DNA of 64,000 nucleotides from a bacterium (GTDB lineage: Bacteria > Zhuqueibacterota > Zhuqueibacteria > Oceanimicrobiales > Oceanimicrobiaceae), in the NCBI GenBank assembly GCA_037446635.1, contig JBBIIG010000013.1:1-64000 (forward strand). The letters are read 5' to 3'. The position numbers and the translations under genes were made by a program. The notes under the pieces are model-generated. The model searched no databases. It saw only the letters and a list, made by a program, of their open reading frames with translations, and was not told the DNA's origin. Of this stretch, positions 1 to 64,000 are shown one piece after another; positions within the stretch are counted from its first letter, which is position 1; the number at the start of each line of letters is the position of its first letter.

Positions 1-1905
<1,905 letters not shown>

Positions 1906-1925
1906 GCATTTCTCTTTCTAATTTT

Positions 1926-1967
1926 ACCCCCGCAACTATTTTGTGAAAAATATTTGTGGGGTTTTTT
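1926..1967 (+). terminator. Probable intrinsic terminator after ccmF
   Basis: ccccgcaa..ttgtgggg stem followed by T-run. Confidence 0.6.
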
Positions 1968-1986
1968 ATTTTTTCCGAAAAACCCC

Positions 1987-2015
1987 TTGACATAACAGGC
2001 ATTTTTCTTTATATT
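1987..2015 (+). promoter_or_regulatory. sigma70 promoter of suf operon
   Basis: TTGACA(1987-1992), 17 bp spacer, TATATT(2010-2015). Confidence 0.8.
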
Positions 2016-2040
2016 AAACCCGACTAAAATGGTCGGATTT
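2016..2040. promoter_or_regulatory. IscR/Rrf2-type operator palindrome
   Basis: AAACCCGACTAAAATGGTCGGATTT; inverted CCGAC/GTCGG resembling the IscR type-1 site, overlapping the transcription start, directly before the Rrf2 gene. Confidence 0.75.
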
Positions 2041-2051
2041 TGGGATTTCTT

Positions 2052-2486
2052 ATGTTGCGTTTGACCAAAAAATCAGAGTACGGCATCATTGCGCTAAAAT
2101 ACATGCTGAATCAACCGCCCGATTCGATTATCAGGGCAAAGGAAATTTCTGACTTCTATCACATTCCCACTGAGATCATGGCGAAGATCATGCAGAAGCT
2201 GGCGCGCAAAGGCATCATCAAATCTTGCCAGGGCTCTAAAGGCGGATATGTGTTAGCCAAAGACGGGGCGCAGATTTCGCTTTCTGAGATTATCGAAACC
2301 ATCGATGGGCCGGTCAAGCTGGTCGAATGCATGGACGACGACAGCTGTGCCTGCACGCAGTTGAATTACTGCAACATCAGCGACCCGTTTAAGGTGATTC
2401 AGAAGCAGTTTACTCAATTTTTGTCTGGAATATCATTGGCCGATATCAACAACGAACTCGAAATTCAGCGGGTGGTTTGGCATTAG
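2052..2486 (+). CDS. Rrf2 family (IscR-like) Fe-S transcriptional regulator
   Basis: MLRLTKKSEYG N-terminus, G..GGYVLA, C-terminal Cys cluster ECMDDDSCACTQLNYC. Confidence 0.9.
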   Translation: MLRLTKKSEYGIIALKYMLNQPPDSIIRAKEISDFYHIPTEIMAKIMQKLARKGIIKSCQGSKGGYVLAKDGAQISLSEIIETIDGPVKLVECMDDDSCACTQLNYCNISDPFKVIQKQFTQFLSGISLADINNELEIQRVVWH

Positions 2487-2514
2487 GAAGATTGATTTTT
2501 ACGGAGGTATTTAG

Positions 2515-2838
2515 ATGATTCAGGTAACCGAAAAAGCCATCGCGGAACTAAAAAAGCTCATGAGCCAGAATGCCAACGAGGTCACGGGGCTGCGAGTCGG
2601 CGTCAAGGGCGGAGGCTGTTCCGGGCTTTCTTACTTTCTTGATTTTGAAAAGACGCCGCGGCCCGATGACAACATCCTGCAATTTGGAGACCTCACAGTC
2701 TATTTGGATCCAAAAAGTGCGCTCTATCTCAAAGGCACGCAGCTCGATTTTTCCGATGGCCTGAATGGCAAAGGCTTCACCTTCACCAATCCCAACGCCC
2801 AGCGTACCTGCGGCTGCGGCAGCAGCTTTAGTGTCTGA
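2515..2838 (+). CDS. iscA: A-type Fe-S carrier protein (HesB/IscA/ErpA family)
   Basis: GGGCSG and TCGCGSSF motifs. Confidence 0.92.
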   Translation: MIQVTEKAIAELKKLMSQNANEVTGLRVGVKGGGCSGLSYFLDFEKTPRPDDNILQFGDLTVYLDPKSALYLKGTQLDFSDGLNGKGFTFTNPNAQRTCGCGSSFSV

Positions 2839-2846
2839 GGATCAAA

Positions 2847-3305
2847 ATGAGCGCCATCAGACAAACGAAGTATCGCAACAGCAAACAGCGCGCAAGAATT
2901 CTGGAAATTCTACGCTCTACTAAAGTTCACCCAACTGCGATCTGGGTTTATGAGCAACTGCGGCAGGAATTCCCCTCGCTGAGCCTGGGAAACGTATACC
3001 GCAATTTGAACATACTTGTGGAGATCGGGGCGGTGCAGGAGCTGCGGTTTGGCAGCACGTTCGACCGCTATGATGGCAACGTCCAGCCCCATTATCATTT
3101 CATCTGTGACCTTTGCTCCGAAATTCAGGATCTGAATATGGAGCACAATCAGCTCTTGAACGAACAAGTAGAAGAATTGATCAACTGTCGCGTGAACCAT
3201 CATCGGCTTGAATTTTATGGCGTTTGTGCAAAGTGTTGTGACAGAGAAAACCATCGTGAGATGAAAGGAGAAATCTTTAATGCACACCGAACAGTCCACT
3301 ATTGA
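2847..3305 (+). CDS. Fur/PerR family transcriptional regulator
   Basis: [31 protein letters not shown]. Confidence 0.9.
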
Positions 3306-4725
3306 ACAATATACCAAACGCGAGTATAAATGGGGTTTTACGACTGATATTGACACCGAAATCGCGCCCAAAGGCCTCAACGAAGATATCATTCGCTACA
3401 TCTCTGCAAAAAAGAACGAGCCCCAGTTTTTGCTGGAATGGCGGTTGAAGGCTTTTCGCCATTGGTTGACAATGGAAGAGCCGAAGTGGCCCAACGTGAA
3501 ATATCCGCCCATCGATTATCAGGATGCCTACTACTACGCCGCGCCGAAGCAGCAAAAGCAGCCCAAGAGTTTGGATGAAGTTGACCCCAAGCTGCGCGAA
3601 ACCTTTGATAAACTCGGCATTTCGTTGGACGAACAGAAGCGCCTCACCGGCGTGGCCGTGGACGCGGTGATGGACAGCGTCTCGGTGGCAACCACTTTCA
3701 AAAAAGAGCTGGCCAAGTTAGGCATCATCTTTTGTTCGTTTTCTGAGGCCGTTCAAAATCATCCGCAGTTGGTGCAGAAATATCTGGGCTCCGTTGTGCC
3801 TTACACCGACAATTTTTTCGCCTCGTTGAACTCAGCGGTGTTCAGCGACGGGTCGTTTTGCTACATTCCCAAAGGCGTGCGCTGTCCTATGGAATTGTCC
3901 ACCTATTTTCGAATTAATGCCGCCAAAACCGGCCAGTTCGAGCGTACGCTCATCATCGCGGAAGAGGGCGCTTACGTTAGTTACCTCGAAGGCTGCACCG
4001 CTCCCATGCGCGACGAAAATCAGTTGCACGCGGCGGTGGTGGAACTGGTCGCCCACAAAAACGCCCAAATCAAATATTCCACTGTGCAGAACTGGTACCC
4101 CGGCGATGAAAAAGGACGCGGCGGCGTTTACAACTTCGTCACCAAGCGCGGCATTTGTCTCGATGAAAACGCGAAAATTTCGTGGACGCAGGTGGAAACC
4201 GGCTCCGCCATCACCTGGAAGTACCCCAGCGTGATTCTAAAGGGCGACAACTCGGTCGGCGAGTTTTATTCCGTAGCGCTGACCAACAATTACCAGCAAG
4301 CCGACACCGGCACCAAAATGATCCACCTCGGCAAAAACACCCGCAGCACCATTGTCTCCAAAGGCATCTCCGCCGGACGCAGCAACAACTCGTATCGCGG
4401 ACTCGTGCGCGTGGCTAAAAAAGCCGACAACGCCCGCAATTTCTCGCAGTGTGATTCGCTGCTGATTGGCGACAAATGCGGCGCCCACACGTTTCCGTAC
4501 CTTGAAGTGTACAACAAATCGGCGCGCATCGAACACGAAGCCACCACTACAAAAGTCGGGGAAGATCAAATTTTTTACTGCAACCAGCGCGGCATTGACA
4601 CCGAAGACGCGGTGGCTTTAATCGTCAACGGCTACTGCAAGGAAGTTTTCAAAGAGCTGCCGATGGAGTTTGCCGTGGAAGCGCAGAAGCTGCTGGCGAT
4701 TAGTTTGGAGGGGAGTGTTGGATAA
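3280..4725 (+). CDS. sufB: Fe-S cluster assembly protein SufB
   Basis: [25 protein letters not shown]-terminal SLEGSVG. Confidence 0.98.
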
Positions 4726-4779
4726 TTATGACGCGAGAAAAAGAAGTATTTGAAGCTCAGTATGAAATGAGGTAACGAC

Positions 4780-5154
4780 ATGTCGAATGAAAAAGCAGCG
4801 GCAGATTTAGTCCATATCGATGAAGGCGAGGAAGAAAGTCTATTTGAAATGGCTAATCTTCGGCAGAGTTCGACGGGGTTGCCCATGGTGATTTGGGTGA
4901 GTGAGAAAGGCCATGCTCAACATGGACCGCGCATCAAAGTAAGCAAAACTCATAGCCACAAGGCAAATGTCACAGATGCGATATCTGTCTCTATAAGTGA
5001 TGAACCAGAAATTGTTGCAGGAGAAGGCTTGAGTACGAGAGATTTTAACTCTGTAAAAAACTATATTAAACTCAACAAAGACGTACTTCTCGATTACTGG
5101 TATGGAGAAATTGATACCGCAGAACTAATAAGTAAGCTAAAAAAAGTATCGTAA
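4780..5154 (+). CDS. Hypothetical protein (DUF4160-like, tentative) inserted between sufB and sufC
   Basis: RBS GAGGT; MANL...TGLPMVIWV...HGPRIKV motif; AT-richer codon usage than flanks. Confidence 0.65.
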   Translation: MSNEKAAADLVHIDEGEEESLFEMANLRQSSTGLPMVIWVSEKGHAQHGPRIKVSKTHSHKANVTDAISVSISDEPEIVAGEGLSTRDFNSVKNYIKLNKDVLLDYWYGEIDTAELISKLKKVS

Positions 5155-5169
5155 GGAGAAAGAAAATTT

Positions 5170-5940
5170 ATGCTGGAAATTAGAGGATTACGAGTAGCAG
5201 TCGAAGGTCACGAGATTCTTAAAGGTGTGGATTTGAAGGTAAATCGCGGAGAGGTGCACGCCATCATGGGGCCGAACGGCTCCGGCAAAAGCACGCTCGC
5301 CAATGTCTTGGCCGGCCGCGAGGAATACGAAGTTTTGGGCGGAGAGATCATTTATAATGGAAAAAACTTGTTGGAGATGAGCCCGGAAGACCGCGCCCGC
5401 GAAGGATTGTTCTTGGCGTTTCAATACCCGGTAGAAATTCCCGGCGTCAGCATGTCCAATTTTTTGAAGACCGCGCTCAATGAAATTCGCGAATACCGCG
5501 GCCAGGAAAAATTGGACGCGATGGAGTTTTTCGCATTGGTGCGCGAGAAGCTGCAGCTGGTGCGTATGGACGAGAAATTTCTGAGCCGCTCGATCAACGA
5601 GGGCTTTTCCGGCGGCGAGAAAAAACGCAACGAGATTTTTCAAATGGCGGTGCTGCAGCCGCAGTTGGCGGTTCTCGACGAGACCGACTCCGGTCTCGAT
5701 ATTGACGCCCTCAAAATCGTGGCCAATGGCGTCAATACCCTGCGCAGCAAAGACAACGCAACCATCGTCGTAACCCACTACCAGCGTTTGTTGAACTACA
5801 TCGTCCCGGATTTCGTCCACGTGTTGGTGGATGGCCAAATTGTTAAATCCGGCGATAAAAAACTAGCATTGAAGCTGGAGGAGTTAGGATACGACTGGCT
5901 GAAAGAAGACGCCGAGGAAACAGAAATGGCCGTCGCGTAA
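5170..5940 (+). CDS. sufC: Fe-S assembly ATPase SufC
   Basis: GPNGSGKST Walker A, FQYPVEIPG, FSGGEKKR, LDETDSGLD. Confidence 0.98.
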   Translation: MLEIRGLRVAVEGHEILKGVDLKVNRGEVHAIMGPNGSGKSTLANVLAGREEYEVLGGEIIYNGKNLLEMSPEDRAREGLFLAFQYPVEIPGVSMSNFLKTALNEIREYRGQEKLDAMEFFALVREKLQLVRMDEKFLSRSINEGFSGGEKKRNEIFQMAVLQPQLAVLDETDSGLDIDALKIVANGVNTLRSKDNATIVVTHYQRLLNYIVPDFVHVLVDGQIVKSGDKKLALKLEELGYDWLKEDAEETEMAVA

Positions 5941-5981
5941 ATCAGCGGCTTGAATTTCAGATTAGGCGATAGGAAGAAAAA

Positions 5982-7298
5982 ATGAGCGATACAAAATTCG
6001 ATGCCAAACAATGGTATCTATCAACTTTCGAGACCTTTGAAAGCAGCTTGAACGGCCGTAAGAACGTTCCGTTTCACAAAATTCGCAAACAGGCCATCGC
6101 GCGTTTTGCTGATTTGGGATTTCCAACCACGCGCAACGAGGAGTGGAAGTACACCAGCGTCGCGCCAATACTTGAGCACAAGTTCAATCTCTCTACTCGT
6201 GCGGTCTCCGTTTCTGAAAAGATAGTAAGACGGTTTCTCTTTGAGGGAGTGGATAAAAACATTTTGGTTTTCGTGAATGGGCATTTTGACGAAAAGCGGT
6301 CTCGCATCGAGAGCGCGCGTAAGGGACTGGTGATCGAAAATTTGAAGAATGTCATTTCGAACGGAAATAAGCTGCCGGAAAAATATCATCACGGTTTCGA
6401 ATCGAATCAAAACGAAACCTTTGCGGCCCTCAACACGGCGTTTGCGCACGATGGCATTTACCTCAATATCCCCAAGGGGATGGTGGTCGAAGAACCGATT
6501 GTTCTGCTCTATTTGTCCGATGCCCTGAACGATTCGTTTGTGGCGCACCCGCGCAATCTGATTGTCGCGGGTGCCGGCAGCCAGATGCGTTTGCTGGAAT
6601 GTTATCACGCGATTTCGGATGCCCCGTATTTTAACAACGTGGTGACGGAAGTTTTCGTCGAAGAGCAGGCGGTGGTGGATCACATCAAAATTCAGGAAGA
6701 AAGCCTGCGGGCGTACCACATCGCCAACACGCAGATCAATCAGGAACATCGCAGTGTGTTCAACTGCATCAACATCGATTTGGGCGGCGCGCTGGTGCGC
6801 AACAATTTGAACGTACGGCTTAACGCCGAAAACTGTGAGACGCACCTGTTCGGATTTTTCCTCGGCAGCGGCGCGCAGCTCATCGACAACCACACCTTCA
6901 TCGATCACGCCCAACCGCACTGTTTCAGCAACGAATTGTACAAAGGCATTTTGGATGACAAATCCCGTGGCGTCTTCAACGGCAAGATCATGGTGCGGCG
7001 CGATGCGCAGAAAACCAACGCCCTGCAATCCAACAAAACACTATTGCTCACGGATGACGCCGCCATTTTCGCCAAGCCGCAGCTCGAAATTTTTGCCGAT
7101 GATGTGAAGTGCACGCACGGCGCTACCATCGGCCAGTTGGATGACGAGGCGCTGTTTTATTTGCGCGCTCGCGGCATCAGCGAAAATGTCGCGCTGGCCA
7201 TGCTGCGCTACGCTTTTGCCGGCGATATTTTCGAAAACATTAAAATCGATTCGGTGCGGGAAGGATTGGCCCGTAAAGTTTTCGAACGCCTGAAATAA
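5982..7298 (+). CDS. sufD: Fe-S assembly protein SufD
   Basis: EEWKYT, PQLEIFADDVKCTHGATIG, FYLRARGI. Confidence 0.96.
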   Translation: MSDTKFDAKQWYLSTFETFESSLNGRKNVPFHKIRKQAIARFADLGFPTTRNEEWKYTSVAPILEHKFNLSTRAVSVSEKIVRRFLFEGVDKNILVFVNGHFDEKRSRIESARKGLVIENLKNVISNGNKLPEKYHHGFESNQNETFAALNTAFAHDGIYLNIPKGMVVEEPIVLLYLSDALNDSFVAHPRNLIVAGAGSQMRLLECYHAISDAPYFNNVVTEVFVEEQAVVDHIKIQEESLRAYHIANTQINQEHRSVFNCINIDLGGALVRNNLNVRLNAENCETHLFGFFLGSGAQLIDNHTFIDHAQPHCFSNELYKGILDDKSRGVFNGKIMVRRDAQKTNALQSNKTLLLTDDAAIFAKPQLEIFADDVKCTHGATIGQLDDEALFYLRARGISENVALAMLRYAFAGDIFENIKIDSVREGLARKVFERLK

Positions 7299-7311
7299 CG
7301 GAGAATCTAAC

Positions 7312-8586
7312 GTGGAAGACCTAATCGATACTGTAACCGTGCACGCGCCAATTGTAATCGAGCGCAACGGATTCGATGTGGAAGTCGTGCGCGAAGATTT
7401 CCCGATCCTGCAGCAGAAAGTTCACGGGCGGGATTTGGTTTATTTAGATAACGCCGCCTCGACGCAAAAGCCGCGCTCCGTGATCGACGCGATTTCATCC
7501 TATTACAAAGGCTACAACGCCAATATTCATCGCGGGGTGCACTATTTGAGCGAGCTGGCCACGCAGCGCTACGAGGAAGTGCGGCTGCAAATCAAAAACT
7601 TTCTTAATGCCGAATCTCATCGTGAAATTATTTTTACCAAAGGCACCACCGAGTCAATCAATTTGGTGGCTTCATCCTTTGGAAGAAAATTCATGCGGGC
7701 CGGCGACGAGATTATTATCTCAACGATGGAGCATCACTCGAACATTGTGCCGTGGCAACTGCTTTGCGAAACCACCGGCGCAAAATTGCGGGTGATTCCG
7801 ATTAACGATGATGCCGAAATTCTTCTCGATGAATTCGAGAAGCTCTTTAATTCGCGCACGCGATTGGTATCGGTGGCGCACGTCTCAAATTCGCTTGGCA
7901 CCATCAACCCGGTAAAAGAGATGATTGCAGTGGCTCATCGCCACAACGTACCGGTAATGTTGGACGGCGCGCAAGCGGCGCCCCATCAAGCTGTGGATGT
8001 GCGCGAACTCGACTGTGATTTTTATGCCTTCTCCGGCCACAAAGTTTTTGGTCCCACAGGCATTGGCGTTTTATACGGAAAAGAGCGTTGGCTGCACGCC
8101 ATGCCGCCATACCAGGGCGGGGGAGATATGATCGAATCGGTGACGTTTGAGAAAACCACTTTCGCCCAATTACCCAACAGATTTGAAGCCGGCACCCCGA
8201 ATATCGCTGGCGTGATCGGTTTGGGCAAGGCGCTCGAATACGTCAGCAAAATCGGCTACGACGCCATTCATGCACATGAAACGGAATTGCTTAGTTACGC
8301 CACCGCGGCTCTGGAATCCATCAAAGGCGTGCGCATCATTGGCACGGCAAAGGAAAAGGCCAGCGTAATCTCGTTTGTGGTGGAGGGCATTCATCCGCAC
8401 GACATCGGAACAGTGCTGGATCGCGAGGGCATCGCCATTCGCACGGGACACCACTGCGCGCAGCCGGTGATGCAGCGTTTCAACGTGCCCGCCACCTCGC
8501 GCGCATCGTTCGCATTGTATAACACGATCGCTGAAGTTGATAAATTGGTTGCCGCCCTTCACAAAGCGATTGACATACTCGGGTAG
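7312..8586 (+). CDS. sufS: Cysteine desulfurase SufS
   Basis: YLDNAASTQKP, FSGHK, RTGHHCAQP. Confidence 0.97.
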   Translation: MEDLIDTVTVHAPIVIERNGFDVEVVREDFPILQQKVHGRDLVYLDNAASTQKPRSVIDAISSYYKGYNANIHRGVHYLSELATQRYEEVRLQIKNFLNAESHREIIFTKGTTESINLVASSFGRKFMRAGDEIIISTMEHHSNIVPWQLLCETTGAKLRVIPINDDAEILLDEFEKLFNSRTRLVSVAHVSNSLGTINPVKEMIAVAHRHNVPVMLDGAQAAPHQAVDVRELDCDFYAFSGHKVFGPTGIGVLYGKERWLHAMPPYQGGGDMIESVTFEKTTFAQLPNRFEAGTPNIAGVIGLGKALEYVSKIGYDAIHAHETELLSYATAALESIKGVRIIGTAKEKASVISFVVEGIHPHDIGTVLDREGIAIRTGHHCAQPVMQRFNVPATSRASFALYNTIAEVDKLVAALHKAIDILG

Positions 8587-8619
8587 GGCAACCAGACTGG
8601 TCGACCAACAAAACGCGAA

Positions 8620-9063
8620 ATGGACGAACTCAGAGAACTCTACCAAGAGATCATTTTAGATCACAACAAAAATCCCAAAAATTTTCGGGAGATTGCGGGG
8701 GCAACCCACAACTCGGAGGGCTACAATCCCCTCTGCGGCGACCGCGTGCACCTTTTTTTGAAGGTCGAAGATGGCCGCATCGCGGATGTGGGGTTCACTG
8801 GCTCCGGCTGCGCGATTTCCAAAGCCTCGGCCTCAGTGATGACGACTGAAATCAAAGGCAAGACGGTCGAGGAGTCAAAAGAGTTGTTCAAAAAATTTCA
8901 AAACGTGATTACCGGTGGCGACGCCGATGTTTCAAAATTGGGAAAGCTGGCGGTGTTTGCTGGCGTGCGGGAGTTTCCAGTGCGTGTGAAATGCGCGGCG
9001 CTGGCGTGGCACACGCTTTTGGCGGCTTTGGAAAAGAAAAACGAAGCGGTTTCAACTGAATAA
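8620..9063 (+). CDS. sufU: SUF system NifU-like protein SufU
   Basis: NPLCGD, GCAISKAS, RVKCA. Confidence 0.95.
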   Translation: MDELRELYQEIILDHNKNPKNFREIAGATHNSEGYNPLCGDRVHLFLKVEDGRIADVGFTGSGCAISKASASVMTTEIKGKTVEESKELFKKFQNVITGGDADVSKLGKLAVFAGVREFPVRVKCAALAWHTLLAALEKKNEAVSTE

Positions 9064-9067
9064 CTTG

Positions 9068-9100
9068 ATGTAGGCAACACATACGATGCGTTCCCTACAT
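9068..9100. repeat. REP-like (GTAG-type) palindrome
   Basis: atgtaggcaacacat-acg-atgcgttccctacat imperfect inverted repeat, intergenic. Confidence 0.6.
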
Positions 9101-9114
9101 TTGGATTGCTAAAT

Positions 9115-9435
9115 ATGGAAACCAATTCACAACCTGACCTCAAAGAACAAATCGTCGGGGTTTTGCGGACCTGTTATGATCCGGAAATTCCGGTGAATAT
9201 TTACGAATTAGGTTTGATTTACGACATTCACGTTGATGAGCAGAATAACGCTTACGTGAAAATGACGCTCACGTCGCCGGCCTGTCCGGCGGCAGGCACG
9301 CTGCCCGGCGAAGTAGAGGATAAAATCCGCCGGCTGCCCGGAATCAAAGACGTGCGCGTGGACGTAGTTTGGGAACCGCCATGGAATCCGGATATGATGA
9401 GCGATGTCGCGCGTTACGAACTGGGGATGATCTAA
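9115..9435 (+). CDS. sufT: DUF59/MIP18 Fe-S assembly protein SufT
   Basis: DPEIPVNIYELGLIY, MTLTSPACP, WEPPW. Confidence 0.92.
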   Translation: METNSQPDLKEQIVGVLRTCYDPEIPVNIYELGLIYDIHVDEQNNAYVKMTLTSPACPAAGTLPGEVEDKIRRLPGIKDVRVDVVWEPPWNPDMMSDVARYELGMI

Positions 9436-9504
9436 TCCTAAGTGCTTTTAATCCGTGTGAATTTGACTATGCTCTGTTGTAATCTCTAAATAGAAAGTTT
9501 TTAT

Positions 9505-9539
9505 AAGGCTCTTTTCATTCAAACATGAGAGCCTTTTTT
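9505..9539 (+). terminator. Intrinsic terminator of suf operon
   Basis: aaggctct...agagcctt stem followed by T-run. Confidence 0.75.
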
Positions 9540-9625
9540 GTTTTCAGACGAGCGGGAAAAACGCTTGAGTTTTCAAACTAAATTAATTAGATTTTTGCCG
9601 CTCACAAACCAGAGGAGAGAGGAAT

Positions 9626-10312
9626 ATGAAGGCAGATTTCAAGCCGTACCTCGCTGAGGCTGTAGCAACATTTGCCCTGTGCTTCATTGGCGCCGGCGCC
9701 ATTGTCACCGATGCCTACACCGAGGGCAGCGTCACGTTGCTGGGCATCGCGGTTGCGCACGGCCTTACGTTGGCGATTATGGTTACCGCCACGGGACACA
9801 TTTCCGGCGGCCATGTCAATCCTGCCGTCACCATCGGTTTTCTGGTTACCGGACGAATTCCGGTGGGCAAAGGAATCGGGTATATTTTTTCACAGTTATT
9901 AGGCGGCGTGCTCGCAGGATTTGCGCTGCGCGCGATTTACAATCCCGATGCGTGGTCGGTCGTGAATTTGGGAACCCCGGCCCTCAGCGCTGGCGTGCCG
10001 TTTCTACAGGGCGTTTATCTCGAAGCTATTTTAACGTTCTTCCTAGTATTCACGGTTTTTGCCACCGCCGTCGATTCGCGCGCGCCGAAAAATGTTTATG
10101 GTTTCGCCATCGGCCTCGTGCTGGTTTTTGATATCTTGATGGGCGGCCCGCTCACCGGCGCCGCGATGAATCCGGCGCGAACCTTCGGGCCGGCGGTTGC
10201 ATCTGGATTTTTCCAAAACCACTTGGTTTATTGGATTGGCCCCGGCATTGGCGGCGCGGTTGCGGCTTTGCTTTATCACCATCTGCTGATGCCCAAATCC
10301 GAATCAAACTAA
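9626..10312 (+). CDS. MIP family channel (aquaporin)
   Basis: Two NPA motifs (SGGHVNPA, AMNPAR), six TMs, RBS AGGAG. Confidence 0.95.
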   Translation: MKADFKPYLAEAVATFALCFIGAGAIVTDAYTEGSVTLLGIAVAHGLTLAIMVTATGHISGGHVNPAVTIGFLVTGRIPVGKGIGYIFSQLLGGVLAGFALRAIYNPDAWSVVNLGTPALSAGVPFLQGVYLEAILTFFLVFTVFATAVDSRAPKNVYGFAIGLVLVFDILMGGPLTGAAMNPARTFGPAVASGFFQNHLVYWIGPGIGGAVAALLYHHLLMPKSESN

Positions 10313-10352
10313 AATTTCATTTGCACATTCACCAATTCTGCAAGGAGGTAAG

Positions 10353-11141
10353 ATGCCTGAGAATTTAGTTGACTACCGCGTAGAAAGTGGAATCGCAATA
10401 CTCGAATTGAACAATCCTCCGGCCAACAGCTACAATCACGAGATGATGAAACAGTTGGATGCTTGTGTTCTGCAGGCACGATTTGACGAATCCGTGCACG
10501 TGCTGGTCATCACCGGCAAAGGTGACAAATTTTTCTCCGGCGGCGCGGACATTAAAATGCTGCAAGAGAATTCCGCAAACTATCTCTACAATTTTGGACT
10601 GCACGGCAACGAAACGTTACTGCGATTGGAGAACACGCCGAAGCTGGTCATCGCGGCGTTGAACGGCCACGCCATGGGCGGTGGATTGGAAATTGCCATG
10701 GCCTGCGACCTGCGCGTCGCCAAAAAAGGCGGCAGCAAAATCGGTTTGCCAGAAGTTAATTTGGGAGTGCTGCCGGGAATGGGAGGAACTCAACGGCTGC
10801 CGCGATTGATCGGCCGCACGAAAGCCATGGAATTGATGGCCTCGGGTGCCGCCATTTCTTTTGAAGAAGGTCTGCAATTAGGACTCATCAATCACATTTT
10901 CGATGCAGAAGGTTTTTGGGACAAAGTGCTGGAGTACGCCCAGCAATTCGTCGCGCCGAAAAAAGCCAGCCTGTCGGTGGGATTGATCAAGCGCTCTCTG
11001 AAATCCGGGGTGGAGATGTCGCTGCCGGATGCTCTGGCGCTGGAACGCGAACTTCTTCAACGCGTGTTTGATAGTGAGGATTCGCAAGAGGGTTTGAAAG
11101 CATTTATTGAAAAAAGGACAGCGAATTTTAAAGGGAAGTGA
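10353..11141 (+). CDS. Enoyl-CoA hydratase/isomerase (crotonase) family protein
   Basis: FSGGADI, GGGLEIAMACD, GLPEVNLG..PG.GGTQRL. Confidence 0.93.
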   Translation: MPENLVDYRVESGIAILELNNPPANSYNHEMMKQLDACVLQARFDESVHVLVITGKGDKFFSGGADIKMLQENSANYLYNFGLHGNETLLRLENTPKLVIAALNGHAMGGGLEIAMACDLRVAKKGGSKIGLPEVNLGVLPGMGGTQRLPRLIGRTKAMELMASGAAISFEEGLQLGLINHIFDAEGFWDKVLEYAQQFVAPKKASLSVGLIKRSLKSGVEMSLPDALALERELLQRVFDSEDSQEGLKAFIEKRTANFKGK

Positions 11142-11143
11142 TC

Positions 11144-11443
11144 ATGAAAAAGAAATTGAGCCTTGAGGAAGTTCAGAAAAATCTGAGTGAAATCATTGAG
11201 CAGCTAAAACAAAACGGTGGCTATGTTGAGGTTGTGGAAAACCATCATATTGCCGCGGTGATTTTGAATTTTGATCAATTCGAGAAATTCAAAAAGTTCA
11301 TTCCGGATTTGTTGACAGCGGACACAAAAGCGAAACCAGACTGGAAAATACGGGGTTCAGTCAGGATCACCGAAGATTTTGAGGAAGCGTCTGCAGAAAT
11401 ATCGAAGTCTATCTGGGAATCAATTGAAAAACAGGAACTGTAA
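11144..11443 (+). CDS. Phd/YefM-like antitoxin
   Basis: Phd-like N-terminus (EVQKNLSEIIE...AAVIL), directly upstream of a PIN toxin. Confidence 0.75.
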   Translation: MKKKLSLEEVQKNLSEIIEQLKQNGGYVEVVENHHIAAVILNFDQFEKFKKFIPDLLTADTKAKPDWKIRGSVRITEDFEEASAEISKSIWESIEKQEL

Positions 11444-11460
11444 CGTCAAGGATAATTCTC

Positions 11461-11862
11461 GTGTACGTTACGGACACCCATCCGCTGGTCTTCTACACCG
11501 CGAACCAATCCAAAAAGTTGAGTAAGAAGGCGTTACAAATTTTTGAGGAGTGTGAGCGGGGCAATTTAGTCATTTATATTCCCGCGGCGGTGCTTTGGGA
11601 ATACTCGGTGTTGGTGAAAACGGGCAAAATCATCCTTGAAGAAGACCAGACTTTTGAAGCTTGGTGCCAGAGAGTAGTGCGAGTGCCAAGCTTTGTGTAT
11701 TTGCCTTTGGAGGTTGACCACATAAAGCAAGCTCACAACTATAATTTCCACAAGGATCCTTTTGATTTGTTGATTGTGGCGACGGCTAAAATTCTAAACA
11801 TGCCCTTGATCACCAAAGACAGCATCATCACCGATGCCAACATTGTTGAAGTAATCTGGTAA
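11461..11862 (+). CDS. vapC: VapC/PIN domain toxin
   Basis: YVTDTH, VLWE, HKDPFD.LI.ATA, LITKD. Confidence 0.9.
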   Translation: MYVTDTHPLVFYTANQSKKLSKKALQIFEECERGNLVIYIPAAVLWEYSVLVKTGKIILEEDQTFEAWCQRVVRVPSFVYLPLEVDHIKQAHNYNFHKDPFDLLIVATAKILNMPLITKDSIITDANIVEVIW

Positions 11863-11888
11863 CCCAAATTCAGAAAGGAGAAATCTGA

Positions 11889-13340
11889 ATGGCACAGATG
11901 TTTATTAACGGAAAGTGGACGAACGCAAAGAGTGGCAAAACTTATGAAGTCAAAAATCCGGCTAATAGCGAAGTAGTTGATACCGCGCCCGCCGGCGACG
12001 CAGCCGACGCTAACGCCGCGGTGGAAGCCGCACAGGCCGCATTCAAAAGTTGGGCCGCCATGGCTCCCGATGCTCGCGCGGAAATTTTGCACAAAGGCAT
12101 CCTGAAAGTGAAAGAGCAGGCGGCTGATCTCACCGCCAGTCTCACCAAAGAGCAGGGCAAGCCGTTGATGGAGGCGCAGGGCGAGTTAAATCATTTCCTG
12201 CACGGCATGGAATTTTATGTCGGACTCGCTGGTAAAGTTCGCGGCGTGCAAGTCCCGCTGCCGCCAACGATGAACCCGAATTGCTACGGCGTGATCATGA
12301 AACAGCCAGTGGGAATTTGTGTTGGCATTGTGCCGTGGAATTTTCCCATCACCTTAATGGGAACGAAAGTTGGCCCGGCGTTGATTGCCGGCAACCCTAT
12401 CATCATCAAACCGGCCTCGACAACTCCGCTAACAACTCTTAAAATCATTGGCATTCTGAATGAGGCCGGGCTGCCGCCGGGCGTGTTGAATTGCGTCACC
12501 GGCGCCGGCAGCAAAATTGGTAATGCGCTTATCAGCCATCCGGCGGTACGGCGTGTGGCGCTCACCGGCAGCACCGAAACCGGCAAACGCGTGATGGAAA
12601 TTGCCGGGCCGGATTTTAAGCGCATCACTCTTGAACTGGGCGGCTCGGATCCGATGATCGTCTGCCCGGATGCTGACATGGACAAAGCCGTCAACGGCGC
12701 GATGATCGGCCGTTATTGGAACGCCGGTCAAGCCTGCCTCGCAGTGAAGCGCCTTTATTTGTTTGAAGAAATTTACGACGCGTTCCTCGAAAAGCTCGTG
12801 GAAAAAGTTAAGCGCTATGAGCCCGGCGATGGCATGACCAAAGCCGAGAAACCGAAGATTCGCGTGGGGCCGCTGCACACGGCATTTCAGCGCGACGAAG
12901 TCGAAGCGCAACTGAAGGACGCCACGGACAAGGGCGCAAAAGTTTTAGTGGGTGGTAAACGCACCGGCTCTGAGAAAGGATTCTTCTTTGAGCCGGCTGT
13001 CGTCACCGATGTGCCGGAGAACTCCAAATTAGTCACCGAAGAAGTGTTTGGCCCGGTGCTGCCGGTCTTCAAAGTGAAGACGCTCGATGAAGCCATTGCC
13101 AAAGCCAACAGTAGCCAATGGGGGCTCGGCGCCTCCATTTGGACGAACAACATGAAATACGCCAATCAGGCCGCGCGCGAAATTCAGTCCGGCATGTTGT
13201 GGATTAACCAAATTCACTACGGCTACGACGAGATGCCGTTCGGCGGCGTGAAGGCTTCGGGCATCGGACACGAGCATGGTCCCGAAGCGCTGGAATATTA
13301 TTTTGAGCCGAAAAGCGTGGTGTTTGGTGGATTGGAGTGA
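11889..13340 (+). CDS. Aldehyde dehydrogenase (copy 1)
   Basis: PWNFP, TGSTETG, LELGG, NAGQAC, EEVFGP. Confidence 0.95.
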   Translation: MAQMFINGKWTNAKSGKTYEVKNPANSEVVDTAPAGDAADANAAVEAAQAAFKSWAAMAPDARAEILHKGILKVKEQAADLTASLTKEQGKPLMEAQGELNHFLHGMEFYVGLAGKVRGVQVPLPPTMNPNCYGVIMKQPVGICVGIVPWNFPITLMGTKVGPALIAGNPIIIKPASTTPLTTLKIIGILNEAGLPPGVLNCVTGAGSKIGNALISHPAVRRVALTGSTETGKRVMEIAGPDFKRITLELGGSDPMIVCPDADMDKAVNGAMIGRYWNAGQACLAVKRLYLFEEIYDAFLEKLVEKVKRYEPGDGMTKAEKPKIRVGPLHTAFQRDEVEAQLKDATDKGAKVLVGGKRTGSEKGFFFEPAVVTDVPENSKLVTEEVFGPVLPVFKVKTLDEAIAKANSSQWGLGASIWTNNMKYANQAAREIQSGMLWINQIHYGYDEMPFGGVKASGIGHEHGPEALEYYFEPKSVVFGGLE

Positions 13341-13419
13341 TAAAAAAGGGCCGCGATCTGGCGATAAGCCGGCATCACGATAAAATAGTTAATGAGATTT
13401 GGAGGAAAAAATAAGATTC

Positions 13420-14856
13420 ATGGCTAAAATGTTCATCAACGGTGAATCTGCCGATTCCGTTTCCGGACAGATCACGGAGATCAAAAATCCGGCGACGGGC
13501 GAGGTCGTTGATACCGTCCCCAACGGCACGCGTGAAGATGCTCGTGCTGCCATCGAGGCCGCTCATTCAGCATTCAAGATGTGGAGTGAGACGCCATTTG
13601 CCAAGCGCGGCGAGATTCTGTTTGCCGCGGCGCATCTTATAAATGAACACGAGCGCGAATTGGCAACGCTGCTCACTAAAGAGCAGGGCAAACCGCTGCG
13701 AGAATCCGTTCTTGAAATCCGCCGCTTCGTGCACACAATCGAACATTATGCGGGACTGGCCAAAAACGTTCGTGGCGGATATGTGCCGCTGCTGCCGACC
13801 GGCGCTCACGGGATGATCCTCAAACGTCCCATTGGCGTTTGCGGGGCGATCGTGCCGTGGAATTTCCCGGTTTCGCTGATGGGAAATAAGATTGCGCCGG
13901 GCTTGTTGGCGGGCAATACGTTTGTAGTGAAACCGGCGGGTACGACTCCACTCACCGCTATCAAAACGGTCGAGCTGTTTTTTCAAGCCGGTTTGCCGAA
14001 AGGGGTGATGAATATTGTCACCGGGCCGGGCGGAACCGTTGGACAAGAAATCATCGAGAACCCCAAAGTTCGTAAGATTGGTTTCACCGGCGCCACTGAC
14101 ACCGGCAAACGCGTGATGGCCTCCGCTGCCAATGAAATCAAGCGCGTTACCCTCGAACTCGGTGGCAGCGACCCGATGATCGTCTGCGACGACGCCGACA
14201 TCGACAAAGCAGTCAGCGCGGCGTCCGTTGGCAGGTTCTTCAACTGCGGACAGGCGTGTTTGGCGATCAAGCGGCTTTATTTGTTTGAAAGCATCGCCGA
14301 CGAGTTTATTGCAAAGTTAGTCGAAAAAGTGAAAAAGCTGCGCGTTGGAAATGGATTAACCGAAGGGACGATCATGGGGCCGCTGCATACGGCTGCCCAG
14401 CGCGAAGAGGTGGAAGCACAAGTGCAGGACGCCGTGGACAAAGGCGCGAAGATTTTAATTGGCGGCAAACGGTTGACAGGCGGCGAATACGACAAAGGCT
14501 TTTTTTATCAGCCTACGCTTTTGACCGAGGTCGATGAAAATTCGCGGATGATAAAAGAAGAAGTCTTCGGCCCGGCGCTGCCCATCATGCGCGTGAAAGA
14601 TTTTGAGGAGGCTATCGAGAAAGCCAACCATTCCATTTTCGGCCTCGGCTCTTCGGTCTGGACACGCGATCTCAAACGCGCCCACGAAGCCGCTGAACGT
14701 ATCGAGTCGGGCTACACGTGGATCAACTCTGCGCAAATCATTTTTGATGAATTACCGTTTGGCGGTTTTAAGCAAAGCGGCCTCGGCAAAGAGCACGGCT
14801 GCGAGGCGTTGGAGTATTATATGGAAACCAAGTCGGTAGTTTTCGGCAGGGAGTAA
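13420..14856 (+). CDS. Aldehyde dehydrogenase (copy 2)
   Basis: PWNFP, LELGGSDP, NCGQAC, EEVFGP. Confidence 0.95.
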   Translation: MAKMFINGESADSVSGQITEIKNPATGEVVDTVPNGTREDARAAIEAAHSAFKMWSETPFAKRGEILFAAAHLINEHERELATLLTKEQGKPLRESVLEIRRFVHTIEHYAGLAKNVRGGYVPLLPTGAHGMILKRPIGVCGAIVPWNFPVSLMGNKIAPGLLAGNTFVVKPAGTTPLTAIKTVELFFQAGLPKGVMNIVTGPGGTVGQEIIENPKVRKIGFTGATDTGKRVMASAANEIKRVTLELGGSDPMIVCDDADIDKAVSAASVGRFFNCGQACLAIKRLYLFESIADEFIAKLVEKVKKLRVGNGLTEGTIMGPLHTAAQREEVEAQVQDAVDKGAKILIGGKRLTGGEYDKGFFYQPTLLTEVDENSRMIKEEVFGPALPIMRVKDFEEAIEKANHSIFGLGSSVWTRDLKRAHEAAERIESGYTWINSAQIIFDELPFGGFKQSGLGKEHGCEALEYYMETKSVVFGRE

Positions 14857-15650
14857 TGACGACTCACAATTTCAACACGATCAAATTCGAACTGAGTTCG
14901 GACGGCATTGCCACCATCATGCTCAACCGCCCGGAAAAACTCAATGCCATGAATGCCGCGATGCGTGAAGAGTTTCGCGCGCTGAACGATGAGTTGTATT
15001 CGAATCACGCCATCAAAGTGATCATCTTCACCGGCGCCGGACGCGCCTTTTCTGCCGGCGGCGATATCGATTTTCTCGATCAAGATTGGAACACGTCAGA
15101 ATTTCGGCGCGAGACCCAGAAATTCACCAGCTTTTTCGATGCCCTCGAACAATTAGAAAAACCAGTGATCGCGGCGATTAACGGCCCGTGCACCGGCGCG
15201 GGTTTGCAGATCACCCTCTCGTGCGACCTCCGCATCGCCTCGGAGGAAGCGCAATTTGGTTTTCGTGAAAATCAAATCGGCTTGATTCCCGGCGCCGGCG
15301 GCTGCTCGCGACTGGTGAAGTTGCTCGGCTATGGCAAAGCAAAGGAACTCATCTTTATCGGCGACATGATTTCGGCGGATGAAGCATTGCGAATCGGATT
15401 AATCAACCGCGTCGTTCCGCATCAGCAGTTGCTGGACGAAACCTACAAAATCGCGCGCCACCTTTTGACGCGCGCCCCTGTGGCATTGGGTCTCGCGAAA
15501 CGCATTTTGTGGAATTGCATCAACGTGGATTTGGCGACGGGGCGCGCCATCGAAAGTCTCGCGCAAAGCATTTTAATTAAAACCGAAGATCACCAAGAGG
15601 GCATCCGCGCGTTTCGGGAGAAGCGAACGCCGAAATTTACTGGAAGGTAA
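14856..15650 (+). CDS. Enoyl-CoA hydratase/isomerase family protein
   Basis: LNRPEKLNA, FSAGGD, ISADEALRIGL; Q where crotonases usually have the first catalytic Glu (GAGLQ). Confidence 0.92.
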   Translation: MTTHNFNTIKFELSSDGIATIMLNRPEKLNAMNAAMREEFRALNDELYSNHAIKVIIFTGAGRAFSAGGDIDFLDQDWNTSEFRRETQKFTSFFDALEQLEKPVIAAINGPCTGAGLQITLSCDLRIASEEAQFGFRENQIGLIPGAGGCSRLVKLLGYGKAKELIFIGDMISADEALRIGLINRVVPHQQLLDETYKIARHLLTRAPVALGLAKRILWNCINVDLATGRAIESLAQSILIKTEDHQEGIRAFREKRTPKFTGR

Positions 15651-16840
15651 TGAGAAAAACCTCGCGACAAATTTATTTGGCGGCGCCGGTACGCACCCCC
15701 ATTGGCAAATTTGGCGGCGCGTTGAGTTCGTTGAGTGCGCCCGATTTGGGGACCGTTGCCGTAAAGGAATGCATTAAGCGAGCCGGCATCTCCGCCAATC
15801 AAATCGACGAAGTAATTTTCGGCCACGCGCGCCAAGCGGGTGGCGGACCCAATCCCGCGCGGCAAATCGCCTACAAAAGCGGATGCCCGGAAACCGTGCC
15901 CGCGTACACCATCAACAAAGCTTGCGGTTCAGGAATGAAAGCAATTGTCAACGCCTATCAAGCTATTGCGCTGGGCGACGCCGACATCATCCTCGCCGGC
16001 GGCACGGAAAGCATGAGCAATACGCCATATCTTCTGCCTAACGCGCGCTGGGGATATCGTCTCGGACACGCTGAAGTGGTGGATGGCATGTATCGCGATG
16101 GCTTTCTTTGTCCGCTCTGTGGCGAAGTGATGGGGGAGACCGCGGAGAATCTCGCTGACAAATATAAACTTTCTCGACAGGAATCGGATGAGTACGCGCT
16201 GATGTCGCAGCAGCGCTGCGCCGCCGCGCAAGCGCAAAATCGTTTTGCGGATGAAATTATCCCGATTGAGATTGAGTCCAAAGGCAAAAAAACTTTGATT
16301 GATTTCGATGAGCATCCGAAGCCGGAGACGACGCTCGAGGGTCTCGCCAAACTCAAACCGGTTTTCCGCGAAAACGGCACCGTCACCGCTGGCAACGCTT
16401 CGGGCATCACCGATGGTGCGGCCGCGGTGCTGGTGGTTTCGGGAGATCGCGTGGCCGATTTGCAATCCAAGTCAGTAGCGAAGATCATCGATTACACGGT
16501 TGCCGGCGTGGACCCGGCTCTCATGGGCATCGGGCCAGTGCCAGCCATTCGGAAGCTGTTGGAGCGCAACAGACTCTCTTTGCAGGATATCGATCTCATC
16601 GAACTAAATGAAGCCTTTGCTGTGCAAGTGTTAGCGTGTCATCGCGAGCTGAATTTTGATATGGAGAAACTCAACGTGAACGGCGGCGCTATCGCCCTCG
16701 GCCACCCGATTGGCTGCACCGGCGCGCGCATCACCGTTACGCTGCTGCACGAAATGGTGAAACGCGATGTTACCCTCGGCCTGGCGACGCTGTGCGTTAG
16801 CGGTGGCATGGGCATGACGCTGCTTTTGGAGAGAGTGTGA
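15650..16840 (+). CDS. Acetyl-CoA C-acyltransferase (thiolase)
   Basis: NKACGSG, NEAFA, GHPIGCTG, CVSGGMG. Confidence 0.96.
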   Translation: MRKTSRQIYLAAPVRTPIGKFGGALSSLSAPDLGTVAVKECIKRAGISANQIDEVIFGHARQAGGGPNPARQIAYKSGCPETVPAYTINKACGSGMKAIVNAYQAIALGDADIILAGGTESMSNTPYLLPNARWGYRLGHAEVVDGMYRDGFLCPLCGEVMGETAENLADKYKLSRQESDEYALMSQQRCAAAQAQNRFADEIIPIEIESKGKKTLIDFDEHPKPETTLEGLAKLKPVFRENGTVTAGNASGITDGAAAVLVVSGDRVADLQSKSVAKIIDYTVAGVDPALMGIGPVPAIRKLLERNRLSLQDIDLIELNEAFAVQVLACHRELNFDMEKLNVNGGAIALGHPIGCTGARITVTLLHEMVKRDVTLGLATLCVSGGMGMTLLLERV

Positions 16841-17064
16841 TGGCAAGAGTACCGAAAGAATTTCATTATGTTTTTCAGGAAGCAGATCCGAAGCAACTAG
16901 ATACGGAGAGGGATTCCGAACCTATCATGGAAACAATTTTGGAGGAAGGGCCTCTCGAAGGCGTACATTGGCTTCGGAAAACATTTGGAGATGAACAAAT
17001 CAAACAATTCATCATAACCAAAGGCCGTCACACACTTTCTGCCATGAAAATTGTTGGCAAATAA
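16840..17064 (+). CDS. DUF6922-like small protein (orphan, possibly truncated antitoxin)
   Basis: F..ADP..LD..RD...I.E.ILE.G......WL...FG...IK pattern. Confidence 0.55.
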   Translation: MARVPKEFHYVFQEADPKQLDTERDSEPIMETILEEGPLEGVHWLRKTFGDEQIKQFIITKGRHTLSAMKIVGK

Positions 17065-17182
17065 TTCTTGACTCCCAACCGCATGAGAGAGTCGAGATCC
17101 CGATGGATTGCCCGAAAACAAAAATGATAAGAAAAAAGTTGTCATTCTGGGAATTTCCAACCAAACCTTAGAGGACACCGCC

Positions 17183-18328
17183 ATGATCGATTTTACCCTT
17201 ACCGATGAGCAAAAGCAGCTGCAGGAATTAGCCCGCGAATTCACCCAAAAAGAAATCATCCCTGTTGCTGCGGAGTACGACAAAAAATCCCAATTCCCGA
17301 TGGAGGTGTGCCGCAAAGCATGGGAGCTCGGATTGATGAACGTGCAAATTCCAGAAGCCTACGGTGGGCCGGGTCTCGGCGTGCTTGAAGACTGCCTCAT
17401 CGCTGAGGAGTTTGGTGTGGGCTGCACCGGCATCGGCACTTCGATGATGGCGAACATGCTGGCGGAAGGTCCGCTGCTGGTGGCGGGCACCGAAGAACAG
17501 AAAAAGAAATTTCTCGGGCAGATGGTGGAAGAGTTTGCGTTCTCCGCTTATGCGGTCACCGAGCCCGATGCCGGCTCCGACGTGGCGGGAATCAAAACCA
17601 CCGCCAAAAAAGTCGGCAGCGATTACGTCATCAACGGTCAGAAAATGTGGATCACCAACGCCGCACAAGCCAAGTGGTTTTTCGTTTTGACTTACACCGA
17701 TCCCAAAGCCTCTTACAAAGGGATGACGGCATTCATCGTGCCGGCCGATACGCCCGGCATCAAAATCGGAAAACACGAAGAGAAATTGGGACAACGTGCT
17801 TCCGACACCCGCGGTATTAGTTTCGAAGATGTCAAAGTTTCAGAATCTAACCGGCTTGGCAAAGAAGGCGATGGCTGGAAAATCGCCATGCTGGCGTTTG
17901 ATCATTCGCGCCCCGTGGTGGCCGCAGCCGCGGTGGGGTTGGCGCAGGGCGCGATGCAACATGCCATTCGCTACGCCACAGAGCGCAAAACGTTCGGAGT
18001 GCCCATCGCGCAACATCAAGCAATTAATTTTATGATCGCGGACATGGCGATGAACATCGAAGCGGCGCGGCTGCTGGTTTGGAAATCCGCGTGGAAAACC
18101 GATCGCGGCGAACGCAACACTCTTGAAGCCGCGTACGCCAAAGCCTTTGCCGCCGACATGGCGATGAAAGTCGCCACCGATGCGGTGCAGGTATTTGGCG
18201 GCTATGGCTACTCCGCCGAATATCCCGTTGAAAAGATGATGCGCGACGCGAAGATTTTCCAAATCTATGAGGGCACGAGTCAGATTCAACGTGTGATCAT
18301 TGCGCGTGAGTTGTTTGGTCGGAAATGA
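17183..18328 (+). CDS. Acyl-CoA dehydrogenase
   Basis: VTEPDAGSD, NGQKMWITN, QVFGGYGY, QIYEGT. Confidence 0.96.
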   Translation: MIDFTLTDEQKQLQELAREFTQKEIIPVAAEYDKKSQFPMEVCRKAWELGLMNVQIPEAYGGPGLGVLEDCLIAEEFGVGCTGIGTSMMANMLAEGPLLVAGTEEQKKKFLGQMVEEFAFSAYAVTEPDAGSDVAGIKTTAKKVGSDYVINGQKMWITNAAQAKWFFVLTYTDPKASYKGMTAFIVPADTPGIKIGKHEEKLGQRASDTRGISFEDVKVSESNRLGKEGDGWKIAMLAFDHSRPVVAAAAVGLAQGAMQHAIRYATERKTFGVPIAQHQAINFMIADMAMNIEAARLLVWKSAWKTDRGERNTLEAAYAKAFAADMAMKVATDAVQVFGGYGYSAEYPVEKMMRDAKIFQIYEGTSQIQRVIIARELFGRK

Positions 18329-18370
18329 TGTTTACTCAACCTTCAAGGTTTTGTAAACATGGGAGTAATC

Positions 18371-18850
18371 ATGGCTCGAAAGTTAGTAACTCTAAACATC
18401 AACGGTTCAAACTACGAAACCGCCATTCGCGAGTATGACGTGCTGCTCGATGTCATCCGCGAGAATCTCAATCTCATTGGCACCAAACGCGGCTGCGACA
18501 TGGGCACCTGCGGCTGCTGCACCGTCATCATTGATGGCCGCGCGCGGCTCTCGTGTTTGACGCTGGCGATGGAGTGTCTCGGCAAAAAAATCACTACAAT
18601 CGAGGGCTTGAAATCTCCACTCATTCATCCGCTGCAAAAAGCGTTTGCTGAGTCCGGCGGCTCGCAGTGCGGATTTTGTACGCAGGGCTTCATCATGACG
18701 GCCAAAGCTTTTCTTGATGAACACCCCAATCCGACACGCAATGAAATCAAAGAAGCTATTTCCGGCAACATGTGCCGCTGCACGGGATATATCAAAATCG
18801 TCGATGCCATCGAAGATGCTGCAGCAAAAGTTCGAGGCGAGGCGAGGTGA
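18371..18850 (+). CDS. hcrC: 2x[2Fe-2S] small subunit of a xanthine-oxidase-family enzyme (HcrC-like)
   Basis: KRGCDMGTCGCCT, QCGFC, GNMCRCTGY. Confidence 0.75.
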   Translation: MARKLVTLNINGSNYETAIREYDVLLDVIRENLNLIGTKRGCDMGTCGCCTVIIDGRARLSCLTLAMECLGKKITTIEGLKSPLIHPLQKAFAESGGSQCGFCTQGFIMTAKAFLDEHPNPTRNEIKEAISGNMCRCTGYIKIVDAIEDAAAKVRGEAR

Positions 18851-19017
18851 TAGGATGCAATCAGGAAAATTTTACGGATGAATGGGTGGTACAAATCACT
18901 AAGTCGGACAGGCACAACAACCCTGTCGCCGGAGTCGTACTTTTTCACGGCTCGGAAGAAGAAGTTTCCGATAGGGGGGAATATCGCGAGCAGAATCCTA
19001 ATGCCGAGGTGATTTAG
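18847..19017 (+). pseudogene. Degenerate remnant of a small accessory protein
   Basis: Reads ..FTDEWVVQITKSDRHNNPVAGVVLFHG..; flanked by a 15-bp imperfect direct repeat (18842-18856 / 19046-19060). Confidence 0.45.
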
Positions 19018-19136
19018 TTCCAAAGGCATGGGGGTATTGCTTGGCGCGAGGGGATAGGATAAAAGGCAGATTTCAACATTTCGGAGTGCATCGCCGCTTT
19101 GATTCTCAGAAAGATTCCGAAAGAAAGTGAGAGACT

Positions 19137-21506
19137 ATGCAAACAGTAAAATCAGCGACCAATATCATCGGCAAGCGCGTACCGCTCGTCGATGCCATGA
19201 AGAAAACCACGGGCGAAGGATTCTACACCGACGACATCAAACTCCCCGGCATGTTGGTGGGAAAGATTCTGCGCAGTCCATTTTCACACGCGCGCATCGT
19301 CAAAATCAATACGGCGAAAGCAGAGGCGCTGCCGGGCGTTCACGTGGTTCTCACCGGCGACGAGCGCGGTGCGCAAAATCGCTTCGGCGTTTTGCCCATC
19401 TCCAAAGATGAAATCAGCCTTCCGAAACCGGGCGCCGCGGGACGCGCAGGCAAAGCGCTGTACATCGGCGATTGCGTTGCGGCCGTGGCGGCGGATGATG
19501 AGGAAATCGCGCTGGAAGCGTTGCGGCTCATTGAAATTGAATGGAAGGAGTTGCCGCCAATACTGCGTGTTGAAGATGGTCTCAAAAAAACCGACGAGCC
19601 GCTGCAAGACAATACCGAAGACGGCACCAACATTCACAAATCTGTTGAACAGCATTTTGGCGACGTGCCGGCAGCGATCAAAAATTCCAAATATGTGAAG
19701 AGTGGCGAGTTTGAATTTGTGGGGTTGAACCACGCGTTTACCGAGCCCATTGCCACCATCGCCCATTACGATGCTGATGACCGGCTGACGGTGTGGTCGG
19801 CGCAGCAGGTGCCGCACTACCTGCACCGCGCGCTGGCGGAAGTGATGGAGATGCCGATGCACCGCATCCGCGTCATTCGTCCGATGGTGGGCGGCGGCTT
19901 CGGCGGCAAGAGCGATCCGTTTCCCCATGAAATGATCGCCGCGCTGCTGTCGCGAAAGTGTCGGCGGCCCGTAAAGATACTTTTTGATCGCGAAGAAAAT
20001 TTTTACAACAATCACGGCCGCCATCCCACCAAAACCAAAATCACGGTTGCCGCAGATGCAGATGGCAAAATCACCGCGCTGGATCTGGACGCCACCATCG
20101 ACGGCGGCGCGTGGGGAAGTTTTGGCGTGGTGACCACCTACTACAACGGCGTGCTGGCGATGGGGCCGTATCAAATTCCAAATTTCCGTTACGCCGGCCG
20201 GCGCGTTTACACCAACAAAGCGCCCTGCGGTGCCATGCGCGGTCACGGGGCGGTGAACACCCGTTTTGCTTTCGAGGTATTGATGGATCAATTGGCCGAA
20301 GAAGCCAACGTCGATCCCTGCGATTTTCGTCTCGCCAATCTTTTGCCCGCGAATTGTGAGACTGTCAACGGCTTTCGCATCACCAGCAACGGCACCCGTG
20401 AGTGTATTTTGCGGACCCGCGAGCGATCCGAGTGGAACAAAAAATTTCGTCGCTTGCCGTATGGTGAAGGCATTGGCATTGCCTGCGGATTTTATATCAG
20501 CGGCAGCGCGCATCGCATTCATTTCAACGAGCTGCCGCAGTCCACTGTGCACTTGAAGATTGACATGGATGGCGGCATCACCGTGCACTGCTTGGCTGCG
20601 GAGATCGGACAGGGCAGCGACACCATGCTGGCGCAATGCGTCGCCGAGCCGCTGGGCGTGAAGCTGGATCGTATTCGCATTTTCTCAGCCGACTCCGATA
20701 CCGATCCCATCGATCTCGGCTCGTACTCCAGTCGCGTGACCTTTATGGCTGGCAACGCCGCGATTCAAGCCGCGGAGAAGATTCGAGAAAAATTGGTCAA
20801 TGCGGCTTCACGTGTTACAGGGCGACCCGCTGACGGTTTCATTCTGCAAAAGGAAAGAGTCGTTTACGCCCCCGATCCGAAAATCTCGCTTAGTTTTGAT
20901 GAAGCGCTGCAAGCGGCGTTGGCAAAAAACGGCGCACTGATCGCCAAAGGGATTTACCAATCGCCGCCGCCCATTGGCAAGCGCGATCAATTCAAAGGCT
21001 GGCGCGCGGGACTTTCGCCGACGTACAGCTTTCAAGCCTATATCGCACAAGTCAAAGTCGATCCCGATACTTTTGAAGTTCGTGTGGAAAAAGTTTGGGC
21101 CGCGCATGATTGCGGGAAGGCGCTGAATCCGCTGGCGGTGGAAGGACAAATCGAGGGCTGCATTCACATGGGACTGGGACAGGCGCTGTGCGAGGAGATG
21201 CCGTACCTCAAAGGCGCGATTGCCGGCCCGAATTTTCTGGATTATCGCACCATTACTCCGATGCAAATGCCTGAGGTGGACGTCATCATTGTCGAGAGCA
21301 ACGATCCTGAAGGGCCGTTTGGCGCGAAGGAAGCAGGGGAGGGTCCACTGTTGCCAATTCTTCCGGCCGTTGCCAACGCCATTTACGATGCCATCGGCGT
21401 GCGGATGTATGAGCTACCCATGACGCCCGATAAAATTTGGCGTGAGGCGCAGCGGCAATTGCTAACCGCGGAAAAACTCAAAGCAGGATTCGTCCTCACA
21501 AAATAG
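19137..21506 (+). CDS. hcrA: Molybdopterin-binding large subunit, 4-hydroxybenzoyl-CoA reductase alpha-like
   Basis: GGGFGGK, AMRGHG, AEIGQG, SYSSRVT, GQIEG, GAKEAGE. Confidence 0.72.
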   Translation: MQTVKSATNIIGKRVPLVDAMKKTTGEGFYTDDIKLPGMLVGKILRSPFSHARIVKINTAKAEALPGVHVVLTGDERGAQNRFGVLPISKDEISLPKPGAAGRAGKALYIGDCVAAVAADDEEIALEALRLIEIEWKELPPILRVEDGLKKTDEPLQDNTEDGTNIHKSVEQHFGDVPAAIKNSKYVKSGEFEFVGLNHAFTEPIATIAHYDADDRLTVWSAQQVPHYLHRALAEVMEMPMHRIRVIRPMVGGGFGGKSDPFPHEMIAALLSRKCRRPVKILFDREENFYNNHGRHPTKTKITVAADADGKITALDLDATIDGGAWGSFGVVTTYYNGVLAMGPYQIPNFRYAGRRVYTNKAPCGAMRGHGAVNTRFAFEVLMDQLAEEANVDPCDFRLANLLPANCETVNGFRITSNGTRECILRTRERSEWNKKFRRLPYGEGIGIACGFYISGSAHRIHFNELPQSTVHLKIDMDGGITVHCLAAEIGQGSDTMLAQCVAEPLGVKLDRIRIFSADSDTDPIDLGSYSSRVTFMAGNAAIQAAEKIREKLVNAASRVTGRPADGFILQKERVVYAPDPKISLSFDEALQAALAKNGALIAKGIYQSPPPIGKRDQFKGWRAGLSPTYSFQAYIAQVKVDPDTFEVRVEKVWAAHDCGKALNPLAVEGQIEGCIHMGLGQALCEEMPYLKGAIAGPNFLDYRTITPMQMPEVDVIIVESNDPEGPFGAKEAGEGPLLPILPAVANAIYDAIGVRMYELPMTPDKIWREAQRQLLTAEKLKAGFVLTK

Positions 21507-21643
21507 TCTCTGAACGAAAACTCGCAAAGGGGTTGTCGCTGCGAGCGTTTTTCAGCGAAGCAGTCCGCAGGTCACCCATGAGAAATGCTTTCTGACTTTT
21601 CGGTCGGAACCAAATAACTGGTTTGATTTGAAAGGAGGTAAAT

Positions 21644-22672
21644 GTGTTTCGGAAAAGCTGGCTACTGTTTTTCATCGCTATCATTCTATTTCGCGATGCT
21701 CAATCTCAAGAGCAAATTGGTGCTCGAAAATTCGCCCGTCCAGTTCACACCTATTCCATTGTCGCGCGCGAGCCCCAAACCGGCGAAATGGGCGTGGCGG
21801 TGCAGTCGCATTGGTTTTCGGTTGGTTCAGTCGTAACGTGGGCGGAGGCGGGAGTTGGCGCTGTCGCAACCCAATCTTTGGTTGATGTCACCTACGGGCC
21901 GCTGGCGTTGGAATTATTGCGCGCGGGCCGAACGGCAGAGCAAACGTTGGCGGCGTTGACCACCGCCGATCCGCATCCTGAAATTCGGCAAGTGGCCATC
22001 ATCGATGCCATGGGAAACGTGGCGGCGCACACGGGCGAGAAGTGCATTCCCGACGCCGGGCACATCGTCGGCGACAATTTTTCCGTACAAGCCAACTTGA
22101 TGCTGAACGACAAAGTTTGGCCGGCAATGAAAGAAGCGTATGAAAAAACCAGCGGCGACCTCGCTGAAAAAATGCTGGCAGCGTTGGATGCGGCGCAAGC
22201 GGTTGGCGGCGACATTCGCGGCAAGCAATCGGCAGCGATTCTGATTGTGAAAGGCGAATCGACGGGACGTCCGTGGGCCGACAAAGTGATGGATTTGCGG
22301 GTCGAAGATCACCCCGAACCCCTGAAAGAGCTGCGGCGATTGGTGCAGGTTCATCGCGCGTATGAACACATGAACAAGGGCGACTTGGCTTTGGAGCATA
22401 ATGACATCGAAGGCGCGCTGCGGGAGTACGGTGCCGCGGAAGCCATGTTTCCCGACAACCTCGAAATGAAATTCTGGCACGCCGTTTCACTTGTGAACGC
22501 TGGCCGAGTTGATGACTCGCTGCCGATTTTCAAAGCCATTTTTGAAAAAGACAAGAATTGGGCGATTTTGACGCCGCGGCTTCCGGGAGTCGATTTGCTT
22601 CCGGACGACCAGGCTGTAATCAACAAAATACTGTCCGTTGCACCAAAGGATGTCAACAAATCAACCAAATAG
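21644..22672 (+). CDS. DUF1028 (Ntn-hydrolase-like) protein with signal peptide and TPR tail
   Basis: HTYSIVA..P.TGEMGVAVQS, VGAVATQS, GGDIRGKQSAA, DLRVEDH. Confidence 0.85.
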   Translation: MFRKSWLLFFIAIILFRDAQSQEQIGARKFARPVHTYSIVAREPQTGEMGVAVQSHWFSVGSVVTWAEAGVGAVATQSLVDVTYGPLALELLRAGRTAEQTLAALTTADPHPEIRQVAIIDAMGNVAAHTGEKCIPDAGHIVGDNFSVQANLMLNDKVWPAMKEAYEKTSGDLAEKMLAALDAAQAVGGDIRGKQSAAILIVKGESTGRPWADKVMDLRVEDHPEPLKELRRLVQVHRAYEHMNKGDLALEHNDIEGALREYGAAEAMFPDNLEMKFWHAVSLVNAGRVDDSLPIFKAIFEKDKNWAILTPRLPGVDLLPDDQAVINKILSVAPKDVNKSTK

Positions 22673-22675
22673 AAA

Positions 22676-23647
22676 ATGATTTTACCAAAATTCCATTTTC
22701 ATCAGCCAGCAACTGTAGAAGAGGCTGTAGTCATCGCCAAACAGTGTAACGGTGATTTTGACTACATCGCCGGCGGCACCGATGTGCTGCCCAATTATAA
22801 AAACCGGCTGAACAATCGCAATAATGTCATCAGCCTGAGTCGAATCAAAACGCTTTTTGAGGTCTCCGAAACCCAAATCGGCAGTATGACGACGCTGGTG
22901 GAATTGGAGCGGAGCACGCTTCTCAATAAGCGGTATCCGGTAATCCCACAAACCGCAAAATTGATTGCCACACCGCTGATTCGAGAGTCTGCGACGGTGG
23001 GGGGAAATATCCTCCTGGATACGCGCTGCTGGTTTTTTAATCAGTCCTTTTTGTGGCGGCAGTCCAAAGGGTTTTGTTTGAAAGCAGATGGCGATGTGTG
23101 TCTGGTGGTGCCGCAAAAGGAAACCTGCTACGCAACTTACTCTGGGGATTTGGCGCCGGTGTTCATGGTGCTTGATGCCAGTTTCGCATTGGCTGGTCCC
23201 GAAAGAACGCGTTCTGTTCATTCCAGCCAATTTTTTACACACGACGGCATTACCCGTAATGTCAAATTACCGGAAGAAATCTTAACACATATCACTATTC
23301 CGAAGTCTTCGCGGCAATTACGGGCCGGTTACAAAAAGCTTCGCATGCGCGACAACATGGATTATCCGGTGATGGGTACCGCCGTCGCCTTGCAGCTTAA
23401 TCAAAGGACTATCGAAACCTTGCGAATCGCGGTGACAGGCACGGGCACCACCCCGTTTCTTTATGACGAAATCACTTCGCAATTCATCGGCGACCAATTG
23501 ACACAGGAACTCATTCGCCAAATCAGTCACGAAATTATGGAGCAGGTTAAGCCCTATCGCAACGTTCATTTTTCTCCGCAGTATCGCAAGGCCATGGTGG
23601 GGATTTATTTGCAGCGGCTATTAACAGAACTTTCTGGTCTTTCCTGA
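22676..23647 (+). CDS. hcrB: FAD-binding subunit with extra [4Fe-4S] insert, HcrB-like
   Basis: IAGGTD, ATVGGN, four-Cys insert DTRC..FCLK..VC..TCYA. Confidence 0.75.
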   Translation: MILPKFHFHQPATVEEAVVIAKQCNGDFDYIAGGTDVLPNYKNRLNNRNNVISLSRIKTLFEVSETQIGSMTTLVELERSTLLNKRYPVIPQTAKLIATPLIRESATVGGNILLDTRCWFFNQSFLWRQSKGFCLKADGDVCLVVPQKETCYATYSGDLAPVFMVLDASFALAGPERTRSVHSSQFFTHDGITRNVKLPEEILTHITIPKSSRQLRAGYKKLRMRDNMDYPVMGTAVALQLNQRTIETLRIAVTGTGTTPFLYDEITSQFIGDQLTQELIRQISHEIMEQVKPYRNVHFSPQYRKAMVGIYLQRLLTELSGLS

Positions 23648-23658
23648 ACCCGATCACA

Positions 23659-24696
23659 ATGAAAAAAACGATGAAAGCCGTTGTCATCCATGAGCATGGC
23701 GGCGTGGATAAACTTTCCTATGAGGATTATCCCGTTCCTGAAATTCGAGCCGATGAAATTTTGGTTGAGGTAAAGGCCATTGCCTTAAACCATCTTGATG
23801 TTTGGGTGCGCAAGGGCGTGGCTTCCACGAAATTGCCCATGCCGCATATTTTAGGCTCGGATACCGCCGGAGTTGTGGCTGCCGTGGGCGATATTGTAAA
23901 GAATGTACATGTCGGCGATAACGTTTTACTGGCGCCCGCCTGGGGCTGCGGTTACTGCGAATACTGCCTCGCTGGCGACGACAACTTGTGCCGCGATTAT
24001 AAAGTTTTGGGGGAAAATACCACGGGCGTTTATGCGCAGTATGTCAAAGCGCCGGCGCAAAATGCGTTTCCCATCCCCGATGGCTTGAGCTTCGAGGGAG
24101 CCGCTGCGATTCCGCTGGTTTTTTTGACGGCCTGGCACATGTTAGTGCACCAGGCTAAAGTTCAGCCGGGCGAGCTTGTGTTAATTTTGGCAGCGGGCAG
24201 CGGCGTTGGCAGTGCTGGCGTTCAAATCGCAAAACTGTTTGGAGCGCGCGTCATCGCCACCGCAAGCACCGATGCAAAACTTGAGAGGGCGAAAGAACTG
24301 GGGGCGGACCATCTTATCAATCATCAAACGCAGGATGTTTTGGAGGAAGTGAAACGGCTCACCAACAAACGCGGCGTGGACATAGTGTTCGAACACGTTG
24401 GCAAATCAACTTGGGAAAAGAGTATTAAGGCGCTGCGCAAGGGCGGCCGGCTAGTCACTTGCGGCGCAACCACCGGCTATGATGCCGTAACGGATTTGCG
24501 CTACGTCTTCTTCAAGGAACTTAAAATTTTAGGCAACTTCATGGGTCGCAAAGAGGGCTTGCGAAGAGCGCTGCAGTTTTTTCCGGAGCGACTGAAGCCG
24601 GTCATCGATACCACGTTTGCCCTGAAAGACGCAGCCAAAGCCCATGAGCGGCTGATGAATCGTAAACAATTTGGAAAGGTCATTTTGAAACCATAA
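23659..24696 (+). CDS. Zn-binding (MDR) alcohol dehydrogenase/quinone reductase
   Basis: LNHLD, CGYCEYC..C structural Zn site, AAGSGVG. Confidence 0.92.
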   Translation: MKKTMKAVVIHEHGGVDKLSYEDYPVPEIRADEILVEVKAIALNHLDVWVRKGVASTKLPMPHILGSDTAGVVAAVGDIVKNVHVGDNVLLAPAWGCGYCEYCLAGDDNLCRDYKVLGENTTGVYAQYVKAPAQNAFPIPDGLSFEGAAAIPLVFLTAWHMLVHQAKVQPGELVLILAAGSGVGSAGVQIAKLFGARVIATASTDAKLERAKELGADHLINHQTQDVLEEVKRLTNKRGVDIVFEHVGKSTWEKSIKALRKGGRLVTCGATTGYDAVTDLRYVFFKELKILGNFMGRKEGLRRALQFFPERLKPVIDTTFALKDAAKAHERLMNRKQFGKVILKP

Positions 24697-24723
24697 ACCT
24701 ATTATGAAATGAGGTATGCACTT

Positions 24724-24984
24724 ATGAAGAAGGGGTCGCGAAATATTAACAAAAACTTTGTTCGAAAAGCTGAGGAGTTTTACCAAAAGCATTTGAAGGA
24801 CAAATTAGAGAAAGAGCATTTTGGGGAGATTATTGCAATTGAGCCAATTTCTGGGGAATATTTTTTTGGAGACAAAGATATTGATGCGGCATTAAAAGCA
24901 AGAGAAAAATATCCGGAGCGATTAGTCTATATTAAGAAAATTGGGCATAAGGCCGTGCACTTTGTTGGATGCAATATAAAATGA
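24724..24984 (+). CDS. Small hypothetical protein (DUF5678-like), partner of aspartyl protease
   Basis: LEKEHFGEIIAIEP.SGEYF.G...ARE KYP...KIG; ATGA overlap with next gene; AT-rich. Confidence 0.7.
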   Translation: MKKGSRNINKNFVRKAEEFYQKHLKDKLEKEHFGEIIAIEPISGEYFFGDKDIDAALKAREKYPERLVYIKKIGHKAVHFVGCNIK

Positions 24985-25349
24985 CCCTCTCTGGCGAAGT
25001 AAAAGACGGACGACCTATAGTTGACTTAGAAATCGAGGGTGAAAAAGGTTTGGCTAAAATCCCTGTGAACCTTGATACTGGATTTAACGGCGAACTAATG
25101 CTGACATACGAAACGATTCGTTATTTGAAGCTTGATCTCTTGGGTAAAGAAAGTTTTTTTGTGGCAAGTGGTGATTATGTCGAAACGGATTTTTACCGTG
25201 CATTCCTCCATTGGTTCGGCCAAAGAAGAATCGTCGGGGTTTTGGCCACGAAAGGTTCGCATAACTTATTGGGAACGGATTTACTATCGCAATCGATTAT
25301 TATGATCAACATGCCACAATCATCCGTGATTGTAGAACTCGTAAGGTAA
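24981..25349 (+). CDS. Clan AA (retropepsin-like) aspartic protease
   Basis: LDTGFNG catalytic motif and LLGTDLL. Confidence 0.85.
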   Translation: MTLSGEVKDGRPIVDLEIEGEKGLAKIPVNLDTGFNGELMLTYETIRYLKLDLLGKESFFVASGDYVETDFYRAFLHWFGQRRIVGVLATKGSHNLLGTDLLSQSIIMINMPQSSVIVELVR

Positions 25350-25370
25350 ATTCAAACGGAGCTTGCTAAT

Positions 25371-26225
25371 TTGAACGTCAGAAAAATTTCCGTGGTTGGC
25401 GCCGGCACCATGGGGCGTGGTATCGCGCACGTGGCTTGTGTTGGCGGATTTGAAACCGTGCTGCAGGATATTTCGGAGGAGATGCTGCAGAAATCGAAAG
25501 CGCAGATTCAGGAAAATCTGAATAAGGCGGTGGAGAGAAATTTGCTGAGTCGCAACGATGCCGAAAAAGCTTTAGCGCGGTTGACCACCACGCGCGAGCT
25601 GAGCGCCGGTGTGCGCCACGCCAATTTTATCATCGAAGCCATCCCGGAGATTCTTGAAGCAAAACTCGAGCTGTTTTCAAAGATTGACAAAATATGCGCG
25701 CCGGAAGTGATTTTTGCATCCAATACTTCCGCTTTAAGCATCACCGAAATGGCCGCGGTAACCACTCGCCCGCAGCGGTTCATCGGCATGCACTTTTTCA
25801 ATCCCGTGCATAAAATGAAACTGGTGGAGATCGTGCGCGGCTTGGAAACGGGCGCCGAGACCATCGAAACCACCAAAGCGGTCGCTGCGCAGATGGGGAA
25901 GGAAACCGTTGTCATCAAAGAATCGCCGGGGTTCATCACCAGCCGTCTCAACGCGCTGATTGGCAACGAGGCATTTTACCTGTTGCAGGAGGGTATCGCC
26001 AGCGCCGAGGAGATCGATAAGGCCCTCAAGCTGGGATTGAATCATCCGATGGGTCCGTTTGAAATGGTTGACCTCGTCGGCCTTGACACGCGATTGAGTA
26101 TCCTCAAATTCCTGCACCAGACGCTTGGAGAAAAATATCGCCCCTGCCCGTTGCTGGAGCAGTATGTGAAAGCGGGAAGGTTGGGGAGGAAAGTAGGGCG
26201 GGGGGTGTATGAGTATGAAAAGTGA
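25371..26225 (+). CDS. 3-hydroxyacyl-CoA (3-hydroxybutyryl-CoA) dehydrogenase
   Basis: GAGTMGRGIA, SNTS, GMHFFNP, HPMGP..D.VGLD, GRLGRK.G.G.Y.Y. Confidence 0.95.
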   Translation: MNVRKISVVGAGTMGRGIAHVACVGGFETVLQDISEEMLQKSKAQIQENLNKAVERNLLSRNDAEKALARLTTTRELSAGVRHANFIIEAIPEILEAKLELFSKIDKICAPEVIFASNTSALSITEMAAVTTRPQRFIGMHFFNPVHKMKLVEIVRGLETGAETIETTKAVAAQMGKETVVIKESPGFITSRLNALIGNEAFYLLQEGIASAEEIDKALKLGLNHPMGPFEMVDLVGLDTRLSILKFLHQTLGEKYRPCPLLEQYVKAGRLGRKVGRGVYEYEK

Positions 26226-26232
26226 ATGAGTG

Positions 26233-28365
26233 TTACTTGTCAGAAGCCTGAGATAGGCTGGCGGCTTGAATTCGGCGCAGCGTCGCCAGCAATTCATCAA
26301 GGTTTGGGAAACGCATTGCGGGTTCGCTGTGAGAGGCCTTGCCGATTAATTCTTCCCATTCGTTTTTTAACCGTGAATTTTGGACGCCGCCGTTTGCTGC
26401 CAGCGTTTTGTCAAGAATGACGCCGAGGGAAAAAATATCGCTGCGCTCGTCGCCGGTTTCGCCCGCTGCCATTTCCGGCGCGAGATATTTTGATAAATGC
26501 GCTTGACCGCGATTCGTAAAGTTATCGCAGAAAAAATCCGTTAGTTTTAAAATGCGGCCTTCGTTCACCCAAATATTTGATGGCTTGAGATTGAGATGAT
26601 GAAGGCCGTGGCTGCGAGCGTAGAGCAGCGCGCGGACGATCCTCAGAAACAACTCCAACATCTCCCTATCGAAATCTTCCTCTGGAATTTTGATGTCGGT
26701 GATGGCCTGCCCCTCAATAAACTCGCGAACGAAGTAGATCATCCCGTCCTGCACTCCAAGATCGAAGATGGTGGCAATATTCGGATGACTTAAGCGAGCG
26801 ATCGCTCCCAGCGCATCGAACATTTTTTGTCTCTCGTCTCCCTCTTTCAAAAACGGCCAGGCTTGCTGCGGCGGCATTATTTTGATAATCAACCTTCGTC
26901 GCAAACGGCGATCGGCGCCGAGAAATACAGCATGGTGCTCGTGGTTCGCCAACTGCTTTTCCAATAAAAATTCTGACAGCTTGTAAGGATGATCATCATC
27001 AACATAATCGAGGGGATTAAACCAAAAAACTTCAGCGATTTTTCTTTCATCGCCGGGTAGGAGTGCGCCATAAGTTTTTTCTTCAAATCTGATATTTGCG
27101 GCGCGCAGTTGCTGGTGTATTTGCTCATCGGCGATGAGCAGCAACCGGCTTGAGTTGGGTTTGTCAAATTTTGGATCTTCGACAACGTGCAGCAGATGCG
27201 TCGCGGCGGCGCAATCGTGAAGAACTTCGCCGCTTTTTCGCGAATTGGACGAGGCCACGATTCCACAATTTAAAGTGCTTTGGAAATCATCGGAGAAGCG
27301 GTTGTGCGCCGTGATATTTTTTAATAGTCGCTGCGCACACTCAATCTGTCGCAGTGGATCCGTTGCCAGACTGATGAACCCGCCGCCGATAAGCCGCACA
27401 ACGCTAGCCGGCGGGTTCGACAGATTAGAAACCAACTCCTGAATTTTTTGCGGTTGGAGTGCAGCGCCTTGGATTTCCGCAACCAGAACGCTTTGCCAGC
27501 GATCGCAGTCTGCGAGGGGCTGATTGCACTGATCCCCCTGCGCCAGGAGGTTGAGAATTTCTATGTTGGGATCGAATTTGTTTAAGATGAAGCGTTCTTT
27601 GCGCGCGCCATTTTTGAGGCGGCTGAAATAATCTTCCATTGCCACCAGCCCGAGAATAAACTGGTATTCATCGGCATCCTCGTTCTCGCTCACGTTACTG
27701 TGGATGATTTCAGGCAGCGCCAGGCGCAGGGTTAAATAATCGCGCAAGCGGTCGAGGGATTCGTCGGGTGCGATTTGTTCCAATCCGTCGAGAATTAGGT
27801 TGACCATTTGGTCGTCGCCAATCTTCTGATTTTGGGAGATGGCCTGGTACGCGTGGGTTAAGGCCAATTCGATGGTAACATCGCCTCCGTTGTTGTTTTC
27901 AATCTCGCGCAGCCGAAGCAGCGCCTCTTCAAACTCCCCGCGCCGCCATAATTTTTCCAACTCAGCGCGATCGAAATTTTTCAGAGGGGTAGGCGATGGC
28001 AACGCCGCCGCACCGGTGGCGTCGGAGGGAAAAATGATTTTGCGGATGGCGTTAGCCCTGTCGCCCCCCAAAACATCGAACTGTGAAAAAAGCTCGGCGA
28101 GTCCGTTTCGCAATGCTACCGAATTTGGATTGAGCGCTGCGGCTTTTTCATACAATTTCAACACCGGCTCGGAAACGTCTTGCAGGGCGATCGCCGCCAG
28201 CGCCGCCTGCAGCGCGGCCTCCGAATGTTCGCCATCTATTTCTAAGAACTGTTGAAATTTCTCCAGCGCTTGCGAATATTGCTGGCGTTCGAAGTAAGCT
28301 TTGCCGAGCGCCATTAATAGTTGCTGAATTTTACCGAGCGCGTTGTCAGGTTCGATCTGGGTCAT
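26233..28365 (-). CDS. TPR + degenerate cyclase-like + pseudokinase multidomain protein
   Basis: N-terminal TPR; C-terminal kinase fold (IIK, LSHPNI, HLNLKPSNI, LTDFF, YLAPE, SDIFSLG) lacking the Gly loop and catalytic Asp. Confidence 0.8.
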   Translation of the reverse strand: MTQIEPDNALGKIQQLLMALGKAYFERQQYSQALEKFQQFLEIDGEHSEAALQAALAAIALQDVSEPVLKLYEKAAALNPNSVALRNGLAELFSQFDVLGGDRANAIRKIIFPSDATGAAALPSPTPLKNFDRAELEKLWRRGEFEEALLRLREIENNNGGDVTIELALTHAYQAISQNQKIGDDQMVNLILDGLEQIAPDESLDRLRDYLTLRLALPEIIHSNVSENEDADEYQFILGLVAMEDYFSRLKNGARKERFILNKFDPNIEILNLLAQGDQCNQPLADCDRWQSVLVAEIQGAALQPQKIQELVSNLSNPPASVVRLIGGGFISLATDPLRQIECAQRLLKNITAHNRFSDDFQSTLNCGIVASSNSRKSGEVLHDCAAATHLLHVVEDPKFDKPNSSRLLLIADEQIHQQLRAANIRFEEKTYGALLPGDERKIAEVFWFNPLDYVDDDHPYKLSEFLLEKQLANHEHHAVFLGADRRLRRRLIIKIMPPQQAWPFLKEGDERQKMFDALGAIARLSHPNIATIFDLGVQDGMIYFVREFIEGQAITDIKIPEEDFDREMLELFLRIVRALLYARSHGLHHLNLKPSNIWVNEGRILKLTDFFCDNFTNRGQAHLSKYLAPEMAAGETGDERSDIFSLGVILDKTLAANGGVQNSRLKNEWEELIGKASHSEPAMRFPNLDELLATLRRIQAASLSQASDK

Positions 28366-28387
28366 TCAACCTCGACGGAAAAATTAT

Positions 28388-29503
28388 TCAGGATTTGTTT
28401 TGCTCGAGCTTCAACGCGCTTTCCAAAACCAGGTTGCTTTGGGTTGTCTGGCGGCTCGCCGCCGGTGGTTCTGCGGACGCTGTCGCGGCGCGGTAGATCA
28501 GCAAAGCCACTACGGTGAAAATGATGACGATCATGATCTTTAAAAGAGTTTTTTTTCGGCTGATTTTTTTCTTTTCCGTGGACGCTTGATAAATGGTTTT
28601 CACCGCTTGATCGAGATATGAGGTGACCTCCGGCGTTTCATCTAAGATGGTTTGCTTGTGGGCGGAGTAGGGCGCCGCTGGCTCGTTCCCAGAAATGTAG
28701 ATGAGTCCGCCGGTGATGTTGTCTGAGCCATCGACCCGTTTGGCGTTGCGAATCAAACTGCTGATTTTATTTTGCAGCGAGCCGTGAAATTGGCGGAGCT
28801 CGCTTTGAATAAAATCCTCGGATAAGGCGTTATACAGACCGTCGGAGCAAATGAGGTAGAGGTCCTCATTGAGCAAGCTTTCGATGTACAGATCGATTTT
28901 AACGGTTGGCGCCAAACCCAGGGCGCGCGTGAGAACATTTTTTTTCTGGAAAATTTTGATTTGCTCCTCGCCAATCTCTTTGTCTTCGATGAGCTCGTTC
29001 AGCCAGGAGTGATCGCGGGTGAGGCAGACAAGCCGGCCGTCGCGCAGGCGATAGACGCGAGTGTCGCCCACGTGCGCGATGATAATTTTTCCGTTGTCCA
29101 GCGTAACGGCGCTGATGGTTGTGCCCATGCCGCGGGCGGCGGCATCGTGCGCGGCAGCATACAAAACCCGGCGATTGGCCAATCGGATGGCCGCGATCAA
29201 TTTTTTAGCGGCCGGTGGAATTTCTGTTTTTAAATCGGGACATGCTTTAGTGAGATCAAAAAATTTGTTTTGTACCACGAGGTTGCGCAGGGTCTCGTTG
29301 GCAAGCATCACGTCGCGGAGGGTTTCCGCGGCGATTTGGCTCGCTAGCGCGCCTTTGCGGTGCCCACCCATGCCGTCGCAAACCACGAAAAATTGTTTGG
29401 GCTGCGAGAAAAAAAAGAAATCCTCGTTTTGCTCGCGCACGGTTCCGACGTCGCTGTCGGCCGCCATGAGGACTTGTTCGTCGATGTGTGTCTCAGCGAT
29501 CAT
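28388..29503 (-). CDS. PP2C/Stp1-family Ser/Thr phosphatase with C-terminal TM
   Basis: SDVG.VR..NED, VCDGMGGH, GMGTT, HVGD, ICSDGL, DNIT. Confidence 0.93.
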   Translation of the reverse strand: MIAETHIDEQVLMAADSDVGTVREQNEDFFFFSQPKQFFVVCDGMGGHRKGALASQIAAETLRDVMLANETLRNLVVQNKFFDLTKACPDLKTEIPPAAKKLIAAIRLANRRVLYAAAHDAAARGMGTTISAVTLDNGKIIIAHVGDTRVYRLRDGRLVCLTRDHSWLNELIEDKEIGEEQIKIFQKKNVLTRALGLAPTVKIDLYIESLLNEDLYLICSDGLYNALSEDFIQSELRQFHGSLQNKISSLIRNAKRVDGSDNITGGLIYISGNEPAAPYSAHKQTILDETPEVTSYLDQAVKTIYQASTEKKKISRKKTLLKIMIVIIFTVVALLIYRAATASAEPPAASRQTTQSNLVLESALKLEQNKS

Positions 29504-31898
29504 AAATCCTTCGGCGCCTCCATTGCGCCCAAAATGTTGCCGCACCGGTTCCAATAAACATTAGCAAACCCATCGCGATGGCAACATCGGCTTTGAACGT
29601 TGGCGGTAGCGGGGAGGTCTGCACCAGCGTAAGACTGCTCTGGCCATATTTTTGTCCCCACAAAACGCTTGCCGGTGGAATTTTACTGTTGGATTGAAAC
29701 TGATAAACCAAGCCAGCTTTGTTGGCCAGAAAAAGATCGAGGCGGCCGTCTTTGCTTAAATCTGCCACCAGTGGCTGGTGGAAATTATTAAACGGCAAGG
29801 GTTCTGGGGGCAGCAGCTCCTCGCCGTTCCGGCCATCGAGAACTTTGAGTTTTGCCGCCTCCACAAACGTCACATCAGTCAGGCCGTCTTTGTTGACATC
29901 CACCGCCGCTAAGTCGGGGAACGGAGGAGCCGTCTGTTCCAACTCGGTGCGCCAAATGATTTTTGGCTGCTGCTCATCGCCGGCGCCGCAATACGCGCGA
30001 ATTTCACCGAGGCTGGTGCAGGAGACCACGTCCGGGCGCGCGTCGCCATCGAAATGGCCAAACGCGAACGGCAGGGTTGGGCCGCCATTTAGGGTCAGCT
30101 CATCGGTGAACACCTCGAACCACAGTCGGCTGTTGGCGGCGCCGTCGATGGCGAGGATGCGGCCCTGAAGCGTGGTGACGACGTAGTCGAGTATTTTGTC
30201 GCCGGTGAGATCCGCGGTTCCCACGGGATGGCGAATTTGATTGTCTTCGAAAAACGTTCCGCGCGCTCGATTTAGCTCTTCATTGACGTCGATGGTTTTG
30301 GCGATTTTGCGCTCGTGCCCATCGATAATCAAAACCAGCCCACGTTCCGTTCCCACCAACAACTGGCGCCGGCCCCGGCCATTATTTTGAAGTTCCGCGC
30401 TGGCGAGAGGACATTGCAGCGAAATCTCGGTTGCCATTTGGAACCACTCCATTTCCGTTACACGATTGTAGCCCAGATGCAACACGCCTTCGGAATTGAC
30501 AATTGCCACGTCGTTCAAGTCATCGCCGTCGAGATCGTCCACCAGCGCCGGGCCAATGAGTTGGCCGGTTAAAACGGGACTCATCCAGATTTCCGCGCCA
30601 TGCAGGCCGTCGATGGCGGCCAGCCGGCCGTCGCTGGTGATGTAAACAAGATCGGCATTGCCGTCCTGGTTGATGTCGGCGCACGCAAACGGCAAGCGCG
30701 GATCGGCCGGCGCCGTGTCGATGATCCATTTCGGCTGTTTCGATTCGCCGTCAATGAGCAGCGGCTTGTGGCTGATGTTGGTGGTGATGATATCGACAAA
30801 ACCGTCGCGATTGCAATCGGCGGCGGCCGCAGGTTGTGGGGCAAGCGCGGCGGACTGGCCCTGGTCAGTCGAAGGCAAGGCGCCGCTTTCCTCCGCGCCC
30901 CAACGCGAAAGCTCGAGGGTGAAGGGCTGTGGTTTTTGAGTGATCAGGCGGCGTTCCAAAAATCCACTTGTCAACAAGAAGATGCCGAGAATCAGCACCG
31001 CTGTCGCCAGTGCACGTCTGAAATGGGTTTGATAGCGAACCCACCACACGCCCGCGCGTTTGGGCGGACTGAAATCAAGTTTGTCTTCGCAGCAAAAACG
31101 AAAAATGGTGCTCTGCTGATCGCTGACAATTTCAAGCTCGTCGCCCGGGAAAATTTCCACATCGTCGTCCACCGGCACGATGAGCTGATTCACGTGCGTG
31201 CGCGTCTTGCTGCGTTTGTCGCGCACAAAAAATGAGTTGTTTTGAAAATAAACGGTGGCGTGCCGCCGCGAAATGCTTTGATCGGTTTCGCCTTTGGGAT
31301 TCTTTTGCAGGACGATATCGTTGAGTTTTTCGTCGCGGCCAATTTTGGTTTCCCCGCAGCGCAGTTGATAGCGTTTGCCTCTATACGGACCATAAATTGC
31401 GATCAGGTAGTACGGAGTTCCGTCGGTTTCGGTTTTCTTTAAAGTTTGCAGCGCGATGGAGTTTTCTGTTTCGGCGTTTGCGATGGCCGGCGGCGGCGAC
31501 GCCGCGCCGGCGTGGGGGTATGATGAGTGCGGGAGCGGGGATTCCCAAAAAGGCGCTGGGGTTTCATCAGGCGGTTCAGCTTGCACCCACGCCATCTCCA
31601 GCGGCGACTGCTCGAAGACGATGGCATGTGCGCCAAGTTGGATGAGATCGCCGTTTTTGAGCGCCGCGATGTCTTCAATTTTTTGGCCATTCAAATAGGT
31701 GCCGAAGGCGCTGTTCAAATCGCGGATGAAATAGCCCCGGCTGCGGCGCTCGATGCTGGCGTGGGTCATCGAAACCAGTTTGTCGTGGATCACGATGTTG
31801 TTGAATTTATCAGAACCGATAGTGCACGAGTTTTGAGTGGATTTCATGGTGAACTCGTCAAGGACTTCCGCTTTCTTTTTCAAGATCAATTTTGGCAT
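29493..31898 (-). CDS. Tandem FHA domains + TM + FG-GAP/PQQ-like repeat domain + C-terminal TM
   Basis: FHA motifs (VS..HA..DLNS..GTYLNG; IGR..ISRRHA), repeated D.N.DG..D motifs. Confidence 0.88.
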   Translation of the reverse strand: MPKLILKKKAEVLDEFTMKSTQNSCTIGSDKFNNIVIHDKLVSMTHASIERRSRGYFIRDLNSAFGTYLNGQKIEDIAALKNGDLIQLGAHAIVFEQSPLEMAWVQAEPPDETPAPFWESPLPHSSYPHAGAASPPPAIANAETENSIALQTLKKTETDGTPYYLIAIYGPYRGKRYQLRCGETKIGRDEKLNDIVLQKNPKGETDQSISRRHATVYFQNNSFFVRDKRSKTRTHVNQLIVPVDDDVEIFPGDELEIVSDQQSTIFRFCCEDKLDFSPPKRAGVWWVRYQTHFRRALATAVLILGIFLLTSGFLERRLITQKPQPFTLELSRWGAEESGALPSTDQGQSAALAPQPAAAADCNRDGFVDIITTNISHKPLLIDGESKQPKWIIDTAPADPRLPFACADINQDGNADLVYITSDGRLAAIDGLHGAEIWMSPVLTGQLIGPALVDDLDGDDLNDVAIVNSEGVLHLGYNRVTEMEWFQMATEISLQCPLASAELQNNGRGRRQLLVGTERGLVLIIDGHERKIAKTIDVNEELNRARGTFFEDNQIRHPVGTADLTGDKILDYVVTTLQGRILAIDGAANSRLWFEVFTDELTLNGGPTLPFAFGHFDGDARPDVVSCTSLGEIRAYCGAGDEQQPKIIWRTELEQTAPPFPDLAAVDVNKDGLTDVTFVEAAKLKVLDGRNGEELLPPEPLPFNNFHQPLVADLSKDGRLDLFLANKAGLVYQFQSNSKIPPASVLWGQKYGQSSLTLVQTSPLPPTFKADVAIAMGLLMFIGTGAATFWAQWRRRRIYDR

Positions 31899-31930
31899 CG
31901 GGCCTCCTTTTGAAACTCAAGGAAATGGAT

Positions 31931-34468
31931 TCACCGGGCCAGGGTCAGGCGAAAGGTCAAACGATTTTCCTGATCGCTGCGCACGCGCAGCATTTTGACC
32001 TGTTCCTGATACCCCTCTTTCACAAGCGTAATTTCATAGAAACCGGGCATGAGCCGCACCTCCAATTGGCCCGCGGCGTCGGTGACTCCCAACACGGCGG
32101 CGCCGTTGGCCGCGCGATCTTCGCGGTACAAGATTTTCGCCGATTGGATGGGATCGCTGGTGATAGCGTCCAGCGCCTTTATGGTCGCTGGAGTAAGTGA
32201 AGGATGCATCCTCGCAATCACCGTGGTCTCGCTCGGCGGGATTTCGACGAAGGTTTCGAGGTAACCCTCTTTGCGCAACTTTGCGGTGTAGGTCCTCGGC
32301 AGCAATTCCACTTCTGCCGGCGTTTTAATGTTATAAACAATGGTTTTGCGGTTTACCGTCAGTTCCACCAGCTCTGCCTCGAGCTCGGGTTCGTCGGGCG
32401 CGCCGGCGTCGTGCGTGACGAGTTTGACCATTCGCCCCAACTCATGATGGATGCGGCTCGGCGTCGATTCGTTGACGTGCACCGTAAAGCTGCGCGGCAG
32501 GTAGCCCGTTTTGCTGAGGGTGATGTGATGTTCGCCCATTTTCAAAAACAGCTCGCCATTGAGCCCGGTGACGCCCACTGGTTTCGGGCTGTGGTCGAGG
32601 TAAATATCCGCGCGTTCGGGGTTGGAGGAAATGGCGACGCTTTTATGAAACGTGCCTTTGATGTTGAACTGCGCTTTTCCGCGAACGATTTTCTCGACGT
32701 TCCAAAAGCGGCGATCTTCGATGAATTCTTTGCCTTGAATCGTGTTGACGCGTAAGCCGCTCAAACGCGGCAGTCCGGGCAACTCCAGCTCGATCGTCAG
32801 CGGTTTTTCTGAGACTTCCCAAAAAATTGTGGCCGGCGTTTTGTGATTGGTTTTGACGCCGTCAAAAAGGATCTCCGCGCCCGCTGGTTCTGAGGCAATT
32901 TCAAATTGATTTTTGAAACGAAAAATGTAGGGCTGGCTGGCGTGGCGCTGGCTTTCGCCGGCGACGCGAACGCCGCCGGCGCGCGGCACGGTGATCGCTT
33001 TCACAATGGGCTCGAACTGCGGCAGGGTGAGCTTCAGTTTGTGCACCCCCGGCGTAATTTTTTCCAAACGCAGCGGCGTGGTCGCGTTTACCATCTCGTC
33101 GTCGAGGTAAACTTGCGCACCCGCGGGAACGGAAACAATTTTGATGGCCGGGGGGAAAAGAAAATCATAAATACCGGCGCCGACTTTCGTGAAATGCGCC
33201 AACGTATCCACCGCCGCTAAAAGCAGCGCGAGCAGGAGCAGGCCCAGCGCGCCCAGCGTAACCGCCTTGCGGTGCGTGCGCGACGAAAGCCGAATCACGT
33301 CGATAATCGTTCGCTGGCCGTCCTCTTCGCTTTCTTCTATGATGCTATAAAATCGCGAGGCATAGTCTTTCGCTGCCGATGGTTCCAAAATTTCGAGCGC
33401 GGTCGAGTCTTGCGCGCCGGGCCAGTGGCTGTTTGAGTTTAAGGTTTCCGCAGGGGTTGGTTGCCCCACGTTCATTTCCACCAATCCCTGTTCGCGCTGC
33501 TCCACTTCCGATGAGACCCACTGCGTTTCGCTTTCGGGATTTTTGATGTAGTCCAATTTTTGGATGAATTGAGCGAGCTCGCCCATCAAATCCGCGGCCG
33601 GCGCGGCGAGTTGCAGATAACTCATCAAATCTTTGTAAAAGGCGCCAGCGTCGGGGTAACGATTTTTGGGATGATATTCCAGCGCCCGCCGCAGCGGGCC
33701 CCGGAGTTTTTCGGGAATGTTTTCGGAGTCGAAGCGAATCACATCCCAACCGCCGGCGACCAGCGTCTCCAAAATTTCCCGCGGCTGGCGCGCGGGGATC
33801 AGCCGCTCGCCGGTGAGAATTTCAAACAGGATCGCCGCGCTGGAAAAAATATCGCAGCGCCCATCGAGAACGGCCGCGCCGTTGACTTGTTCGGGCGCCA
33901 GGTAATGAATGTTGCCTTGCACGAACACCTGATTGCCAATCTTGCTCTGCTGCCGGCGCAGGTCGGCCATCCCAAAGTCGATGATTTTCACTTCCCCCGA
34001 GCGCATAATCATGATATTGACCGGCGAAATATCCTGGTGGACGATGTTCATCGGCTCGCCGCGCAAACTATCGCAGCGATGGTGCGCGTAATCGAGGCCG
34101 GCGCACACTTCGGCGATGATGTACACCCCAAGATGTTTTGGAATGGCGACTTGATGGCGGCGCGCCGCCAAAAGCACGCTCAACAAATCCGGGCCATCGA
34201 TGAACTCCATAATGATGAACAATTGATTGGCGGCGCCGCGCTGGATGTCATAGATTTGGACGATGTTATGGTGGTTGAGCTGCGCGATGCTCATGGCCTC
34301 GCGTTGGAACATATCGATGTAACGAGCCTCGGACAAAAACTGCGGGTCAATGGATTTGATGGCCACCGTTTTCCCGAGCCGGCGATCGCGGCCTTTGTAA
34401 ATGACGCCAAAGCCGCCGCGTTTGATTTCGTGGAGAATCTCGTACTTGTCGCTAATCTCAACGTTCAT
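31931..34468 (-). CDS. Membrane Ser/Thr protein kinase with extracytoplasmic PEGA domains
   Basis: GGFGVIYKG, VAIK, HQDISP.N, IIDFG, YLAPE; TM; S.P.GA.V.LD PEGA repeats. Confidence 0.92.
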   Translation of the reverse strand: MNVEISDKYEILHEIKRGGFGVIYKGRDRRLGKTVAIKSIDPQFLSEARYIDMFQREAMSIAQLNHHNIVQIYDIQRGAANQLFIIMEFIDGPDLLSVLLAARRHQVAIPKHLGVYIIAEVCAGLDYAHHRCDSLRGEPMNIVHQDISPVNIMIMRSGEVKIIDFGMADLRRQQSKIGNQVFVQGNIHYLAPEQVNGAAVLDGRCDIFSSAAILFEILTGERLIPARQPREILETLVAGGWDVIRFDSENIPEKLRGPLRRALEYHPKNRYPDAGAFYKDLMSYLQLAAPAADLMGELAQFIQKLDYIKNPESETQWVSSEVEQREQGLVEMNVGQPTPAETLNSNSHWPGAQDSTALEILEPSAAKDYASRFYSIIEESEEDGQRTIIDVIRLSSRTHRKAVTLGALGLLLLALLLAAVDTLAHFTKVGAGIYDFLFPPAIKIVSVPAGAQVYLDDEMVNATTPLRLEKITPGVHKLKLTLPQFEPIVKAITVPRAGGVRVAGESQRHASQPYIFRFKNQFEIASEPAGAEILFDGVKTNHKTPATIFWEVSEKPLTIELELPGLPRLSGLRVNTIQGKEFIEDRRFWNVEKIVRGKAQFNIKGTFHKSVAISSNPERADIYLDHSPKPVGVTGLNGELFLKMGEHHITLSKTGYLPRSFTVHVNESTPSRIHHELGRMVKLVTHDAGAPDEPELEAELVELTVNRKTIVYNIKTPAEVELLPRTYTAKLRKEGYLETFVEIPPSETTVIARMHPSLTPATIKALDAITSDPIQSAKILYREDRAANGAAVLGVTDAAGQLEVRLMPGFYEITLVKEGYQEQVKMLRVRSDQENRLTFRLTLAR

Positions 34469-34830
34469 GTCGATCTCGAATCTCCTTCCGGCCAAAAAGG
34501 AATGCCGCAATCAGCGAATTTGCAAGTGGCAACTCCCAGTGAAGTCTTTGCAAAACGACTCACACCAGGATGCCAATTCGCTAAGGTTCGTAAAAAATTT
34601 TAGCGGTATCTTGCGTCTCTGCGTACGTTCTTTTGGGTATCGGCTCGCCTGCCTGTCCGTGTTAGGGTATATTTGGTTTGAATCAGTTATTTTATAGATG
34701 AAAAAGAGAGGGATTGCTGAAAACTTTTTGAGTTAGGCAGAAATTTAGAGAAAATTTTTACGCATAAGGCGCGTCTTATGGCTAAATTGCTAAGTTGAGG
34801 GTCAGAATAAATCATCGAACAAACGGGATA

Positions 34831-35826
34831 ATGGCAATGGTTGCTCGGATTGTTTTATCTTTTTTGATCACGCAACTGATCGCTGCTGATTTGACAAGCG
34901 CCCAGAGCGGCACGCCGGCGAGCAAAAAGTTCAAAGAGAAGTGCTGGTCCAAAGACGACGACTCCACTCTGTTAGGTTTGATGGAGAAGGTGACCAAAAA
35001 GCCGCTGGAGCAAATTTACGTCAACAACGATTATATCCAGACGTTTGGCTGCGCGTACGAAGACGATGATATCGAAGAAAACTCCATTCGCGCGGTGTTT
35101 CGCGCCATCGACCAATCGCTGCGCAACCGCCGCATTACCGCACGCGACAACGTCCTGGGCCTGCTGCGCTCGCATCCTCCCCGGCCAGATAATTTAACCC
35201 GGGATTATACCCTCTACGTCAACCTCGTGAAAAATGAAAAAGTCCAGCAAGCGCGCTATGAGGTGAAAATTTTGGATCTGGAAATGGCGCCGACCTTTGA
35301 GTCGCGACGCGCCGTTTGGACGCGGGTGATTACTCGTTATGCGTATCAGGAAGATTTTAAAAATGCCCCGATCCCGCAAAACAATCTTTCCGAGTTCGTG
35401 CAGGTGATGGAATTGGCGGAACAAATTTTAGAAGCCGCCGGCAAAGGTAATTTCAAGGAAGTGAATGAAATGATCGCCAGCACCAAAAAGCCGACCTTTC
35501 ACCCCACCGACATCCGCGATTTGGTTTTTGGAGATTTCCTGACCTTGTTTTCAGAAAAAGATCCGACGTTAGGAGAGATTCCCGCCATTTACATCGGCAA
35601 GGGCATCTTCATCGCCAAGATTCCCAAATTCGGATCAACGATTTTAAAGTTTGGTGAGGAGCGGTTGTTCGGTTTGAGGTTAGACACCAGTATGTTTCAT
35701 CGCGCCAGCAGCTTGTTTGTCAATCTGCAGTATCAAGGCCCGGAGTCGGTGCTGCAGTGCGTCTTGCTGCGATTCGGCCACAAAAAGCCGCTCTATCTTC
35801 CCGATTTGGCCAGCGACAGCCGTTGA
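34831..35826 (+). CDS. Hypothetical exported protein
   Basis: Long ORF with host-like codon usage and signal-peptide-like N-terminus. Confidence 0.75.
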   Translation: MAMVARIVLSFLITQLIAADLTSAQSGTPASKKFKEKCWSKDDDSTLLGLMEKVTKKPLEQIYVNNDYIQTFGCAYEDDDIEENSIRAVFRAIDQSLRNRRITARDNVLGLLRSHPPRPDNLTRDYTLYVNLVKNEKVQQARYEVKILDLEMAPTFESRRAVWTRVITRYAYQEDFKNAPIPQNNLSEFVQVMELAEQILEAAGKGNFKEVNEMIASTKKPTFHPTDIRDLVFGDFLTLFSEKDPTLGEIPAIYIGKGIFIAKIPKFGSTILKFGEERLFGLRLDTSMFHRASSLFVNLQYQGPESVLQCVLLRFGHKKPLYLPDLASDSR

Positions 35827-35956
35827 GTTGTTTTGGTGTGTTCAATCGCTGTTCCAATATGGATCAAAAAATACAGCAGCGACTTAAACGAATCGGATTC
35901 CCCTAACTTCAAGGGAATCAGCTCAGAATATATCCGGGGAAAATTTTTGAGGAGGC

Positions 35957-35971
35957 TGGCACGGGGTTTGT
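35957..35971 (+). promoter_or_regulatory. Possible sigma54 promoter
   Basis: TGGCACG-GGGT-TTGT versus consensus TGGCACG-N4-TTGC. Confidence 0.4.
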
Positions 35972-36043
35972 GAAATGCTGGCTTCGACTTGCGCCAGTGT
36001 ACAACTCAGAATTACTAACCAATCATGCTAAGCATCTAAGCAC

Positions 36044-37015
36044 GTGTTTCAAAGGAAAGCGAAATCTAGACGATTTGTTCTGGGCAGAAGCTCGGATAAA
36101 ACAAATTTAGCGGCGGTCAAACACCGTTACCGGCGCAATATGGAATTGGCGTTAGCCATCAGCTTGGCCGCGGCCATTGTGACGATACGTTTGCTCTCAA
36201 TGGTGCATTTCGACCAGCTTTTCGTGTTTGAGGATCGGGCCAAGTTCGAGTCGATTGACATTATCGAGATTCCGCCGGTGATCGAAGAGCCGCCCAAGTT
36301 GAAAATGGAAGAGGTCGTCGAAATTCCCCCGGAAGAAGAGAGCGAAAAAAGCGCGATTGAAAAAGACCTCGAAGAATTAATCGAAGAGAAAAAAGACGAG
36401 GTGCAATTGAGCTTGAGCTCGAATAATTTGGGAGAGTTGTTGCTCACCAATTCCCCGTTAGGCGATATCGCCGGGCCTGAATTGAATTTCAGGAAGGTGC
36501 GCGCCGACGACGCCAGCCGCATCGATCTAAAAAGCCGCAAATTTTACGGCGACGCCAACAGTGGTTTGGATATCGGTAAAACCGAAAGTTCCTCCCGCAA
36601 GATCAGCAATGATAACGTCGGTTTGGATTTGAAAACCAAACCGGTGGAGTTCGGAAAGGCCGCCGAGGCCCAAAAAAAATCGGACCCGAAGCTCGGCATC
36701 TCCGATGTTCCCGAGCGCATCATCTCTTTCGCGTCTTCGACCTTCGGCACGGAAGATTACAAACTTTGGAATAAAATCAATGCCGAATTGGATCGCTTGA
36801 ACAAAGGCCGCTACGGTTCGGTGCCGAAGGAAATCGAGAGGTTCAGAGGCGGGTTCCGCATTCACTTTTCGTTTCCCGACGGCACGCGGCAAGAAATTCA
36901 TTGGGAAAATGCTGGCAACGTTTGGATCAAAATTATTGGCAAGAGCAATCGAACGCAGGTGCAGGAGCTGCGCCGCGCGCTCGATGGCCTATTAAAACTA
37001 ACCCTGGGCAGTTAG
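36044..37015 (+). CDS. Hypothetical membrane-anchored protein, TonB-like N-terminus
   Basis: RYRRNMELALAISL TM anchor, Pro/Glu-rich linker, unrecognised C-terminal domain. Confidence 0.7.
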   Translation: MFQRKAKSRRFVLGRSSDKTNLAAVKHRYRRNMELALAISLAAAIVTIRLLSMVHFDQLFVFEDRAKFESIDIIEIPPVIEEPPKLKMEEVVEIPPEEESEKSAIEKDLEELIEEKKDEVQLSLSSNNLGELLLTNSPLGDIAGPELNFRKVRADDASRIDLKSRKFYGDANSGLDIGKTESSSRKISNDNVGLDLKTKPVEFGKAAEAQKKSDPKLGISDVPERIISFASSTFGTEDYKLWNKINAELDRLNKGRYGSVPKEIERFRGGFRIHFSFPDGTRQEIHWENAGNVWIKIIGKSNRTQVQELRRALDGLLKLTLGS

Positions 37016-37030
37016 CGGAGATCGGTTATT

Positions 37031-38467
37031 ATGAAAAAATTCTGTCTTTTGCTTTTGATAATAGGCTTTGCAAACGTCGGGGGAGTTCTCGCACAGCCAG
37101 TCAGCACATTGTACGACGAAATTCAACAGAGCTACCGCAATCAAGATTACGGCCGCACCGTGGACCTGTGCCGGCAGATCATCGTGCGCTGCGCCGAAAG
37201 CGTGCCGGACGTGGAGTGCCGCTTCACCGACGTCATGAAAAACGTTTATCGGCTCAAAGGATTCGCCGAGTACAATTTGTATCTGAAGGATCGCAGCATC
37301 GTCACCCTCGACGCCGCTATCCTCTCCCTTAAAAAAAGTTATGAGCTGTTTGGCGATCCGGAAATCGCCTTTAACTTCGGATACATGGAATCCCTGCGCG
37401 CCATCGAGATGCAGGACGGCGCCTACCTCGACGGTCTGGTGCACGCCTGGCAGGGCATCCTCGGCCTCTATGCCAAAGATGAGTGGACGGTTTCGCAGGA
37501 GCTGGTGGAAAAAATCAAAACTTTTATCAACCAGTCGGTGGAGCTGACTATCACCCCAGCCGACAGCGCCGTAACCAATGGCATTTTCACCAGCTTCATG
37601 GTGCGGCTGGCCTGCGACCTTGCGGAGAAGGCCTATCTTGGCAGCCAGGACAGCCTGTTTTTCCGAGTCTATCGCAAACGCGCGGTGGAGGATGAGTTCA
37701 ATTTACGCGGCAACGAGTGGCGGGCGCGCGGCTTCAGCGCTCAAAAAGATTTGAACAATTACCCCGACGATTACAACTACCGCACCACCCGCCGCTATTT
37801 AGAGCTGGCTTACAAACACGCCAAAAGCACGGAGCGGCAGGCGGAGATGCTCAAAGAGCTCACCAAAGTCGCGCTCTTCATGGAGAAAGAAGGTATCAAC
37901 AATCAACCCGAGGCCGATCTGCAATACGCCCGGGAGAAGGCGCAGCAGGCGTATAAAATTTTGGTGGATCGCGGTGCCGATATCCCGCTTTCGCTGGCCA
38001 CCGAAATCAAGAAGGTTTATGGCAACTCCATTTTCCGATTGGTGAATTACTATTTTAGTTTCGCGGATTCCACCAACCGCTTGAACGCTTACGCGCGCGC
38101 TAAACGCGTTGGCGAGGAGCTGCTGGTTCCCGATGGCTTCGGCCGCCGGCAAAAATTTCAATGGGATGGCTACGAAGATTTGTACTTGCGGCTTTCCGAG
38201 ATCGGTTATGAAATCGGCGAAAAGGAGTTTGCGGTGGACATGGTTGATAAAGCCTGGAAAGCCGCATTGGAAGCCAACGCTCTGAACCAGGGAAATCTCT
38301 GCGCCCATTTGGATTCCCATTCGGCTTCGGAGCTGCTGCCGTTTGCGCGAGTCTATCGCCAGATCGCCGAGCGCTTCGGCTTGCAGCCGGTGCTGCACTG
38401 GCTGCGCCCAATCATAAAATGTATCGCGGAGAACGCGCGCAACCTGACCTCGAAGGAAGGCGCTTGA
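37031..38467 (+). CDS. Hypothetical exported helical (TPR-like) protein
   Basis: Signal peptide MKKFCLLLLIIG; helical repeat character. Confidence 0.78.
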   Translation: MKKFCLLLLIIGFANVGGVLAQPVSTLYDEIQQSYRNQDYGRTVDLCRQIIVRCAESVPDVECRFTDVMKNVYRLKGFAEYNLYLKDRSIVTLDAAILSLKKSYELFGDPEIAFNFGYMESLRAIEMQDGAYLDGLVHAWQGILGLYAKDEWTVSQELVEKIKTFINQSVELTITPADSAVTNGIFTSFMVRLACDLAEKAYLGSQDSLFFRVYRKRAVEDEFNLRGNEWRARGFSAQKDLNNYPDDYNYRTTRRYLELAYKHAKSTERQAEMLKELTKVALFMEKEGINNQPEADLQYAREKAQQAYKILVDRGADIPLSLATEIKKVYGNSIFRLVNYYFSFADSTNRLNAYARAKRVGEELLVPDGFGRRQKFQWDGYEDLYLRLSEIGYEIGEKEFAVDMVDKAWKAALEANALNQGNLCAHLDSHSASELLPFARVYRQIAERFGLQPVLHWLRPIIKCIAENARNLTSKEGA

Positions 38468-38468
38468 A

Positions 38469-39044
38469 ATGAAGGTTTTCTTTTTAGTCGGACTGCTAAT
38501 AATTATTTGGGGGAATAGCGCTAACGTACGTGCACAAGCGATTGAGATGAAGTTAGAAGAGCAGATGGTGGCGCTGGAGCGCGACGTCGTGCGCATTTAT
38601 AATGAGCTGCAAAAATTTTTGAGCGATGATCCCGCTCGCCGCGGCAACGAGCTGCTCGCTTTCGAGTCGCTGATTACGATCTATGTCGATGAAGTGCTCA
38701 ACCTCTACGACACCTTCTGGCGCATGAAAGGCACGACGCTGGAGTCGCAGCAAAATATTGCGGCGCGCTGCTTGATGTTCCGCGCGCTCACCTATCTCGA
38801 GCGTGCCAATAAAAATTCGACTAATTACGCCAAAGCCTGTGAGGATTATAAAAAGGCGCTCTATCTCTCGCAAAACAAGTTAGAGGAACCTCTTCTCAGC
38901 TCAAAGCTGCCCCACGAAGTCTGGGTGGGGAAAAAGCTTTACACCCGCCTCGCGGATCTCTTAGACAGTCGATCCAAAAATTTTCAAATGATCGAATGCT
39001 TTCGTATGACCAATGGGGTTTCGCAATTCGGAGACGGCAAATGA
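38469..39044 (+). CDS. Hypothetical exported protein (paralogous to N-terminus of next gene)
   Basis: Signal peptide; translational coupling to neighbours. Confidence 0.78.
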   Translation: MKVFFLVGLLIIIWGNSANVRAQAIEMKLEEQMVALERDVVRIYNELQKFLSDDPARRGNELLAFESLITIYVDEVLNLYDTFWRMKGTTLESQQNIAARCLMFRALTYLERANKNSTNYAKACEDYKKALYLSQNKLEEPLLSSKLPHEVWVGKKLYTRLADLLDSRSKNFQMIECFRMTNGVSQFGDGK

Positions 39045-40333
39045 AAACGGTTGCAGGATGCAGTTTAAGTTTGATCATCTACTCGATTCTCGCGGCAGTG
39101 GTCTATTCACAACAAGACCAAAGCATACTGGTCAATCGCATGAAGCAGCACGAGAACGACATCGTGAACACCTACCTCGAATACCAGAAACTTTATTATG
39201 AGGACAAGGCTCGCGTCAACGAACTGCACGCCTTCGAGGATTTGTTGACGGTTTACATCAATCAGGTCGCGGAGATTTACGAGACCCTCAATCTCTCTGA
39301 AAAGAAAACGCAAACGCCGCGTGACATCGCCGCCCGCGCGCTCATTTTCAAAGCCTTGATGTATCTCGAAAAGGCGCCGCTCAATCCGGAATATTTTGAA
39401 AAGGCGTGTTACGAATATTACGAGGCCCTCAACCTTTACAACGGCGTCGATGATCCGCCGGTCATCTTCAAAGACCTGCCGCAGACCATTCAAAGCGGCG
39501 ATAAAATTTATTACCGCCTGATGGACATTCTCGATGATAAAGGCAAAGGGTTGTTTGAATTCGGCAAAGTGGTCATTTCATTCAGAAATTTTCGAGTGAC
39601 CGCGAATTTTGATCCGCAGATGATCGAGCTAATCAAAGTCGAGGACGCGCAAACGCTGAGGTCGCCCAATACCTATCGCCTGGCCAGCCCGAGAATCGTT
39701 CATGCTTTCGACGAAGTTTTCCGCCGCGCGCGGGAGGTCGAGACCTACGTGGCGCTGCCGCAAGGCACTTATATTTTGCGGTTGAACAATCCCACCGCCA
39801 ATAATAACGCCTACACGCCGCTGACCAGATTTTATGTCAGCGCGAACCAGGAACAGTTTTATATTCTCGAGCCGCTGGCCGATTGGATCATTCTCTACGA
39901 AAACCCCACCAGCAAGCGGCCGGATTTCTACAAATTTCGCCGTACCAGCCAAAGTGGCAATTCCCCAAACGCCACCAACAACATCGGGTTTCCCTCTCAA
40001 ACGAACGGCTCATCGCACAAAAGCGCCTCCAGCCAGCAAGCCGGCGCCAACACTCACGAACAATTGGTGGCGGAAATCGTGTCGGTTTATCTGCCGCAGT
40101 TCGATATCAAGCTTATGTTTGATCTGAACGATCCGAATATCAGCGGCAACGCCGTTCAAATTATTTCCCGCGCCGTAGTGGAATACGTCGAAAGCCGCGC
40201 TTTTTATAACGAATGGAATTTGTGGACCGCCAGTTGGGACATTTCCAAAAAAGTACGGGAGATTATCAGCCCCGGCAGCTTTATTCCCATCGAGCTGGTT
40301 GAGTTGATTTACAAAGTTCTCCGCGAGCTTTAG
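39041..40333 (+). CDS. Hypothetical exported protein
   Basis: Signal peptide; ATGA overlap; N-terminal domain aligns by eye with upstream gene. Confidence 0.8.
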   Translation: MKTVAGCSLSLIIYSILAAVVYSQQDQSILVNRMKQHENDIVNTYLEYQKLYYEDKARVNELHAFEDLLTVYINQVAEIYETLNLSEKKTQTPRDIAARALIFKALMYLEKAPLNPEYFEKACYEYYEALNLYNGVDDPPVIFKDLPQTIQSGDKIYYRLMDILDDKGKGLFEFGKVVISFRNFRVTANFDPQMIELIKVEDAQTLRSPNTYRLASPRIVHAFDEVFRRAREVETYVALPQGTYILRLNNPTANNNAYTPLTRFYVSANQEQFYILEPLADWIILYENPTSKRPDFYKFRRTSQSGNSPNATNNIGFPSQTNGSSHKSASSQQAGANTHEQLVAEIVSVYLPQFDIKLMFDLNDPNISGNAVQIISRAVVEYVESRAFYNEWNLWTASWDISKKVREIISPGSFIPIELVELIYKVLREL

Positions 40334-40434
40334 CCGTTTGCCCTCCAAAATCTGATTTTTCCACAAGATTTTTTTCTTGCTTCTTTGCGAGCGCTTTTTT
40401 ATTATCCAACTCTTAATAATCCAACCGCTAAAAC

Positions 40435-40575
40435 ATGAGTGAGAAGCCTGTTGCCAACGAAGAAACGCGCAAGAAATTGAAAGAGGCGTTTCAGAAGTTG
40501 CAGGGGACGCCCTTCGTAAAAACCGATGGCAAGCAAAACGACGAGGAAAAGACTGATTTTCCGAGTAAGAAATAG
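40435..40575 (+). CDS. Small hypothetical protein (46 aa, MSEKPVANEE...)
   Basis: Read directly from sequence; charged, plausible codons; TTGCTT-17-TATTAT upstream. Confidence 0.45.
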   Translation: MSEKPVANEETRKKLKEAFQKLQGTPFVKTDGKQNDEEKTDFPSKK

Positions 40576-40647
40576 CGTTTTCGCTTTAAGTTATCGCATC
40601 CTGTTTTTTCGCCATTTCTAAAAATATTTATTCCCTTTCGTTTTCAC

Positions 40648-41001
40648 ATGCCGGCGCTCGCTTTTGAAAAACGAAAATTTCCGCGCATCGATACGTCAAA
40701 GCAAGCGGGTTGTCAAATTAGAGTCTTTGGCGTAAAGGGCAAACCCCTGGTGGGTAAGGTCGTCAACATTAGCCTGGGTGGGGTAGCTTTTGTCAGCAGT
40801 TATAAAAATATTTCCCAAGCGCTGAAAAAGTACTCGACCAAAGTGAAGATTCAATTGCCCGAACTTGATCCCATTGAAGCTAGCACCACGTTGTTGCGTA
40901 TTCGCCCAGAGCCAGCCGGCGAGGACTGTCTCTTCGTGATGAAATTGACCGATATGAATGGCAACAGCGCCACCCGCCTGCAAAAATTTATTTCGATCTA
41001 A
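40648..41001 (+). CDS. PilZ domain (c-di-GMP binding) protein
   Basis: EKRKFPR (RxxxR) and NISLGG motifs. Confidence 0.85.
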   Translation: MPALAFEKRKFPRIDTSKQAGCQIRVFGVKGKPLVGKVVNISLGGVAFVSSYKNISQALKKYSTKVKIQLPELDPIEASTTLLRIRPEPAGEDCLFVMKLTDMNGNSATRLQKFISI

Positions 41002-41103
41002 CAGAGGAAATCCCGTGTCAAATACAAGAGTTGGGTGAAACTTGATTTTGTTCCAAATTTCTCTATCTTTGGGCAGACAAATTTCAAATAACGGAGGACA
41101 AAT

Positions 41104-42339
41104 ATGGATCGACAGGTTATCGATGATTTGGTTTTGAAAGGTAAGAAAGTTTTGACGCGCGTGGATTTCAACGTGCCACTCGAGAACGGCAAAGTCAAGG
41201 ATGATACCCGCATTCGCGCCGCGCTGCCCACCATCAAAAAAATTATCGACGACGGCGGCAAACTGATTTTGATGTCCCACCTCGGCCGGCCCAAAGGCCA
41301 GGGCGCGGAACCGGCTTATAGCCTGCAGCCTGTGGCCGCGCATCTCTCCCAGCTTTTGGGAAAGGAAGTCAAAATGGCGCCCGATTGTGTTGGCGAAGAA
41401 GTGGAGAAAATGGCCAATTCTTTGAACGAAGGCGAAATTCTCATGCTCGAAAACACTCGCTTTCATAAAGCCGAAACCAAGAATGATCCGGAGTTCTCCA
41501 AAAAGTTGGCCAGCCTCGGCGAAGTTTATGTCAACGATGCCTTTGGCGCGATTCACCGTGCGCACGCTTCCACCGAAGGCGTCGCAAAGATTCTGAAAGA
41601 ATCGGCTGCGGGCTACCTGTTGCAAGCGGAGATCGAGAATCTCACCCAGCTCATCGAGTCTCCCGAAAAACCGTACGTCGTCATCCTCGGCGGCGCCAAA
41701 GTGAGCGATAAAATTCAGGTGATTCACAACCTCATCACCAAAGTCAGCGCCATGCTCATCGGCGGCGGCATGGCTTATACTTTTTTGAAGGCGAAAGAAA
41801 TCGCAATCGGCGACTCGATCCTCGACGCCGAACATCTCGCCATGGCTTACAACATGCTGGTGGTGGCACGCAATCCGCATCCCTACAAAAAACTGAAATT
41901 CATTCTGCCGCAAGATCATCTCATCGCCCGCACTGGTAACGACGCTGAGCATAAAGTCTGCGAAACCATTGCTATCCCCGCCGGCTGGAAGGGCGTGGAC
42001 ATCGGCCCCAAAACCATCGCTGAGTTTAAAGAGCAGATCGCCACGGCGAAGACTGTTTTTTGGAACGGCCCGATGGGGATTTTTGAAAACGACGCCTTTG
42101 CGCGCGGCACCGTCGAAATCGCGAAAGCCGTGGCCGCGGCCACAGAACGCGGCGCGTTCACCGTGGTTGGCGGCGGCGATTCCATCGCAGCCATTGAAAA
42201 GGCCGGCGTGGCCGATAAAATTTCCCACGTCTCCACCGGCGGCGGCGCGTCGCTCGAATTTTTGGCGGGCATCGATTTGCCGGGAATCACGGCGCTGGCC
42301 AAAGCCAAGAAAAAGCCGGAGCCGGCGAAGGCGGCGTAG
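41104..42339 (+). CDS. pgk: Phosphoglycerate kinase
   Basis: RVDFNVP, SHLGRP, LENTRF, GGAKVSDK, WNGPMG, STGGGASLE. Confidence 0.98.
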   Translation: MDRQVIDDLVLKGKKVLTRVDFNVPLENGKVKDDTRIRAALPTIKKIIDDGGKLILMSHLGRPKGQGAEPAYSLQPVAAHLSQLLGKEVKMAPDCVGEEVEKMANSLNEGEILMLENTRFHKAETKNDPEFSKKLASLGEVYVNDAFGAIHRAHASTEGVAKILKESAAGYLLQAEIENLTQLIESPEKPYVVILGGAKVSDKIQVIHNLITKVSAMLIGGGMAYTFLKAKEIAIGDSILDAEHLAMAYNMLVVARNPHPYKKLKFILPQDHLIARTGNDAEHKVCETIAIPAGWKGVDIGPKTIAEFKEQIATAKTVFWNGPMGIFENDAFARGTVEIAKAVAAATERGAFTVVGGGDSIAAIEKAGVADKISHVSTGGGASLEFLAGIDLPGITALAKAKKKPEPAKAA

Positions 42340-42350
42340 GTCATGGCCAT

Positions 42351-42379
42351 GTGCTACGCACTTTAAAAGTGTGTAGCAC
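42351..42379. repeat. Intergenic palindrome (REP-like)
   Basis: gtgctacgcacttt-a-aaagtgtgtagcac. Confidence 0.6.
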
Positions 42380-42452
42380 GTAGTGAATTTTGTTGGAATG
42401 TTCTCTCCGATTCTTTGGTTTTGAATATTTGAAACGAAATGGGCGTGAGAGA

Positions 42453-42800
42453 ATGCTAAAACAATTTTTCATAACAGGGGCGATTTTGCTGACCCTGCTT
42501 TCGGCCGGCGAAGCACTGCCACAGATTTCTGAAGCAGAAAGGTCCGTTGCAGCGAATTGCCAACCCGACACATTGAGCAAACCACACGACCAAAACGCCG
42601 CGGCGGTGGCACCACGTTTGTTTCCAACGCCGAATCAATTTCAAGAATATCGAATACCGCTTGATGTTTTCAAATATGATACGTCCAAAGAAAATCCGGA
42701 GCATCGCTGTTATGAAATCGTCAAGCCAATTTCAAAGAGCTACCATTTCGTTTTCAATTTGATTTTGATCGAAAAATTTACCACGGGCGGCGCGCGATGA
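42453..42800 (+). CDS. Hypothetical exported protein
   Basis: Signal-peptide-like N-terminus; followed by terminator. Confidence 0.55.
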   Translation: MLKQFFITGAILLTLLSAGEALPQISEAERSVAANCQPDTLSKPHDQNAAAVAPRLFPTPNQFQEYRIPLDVFKYDTSKENPEHRCYEIVKPISKSYHFVFNLILIEKFTTGGAR

Positions 42801-42833
42801 ACAGAAAGCTTGTTCATGGTAACCTCCTATAAC

Positions 42834-42863
42834 AAAAGCCCCGGCCAAAAGCTGGGGCTTTTT
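42834..42863. terminator. Intrinsic terminator (possibly bidirectional)
   Basis: aaaagccccggc-caaaa-gctggggcttttt. Confidence 0.8.
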
Positions 42864-42876
42864 ATTTAAAAATAGA

Positions 42877-42905
42877 TTGACAAAGTTGGCAAACATTAAT
42901 ATAAT
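42877..42905 (+). promoter_or_regulatory. Consensus sigma70 promoter
   Basis: TTGACA-17 bp-TATAAT, exact consensus. Confidence 0.85.
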
Positions 42906-42932
42906 TTCTCTGCAAAAAATGACTACGATTTT

Positions 42933-43823
42933 ATGCCCACGCGCTTAAATAAAACCCGCCAGAAATTAACCCTCTTCAAATTTGATCCCAACCGCCGTTT
43001 ATCAAAAGACATTTTAATCAACGAAGACGAAATTTTCTGCCACCCCCTCGGCTCAACGGAGCCGGCTTGTTTTTTAGGCGTGGTGGCGCCGGAACAATTG
43101 GAGTCTCTGTTTCAGCGCTTCCAAGTTTTTGCCGGATTGAGGAAAATGGGATTTGAGAACGTCGTTCTCGAATCCCATTCGAAAGATGGCTACAATCACG
43201 TCTTCCGAGTTTTCTGCAACGATACCATACTGATTGAGGCGGTGCTTCATAAAGCAACGTTGCCGCTGGGCAAGTCAGCAAAAAGGTCTGCGGCACAGGA
43301 TGTCCTGTTTGTGGAATGGCTGCTCCTGCAAAATCCCTTTCGTGATTTTGACGAACAGCGGCCGCAGCTTCCCGGCCAGCGCCGGCCAGGGCTCGGGTTG
43401 GCCAAAGAGGTTATGAACGTTCTGGTTGAGCTGACGAAACTGTGTGGATTGGGAGGTCTGGCGGCTGTGCCCGGACACTATCACAACGCGGTGATTTTTT
43501 CGAAATCCTTCAAGTATTTGAATGCGGACTGCGAGGGCAAACTGCGCGCCCTGCGTCGCGATCTTTCGGAGTTTCCGCTGGCAATGGTTTCCTGGGCGGT
43601 GGAATTGAATTGCGTCAAGAACGCCGACACGGGAGACTACTTGAACTGGTTCGTCGATTGGCAGGTGTTGGGAATGAGCGAGCGTTTAAAAAAATATTTT
43701 GCGTCCGGCGAGTACCGCAATTGTGTCAATCGAACGTTTCGAGAGTCGCACTATATTTTGGATGAAGCCAAGTTCGAAGTTGAAAAGGAGAAGATTCCGC
43801 GCCTGGCGGAGGTGATTATTTGA
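42933..43823 (+). CDS. Hypothetical protein, possible GNAT-like acetyltransferase
   Basis: VEWLLLQNP..F...RPQLPGQ..PGLG..P.HYHNA motif, resembling the domain fused to some bacterial deacetylases (recall, unverified). Confidence 0.6.
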   Translation: MPTRLNKTRQKLTLFKFDPNRRLSKDILINEDEIFCHPLGSTEPACFLGVVAPEQLESLFQRFQVFAGLRKMGFENVVLESHSKDGYNHVFRVFCNDTILIEAVLHKATLPLGKSAKRSAAQDVLFVEWLLLQNPFRDFDEQRPQLPGQRRPGLGLAKEVMNVLVELTKLCGLGGLAAVPGHYHNAVIFSKSFKYLNADCEGKLRALRRDLSEFPLAMVSWAVELNCVKNADTGDYLNWFVDWQVLGMSERLKKYFASGEYRNCVNRTFRESHYILDEAKFEVEKEKIPRLAEVII

Positions 43824-43846
43824 AACCGAGAGCGGAAGCGAGTGTC

Positions 43847-44722
43847 ATGAAAATTGGATTTGTCGGGTTGGGCATCATGGGCCAGTTCATGAGCTTGAAT
43901 TTGATTAAAGCCGGATTCAAACTCACCGTTTGGAATCGCACCAAAGATAAAACCACTTCATTGAAAGCAGCCGGCGCCAGCGTTGCTGAGACCCTCGCCG
44001 ATTTAGCGGCCGCCAGCGATGTTATCATCACGATGGTGAACGACACGCCGGACGTCGAGGAAGTGATATTCGGACAACAAGGTCTGATCACGGGATTGGC
44101 TAAAGGAAAAATCGTGATCGATATGAGCACCATCAGTCCAGAAGCCACGGAAGATTTTGCAGCGCGTTTGCGAAAGCTCGGCTGCGAAATGTTGGATGCC
44201 CCGGTCTCCGGCGGCGACACCGGCGCACGCAACGCCACGTTGACCATCATGGTAGGAGGAAAGCAGAATATTTTTGAGAAATGCCGACCCATTTTTCAAG
44301 CACTGGGAAAAAATATTTTTTACTGCGGCCATCACGGCAACGGCCAACGCACCAAAATGATCAATCAGGTTTTGTGTGGACTGCACGCGGTGGCGCTTTC
44401 GGAAGCGTTTATCCTCGCGGAAAAAGTGGGGCTCGATTTGCAGGTCATGCACCAAGTTGTTTCCAGCGGCGCGGCCGGCTCGTGGGCGTTGAGCAACTAC
44501 GGCCCGCGCGTTCTCAACGGCGACTTTGCCCCCGGTTTCAAGTTGAAAATGCAGCACAAAGACCTGCGCATTGCTCATGAAACCGCGCAAAGATTTGACG
44601 AAGATTTTAAAGGCATCGAGTTGGCATTTCAACTCTACACCGAGGCCGTGAAAAAGGGATTGGGAGATTTTGGATCGCACGCGCTCATCAAGCTATATCA
44701 AAACGACGCGGGGAAAACGTGA
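43847..44722 (+). CDS. 3-hydroxyisobutyrate/tartronate-semialdehyde reductase family oxidoreductase
   Basis: GFVGLGIMG, DMSTISP, LDAPVSGG, KDL. Confidence 0.92.
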   Translation: MKIGFVGLGIMGQFMSLNLIKAGFKLTVWNRTKDKTTSLKAAGASVAETLADLAAASDVIITMVNDTPDVEEVIFGQQGLITGLAKGKIVIDMSTISPEATEDFAARLRKLGCEMLDAPVSGGDTGARNATLTIMVGGKQNIFEKCRPIFQALGKNIFYCGHHGNGQRTKMINQVLCGLHAVALSEAFILAEKVGLDLQVMHQVVSSGAAGSWALSNYGPRVLNGDFAPGFKLKMQHKDLRIAHETAQRFDEDFKGIELAFQLYTEAVKKGLGDFGSHALIKLYQNDAGKT

Positions 44723-45114
44723 AGCCAGTCGCCAGTCGCGCCAAACGATTTTGGGTGGTGTACGCAGCGCTAATTGTTTTGGCGGCGGTTTTTATCGTGC
44801 CACTTTGCGGGTGGCTCTATCAATGCGGTTGCACATTTTTGTGGGCGGGCGCCGCGCGTTACTGCAACATCCATCACGCGGAGGGGCCGCATTGTCCGTG
44901 GTGCGTGGCCGGAGGAGAACCTTTGCCCACAACTGCGCTGGGATTCTTACTATTTGCACCGCCGGCCATCGCCATTCATTGGTTCAACAAAAAGCCGGAA
45001 GCCTCGATCCCAAAGCTGTTTGTCGCCGGCTTGCTGACCTTTTTGCTCGCCGCGATTATTAGCGGATACATTTTTAAGTTGGTTTACGATTATCCCTATT
45101 TCTTTTTTAAGTGA
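44719..45114 (+). CDS. Cys-rich hypothetical membrane protein
   Basis: Three TMs; C...CGC...CNIH...HCPWC. Confidence 0.7.
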   Translation: MKPVASRAKRFWVVYAALIVLAAVFIVPLCGWLYQCGCTFLWAGAARYCNIHHAEGPHCPWCVAGGEPLPTTALGFLLFAPPAIAIHWFNKKPEASIPKLFVAGLLTFLLAAIISGYIFKLVYDYPYFFFK

Positions 45115-45137
45115 ACGGGTCCGCTGTCAGGCAGTTA

Positions 45138-45172
45138 TCATTAGTCAATAGACAATAATCAATAGTCAATTC
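45138..45172. repeat. Heptameric tandem repeat (TCAATAG)x5, degenerate
   Basis: tcattag tcaatag acaataa tcaatag tcaattc. Confidence 0.6.
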
Positions 45173-45177
45173 AAAAA

Positions 45178-46551
45178 GTGAATTCGAAAACTCGTTCCGA
45201 GCGGTTGGTGGTGATTGGCGGCTGCGCGGCTGGCATGAGCGCCGCCAGCAAAGCCAAACGCATGAACAAAAATCTGCAAGTCATTGCATTGGAGAAAACG
45301 CCGCACGTGTCGTACAGCGCCTGCGGCATCCCGTACTTTGTCGCGGATTTGGTGCGCGAGCCGCGGGAGTTGATTGCCATCACGCTGGAGGAATTTCGCG
45401 AGCAGCGCGGCATCGAGGCGTTGACCCGGCACGAGGTTGTCGAGATTCAGCCGGTGAAGAAGGCCGTTACCGCTATTAATTTAGATTCTGGCAAAGAAAC
45501 AAGGTTTGATTACGACAAGCTGGTAATTGCCGTTGGCGGCGTTCCCCAAAAACCAAATTTGCCAGGCTTGGATGCGAAGAATGTTTTTACTCTGCAGACG
45601 CTGCAGGATGGAATTTACCTTCGCAAATATATTGACGAACACCGCCCGAAACGTGCGGCGATCATCGGCGGCGGGTACATCGCTATGGAAATGGCGGAGG
45701 CCTTTCGCCAGCGTTCCCTCGAGGTGACGGTGATTCAAAAACGCGAGCAGATTTTATCGAGCTTTGAAGCGGATATCGTTGCGAAGGTTGCCGATGAATT
45801 AACCAAAAATGAAGTCAACATATTAACCGGCCGGGAAGCGAGCGCTTTGGAGGTAGAAGACGGTGGAATTGCCAAAAGTGTGGTTTTAACAGACAGCCAA
45901 AAGCTACCGGTGGATTTGGTACTCGTTTCCATTGGCCTTGCCCCCAACACAAAGTTGGCGGAAATGGCCGGTGTGCGAGCGGGCAACACTGGCGCCATCG
46001 CGGTGGATTGGAAAATGCAAACTAACGTACCCAACATTTACGCCGCCGGCGATTGCGTGGAGGTGAAGCATTTGGTCTCCGGCAAACCCGATTACATTCC
46101 CCTCGGCCCGACGGCCAACAAACAGGGCCGCGTGGCTGGCGAAAATATTGGCGGCGGCACCGCGACTTTCAAAGGCGTAGTGGGCACGACGGTTTTCAAA
46201 ACCTTCAATTTAGAAGTGGCGCAAACGGGTTTAAACGTTCAGCAGGCGAAGCAAAGCGGCTTTGAGCCGGATTCAATCACAATTACCGAGAATTCCAAAG
46301 CCGGTTATTATCCCGGCGTCAAGCCCATCACCGTGACGGTGATTTGGGACAAACGCAGCCGGCGCTTGTTGGGCGCGCAGATGGTGGGGGAGGAGGGCGT
46401 CAGCAAGCGCATCGATATTTTTGCGGCGGCGTTCACCAACAAAATGACGCTGGAGGAGATGGCCTATCTCGATCTCAGTTACGCGCCGCCGTTTGCGCCG
46501 GTGTGGGATCCGGTGCTGGTGGCGGTGGCTGCGGCGCGGGGGAAGCGGTGA
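45178..46551 (+). CDS. CoA-disulfide reductase / NADH oxidase family flavoprotein
   Basis: IGG.AAG, SYSACGIPY redox Cys, GGGYI, IYAAGD, LDLSYAPPF. Confidence 0.93.
   Translation: MNSKTRSERLVVIGGCAAGMSAASKAKRMNKNLQVIALEKTPHVSYSACGIPYFVADLVREPRELIAITLEEFREQRGIEALTRHEVVEIQPVKKAVTAINLDSGKETRFDYDKLVIAVGGVPQKPNLPGLDAKNVFTLQTLQDGIYLRKYIDEHRPKRAAIIGGGYIAMEMAEAFRQRSLEVTVIQKREQILSSFEADIVAKVADELTKNEVNILTGREASALEVEDGGIAKSVVLTDSQKLPVDLVLVSIGLAPNTKLAEMAGVRAGNTGAIAVDWKMQTNVPNIYAAGDCVEVKHLVSGKPDYIPLGPTANKQGRVAGENIGGGTATFKGVVGTTVFKTFNLEVAQTGLNVQQAKQSGFEPDSITITENSKAGYYPGVKPITVTVIWDKRSRRLLGAQMVGEEGVSKRIDIFAAAFTNKMTLEEMAYLDLSYAPPFAPVWDPVLVAVAAARGKR
46405..46551 (+). repeat. Repeat R1: 3' end of CoA-disulfide reductase gene
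   Basis: 51-bp core 46486-46536 identical to 47341-47391 and 48092-48142. Confidence 0.95.
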
Positions 46552-46620
46552 AGTGTGTTGATTATCGGTTTAACTTTACTAAATTTAGAGATGAAGTTTT
46601 AAAACATGAGGTCTTGACAA

Positions 46621-46932
46621 ATGATTACCAAAACATTAGATGGCCACATCGAAATGACTGAAGGAATTGCCGGCGGCAAACCGAGGATAGCCGGACATCG
46701 CATCACGGTACAAAATATTGTCATCTGGCATGAAATGTTGGGCCGCAGCGCCGATGAAATCGCAGCCGAATATGATCTCACTTTAGCAGACGTTTATGCA
46801 GCACTCGCTTATTACTATGACCATAGATCTGAAATTGATCAATCCATCGAACAGAGCGACTCTTTTGTCGAAGCCCTGCGTCAAAAAACACCTTCAAAAC
46901 TTGCAGAAAAATTGAATGAGCAAAAAGCTTAA
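46621..46932 (+). CDS. DUF433 family antitoxin
   Basis: GGKPRIAGHRITV, EIAAEY.LTLADVYAALAYYYDH. Confidence 0.92.
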   Translation: MITKTLDGHIEMTEGIAGGKPRIAGHRITVQNIVIWHEMLGRSADEIAAEYDLTLADVYAALAYYYDHRSEIDQSIEQSDSFVEALRQKTPSKLAEKLNEQKA

Positions 46933-47249
46933 GTTCTACACCGATGAGCATGTTCCGAATTCCGTTGTGAAGGGGTTGCGACTACGAGGTATTAACGTTC
47001 TAACAACAAAGGAGGCTGGAATGCTCAGCGCAAGTGATGAGGAGCATATCGCTTTTGCAAAAAAGGAGCAAAGGGTCCTATTCACTCAGGACGAGGATTT
47101 TCTTCGACTGCATTCTAAAGGCGTCGAGCATTGCGGTCTCGTTTTTGCTCATCAGCGTACACCCGTAGGTGATGTAAATTCGTGGGTTGATGCTCATCTA
47201 CCAAGTACTCGATTACAAAGACATGCAAAATCATGTTGAATTTATTTGA
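46916..47249 (+). pseudogene. DUF5615 PIN-like toxin with apparent +1 frameshift near 47177
   Basis: FYTDEHV, SDEE, LFTQDEDF; removing one A from gtaaatt restores ..GDVIRGLMLIYQVLDYKDMQNHVEFI* (stop 47249). Confidence 0.8.
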
Positions 47250-47259
47250 CCACTTTGAT

Positions 47260-47404
47260 AAACAGATCGAAATTTTCACAACGGCGCTCACCAGCAAAAT
47301 GACGCTGAATGAAATGGCATATCTCGATGTGAGTTACGCCCCGCCGTTTGCGCCGGTGTGGGATCCGGTGCTGGTGGCGGTGGCTGCGGCGCGGGAAGCG
47401 GTGA
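47260..47404 (+). repeat. Repeat R2: displaced copy of reductase 3' end
   Basis: Encodes KQIEIFTTALTSKMTLNEMAYLDVSYAPPFAPVWDPVLVAVAAAR; 108 bp identical to R3. Confidence 0.95.
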
Positions 47405-47410
47405 AAGGGT

Positions 47411-47439
47411 TTGATTTCTACTGCGCTAATTATTAAATT
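47411..47439 (+). promoter_or_regulatory. Putative cassette promoter
   Basis: TTGATT-17-TAAATT just after R2; similar TTGATT-16-TAAATT after R1 (46558-46585). Confidence 0.55.
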
Positions 47440-47453
47440 GCTGACGAGTTACA

Positions 47454-47738
47454 ATGAACTTGAACTTTGAATGGGATGAAAACAAAGCCAACGCAAATCT
47501 TAAAAAACACAAGATCAGTTTTGAGGAGGCAAAGACGATTTTTAATGATCCTTTTTTAATGACATTTCCTGATCCATATCATTCAAGTATTGAAAAACGT
47601 TATATCAATTTAGGTTGCTCTTCAAAAGGACGAATTCTGATTGTAATTCACACAGAACGAGGGGCAAATATTCGTCTTATCAGTTGCCGCAAAGCAACCC
47701 CATCGGAACGGAGAGTTTATGAAGAAAAAAAATTCTAA
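47454..47738 (+). CDS. brnT: BrnT family toxin
   Basis: FEWDENKA..N.KKH.ISFEEA..IF.D, IRLISCRKAT..ER..Y. Confidence 0.93.
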   Translation: MNLNFEWDENKANANLKKHKISFEEAKTIFNDPFLMTFPDPYHSSIEKRYINLGCSSKGRILIVIHTERGANIRLISCRKATPSERRVYEEKKF

Positions 47739-48024
47739 GTCAATGGACGTCGATAATGATATGCGTCCTGAATATGATTTCAAAAACATGGCTGGCGGCG
47801 TCCAGGGCAAATACTACAAGGCCTATCGTGCGGGACATATGGTTAAGGTTCATAAAGTGGATGGAACAACCGTTGTCCAGTACTTCAAGCTTGAAGATGG
47901 CGCCGTAATGTTAGAGCCGGACGTGCGAAAATATTTTCCTGACTCGGAAACGGTGAACAAGGCATTACGTTCTTTGATTGATCTCATACCAAGAAAGCGC
48001 CGGGCGGCCATTAAGGAAAATTAA
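47719..48024 (+). CDS. BrnA-like antitoxin
   Basis: MRPEYDF....GKYY, LEPDV..YFPDSE.VNKALR; overlaps brnT. Confidence 0.85.
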   Translation: MKKKNSKSMDVDNDMRPEYDFKNMAGGVQGKYYKAYRAGHMVKVHKVDGTTVVQYFKLEDGAVMLEPDVRKYFPDSETVNKALRSLIDLIPRKRRAAIKEN

Positions 48025-48034
48025 GCCGGCCGCC

Positions 48035-48154
48035 GCGCTCACCAGCAAAATGACGCTGAATGAAATGGCATATCTCGATGTGAGTTACGCCCCGCCGTTT
48101 GCGCCGGTGTGGGATCCGGTGCTGGTGGCGGTGGCTGCGGCGGGGAAGCGGTAG
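48035..48154 (+). repeat. Repeat R3: third copy of reductase 3' end
   Basis: 48035-48142 identical to 47284-47391; ends in-frame AAAGKR*. Confidence 0.95.
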
Positions 48155-48199
48155 CTCAAGCATTATTTTTGGAGAAATTCAAAAAAGAAGAAATAGTTT

Positions 48200-49141
48200 A
48201 TGAAAAAAATCCTCATCACCGGCATCAACGGGCAAATCGGCAGTGAACTGAGCGAGAAGTTAGAAGCTATCGTCGGAGTTGAAAACATCGTCGGGCTCGA
48301 TGTGCGGCCGTCAACCCCGCCGTATCGCATCGCCCACGAGATTGTGGACGTCACCCAAAAAGATGCGCTGCGCCACATCATCGAGCGCTATCACATCGAT
48401 ACCATTTTTCACCTCGCGTCGATTCTCTCGGCGCGCGGCGAACAGAATCCGGATCAGGCGTGGGAAATCAACACCACCGGCTTGAAGAATGTTTTGGATT
48501 TGTGCCGCGGCAAAAACATCAAAGTTTTCTGGCCCAGCTCCATTGCCGTGTTTGGCCCCACGACGCCAAAAGAGAACACGCCGCAGGACACGGTGGTGGA
48601 ACCCAGCACAATGTACGGCATCACCAAGCGTACTGGTGAGATGCTCTGCCAGTACTATTTCATGAAGTTTCATGTGGACGTGCGCAGCGTGCGCTATCCC
48701 GGTATCATCAGTTACAAAACCGAGCCCGGCGGCGGCACAACCGATTACGCCGTGGAGATTTTTTATGAAGCCCTGCGCGATCGTGTTTACACCTCCTTTG
48801 TCGGCCCTGAAACCTGCTTGCCGATGATGTACATGGACGACGCCGTGCAAGCGGCGATTCAAATCATGCAATGCGATTCCCAAAAAATCAAAATCCGTTC
48901 GAGCTACAATTTGACGGGAGTGAGTTTTACCGTCGAACAATTGGTGCGCGAGATTCAAAAATACATTCCTGAATTCCGCTGCAATTACGCGCCGGACTTC
49001 CGTCAGCAAATCGCCGATTCCTGGCCGAAGACCATCGATGATTCACGCGCCCGCCGCGATTGGGGCTGGCAGCACCAGTATGATTTGCCGGCGATTACGA
49101 AAGTGATGCTGGAAAAATTGCGTGAAAAGTTGAATTTGTAA
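48200..49141 (+). CDS. L-threonine 3-dehydrogenase (SDR/epimerase type)
   Basis: ITG.NGQIG, PSSIAVFGP, MYGITK, PGGGTTDYAV; adjacent to kbl. Confidence 0.92.
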   Translation: MKKILITGINGQIGSELSEKLEAIVGVENIVGLDVRPSTPPYRIAHEIVDVTQKDALRHIIERYHIDTIFHLASILSARGEQNPDQAWEINTTGLKNVLDLCRGKNIKVFWPSSIAVFGPTTPKENTPQDTVVEPSTMYGITKRTGEMLCQYYFMKFHVDVRSVRYPGIISYKTEPGGGTTDYAVEIFYEALRDRVYTSFVGPETCLPMMYMDDAVQAAIQIMQCDSQKIKIRSSYNLTGVSFTVEQLVREIQKYIPEFRCNYAPDFRQQIADSWPKTIDDSRARRDWGWQHQYDLPAITKVMLEKLREKLNL

Positions 49142-49204
49142 CTCAACATTTATGTTTGAGTCGAACCCACGACATTCATGTCGTGTTACGAATTAGGAGG
49201 AACT

Positions 49205-50380
49205 ATGGCGAACTTGAGTTTTCTCGATGACGAATTAAAGCAGCTGAAAGATCAGGGACTCTTCAACACCATTCGCACCATCGGCTCGGCCATGGGCGCG
49301 TGGATTGAAGTGGATGGCAAAAAAGTGTTGAACATGTGCGCCAACAATTACCTCGGGTTTGCGAATCATCCGGAGCTGAAAAAGGCGGCGCAAGATGCTA
49401 TCGAAAAATACGGTGTGGGACCGGCAGCGGTGAGATCGATTGCCGGGACGATGACCTTGCACCTCGAGTTAGAGGACAAGCTTGCCAAATTCAAAAACGT
49501 CGAGGCAGCGATTTCCTTTCAATCCGGGTTCAATTCCAACGTAGCGACGATTCCGACTTTGATGGGCCCGGAGGACGTGATTTTCTCTGACGAGCTGAAC
49601 CACGCCAGCATCATTGACGCCTGTCGTCTCACGAAAGCGAAAACGGTGCGCTATGCCCACTGCGATGCGGCCTCTCTGGAGGAAAAAATGAAAGAAGAAA
49701 ACTCCGCCCGCCGCAAATTGGTGGTTACGGACGGCGTTTTCAGCATGGACGGCGACATCGCGCCGCTGCCGGAAATTGTGGAAGTCGCCGCCAAATACGA
49801 CGCGATGGTGATGACCGACGACGCCCACGGCGAGGGCGTGCTCGGCCGCGCGGGCCGCGGCATCGCGGATCATTTTGGGCTGCACGGCAAAGTAGATATC
49901 GAAGTCGGCACGCTGTCGAAAGCGTTTGGCGTGGTGGGCGGATACGTGGCCGGCAAAAAGAAGATCGTCGATTACTTGCGGCAGCGGGCGCGGCCGTTTT
50001 TATTTTCCAGCGCGGTGACGCCGGCAGACGTGGCGGCATGCATCAAAGCCGTGGACATTTTAACGGCTTCCGGCGATCTGGTGGAAAAGCTTTGGCAGAA
50101 CACGCGCTACTTTCAAACCAAATTAAAAAATTTAGGCTACAACTTGGGTGTCACCACGACGCCCATCACGCCAGTGATGATCGGCGACCCGAAGAAGGCG
50201 CGCGAGTTCAGCGCGGCGTTGTTCGAGAACGGAATTTTCGGCATGGCGATTAGTTACCCAACAGTACCGAAGGGCAAAGACCGTATTCGCGTGATGAACT
50301 CCGCGACGCATTCAAAGGAGGATCTCGATTTTGCGGCGGGGGTATTTGAGAAGGTTGGTAAAAAGTTGAATATTATTTAA
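49205..50380 (+). CDS. kbl: Glycine C-acetyltransferase (2-amino-3-ketobutyrate CoA ligase)
   Basis: [38 protein letters not shown]. Confidence 0.92.
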
Positions 50381-50390
50381 AAATCAGCGC

Positions 50391-50549
50391 CACAGAGGCA
50401 CAGAGATATTTGACCGCAAAGAACGCAAAGCCGGCGCAAAGGTTCGCTAAAAAAAACAAATCTTTTTCCTTGCGTTGCTTTGCGTTTTCTTAGCAAACTT
50501 TGCGGTTATTTGGGTTGCGGGCTAATTCGGGCGGTGTACTCCGTGCCTC
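50391..50549. repeat. Nested palindromic intergenic element (9-mer based)
   Basis: Outer gaggcacagag/ctccgtgcctc; inner accgcaaagaacgcaaag.../...ctttgcg...ctttgcggt. Confidence 0.7.
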
Positions 50550-50564
50550 ACTGACTTTATTAAA

Positions 50565-50981
50565 ATGAAAGCCATCGTCAAACAAATTCAGGGCAACACG
50601 TTTGTTGCCAAAGCGGACTCGGGTCATTGGCTCACCATCGACACTTCGAAAAACGATGCGGGCTCGGCGGGCGCCAGCAGTCCGGTGGAGATGGTGTTGA
50701 TGGCTTTGGGCGCGTGTTCCGCGATGGACGTGGTGTTGATGCTTAAAAAGATGCGCGCCAACGTCACCGCATTTCATATCAACCTCGATGCCGAACGCGC
50801 GGAGACCTTTCCGCGGGTGTTCACGAAAGTGAAAATGGAATACGTTCTCTCCGGCGAAGACATCAAACCCAAAGACGTCGAACGGGCGATTCAGCTTTCT
50901 ATTGAGAAATACTGCTCGGTAGCGGGAATGGTGGGGAAGACGGCGGAGATTAAGACGTCGTACAAAATCAAAAGCAGTTAA
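50565..50981 (+). CDS. OsmC/YhfA family protein
   Basis: SPVE..L..LGACS.MDV, EKYCSV. Confidence 0.92.
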   Translation: MKAIVKQIQGNTFVAKADSGHWLTIDTSKNDAGSAGASSPVEMVLMALGACSAMDVVLMLKKMRANVTAFHINLDAERAETFPRVFTKVKMEYVLSGEDIKPKDVERAIQLSIEKYCSVAGMVGKTAEIKTSYKIKSS

Positions 50982-51063
50982 CCTCGCCTACCTTTCTCTC
51001 TGTCCGTTGAGATAGGAGATAAGATTTTCGGCAAAGCTGATCCGCTTTCGCGGACAGGTTCCA

Positions 51064-51969
51064 TCAGATTATCCTTTTCCCCAACGCGCTTTCCACCAAT
51101 TCCGCCGCTACTTCTCCGGTGGTGTTGCGGAAGTCGAGAATCGGATTCACCTCCACCACTTCCATTGAACACAACCGCCGCGTACCGGCGATGATCTCCA
51201 TTGCGGTATGTGCCTCACGATAGGTGAGGCCGCCGCGCACCGGCGTGCCGACGCCCGGTGCCACCTGCGGATCGAGCGCATCCAGGTCGAGACTAAGGTG
51301 GAGAGCATCAGTGTGCTGGCTGGCGATTTCCACGGCCTCGACCATCACCTCAAAAATTCCTCGCCGGTCGATGTCTTCCATCGTGTAAACGGTGATGCCG
51401 CTTTCGCGAATCAATTGCTGCTCTTTCGGATCGAGGTTGCGCGCGCCCACCAATACCGCATCCTGCGGCCGGACTTTTTGAAAATCGCCGCCGACGCTCA
51501 CCAACTCCGGTGCGCCTTTTCCTAACACCGCGGCAAAGGGCATCCCGTGAATGTTGCCGCTCAGGGTGGTCTCGTGCGTGTTCATGTCGCCGTGAGCATC
51601 GATCCAGAGGACGCCCAATTTTTTGTTGTGCTGGCGCAGATAAGCCGCCACCCCGCCGATGGCGCCCATCGCAATAGAATGATCGCCCCCCAACACCAGC
51701 GGAAAATGCTCGCGTTCCAGGGCGCCGCCGACGTGTTGCGCGAGCTGCGAAAGAGTCTTGGTGATTTCCGGCAGGTATTTGAGTTTGGGATCGAGTATGG
51801 TCTGTACTTCCGGCGCCTCCACTTCGAGATCGCCGGCATCGATCACTTCATGGCCGATGCGCTGCAAGCGCTCGGTGATGCCGGCAATGCGAATGGCCGA
51901 GGGTCCCATATCCACGCCGCGGCGGCTGGCGCCTAAATCGAGGGGGACGCCAATAAGTTCGATTTTCAT
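51064..51969 (-). CDS. rocF: Arginase
   Basis: RRGVDMGPSA, GGDHS, DAHGD, SGNIHGMP, D.DALDP, EVNP. Confidence 0.95.
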   Translation of the reverse strand: MKIELIGVPLDLGASRRGVDMGPSAIRIAGITERLQRIGHEVIDAGDLEVEAPEVQTILDPKLKYLPEITKTLSQLAQHVGGALEREHFPLVLGGDHSIAMGAIGGVAAYLRQHNKKLGVLWIDAHGDMNTHETTLSGNIHGMPFAAVLGKGAPELVSVGGDFQKVRPQDAVLVGARNLDPKEQQLIRESGITVYTMEDIDRRGIFEVMVEAVEIASQHTDALHLSLDLDALDPQVAPGVGTPVRGGLTYREAHTAMEIIAGTRRLCSMEVVEVNPILDFRNTTGEVAAELVESALGKRII

Positions 51970-51985
51970 AGTTTTCTTCACTTAT

Positions 51986-52014
51986 CCTTGCGAAGGTTCC
52001 GAACCTTCGCAAGG
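51986..52014. repeat. Perfect REP-like palindrome
   Basis: ccttgcgaaggttc-c-gaaccttcgcaagg (14-bp arms). Confidence 0.75.
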
Positions 52015-52023
52015 TTGTGGTAT

Positions 52024-53226
52024 TCAGCTTGTGGGTTTTTCGGGCGGCGGCAAACTGGCGTGAAAATCGCGCGCGAAACGTTCGCGGTACTCGTTCAGCA
52101 ACTCCTGCACGCGATCCCACTTTTTCGCTCGCACAATTAAACCCACGTGATGATTCTTATCCTGCAGTCGCCAAGTGATTTCCGGATCGCAATACGCGGA
52201 GGTATCGGGTTGCGGCTGGCGGGCGAGGGTGATGATCAGCCCGGCGTAGTCGCTTCGCAGCTTTGGAAGCGTGTAGGCTTTTTTCCCGCGCCCGATTTCC
52301 AACTTCGCCCACTCGACCCAGAGGTTAACACCCGTCGCGGCCTCCACCAGATCTGCGATATGCGCCCCGCCCACCCGCGCCGCGGTTTCGAGAAAATAGA
52401 ATCGGCCGTTGTTGCTGCTTTTGATGAATTCCGTGTGGGTAACGCCGCGCACCAACCCAAAGTTGGCGATTAGCTTTTTGTTCATTTCTCGCAATTTGGC
52501 GATCTCGGGATCCGCCCGTTTCATGGTGAAGCTGGTGAAGATGCCGCCTTCGTGCGCCACATTCATCGGCGGCGCGCCGTATTTATGAAACGCGGCGAAC
52601 ACCACCTTGCGCTCCGAGACAATAGAGTCCACGTGATAGACATCGCCGCTGAGGTATTTTTCCAGCAAATGAAAGGATTGGCGATCTCCTAATTCTTCTA
52701 GCGTTTTCCACAAATGATTTTGATTGATGATTTTTTTGATGCCGATGGCCGAGGCCTGCGACCGCGGCTTCAACACCCACGGCGGCGGCACGCGCTTCAT
52801 GAATTCGTGCAGACGGTCGTAATTTAGCACGTGAATGAAATCCGGCACAGGTATGCTGCTCTCTCGCGCCTGCACCCGCATCGCCAATTTGTCGCGAAAG
52901 TAGCGCGCGGTGGTGTCGCCCATGCCGGGCGTGCGCAGGTGTTCGCGCAGCCGGGCCGCGGTTTCCACATCGAAATCATCCAGCGCCACGATGACGTCAA
53001 ACTTGCGAGTGCGGGCGAGGTAGCTGACACCGTTGATCACATGATCGAGGTTGTATAAATCCGACAAGGCGTGAATTTCGTCAATGTGATCGCGCGGCCA
53101 GTTTTCGCTCAACAATTTCTCTGCCGTCAGCAACGTAACGCGTGCGCCATTTCGTTTGCATTCGATGAGAAACGCGGCGCCTTTAAAATAACTGGCGAGG
53201 CACAAAACCGACGGGGGTGCAGCCAC
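52024..53226 (-). CDS. ATP-grasp domain protein
   Basis: [32 protein letters not shown]. Confidence 0.88.
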
Positions 53227-53735
53227 GAAGATTGTTTCTCCTTAATTTTTTTTCACAAGAAATAAAAATATTAAACACCCAAAGACACCGAAACGACCGA
53301 ACGTTATTTTGAGGTTTTGAAGACTTTTTTGATCAATGAATTTTAATAACTTCGATGGTTAGGCGTTCTTCGGTGGTCTAATTTTTCATTGAATCATTAG
53401 ATGAAACAATTTTTCGCATGTTGCGACGACTGGTTTCACGGCGAATTTAAGAGAATGGACTCAAAAGCGCAAAGGTTTTTCCTAAGGAACACAGGAAAAA
53501 ATCTTTTCTGCGAAGGGACGCTGCCGAAAACTTTCGGATTTTAAATCCGACTTTTTCTGATCATCCGAGTTCTATTTGAGCAACCGTTTCCAAAACCCCC
53601 TGACTTCCGAGTTTTCACTTTACTTTTGAAAAAAGATTTTATATTTTCACGCCGGAATTTAGCAGCCAACACCGCAGCCCTGCCGTTTCGTTTTCTAATA
53701 ATTACGATCTCATTCACAAAAACCAAGAGGTGGCT

Positions 53736-54776
53736 ATGTTGAAAATTGGCATCCTTCGCGGCATGGAAAACTCGTTTCCGGAGGCGCTGATTCAGCGGAT
53801 AAACGAAAAAGCCAAGAAAATTAAGCAGGAGGTGGTGGGTGAATACGTGGCCGTCGGCGGCGTTCGCATGGACGCGCCCTGCCCCTACGCCGTCATCCTC
53901 GATCGCATTTCGCAAGACGTGGTTTTTTATCGAACCTATTTGAAACAGGCGGTGCTGCAGGGGGCGTACGTCGTCAACAACCCGTTTTGGTGGAGCGCCG
54001 ACGACAAATTTTTTAACTACGCGCTGATGACGAAGTTGGGGGTCGCGATTCCGAAAACGGTGGTGCTGCCGCAGAATGCTCATCCAGAGGGCACCACCAC
54101 GGAGTCCATGAGAAATTTAATCTATCCATTGAACTGGGACGAAATTTTCCGCTATATCGAATTCCCCGCGTTCCTCAAGCCGCACAGCGGCGGCGGCTGG
54201 AAAAAGGTTTACAAAGTGCACGCCCCCGATGAATTTTTTCATTATTACAATCAAAGCGGAACCACCTGCATGGTGCTGCAGGAAAACATTGAGTTTCAGG
54301 AATATTATCGCTGCTATTGCGTGGGGCAGAAGGATGTCCATATTATGCCGTATGATCCGAAGTTGCCCTACGGTCAGCAATATTTGACCGACGCCCAGCC
54401 GCTGAGCAATAAAATGAAAAAGCGCGTGCAGGAAGATGTTTTAAAAATTTGTCAGACCTTGGGCTATGATTTGAACACCGTGGAATTTGCGGTGCGCGAC
54501 GGCGTGCCCTACGCCATCGATTTTCTCAACCCGGCGCCGGATGCGGACTATCATTCCGTAACGCCCACAAATTTCGAATGGATTGTGGAGAAGACGGCGG
54601 GCTTCTTAATTCATTGCGCATTGAACAAGCCTAACCCCGCAAAAGAATTTCACTGGTCGAAATTTTTGAAACCGCAGCCACTTGTGTCGTCCAAACCGAA
54701 GGCGAAGGTAGCAGAAAAAGTTAAGGGAAAAAAGATCACTAAGCCCAAATCCCAAGCATCGAAAAAGAAAAAATAA
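53736..54776 (+). CDS. RimK/glutathione-synthase-like ATP-grasp protein with Lys-rich tail
   Basis: NNPFWWSADDKF, FLKP..GGGW, LQENI, NTVEFA, IDF.NPAPD. Confidence 0.85.
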   Translation: MLKIGILRGMENSFPEALIQRINEKAKKIKQEVVGEYVAVGGVRMDAPCPYAVILDRISQDVVFYRTYLKQAVLQGAYVVNNPFWWSADDKFFNYALMTKLGVAIPKTVVLPQNAHPEGTTTESMRNLIYPLNWDEIFRYIEFPAFLKPHSGGGWKKVYKVHAPDEFFHYYNQSGTTCMVLQENIEFQEYYRCYCVGQKDVHIMPYDPKLPYGQQYLTDAQPLSNKMKKRVQEDVLKICQTLGYDLNTVEFAVRDGVPYAIDFLNPAPDADYHSVTPTNFEWIVEKTAGFLIHCALNKPNPAKEFHWSKFLKPQPLVSSKPKAKVAEKVKGKKITKPKSQASKKKK

Positions 54777-54895
54777 AACAGAGGCGCGGATTCCGTGCTT
54801 TTCAGTGTGCCGCGGTATTTAATTTATCGATTTCCGAGTTGGTGCTTTCGGTGTGCTTCGGTGTTGATATCGACCTTCCGAATTTGGAACTGGAA

Positions 54896-55129
54896 TCAGG
54901 TTTGAATGGCGATGCGGTCCGGGTTGACGATTTTCAAAAGCGCCCACAAAGCGTCTTTGATTTCAGGCAAAGATGCGGGGCTGAGCGATACGACAAACTC
55001 GTCGTTTATCACGCGATTGACGATATCCTCCTGATAGTAATCGCTGCGCAGATTTTTGATTTCTGCAGTTAATTGGCTAAGCTCGTTTAGGTTGACTTGG
55101 TTAACGATGAGATCCACACGGTTTACCAT
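54896..55129 (-). CDS. Small hypothetical protein
   Basis: 77 aa, RBS GAGGGAG upstream. Confidence 0.55.
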   Translation of the reverse strand: MVNRVDLIVNQVNLNELSQLTAEIKNLRSDYYQEDIVNRVINDEFVVSLSPASLPEIKDALWALLKIVNPDRIAIQT

Positions 55130-55497
55130 AGAACTGCTCCCTCATCCTTTCGTTTTTGATTCCGACGTTATACTTGTTTAGTGTTTGAAATGATCCCTTT
55201 TCTTTCAAACAAATTTTGAAATCTTAGATCTCAAAAATGTAAAACCGCTTCGTTGGCGTCTCTAATTTGTGCGGCTTTTGCTCAATTAGAGACAATCACT
55301 GTGCCAGAAAAAGTCAAGCGCATTCAAGCGGAGTTCGAATTTTTAAGTGCTGCCCAGCAGTACAGGTTGAACGAATTGGTGCAGATCAAAAACTACATTT
55401 ATTGCTGGAAGGGAAGGAGATCGGCTAAGAACGCGATTATTTTGTTGAAAAAACGGATGCCGGAGAAATGATCACCGGTATCCGTTTAAGATTCAAA

Positions 55498-56460
55498 TTA
55501 CGCCGCTTCGAGAGATTCTTCTTTTTGCTTGAAATTTGGGGTCTCAATCTTCTCAACCGGCTGCGGAATGGTTTTTTTCTGCGGCGCCGATTTTACCAGC
55601 ATCACTCCCGCCACGATAATAAGCGTCGCGGCGGCGACCATCCAGTCTAATCGTTCACCCAAAATCAGCCAGCCGAGGAAGACTGCAATCACCGGGTTGA
55701 TATAGGCATACATCGAGACAATCGAGGCCGGCAGTTTCGCCAGCGCATAAATATAAGAACCGTAGCCGACGATCGATCCAAAAACCAAAAGATAGCCAAT
55801 TGCCGCAAAGCCTTTGGGACTGAAATAGAGTCGGCTAAATTCACCCGCCAGGCCGCCAACGGCTATGAGCACCGCGCCGGCAACGATCATCTGAATCGCC
55901 GCGCCCATAAACGGGTGGCTTTTAAACTTGCGGTATTTTGAATAAATCGATCCCGCGCCCCACGCGATGGGCGGAATTAGCATCGCGAAAATTCCTTTCA
56001 AATAATTAGGATCAATTGATCCCTGTAAATCCGGCCACAGCAGCAACACGAGCCCGGAAAAACCCACCAGAATTCCAAGCACCTTTTTGAGATTGAGTTT
56101 ATCGCCGCGCGGCAGGGCCGCTTCCATTCCCACCATGAAAAACGGCAGCGTGGCCACGATCAGCGCCGCTAAACTGCTGGGAATCCACTGTTCTGCCCAA
56201 ACCACCGTGCCATTGGCGATGGTCAGCAGCGCAATTCCGATGATGGCGTTGTCCAGCAATTCCCGGCCACGCGGAACCTTATAGCCTTTTGCCAGAAGAA
56301 AGGGCAAAAAAACCAGGCCGGCGGCCAAAAATCGAAAGCCCGCGAACAGCGCCGGCGGCACGCTTTCCACGCCAATGCGGATGGCGAGATAAGTTGTTCC
56401 CCAGAAGAAACACACCGCCGCCCACGCCAGATATGCTTTAAAATTTTCTTTGCTGTCCAT
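55498..56460 (-). CDS. EamA/DMT family transporter (YedA-like)
   Basis: WGTTYLAIR, ten TMs, YAYINPVIAVFLG. Confidence 0.93.
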   Translation of the reverse strand: MDSKENFKAYLAWAAVCFFWGTTYLAIRIGVESVPPALFAGFRFLAAGLVFLPFLLAKGYKVPRGRELLDNAIIGIALLTIANGTVVWAEQWIPSSLAALIVATLPFFMVGMEAALPRGDKLNLKKVLGILVGFSGLVLLLWPDLQGSIDPNYLKGIFAMLIPPIAWGAGSIYSKYRKFKSHPFMGAAIQMIVAGAVLIAVGGLAGEFSRLYFSPKGFAAIGYLLVFGSIVGYGSYIYALAKLPASIVSMYAYINPVIAVFLGWLILGERLDWMVAAATLIIVAGVMLVKSAPQKKTIPQPVEKIETPNFKQKEESLEAA

Positions 56461-56702
56461 TTTATGTTTCCCTCACGTTGAGCGAGCTAAAATAGAATTT
56501 TCGGAATCAAATGCCAGCCGAATCTTGCTAAACTAACATGATTATTAAATCTAACAGGGCTATATTTAAGCCTCAGTTGTATAGCGCACGGAGTAATAGA
56601 GTTTTGTATTGATGGATTAATGAAAAGCGAACAGCATTGATCCAATAATCCATCAATCCACTATTCCATCGTAATTGAATGGCGATATTCGACATTTAAA
56701 AC

Positions 56703-57164
56703 TCATCCGCTTCTCAACATCGTGCCGCCGATTTTCTCGAAATAGGTCTGCAGCACGATGGTGGTTTTAGTGGTCATTTCCAGCGGCGTTTTCTTGAGTA
56801 AGTTCACGATCTCATTGAGTTGGTCGATGTCCGCCGCGCGGACTTTGAACAGAAAGCAATCCTCGCCGGCGATCGTATGAATTTCGAGAATCTCGTTTCG
56901 TTTGGCCAAGTCGCGCAGGGCTTTATCGGCCTCTTTGTTAACGATGCCAGCATATCGCGCTGATATAAAAGCGGTGATGGACTGGCCCACGGCTACCGGA
57001 TCGACAATCGCTGTGTAGCCTTTGATGACGCCGCTCTGCTCCAACTTTTTGACGCGCTCGGCTACCGCGGGCCGCGACAGACCGATCTCATCGGCGATTT
57101 GCGCGTGCGGGGTGCGCGCATCCTTTAACAGATAAGCGATGATTTGCTGATCGACTTCGTTCAT
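56703..57164 (-). CDS. Lrp/AsnC family regulator
   Basis: D..I...L.KDAR, GLS.PAV.ERVKKLE..GVI.GY, AGED. Confidence 0.95.
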   Translation of the reverse strand: MNEVDQQIIAYLLKDARTPHAQIADEIGLSRPAVAERVKKLEQSGVIKGYTAIVDPVAVGQSITAFISARYAGIVNKEADKALRDLAKRNEILEIHTIAGEDCFLFKVRAADIDQLNEIVNLLKKTPLEMTTKTTIVLQTYFEKIGGTMLRSG

Positions 57165-57403
57165 GGCAACCCGACTATTGGCAAATATTATTAAAATTTT
57201 TCTTTCAATACGACGGACTATTTCAAGAAGTTCCTACGAATAGTAAGTTTTTTTTTTGAAGAGTAGAAACGAATAGTTTTCTTAAAAATGATAATGATGG
57301 TGGTTGATTTTCTCAGCGATAAGAATACATCGTACTTTATCGGACTGCTTGAAGCGGTGTAAGCCTTTGAAGATACATTCACTAACTCACTTCTTTCGGC
57401 CAG

Positions 57404-57418
57404 TGGCATGATATCTGC
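57404..57418 (+). promoter_or_regulatory. Possible sigma54 promoter for efflux operon
   Basis: TGGCATGATATCTGC, GG-N10-GC spacing. Confidence 0.35.
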
Positions 57419-57513
57419 TAAAAACCTCAAAAATAAAACTTGATTTTATCTGCGGAAACCTTATTTTTCAAACCAGCGTTAAACCAGGCGATTTGAAATT
57501 TGATTTAGACGAC

Positions 57514-57921
57514 ATGAAACAAATCACCAAAATCTTCGCGGCTTTTTTGATTGTGCCGGTCATGCTGTTGAATCTCCCGTTTGTAAGCACCGTCTGCCAA
57601 TCGACTCCCGGCATGGAGAAGATGTCCTGCTGCATTCCAAAGGCCGCCGCGTGCGATATGAGTGGCGCGCAATTGCAGAAAGCCAGTTGCGGTTGCTCCA
57701 CCACCAAGAGCACGCAAAGCAACGCCAACGTCATCAACTCATCTGAAATTATTCGAATCTCTTCCAAGGAGTTATTCAAGACGAGTACTGCGGTTCTTTC
57801 GTTTGATCAGAACGAAGGCAATACGCATTTATTTACCCCCACAAGTTTCGACCTCTATCAACAACCCAAATTTCTCGATTCTCAAAAAATCTACGTTTTC
57901 GTCTCCTCGTACCTGATCTGA
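57514..57921 (+). CDS. Cys-rich exported leader-like protein upstream of metal efflux operon
   Basis: Signal-like N-terminus, C..SCC..C..SCGC, hydrophobic C-terminus IYVFVSSYLI. Confidence 0.75.
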   Translation: MKQITKIFAAFLIVPVMLLNLPFVSTVCQSTPGMEKMSCCIPKAAACDMSGAQLQKASCGCSTTKSTQSNANVINSSEIIRISSKELFKTSTAVLSFDQNEGNTHLFTPTSFDLYQQPKFLDSQKIYVFVSSYLI

Positions 57922-58035
57922 TTTCTCCGCCTCTCGACTCTCTCATTTAGTCCCGGTTACGGTGTAACTGAAACCGATTCGTGCGTCTATTTGCACGTGC
58001 AAAGGTTATTTCATCAATTTTTAGATCAGGTGTGG
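57907..58035 (+). promoter_or_regulatory. Predicted RNA stem sequestering the RBS of the outer-membrane factor gene
   Basis: tcgtacctgatctga (57907-57921) pairs with ttagatcaggtgtgg (58021-58035), with G-U pairs; ATG at 58037. Confidence 0.65.
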
Positions 58036-58036
58036 A

Positions 58037-59314
58037 ATGAAAAATATTTTAGTCTCTGGCTTATTCGCCTTAATTTTTGCGGCGTCGTCGGGATTCGCTC
58101 AGGACGGCAGCGTTCTCAATCTCGATGAATTAATTGCGGAGGCGTTGAAAAATAATCCCGGTTTGCAAGCGGCGCGGTTGCAAACCGAAGCTGCTCGCAC
58201 CCAGATCCGGCAGGCTCGGGCCTGGGAGGCGCCGCAAGTTGGAATCGAATTTTTTCAAACTCCCATCCAATCTTTTCCAAACCCCGCCAAAGATGGGATG
58301 GAAACGGATTACTTCGTGCAGCAAATGATCCCGTTTCCCGGGAAAATTTCCAACATGGCAAAAGCCGCGCGCAGCAACGCGGAGATGTCGGCGGAAAATT
58401 ACCGCGCGCTGGAGCGCAAAATCATCCGCGATTTGAAGTCCGCGTATTATGAGCTTTATCTCGTGCAGCGCAAAATTAAAGTCAACTCCGAAAATCAAGT
58501 GCTGCTGCGACAATTTGTTGACATCGCGATGAAGCAGTACGAAGTGGGAATGGGCAAACAGGTGGACATCTTTCGCGCGCAGACCGAGATCTCGAGTCTC
58601 ATCACCGAGGGCATCAACCTCGAGCAGGAGCGGAAAGTTGCGGAGGCGATGATCAACACCATTCTCAATCGTCCCGCCAACTCACTGCTGGGGCAGGTTC
58701 CGGATCTGGCTGACACGACGGCTACGTGGACGTTCGATCAAATGATGCCCATCGCTCTCGAGGCGCGACCGGAGTTGAAGGCGATGGATTACAACATCAG
58801 CATGAATCGCGCGGAGTTGGCGTTGTCGAAACGCGAGTATGTGCCCGACTTGATGGTGCGCTTCATGTACAAAGACATGGCGGACACTGGCGACGACTTC
58901 TGGGCGTTGATGGGCGGCGTGAGTGTGCCGCTGGCGTTTTGGTCGAAAGGCAAATTCAAAGGCAAAGTTCAGGAGAACCAGCTCAACGTCAATCGCGCCG
59001 AACAACAGTACACCGAAATGAAAAACATGATTCTGTTTGAAGTGCAGCAGGCGCTGGTGAAAGTGGAGAGCAATAAAAATGTTTTGCTGCTGTGTAAAAA
59101 CACCATTGTGCCGCAGGCCGAGCAGACTCTGCAATCCACGTTGGCGGCGTATCAAACCGGCAAAACGGAATTTCTGATGCTGATCGACGCCTACCGCATG
59201 TTGCTCATGGCCAAGTTGGATTACTATGAGGCGGTCATGAATTACATGACGAGTCTCGCGCAGTTGGAGCAGGCCGTGGGCATGGATATTAAAGAGATTT
59301 CAGCTCGCATTTAA
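58037..59314 (+). CDS. TolC family outer membrane efflux protein (CusC-like role)
   Basis: Signal peptide, AL.NNP.L, Q.IPFPGK, Y..G....L.LIDA, LEQAVG. Confidence 0.92.
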   Translation: MKNILVSGLFALIFAASSGFAQDGSVLNLDELIAEALKNNPGLQAARLQTEAARTQIRQARAWEAPQVGIEFFQTPIQSFPNPAKDGMETDYFVQQMIPFPGKISNMAKAARSNAEMSAENYRALERKIIRDLKSAYYELYLVQRKIKVNSENQVLLRQFVDIAMKQYEVGMGKQVDIFRAQTEISSLITEGINLEQERKVAEAMINTILNRPANSLLGQVPDLADTTATWTFDQMMPIALEARPELKAMDYNISMNRAELALSKREYVPDLMVRFMYKDMADTGDDFWALMGGVSVPLAFWSKGKFKGKVQENQLNVNRAEQQYTEMKNMILFEVQQALVKVESNKNVLLLCKNTIVPQAEQTLQSTLAAYQTGKTEFLMLIDAYRMLLMAKLDYYEAVMNYMTSLAQLEQAVGMDIKEISARI

Positions 59315-59327
59315 GGAGTAATTAGTC

Positions 59328-60902
59328 ATGAAGAAAATAGGAATCACAGTCATTTTGAGTATTATTTTCGGCGTCGCCGTTGGCTACTTGTTGTTTCGGC
59401 CCTCTGAATCCAGCAGCGACGGCATAACGACGCCAGCCGCAAGCGATCAATCGGAGAAAAAAATCCTGTATTACAAAGATCCGATGCACCCGTGGCTGAC
59501 GTCGCCGAATCCGGGCAAAGCGCCGGACTGCGGCATGGACATGGTGCCGGTTTATGAGGGAGAAGAAGACGCCGCAGCTTCGGGCAGTGGGTTTAAAATC
59601 GATCCGACGGTAATCCAAAACATCGGCGTGAAAACTGAAGAGGTAAGCAAACGCCGCTTGTCGAAAGTTATCCGCACTGTGGGCAAAGTCGATGTGGACG
59701 AGACTCGCCTTTACTCCGTAAACACCAAAATCATGGGCTGGGTGGAGAAGCTGTACGTCAACTACACCGGTCAGCCGGTGAAAAAGGGCCAACCGCTGCT
59801 CGAATTGTATTCGCCGGATTTGGTTTCGACGCAGGAGGAATATCTCACGGCGCTGCGCTATCAAAAGGCTCTCAGCGGCAGCAGCGTCAAAGAGACGCTG
59901 AGCGGTTCGGCAAATTTGGTTGAAAGTGTGCGGCGACGGCTTGAGTTGTGGGACATCACCGATGCACAAATCGCTGAATTGGAAAAAACCGGCCAGCCGC
60001 GTCGAACCCTTACGTTTTATTCTCCCGCCGACGGTTTCGTGATGGAGAAAATGGTGGTGGAAGGCGCCGCCGTGATGGCGGGAATGGATTTGTTCAAAAT
60101 CGTCGATCTCGCCACGGTTTGGGTGATGGCGGACATTTACGAATACGAGCTGCCGTGGCTCAAGCTCGGCGCGACCGCAGAAATGGAGTTGCCTTATATT
60201 CCCGGAAAAACCTTCACGGGCAAAGTCACTTTCATTTATCCAATGTTAGCGATGGAGAGCCGCACCGCCAAAGTTCGCGTGGAGTTTCCGAATCCGCGCG
60301 GCGAAATTGAGCTGCGTCCGGAGATGTTCGCGACGGTGCGATTTCGTTCGGACATGAGCAACGAAACCATTGCGGTGCCGGAGCAGGCGATCATTCGCAG
60401 CGGCGAACGGCTCATTGCTGTGGTCGCGAAAGACGGCGGCTACTTTGACGTCCGCGAAGTGAAAGGCGGAGTGGTAGCCGACGGCTACATGCAAATTCTC
60501 GAAGGTTTGGAAGAAGGGGAGCAGCTCGTGGTGTCCTCGCAATTTCTCATTGACTCCGAAAGCAATCTGCGCACGGCGGTGGCGCAATTCACCAGCAGTC
60601 ATGCCGGACATGCCGGCCAGTCTATGAGCACCTCGAAAAAAGAAGAACGTGAGGATCACACTGGCCACGAGATGCAATCGACTCCCAAACAGGACGATCA
60701 CTCCGGTCACCAAATGCCGCGGGAAAGTAAAGAAATCGACCATTCCGGACACAACATGCCAGAGCATTCCGGGCACGACATGGGCGAAGTGAAAAAGGTT
60801 GCTGGCAAGAAGTACACCTGCTCGATGCATCCAGAAGTGATCATGGATGCGCCAGGCGATTGCCCGAAATGTGGGATGAAATTGATTGAGAAGAAGCAGT
60901 GA
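59328..60902 (+). CDS. cusB: CusB-like RND periplasmic adaptor with heavy-metal-binding domains
   Basis: YY.DPMHP..PGK.P.CGMD.VP, GWVEKLYV, L.PEMF, SSQFLIDSES, YTCSMHP..CPKCGM. Confidence 0.9.
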   Translation: MKKIGITVILSIIFGVAVGYLLFRPSESSSDGITTPAASDQSEKKILYYKDPMHPWLTSPNPGKAPDCGMDMVPVYEGEEDAAASGSGFKIDPTVIQNIGVKTEEVSKRRLSKVIRTVGKVDVDETRLYSVNTKIMGWVEKLYVNYTGQPVKKGQPLLELYSPDLVSTQEEYLTALRYQKALSGSSVKETLSGSANLVESVRRRLELWDITDAQIAELEKTGQPRRTLTFYSPADGFVMEKMVVEGAAVMAGMDLFKIVDLATVWVMADIYEYELPWLKLGATAEMELPYIPGKTFTGKVTFIYPMLAMESRTAKVRVEFPNPRGEIELRPEMFATVRFRSDMSNETIAVPEQAIIRSGERLIAVVAKDGGYFDVREVKGGVVADGYMQILEGLEEGEQLVVSSQFLIDSESNLRTAVAQFTSSHAGHAGQSMSTSKKEEREDHTGHEMQSTPKQDDHSGHQMPRESKEIDHSGHNMPEHSGHDMGEVKKVAGKKYTCSMHPEVIMDAPGDCPKCGMKLIEKKQ

Positions 60903-60911
60903 AAGATTCGG

Positions 60912-61283
60912 CTAAATCAATTGGATTTTTAGTGCAGAAGGGTCAATGATGATTTCTTCAGTCTCGGGATCGAGTTTGATTTTCAATTGCTGGAAAAAGT
61001 CTGATCCAATGATGAGTTCCTCTGTGAGGTCAGGGACGACAATGAAAGTCCAAGGGATCAGGTGTCCGTCTAATTCAACGAGGCTGTTCAACATCTCATC
61101 CACACTGGTGGAGCCCTTGCCTAATCGCAGGGTGACCGTGACCGGCATTTTCGAAAGCGCGGCTACTTGCACAGCTTGCTCGCGCTGAATATAACAACGC
61201 GATGCGCTGGTATCCATCAACGCATGGAGGGTTCGCGTGCCGGCTGTGCCGATGAGTGTGATTGGTTTGTAAATTAGTCCCAT
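60912..61283 (-). CDS. Retropepsin-like aspartic protease, antisense inside efflux operon
   Basis: ALMDTSAS (DTG-like) and LIIGSDFFQ motifs. Confidence 0.8.
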   Translation of the reverse strand: MGLIYKPITLIGTAGTRTLHALMDTSASRCYIQREQAVQVAALSKMPVTVTLRLGKGSTSVDEMLNSLVELDGHLIPWTFIVVPDLTEELIIGSDFFQQLKIKLDPETEEIIIDPSALKIQLI

Positions 61284-61312
61284 ATTTTCAAACGCTAGTT
61301 AAGTGCTGAACA

Positions 61313-61341
61313 AGTATAACAGAATTTGACAGAAAATACAA
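61313..61341 (-). promoter_or_regulatory. Putative sigma70 promoter of antisense protease gene
   Basis: Minus strand TTGTAT-17-TATACT. Confidence 0.55.
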
Positions 61342-61374
61342 GCAGATTTTTTCTGCTTCGCACGGAGAGAAAGC

Positions 61375-64000
61375 ATGTTACCTAAAATTATAGAATGGTC
61401 CATCAACAACAAATTTCTGGTCATCCTGATGACGGTGTTCGCCATCCTCGGCGGCATCTACGCCATGCTCAACACGCCTGTGGATGCTATCCCGGATTTG
61501 AGCGACGTGCAGGTGATCATCTACACCAAGTACGACGGTCAGTCGCCGCGCATCGTGGAAGATCAGGTGACCTATCCGCTCACCACCGCGATGGTCTCGG
61601 TGCCGCGATCGACGGTGGTGCGCGGATACTCGTTTTTTGGCTACTCGCTGGTTTATGTGATTTTCGAAGACGGCACCGACATCTACTGGGCACGCTCGCG
61701 GGTTTTGGAATATCTCAATTACGCGGCGAACCGTTTGCCGAAAGGAGTCGTGCCGGCGCTCGGCCCGGACGCCACAGGCGTCGGTTGGGTGTTTCAATAC
61801 GCGCTCACTTCCGACAAACGCGATCTCGCCGAGCTGCGCTCGATTCAGGACTGGTATCTCAAATATGAGCTGAGCGCTGTGGAGGGCGTTTCGGAGGTCG
61901 CGAGCATCGGCGGTTTTGTAAAACAGTATCAAGTCACCGTCGATCCCAATCGCTTGCTGGCATACAACATTCCGCTCGATATGGTGATGATGGCCATCCG
62001 CAAAAGTAATCACGACGTTGGCGGCGAGACCATCGAAATGAGCGAGACCGAATTCATGATTCGCGGCCTCGGTTACATCAAGTCGATGAATGATTTGAAA
62101 ATGATCCCGCTGATGGCCGACAAAATGAGCGGCACGCCGGTCTATTTGCGCGACGTGGCGGACATTCAGATCGGCCCGGAGATGCGTCGCGGTATCGGTG
62201 AGTTCAATGGCCAGGGCGAAGCCGTGGGCGGCATCATCGTCATGCGCTACGGCGAGAACGCGTTGAAAGTCATCGACGCAGTGAAGAAAAAAATGGAAGT
62301 GCTGAAAGCCGGGCTGCCGGATGACGTGAAGATCGAAGTTGTTTATGATCGCTCGGCGCTGATCAAACGCGCAATCAGCAATTTGCGCGAAAAGCTGATT
62401 GAAGAAATCACCGTGGTCGGCATCGTGTGTTTGATTTTTCTTCTGCACTTGCGCAGCGGCTTCGTGGCCATTTTCACGCTGCCAACGGCGGTGCTGATTT
62501 CGTTTCTGATCATGTACTATCAGGGCATCAACGCCAACATTATGTCGCTGGGAGGCATCGCCATTGCCATCGGCGCGATGGTGGACGCCGGCATCATCAT
62601 GATCGAAAACGCCCACAAGCACCTCGAACGCGACGCCGGCAAAAAAGATCATTGGTCGATCATCGCCGACGCCTCGAAAGAAGTCGGGCCGTCGCTGTTT
62701 TATTCGTTAATAGTGATGACCGTCTCCTTCCTGCCAGTTTTTGCTTTGCAGCAGCAGGAGGGACGTCTTTTCAAGCCCCTCGCATTTACGAAAACTTACG
62801 CCATGGGCGCGTCGGCGTTTTTAGCCATCACCATCGTGCCGATTTTGATGGGCTACTTCATCCGCGGCCGCATTCGTCCGGAAGAAAAAAATCCCATCAA
62901 CCGATTTTTGATTCGAATTTACGATCCGGTTTTGCACTTCGTCTTGCGTTGGAAGAAATTTGTGCTGGTGGCGGCGGTGGTCATCATGATCGCGACGGTT
63001 TTCCCATTCACCCAAATTGGCAACGAATTCATGCCGCCGCTGTACGAAGGCGATCTCCTTTACATGCCCACGACGCTGCCCGGCATCAGCGTCACCAAAG
63101 CGCGGGAGATTCTTCAGCAGACGGATAAAATCATCCGGCAATTTCCGGAAGTGCATCACGTGTACGGAAAAATCGGGCGCGCGGAAACCGCCACCGATCC
63201 CGCGGGGCTCGACATGGTTGAAACCACGATCATGCTCAAGCCCGAAGAAGAGTGGCGCGACGGCATGACCGTTCAGAAACTCATCGACGAGATGGATGCG
63301 GCGCTGCGCATTCCCGGTCTTTCCAATGTCTGGACGATGCCCATCAAAAATCGCGTGGATATGCTTTCCACCGGCATCAAAACCCCGGTGGGCGTGAAGA
63401 TTTCCGGCGCGGATCTGAAAACGCTCGAAGCCATTGGCAAAGAAGTGGAGGCAGTAGTGAAGCAGGTGCCGAATACACTCTCGGCGTTTGCGGAGCGAGC
63501 CGTCGGTGGAAACTATGTTGATTTTCACATCAACCGCGAGGAAGCGGCTCGTTACGGTTTGACAGTGGATGATATTCACGACGTCATTCAATCGGCGCTG
63601 GGCGGGATGTCCGTTACCACCACCGTCGAAGGACTCGAACGTTACCCGGTGAATTTGCGTTACAGCCGCGAGCTGCGCGACAACATCGAGGAGCTGAAGC
63701 GCGTGTTGATTCCCACGCCCACCGGCCAACAAATTCCGCTGGGGCAGGTTACGACCATCAGTGTTAACAAAGGGCCGATGGTGATTCGCACTGAGGATAC
63801 CCGTCCCAACGTTTGGGTTTACATTGATATCAAAGACATCGATGTCGGCACTTATGTGAAGATGGCGAAACGGGCAGTGGCGGAAAATATCAAACTGCCT
63901 GCCGGCTATAACATCGTTTGGAGCGGGCAGTACGAATACATGGAGCGCGCCAAGCAACGCCTGATGGTGGTGATTCCGCTCACCATTCTAATTATTTTCG
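61375..64000 (+). CDS. cusA: CusA/CzcA heavy-metal RND permease (3'-truncated; absent from ORF track)
   Basis: Read from sequence: MLPKIIEWS..DAIPDLSDVQVII, EDQVTYP, DIYWARSRV, AIAIGAMVDA, MPIKNRVDML, WSGQYEYM. Confidence 0.96.
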   Translation, partial: MLPKIIEWSINNKFLVILMTVFAILGGIYAMLNTPVDAIPDLSDVQVIIYTKYDGQSPRIVEDQVTYPLTTAMVSVPRSTVVRGYSFFGYSLVYVIFEDGTDIYWARSRVLEYLNYAANRLPKGVVPALGPDATGVGWVFQYALTSDKRDLAELRSIQDWYLKYELSAVEGVSEVASIGGFVKQYQVTVDPNRLLAYNIPLDMVMMAIRKSNHDVGGETIEMSETEFMIRGLGYIKSMNDLKMIPLMADKMSGTPVYLRDVADIQIGPEMRRGIGEFNGQGEAVGGIIVMRYGENALKVIDAVKKKMEVLKAGLPDDVKIEVVYDRSALIKRAISNLREKLIEEITVVGIVCLIFLLHLRSGFVAIFTLPTAVLISFLIMYYQGINANIMSLGGIAIAIGAMVDAGIIMIENAHKHLERDAGKKDHWSIIADASKEVGPSLFYSLIVMTVSFLPVFALQQQEGRLFKPLAFTKTYAMGASAFLAITIVPILMGYFIRGRIRPEEKNPINRFLIRIYDPVLHFVLRWKKFVLVAAVVIMIATVFPFTQIGNEFMPPLYEGDLLYMPTTLPGISVTKAREILQQTDKIIRQFPEVHHVYGKIGRAETATDPAGLDMVETTIMLKPEEEWRDGMTVQKLIDEMDAALRIPGLSNVWTMPIKNRVDMLSTGIKTPVGVKISGADLKTLEAIGKEVEAVVKQVPNTLSAFAERAVGGNYVDFHINREEAARYGLTVDDIHDVIQSALGGMSVTTTVEGLERYPVNLRYSRELRDNIEELKRVLIPTPTGQQIPLGQVTTISVNKGPMVIRTEDTRPNVWVYIDIKDIDVGTYVKMAKRAVAENIKLPAGYNIVWSGQYEYMERAKQRLMVVIPLTILIIF

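Follow-up and report, generated by a model that had tools for sequence, protein, structure and literature searches.

How do chromosomal toxin-antitoxin (TA) pairs without a mobility gene arrive at their sites? The question is raised by the window, i.e. the whole stretch of 64,000 nt analysed here, in which the gene cdr is followed by two TA pairs in tandem, each of which has a spare copy of the last ~130 bases of cdr behind it. The sequence-only reading had described this arrangement as an array of serially captured cassettes, with the gene end as a recombination handle. The features of the locus are collected in Table 1.

Table 1. Features of the cdr locus (positions within the window)
Feature	Position	Strand	Remarks
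cdr, CoA-disulfide-reductase-like flavoprotein, host gene, 457 aa	45178..46551	+	best NCBIfam match below equivalog cut-off
R1, live cdr 3′ end	46411..46551	+	46486-46536 identical in R1, R2, and R3
Promoter-like motif (TTGATT..TAAATT), host gene end	46558..46585	+	also after cdr in 6/25 relative alleles
DUF433 protein, predicted antitoxin, cassette 1	46621..46932	+	Pfam
DUF5615/PIN-like predicted toxin, cassette 1	46916..47249	+	Pfam; frameshifted after codon 87
R2, spare cdr 3′ end, divergent allele	47266..47404	+	2 bases shorter than R1; G run before stop
Promoter-like motif behind R2	47411..47439	+	tail resembles live cdr tail in congener G001
BrnT toxin, cassette 2	47454..47738	+	Pfam
101-aa partner of BrnT	47719..48024	+	antitoxin by position only
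R3, last spare cdr 3′ end	48029..48154	+	identical to R2 over 108 bp; not followed by the promoter motif
NAD-dependent epimerase/dehydratase family gene, downstream host gene	48200..49141	+

Repeats and cargo behind cdr

The triple repeat was confirmed. The direct repeats start at 46411, 47266, and 48017/48029 (spacings of 855 and 751 bp), are 119-153 bp long, and delimit inserts of ~0.6-0.7 kb. Exact matches extend over at most 55 bp between R1 and R2 (46486-46540), 51 bp between R1 and R3, i.e. the core common to all three copies, and 108 bp between R2 and R3 (47284-47391 = 48035-48142). A search retrieved no copy outside the cdr locus in the 4.64-Mb genome (best other match with E ~0.02). 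R1 is the live 3′ end of the gene, as had been stated, while the name of the enzyme can be kept only as “reductase-like”: the best NCBIfam match, TIGR03385, has 476 bits, under its cut-off of 579. The GC contents of the inserts are 0.43 and 0.41, compared with 0.55 for cdr. Between 44000 and 51000, no Rfam match to a structured RNA was obtained at E values up to 0.1.

By family assignment, both pairs are predicted to be type II TA systems. The proposed cargo, DUF433/DUF5615 and BrnT/BrnA, was recovered with Pfam for the first three families. The DUF5615 toxin gene, though, is frameshifted (the open frame stops at 47239, the old frame at 47249), and “BrnA” is a positional label, because the 101-aa partner has no family match in Pfam or NCBIfam; in another genome, a protein with 71% identity to it is encoded after a BrnT-like gene. 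The idea that the cassettes are dedicated to cdr was rejected, as close homologues (65-76% DNA identity) reside at unrelated sites. A flanking repeat was absent from all 11 loci examined for homologues of both cassettes (24 returned, two of them self matches).

Each cassette had been thought to open with its own promoter, which did not hold. The motif scores under the threshold of the promoter scanner. Among 25 distinct relative alleles, six have it after the live cdr stop codon, compared with 59 of 2616 genes of this genome, as counted with a loose pattern that was chosen once the motif had been seen. Because the motif follows cdr in relatives, including relatives without cargo, it is a property of the host gene end and not of the cargo.

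Live and spare ends as patchworks of formerly working alleles

The live and the spare copies were compared over 543 codons. Differences at codon positions 1, 2, and 3 number 31, 18, and 128, respectively, so that 128 of 177 are at the third position, and pN/pS is 0.14. When duplication in place followed by decay was simulated, in each of six settings 0 of 400 runs attained the third-position share of the data (simulation maximum 0.56, observed 0.72). Changes on the spare-copy branch, polarised with relatives at five loci, show the same pattern: the third position accounts for 33 of 47, the second for a single one. Duplications in relatives are biased alike (e.g. 26 of 35 at the third position in L083). 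For the cdr locus taken alone, the bias is weak (5/1/8 for R2, pN/pS ~0.4).

These codon-position counts, simulations, and polarised changes rule out duplication in place with neutral decay. The third-position bias of the divergence indicates that the spare ends are former working alleles of other lineages. Each of the nine R2-specific bases occurs in at least two of 24 live cdr alleles of relatives, and an alanine common to R1, R2, and R3 is found in none of the 24. Identical patches between the copies exceed those of codon shuffles (p=0.015 for cdr, p=3e-4 for 10 loci combined). The differences between R1 and R2 are unevenly placed, with nine upstream of the core and none elsewhere (p ~0.02). 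The data support copies composed of segments of formerly functional alleles, and array members that stem from different lineages and are not duplicates. Two attempts to tell donor from resident copy were uninformative: third-position GC values are 45 versus 49, and outgroups side with both copies.

Duplicated gene ends in this genome and its relatives

All 3053 called genes of at least 150 aa were scanned for a non-paralogous outward copy of the 3′ end. Sixteen were positive, and three were dropped (two long low-identity matches and one match at an N gap). For the remaining 13 genes, the 3′ end recurs beyond an insert shorter than 1 kb, and this insert contains TA-type Pfam families at 11 of the 13 loci, some matches being below the cut-off. 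The cdr locus is hence not an isolated case; the earlier reading had suggested looking for such duplications around further TA pairs. The 13 target genes are unrelated, and their repeats are ~50-400 bp long. A second array with three copies and two cassettes is found at C28:4174-6199. A TA gene lies past the last spare copy at six loci (four clear pairs, two weak), and none does at the other seven, R3 included.

Of the BrnT/DUF433 matches in this genome, 6 of 19 have flanking repeats of at least 40 bp; among TA loci of relatives, 8 of 54 do. In a comparison set of other small genes, the fraction is 8 of 300. A higher count, 18 of 51 repeat-flanked TA loci, is inflated, because the queries were taken from flanked loci, and 6 of 19 is the unbiased figure. 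An alternative control (14 of 250) mostly recovered the same TA cassettes.

Comparison of the cdr locus across relatives revealed both empty alleles and alleles with alternative cargo. The slot is empty in most relatives, these single-copy empty sites lying in other genera of the family. L035, L030, and L011 contain PIN-type cargo without duplication, and in the congener G001 a BrnT-like start lies directly behind the live cdr. The epimerase/dehydratase gene directly follows cdr in L008 and follows the PIN pair in L035. A duplication of the cdr end was observed in none of 25 relative alleles. The slot behind a gdh-like gene is similar: it is empty in four relatives with the same next gene, contains HicAB without duplication in G001, and in the present genome contains two TA pairs with a spare end between them. 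Duplications were found in 0 of 16 relatives at the gdh-like gene and in 0 of 9 at an mdh-like gene. A deleted third cassette behind R3, considered on account of an 8-base match to L035, was rejected, since L030 lacks the match, which is also out of register.

The loci have a gene end on one side and a sharp, motif-free joint between cargo and gene on the other. The distance from the cargo end to the joint is 5-23 bp when both are co-oriented (nine joints). No motif is shared among the joints, and GTTRRRY is found at 0 of 15. A flank test revealed no piece of a donor's next gene at 15 joints. At C42, though, a 50-bp match lies further inside.

Routes of entry and comparison with known systems

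We consider it probable that the arrays arose by homology-anchored import from relatives through host recombination, with cargo being added and not replaced. The first step may be that TA pairs settle, without duplication, in the gap downstream of a conserved gene (cf. L035, L030, and L160). A fragment of a relative, comprising gene end, promoter, and TA pair, would recombine by homology within the gene, and its far end would be joined to the chromosome by an illegitimate event, also within that gene; alternatively, the fragment might enter as a circle by one crossover. Each new pair would be placed in front of older content and leave a spare gene end behind. The identical 51-bp core and the identity of R2 and R3 could be due to crossover or gene conversion among the copies at a later time. 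Addiction may favour events that retain the resident TA pair over clean replacement, but it cannot account for every case, because seven loci have no TA gene past the last spare copy. Import by ordinary host recombination would explain how TA pairs can spread although they lack a dedicated enzyme. Genes for RecA, ComEC, and DprA are present in this uncultured lineage, although presence alone does not show DNA uptake. The tight cargo ends speak against import, as they are not obviously expected from a random illegitimate join. Also counting against it are the weak codon bias at cdr, the flank test with no piece of a donor's next gene, and the duplicated 5′ ends at nine genes.

Kirchberger et al. 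2017 (PMC5361080) describe arrays of T6SS immunity genes in Vibrio cholerae that form by homology-facilitated illegitimate recombination, which is reported to be rare, a further point against import. As in the cdr array, the anchor is a conserved upstream gene, incoming toxin-immunity modules take the first place and push older ones downstream, and the process has no known integrase. The cdr locus likewise has one homologous anchor and one non-homologous joint, and according to the codon-position tests the members of the arrays found here stem from different lineages. In contrast to Vibrio, the anchor is an ordinary host gene with a doubled end, the cargo consists of intracellular TA pairs, and many unrelated genes are involved. 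Small chromosomal TA islets, which spread via homologous recombination at the core genes on either side (Belot et al. 2026, PMC13617665), are alike in consisting only of TA genes between core genes, in varying among relatives, and in toxin decay, seen here in the frameshifted DUF5615 gene. The islets are described as replacing alleles by double crossover, whereas doubled ends and additive stacking do not appear in the passages on them.

It is conceivable, albeit rather unlikely, that TA modules in this lineage are autonomous recombinase-free mobile elements. The spare end would be their handle, circles of 0.6-1 kb would loop out and re-enter a relative's copy of the gene by one RecA crossover, and addiction would drive stacking. 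If this were true, it would represent a general route of chromosomal TA spread that turns ordinary gene ends into serial cassette arrays, and “long target duplication” would be explained as allele import.

True target duplication, i.e. precise insertion of a TA unit with duplication of the gene end in place and codon-biased divergence by a later cross-lineage exchange of the live gene or the array, appears improbable. It is compatible with the tight cargo ends and with two loci that have near-identical copies (C46, 98%; C61, 95%). A near-identical DUF433/DUF5615 cassette at two sites with different repeats, seen in G012 and G006, also points in this direction, and the identity of R2 and R3, together with an R1 that differs only upstream of the core, would fit one later crossover of R1. 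However, a second cross-lineage exchange would be required at most of the 13 loci, and before the spare copy decayed, given the single change at position 2. Furthermore, TA cargo occupies the same cdr, gdh-like, and mdh-like slots of relatives without any duplication.

The cases presented by Furuta, Abe, and Kobayashi (2010, PMC2853133) are restriction-modification genes inserted with a long target duplication; there too, addictive genes without a mobility gene lie between long, variable direct repeats, which often span a start or stop codon, as they do here. The cdr inserts are shorter than 20 kb, the direct repeat is longer than 30 bp and unique in the genome, and no other mobile-element gene is present, all in line with their definition. 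Differing from it, the cargo is of type II TA and not R and M homologues, 13 sites occur in one genome with serial stacking, and the copies are diverged functional alleles instead of fresh duplicates. These authors proposed a cycle of insertion, amplification, and release, the release being unproven, and their argument from DNA breaks does not apply to RNase toxins.

The repeats might also be scars of integrase-driven elements, phage-like or integron-derived, that brought a replacement end and have since shrunk to a TA pair or were moved in trans. We regard this as quite improbable. The claim that no integrase is present is true for the contig of the array (C13), on which no tyrosine recombinase was found; it does not extend to the genome, which encodes an integron integrase on contig C9 (486 bits, over the cut-off) and two further tyrosine recombinases. 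Divergence at third positions would also be expected of a replacement end that came with an element, and streamlining of mobile elements to TA islets has been proposed by Belot et al. 2026 (PMC13617665). Nevertheless, an integron-like system or a recombinase acting in trans, as had been suggested, is unsupported, because the targets are unrelated, the repeats vary in length, and the joints lack both a common motif and the integron core. Serial capture with the gene end as a homology handle stands, with host recombination as its likely agent. In addition, no recombinase remnant was found in any insert scanned, no resolvase was found in the genome, close cassette homologues reside at unrelated sites without a flanking repeat, and the core 51-mer occurs in 0 viral contigs, so that a phage carrying it was rejected as a source. 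A low-sensitivity scan that lacked a validated positive control detected no attC-like site within 46300-48300, nor in L096, where one was suspected.

Integrons resemble the array in the order of small cassettes, the newest likely being first, and in TA cargo; they differ in that the array has no adjacent IntI, attC-like site, or GTTRRRY, and its spacers are host gene ends. Prophages, e.g. e14 at icd, replace gene ends with the help of an integrase at a fixed attB core, whereas the inserts contain neither integrase nor remnant, and the 13 targets share no motif. In the additive flexible genomic islands at tRNA ends outlined by Lopez-Perez and Rodriguez-Valera (2016, PMC4898812), as with e14 and at the present loci, cassettes stand in tandem and each carries a copy of the 3′ end of the target. 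The targets of the islands and of e14 are integrase sites whose core is fixed, whereas those found here are protein-gene ends of variable length that have no core in common.

An assembly chimera, with strain variants joined via the identical stretches of 55 and 108 bp, is most improbable: the assembly is of the metagenome type with 110 contigs, and G001 has an R2-like tail and the BrnT-like start behind its live cdr, but the flanks of R1, R2, and R3 are distinct, contamination is 0.3%, and the copies are only 80-95% alike at most of the 13 loci and 80-88% in the second array, which assembly collapse cannot produce.

The open-access literature searched yielded no description of TA pairs enclosed by duplicated gene ends. 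The 13 natural cases address how TA pairs that lack mobility genes arrive in chromosomes and how “long target duplications” originate. The codon-position bias between live and spare ends offers a simple test for an imported or displaced working allele, applicable to any genome set and to the restriction-modification cases. If import is widely valid, gene ends would in general serve small selfish genes as points of entry, and the last 50-350 bases of a live gene would often be foreign. Duplicated 5′ ends were observed as well, at nine genes, and two of these duplications surround TA-type cargo.

Gene-end copies and cargo behind cdr

The 3′ end of cdr, a host gene that resembles CoA-disulfide reductase genes (score under the curated cut-off), is present in three direct copies with spacings of 855 and 751, i.e. 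the live end R1 and the leftover copies R2 and R3 (Table). The sequence-only reading had described this repeat-cassette anatomy correctly, and the feature itself is real. The longest exact matches are 55 bp for R1/R2, 51 bp for R1/R3, and 108 bp for R2/R3, and a genome-wide search revealed no further copy of the cdr end. The inserts have GC contents of 0.43 and 0.41, compared with 0.55 for cdr. The predicted DUF5615 toxin agrees with an intact homologue only over its first 87 residues; the remainder is in another frame and ends at 47249. A family search gave no match for the 101-aa BrnT partner.

A cdr orthologue could be identified in 24 of 61 genomes (this genome among them), and the sample was enlarged by 13 metagenome and 11 genome-contig matches, which partly repeat the genome set. 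None of the 25 distinct relative alleles has a duplicated cdr end (two of them with <200 bp downstream). The content of the slot varies among relatives, a comparison that the sequence-only reading had proposed. In most alleles, threonine-catabolism-type or other host genes come immediately after cdr (names from reading translations), and three relatives carry other toxin-antitoxin (TA) cargo without duplication, i.e. a PIN pair (L035, L030) or a PIN gene (L011). In the congener G001, the live cdr runs straight into a tail resembling that of R2 and into a short BrnT-like start, at which the contig stops. The promoter-like motif, previously thought to open each cassette, is found behind cdr in 6 of the 25 relative alleles versus 59 of 2616 genes genome-wide, and therefore travels with the gene end.

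A G run just 5′ of the cdr stop varies in length among R1, R2, R3 (window 46536-46551, 47391-47404, 48142-48154), and G001 (L002), and the live cdr of G001 continues into the shifted, R2-like end. A short low-complexity repeat 5′ of cdr (window 45140-45172) also matches four places in G001.

Gene-end duplications across the genome

Using a simple purpose-made gene caller, we found a non-paralogous outward copy of the 3′ end for 16 of 3053 called genes and of the 5′ end for 9 genes; 13 of the 16 3′-end cases were kept. The inserts contain TA-type families at 11 of these 13 loci (ParE, BrnT, PemK, HicA/UPF0150, TumE, DUF433, DUF4160/DUF2442, and DUF2283; some matches under cut-off), with the DUF pairs presumed to be TA. 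Further gene-end duplications around TA modules, which the earlier reading had suggested looking for, do exist. Of the other two inserts, one has a weak nucleotidyltransferase match and one has no match. Host genes with a doubled 3′ end include ALAD, PFK, and nucleoside phosphorylase, and a second three-copy, two-cassette array is present (L047). The cdr array is one case of a family-wide habit, in which TA modules are added behind gene ends and a spare allele is left as a trace.

Duplicated gene ends and repeat-flanked TA modules in the genome of the window (G000)
Feature	Location	Gene end or repeat	Cargo
R1	window, start 46411	cdr 3′ end, direct copy	DUF433/DUF5615 pair (R1 to R2)
R2	window, start 47266	cdr 3′ end, direct copy	BrnT with 101-aa partner (R2 to R3)
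R3	window, start 48029	cdr 3′ end, direct copy	
L047	C28:4174-6199	helicase-like gene 3′ end doubled twice (103, 241 bp; 80-88% alike)	TumE pair, ParE pair
L055	C8:102188-104545	ABC-permease-like gene end, 335-bp coding duplicate	DUF4160/DUF2442 pair
L056	C5:63052-66640	5′-end (start-side) duplication, three copies	TA-type
L057	C79:6398-7681	5′-end (start-side) duplication	TA-type
L052	C42:22055-23535	spare copy in two pieces with internal gap	
L058	C38:32824-37240	40-110-bp direct repeats between pairs, no tie to a long gene end	TA-pair cluster (RelE/HTH, BrnT, MazF)

Repeats of at least 40 bp surround 6 of the 19 BrnT/DUF433 matches here. In relatives the count is 8 of 54, or 5 of 34 if both flanks are fully present. 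By comparison, such repeats lie around 8 of 300 other small genes. Of the 8 flanked cases from relatives, three (L074, L083, L102) clearly represent duplicated gene ends.

The slot behind a glutamate-dehydrogenase-like gene behaves like the cdr slot. In four relatives the following gene comes immediately after it, and G001 carries HicAB there with no duplicated end. In this genome the slot holds a MazF-like pair, behind which lie a spare gene end and a ParE pair. At L052, a HicA-like gene end matches 50 bp just behind the split spare copy; this arrangement suggests erosion or the loss of an earlier cassette. Beyond the DUF4160/DUF2442 unit of L055, a MazF pair lies inside its own 89-bp repeats. 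In genome G014 (L207), three small TA-like ORFs follow a hydroxybutyryl-CoA-dehydrogenase-like gene, the same slot as on contig C18 here.

Origin of the spare gene ends

After in-place duplication and decay of the spare copy, differences are expected across all codon positions. At the 13 loci, live and spare copies differ at codon positions 1/2/3 by 31/18/128 (pN/pS 0.14). Simulated in-place duplication with a transition bias of up to 10 gave a maximal position-3 share of 0.56 versus the observed 0.72, which was reached in 0 of 400 simulations in each of 6 settings. Polarisation with relatives at five loci placed 47 changes on the spare branch, of which 33 fall at position 3 and a single one at position 2; another 27 sites were ambiguous. 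The spare ends are therefore alleles that functioned in another lineage until recently. The codon bias is weaker for cdr itself (5/1/8); each R2-specific base is present in live relatives, and one Ala common to all three copies is present in 0 of 24 live relative alleles.

Between R1 and R2, 9 of the 57 sites ahead of the core are different, compared with 0 of the 51 inside it (p about 0.02), and identical patches exceed the codon-shuffle expectation (combined p=3e-4, 10 loci), which points to recombination between gene-end copies. In the main rival explanation, the target was truly duplicated first and alleles were exchanged later, the exchange accounting for the position-3 excess; we regard it as unlikely.

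We infer homology-anchored entry from relatives as the mechanism. TA pairs would first settle behind conserved genes, and a piece of gene end, promoter, and TA from a relative would enter through homology in the gene, its far side closing by an illegitimate joint or the piece entering as a circle. The earlier gene end and its content would remain downstream of the newcomer, and repeated entries would yield R1-TA1-R2-TA2-R3, TA1 and TA2 being the two cdr cassettes. An extra TA gene past the last spare copy (6 of 13 loci) would be expected under this mechanism if loss of the resident TA is selected against, and would also be expected from a simple hot-spot effect. Several results count against this mechanism: the cargo ends are tight, with sharp joints 5-23 bp after the stop of co-oriented cargo; no fragments of the donor's next gene were found at 15 joints; and outgroup comparison favoured neither gene-end copy as the donor's.

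Integrase scars are a distinctly improbable alternative. The genome does encode an integron integrase (C9, contig end) and two other tyrosine recombinases; the earlier statement that an integrase is absent holds for the contig of the window and not for the genome. The 15 joints contain no integron core and share no common motif. The array is not an integron, although the sequence-only reading had proposed an integron-like array. A rough scan found no attC-like site at the cdr locus, and no resolvase match was found in the genome. RecA, ComEC, and DprA are encoded, and homologues of both cdr cassettes are found elsewhere in the class with no repeats around them. From these sequences, no sign of a dedicated enzyme that would move the cassettes is apparent. 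An assembly chimera could concern the cdr locus alone, and is very improbable.

The integron integrase (L182, G000:C9:96345-97906) scores above the TIGR02249 cut-off. Behind it lie a small ORF and then the end of the contig; the cassettes that belong to it may have escaped assembly. Two genera share a near-identical DUF433/DUF5615 cassette, which occupies a different site in each and is flanked by different repeats (L096:1040-1760, L102:1030-1760). The L096 flanks appear attC-like by eye, and the attC scan made no call there.

Relation to known systems

The cdr array resembles in its working the insertion with long target duplication of restriction-modification genes (PMC2853133; also reviewed in PMC3874152), but its cargo is TA and not the restriction-modification genes that the definition in that paper requires. 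Vibrio immunity arrays work alike and are credited to homology-facilitated illegitimate recombination (PMC5361080), and Belot et al. 2026 propose that TA islets spread via recombination at flanking core genes (PMC13617665). Additive islands with tRNA-end repeats are described in PMC4898812, and according to PMC2884548 mostly short repeats flank 10-18% of small variable segments. The covered parts of PMC2654758, which cites the long-duplication paper, contain no TA example, and searches of open-access literature found no paper that describes TA pairs enclosed by duplicated gene ends.

Elsewhere in the genome, very long, internally repetitive coding regions (G000:C23:42300-59600) probably encode giant surface proteins.
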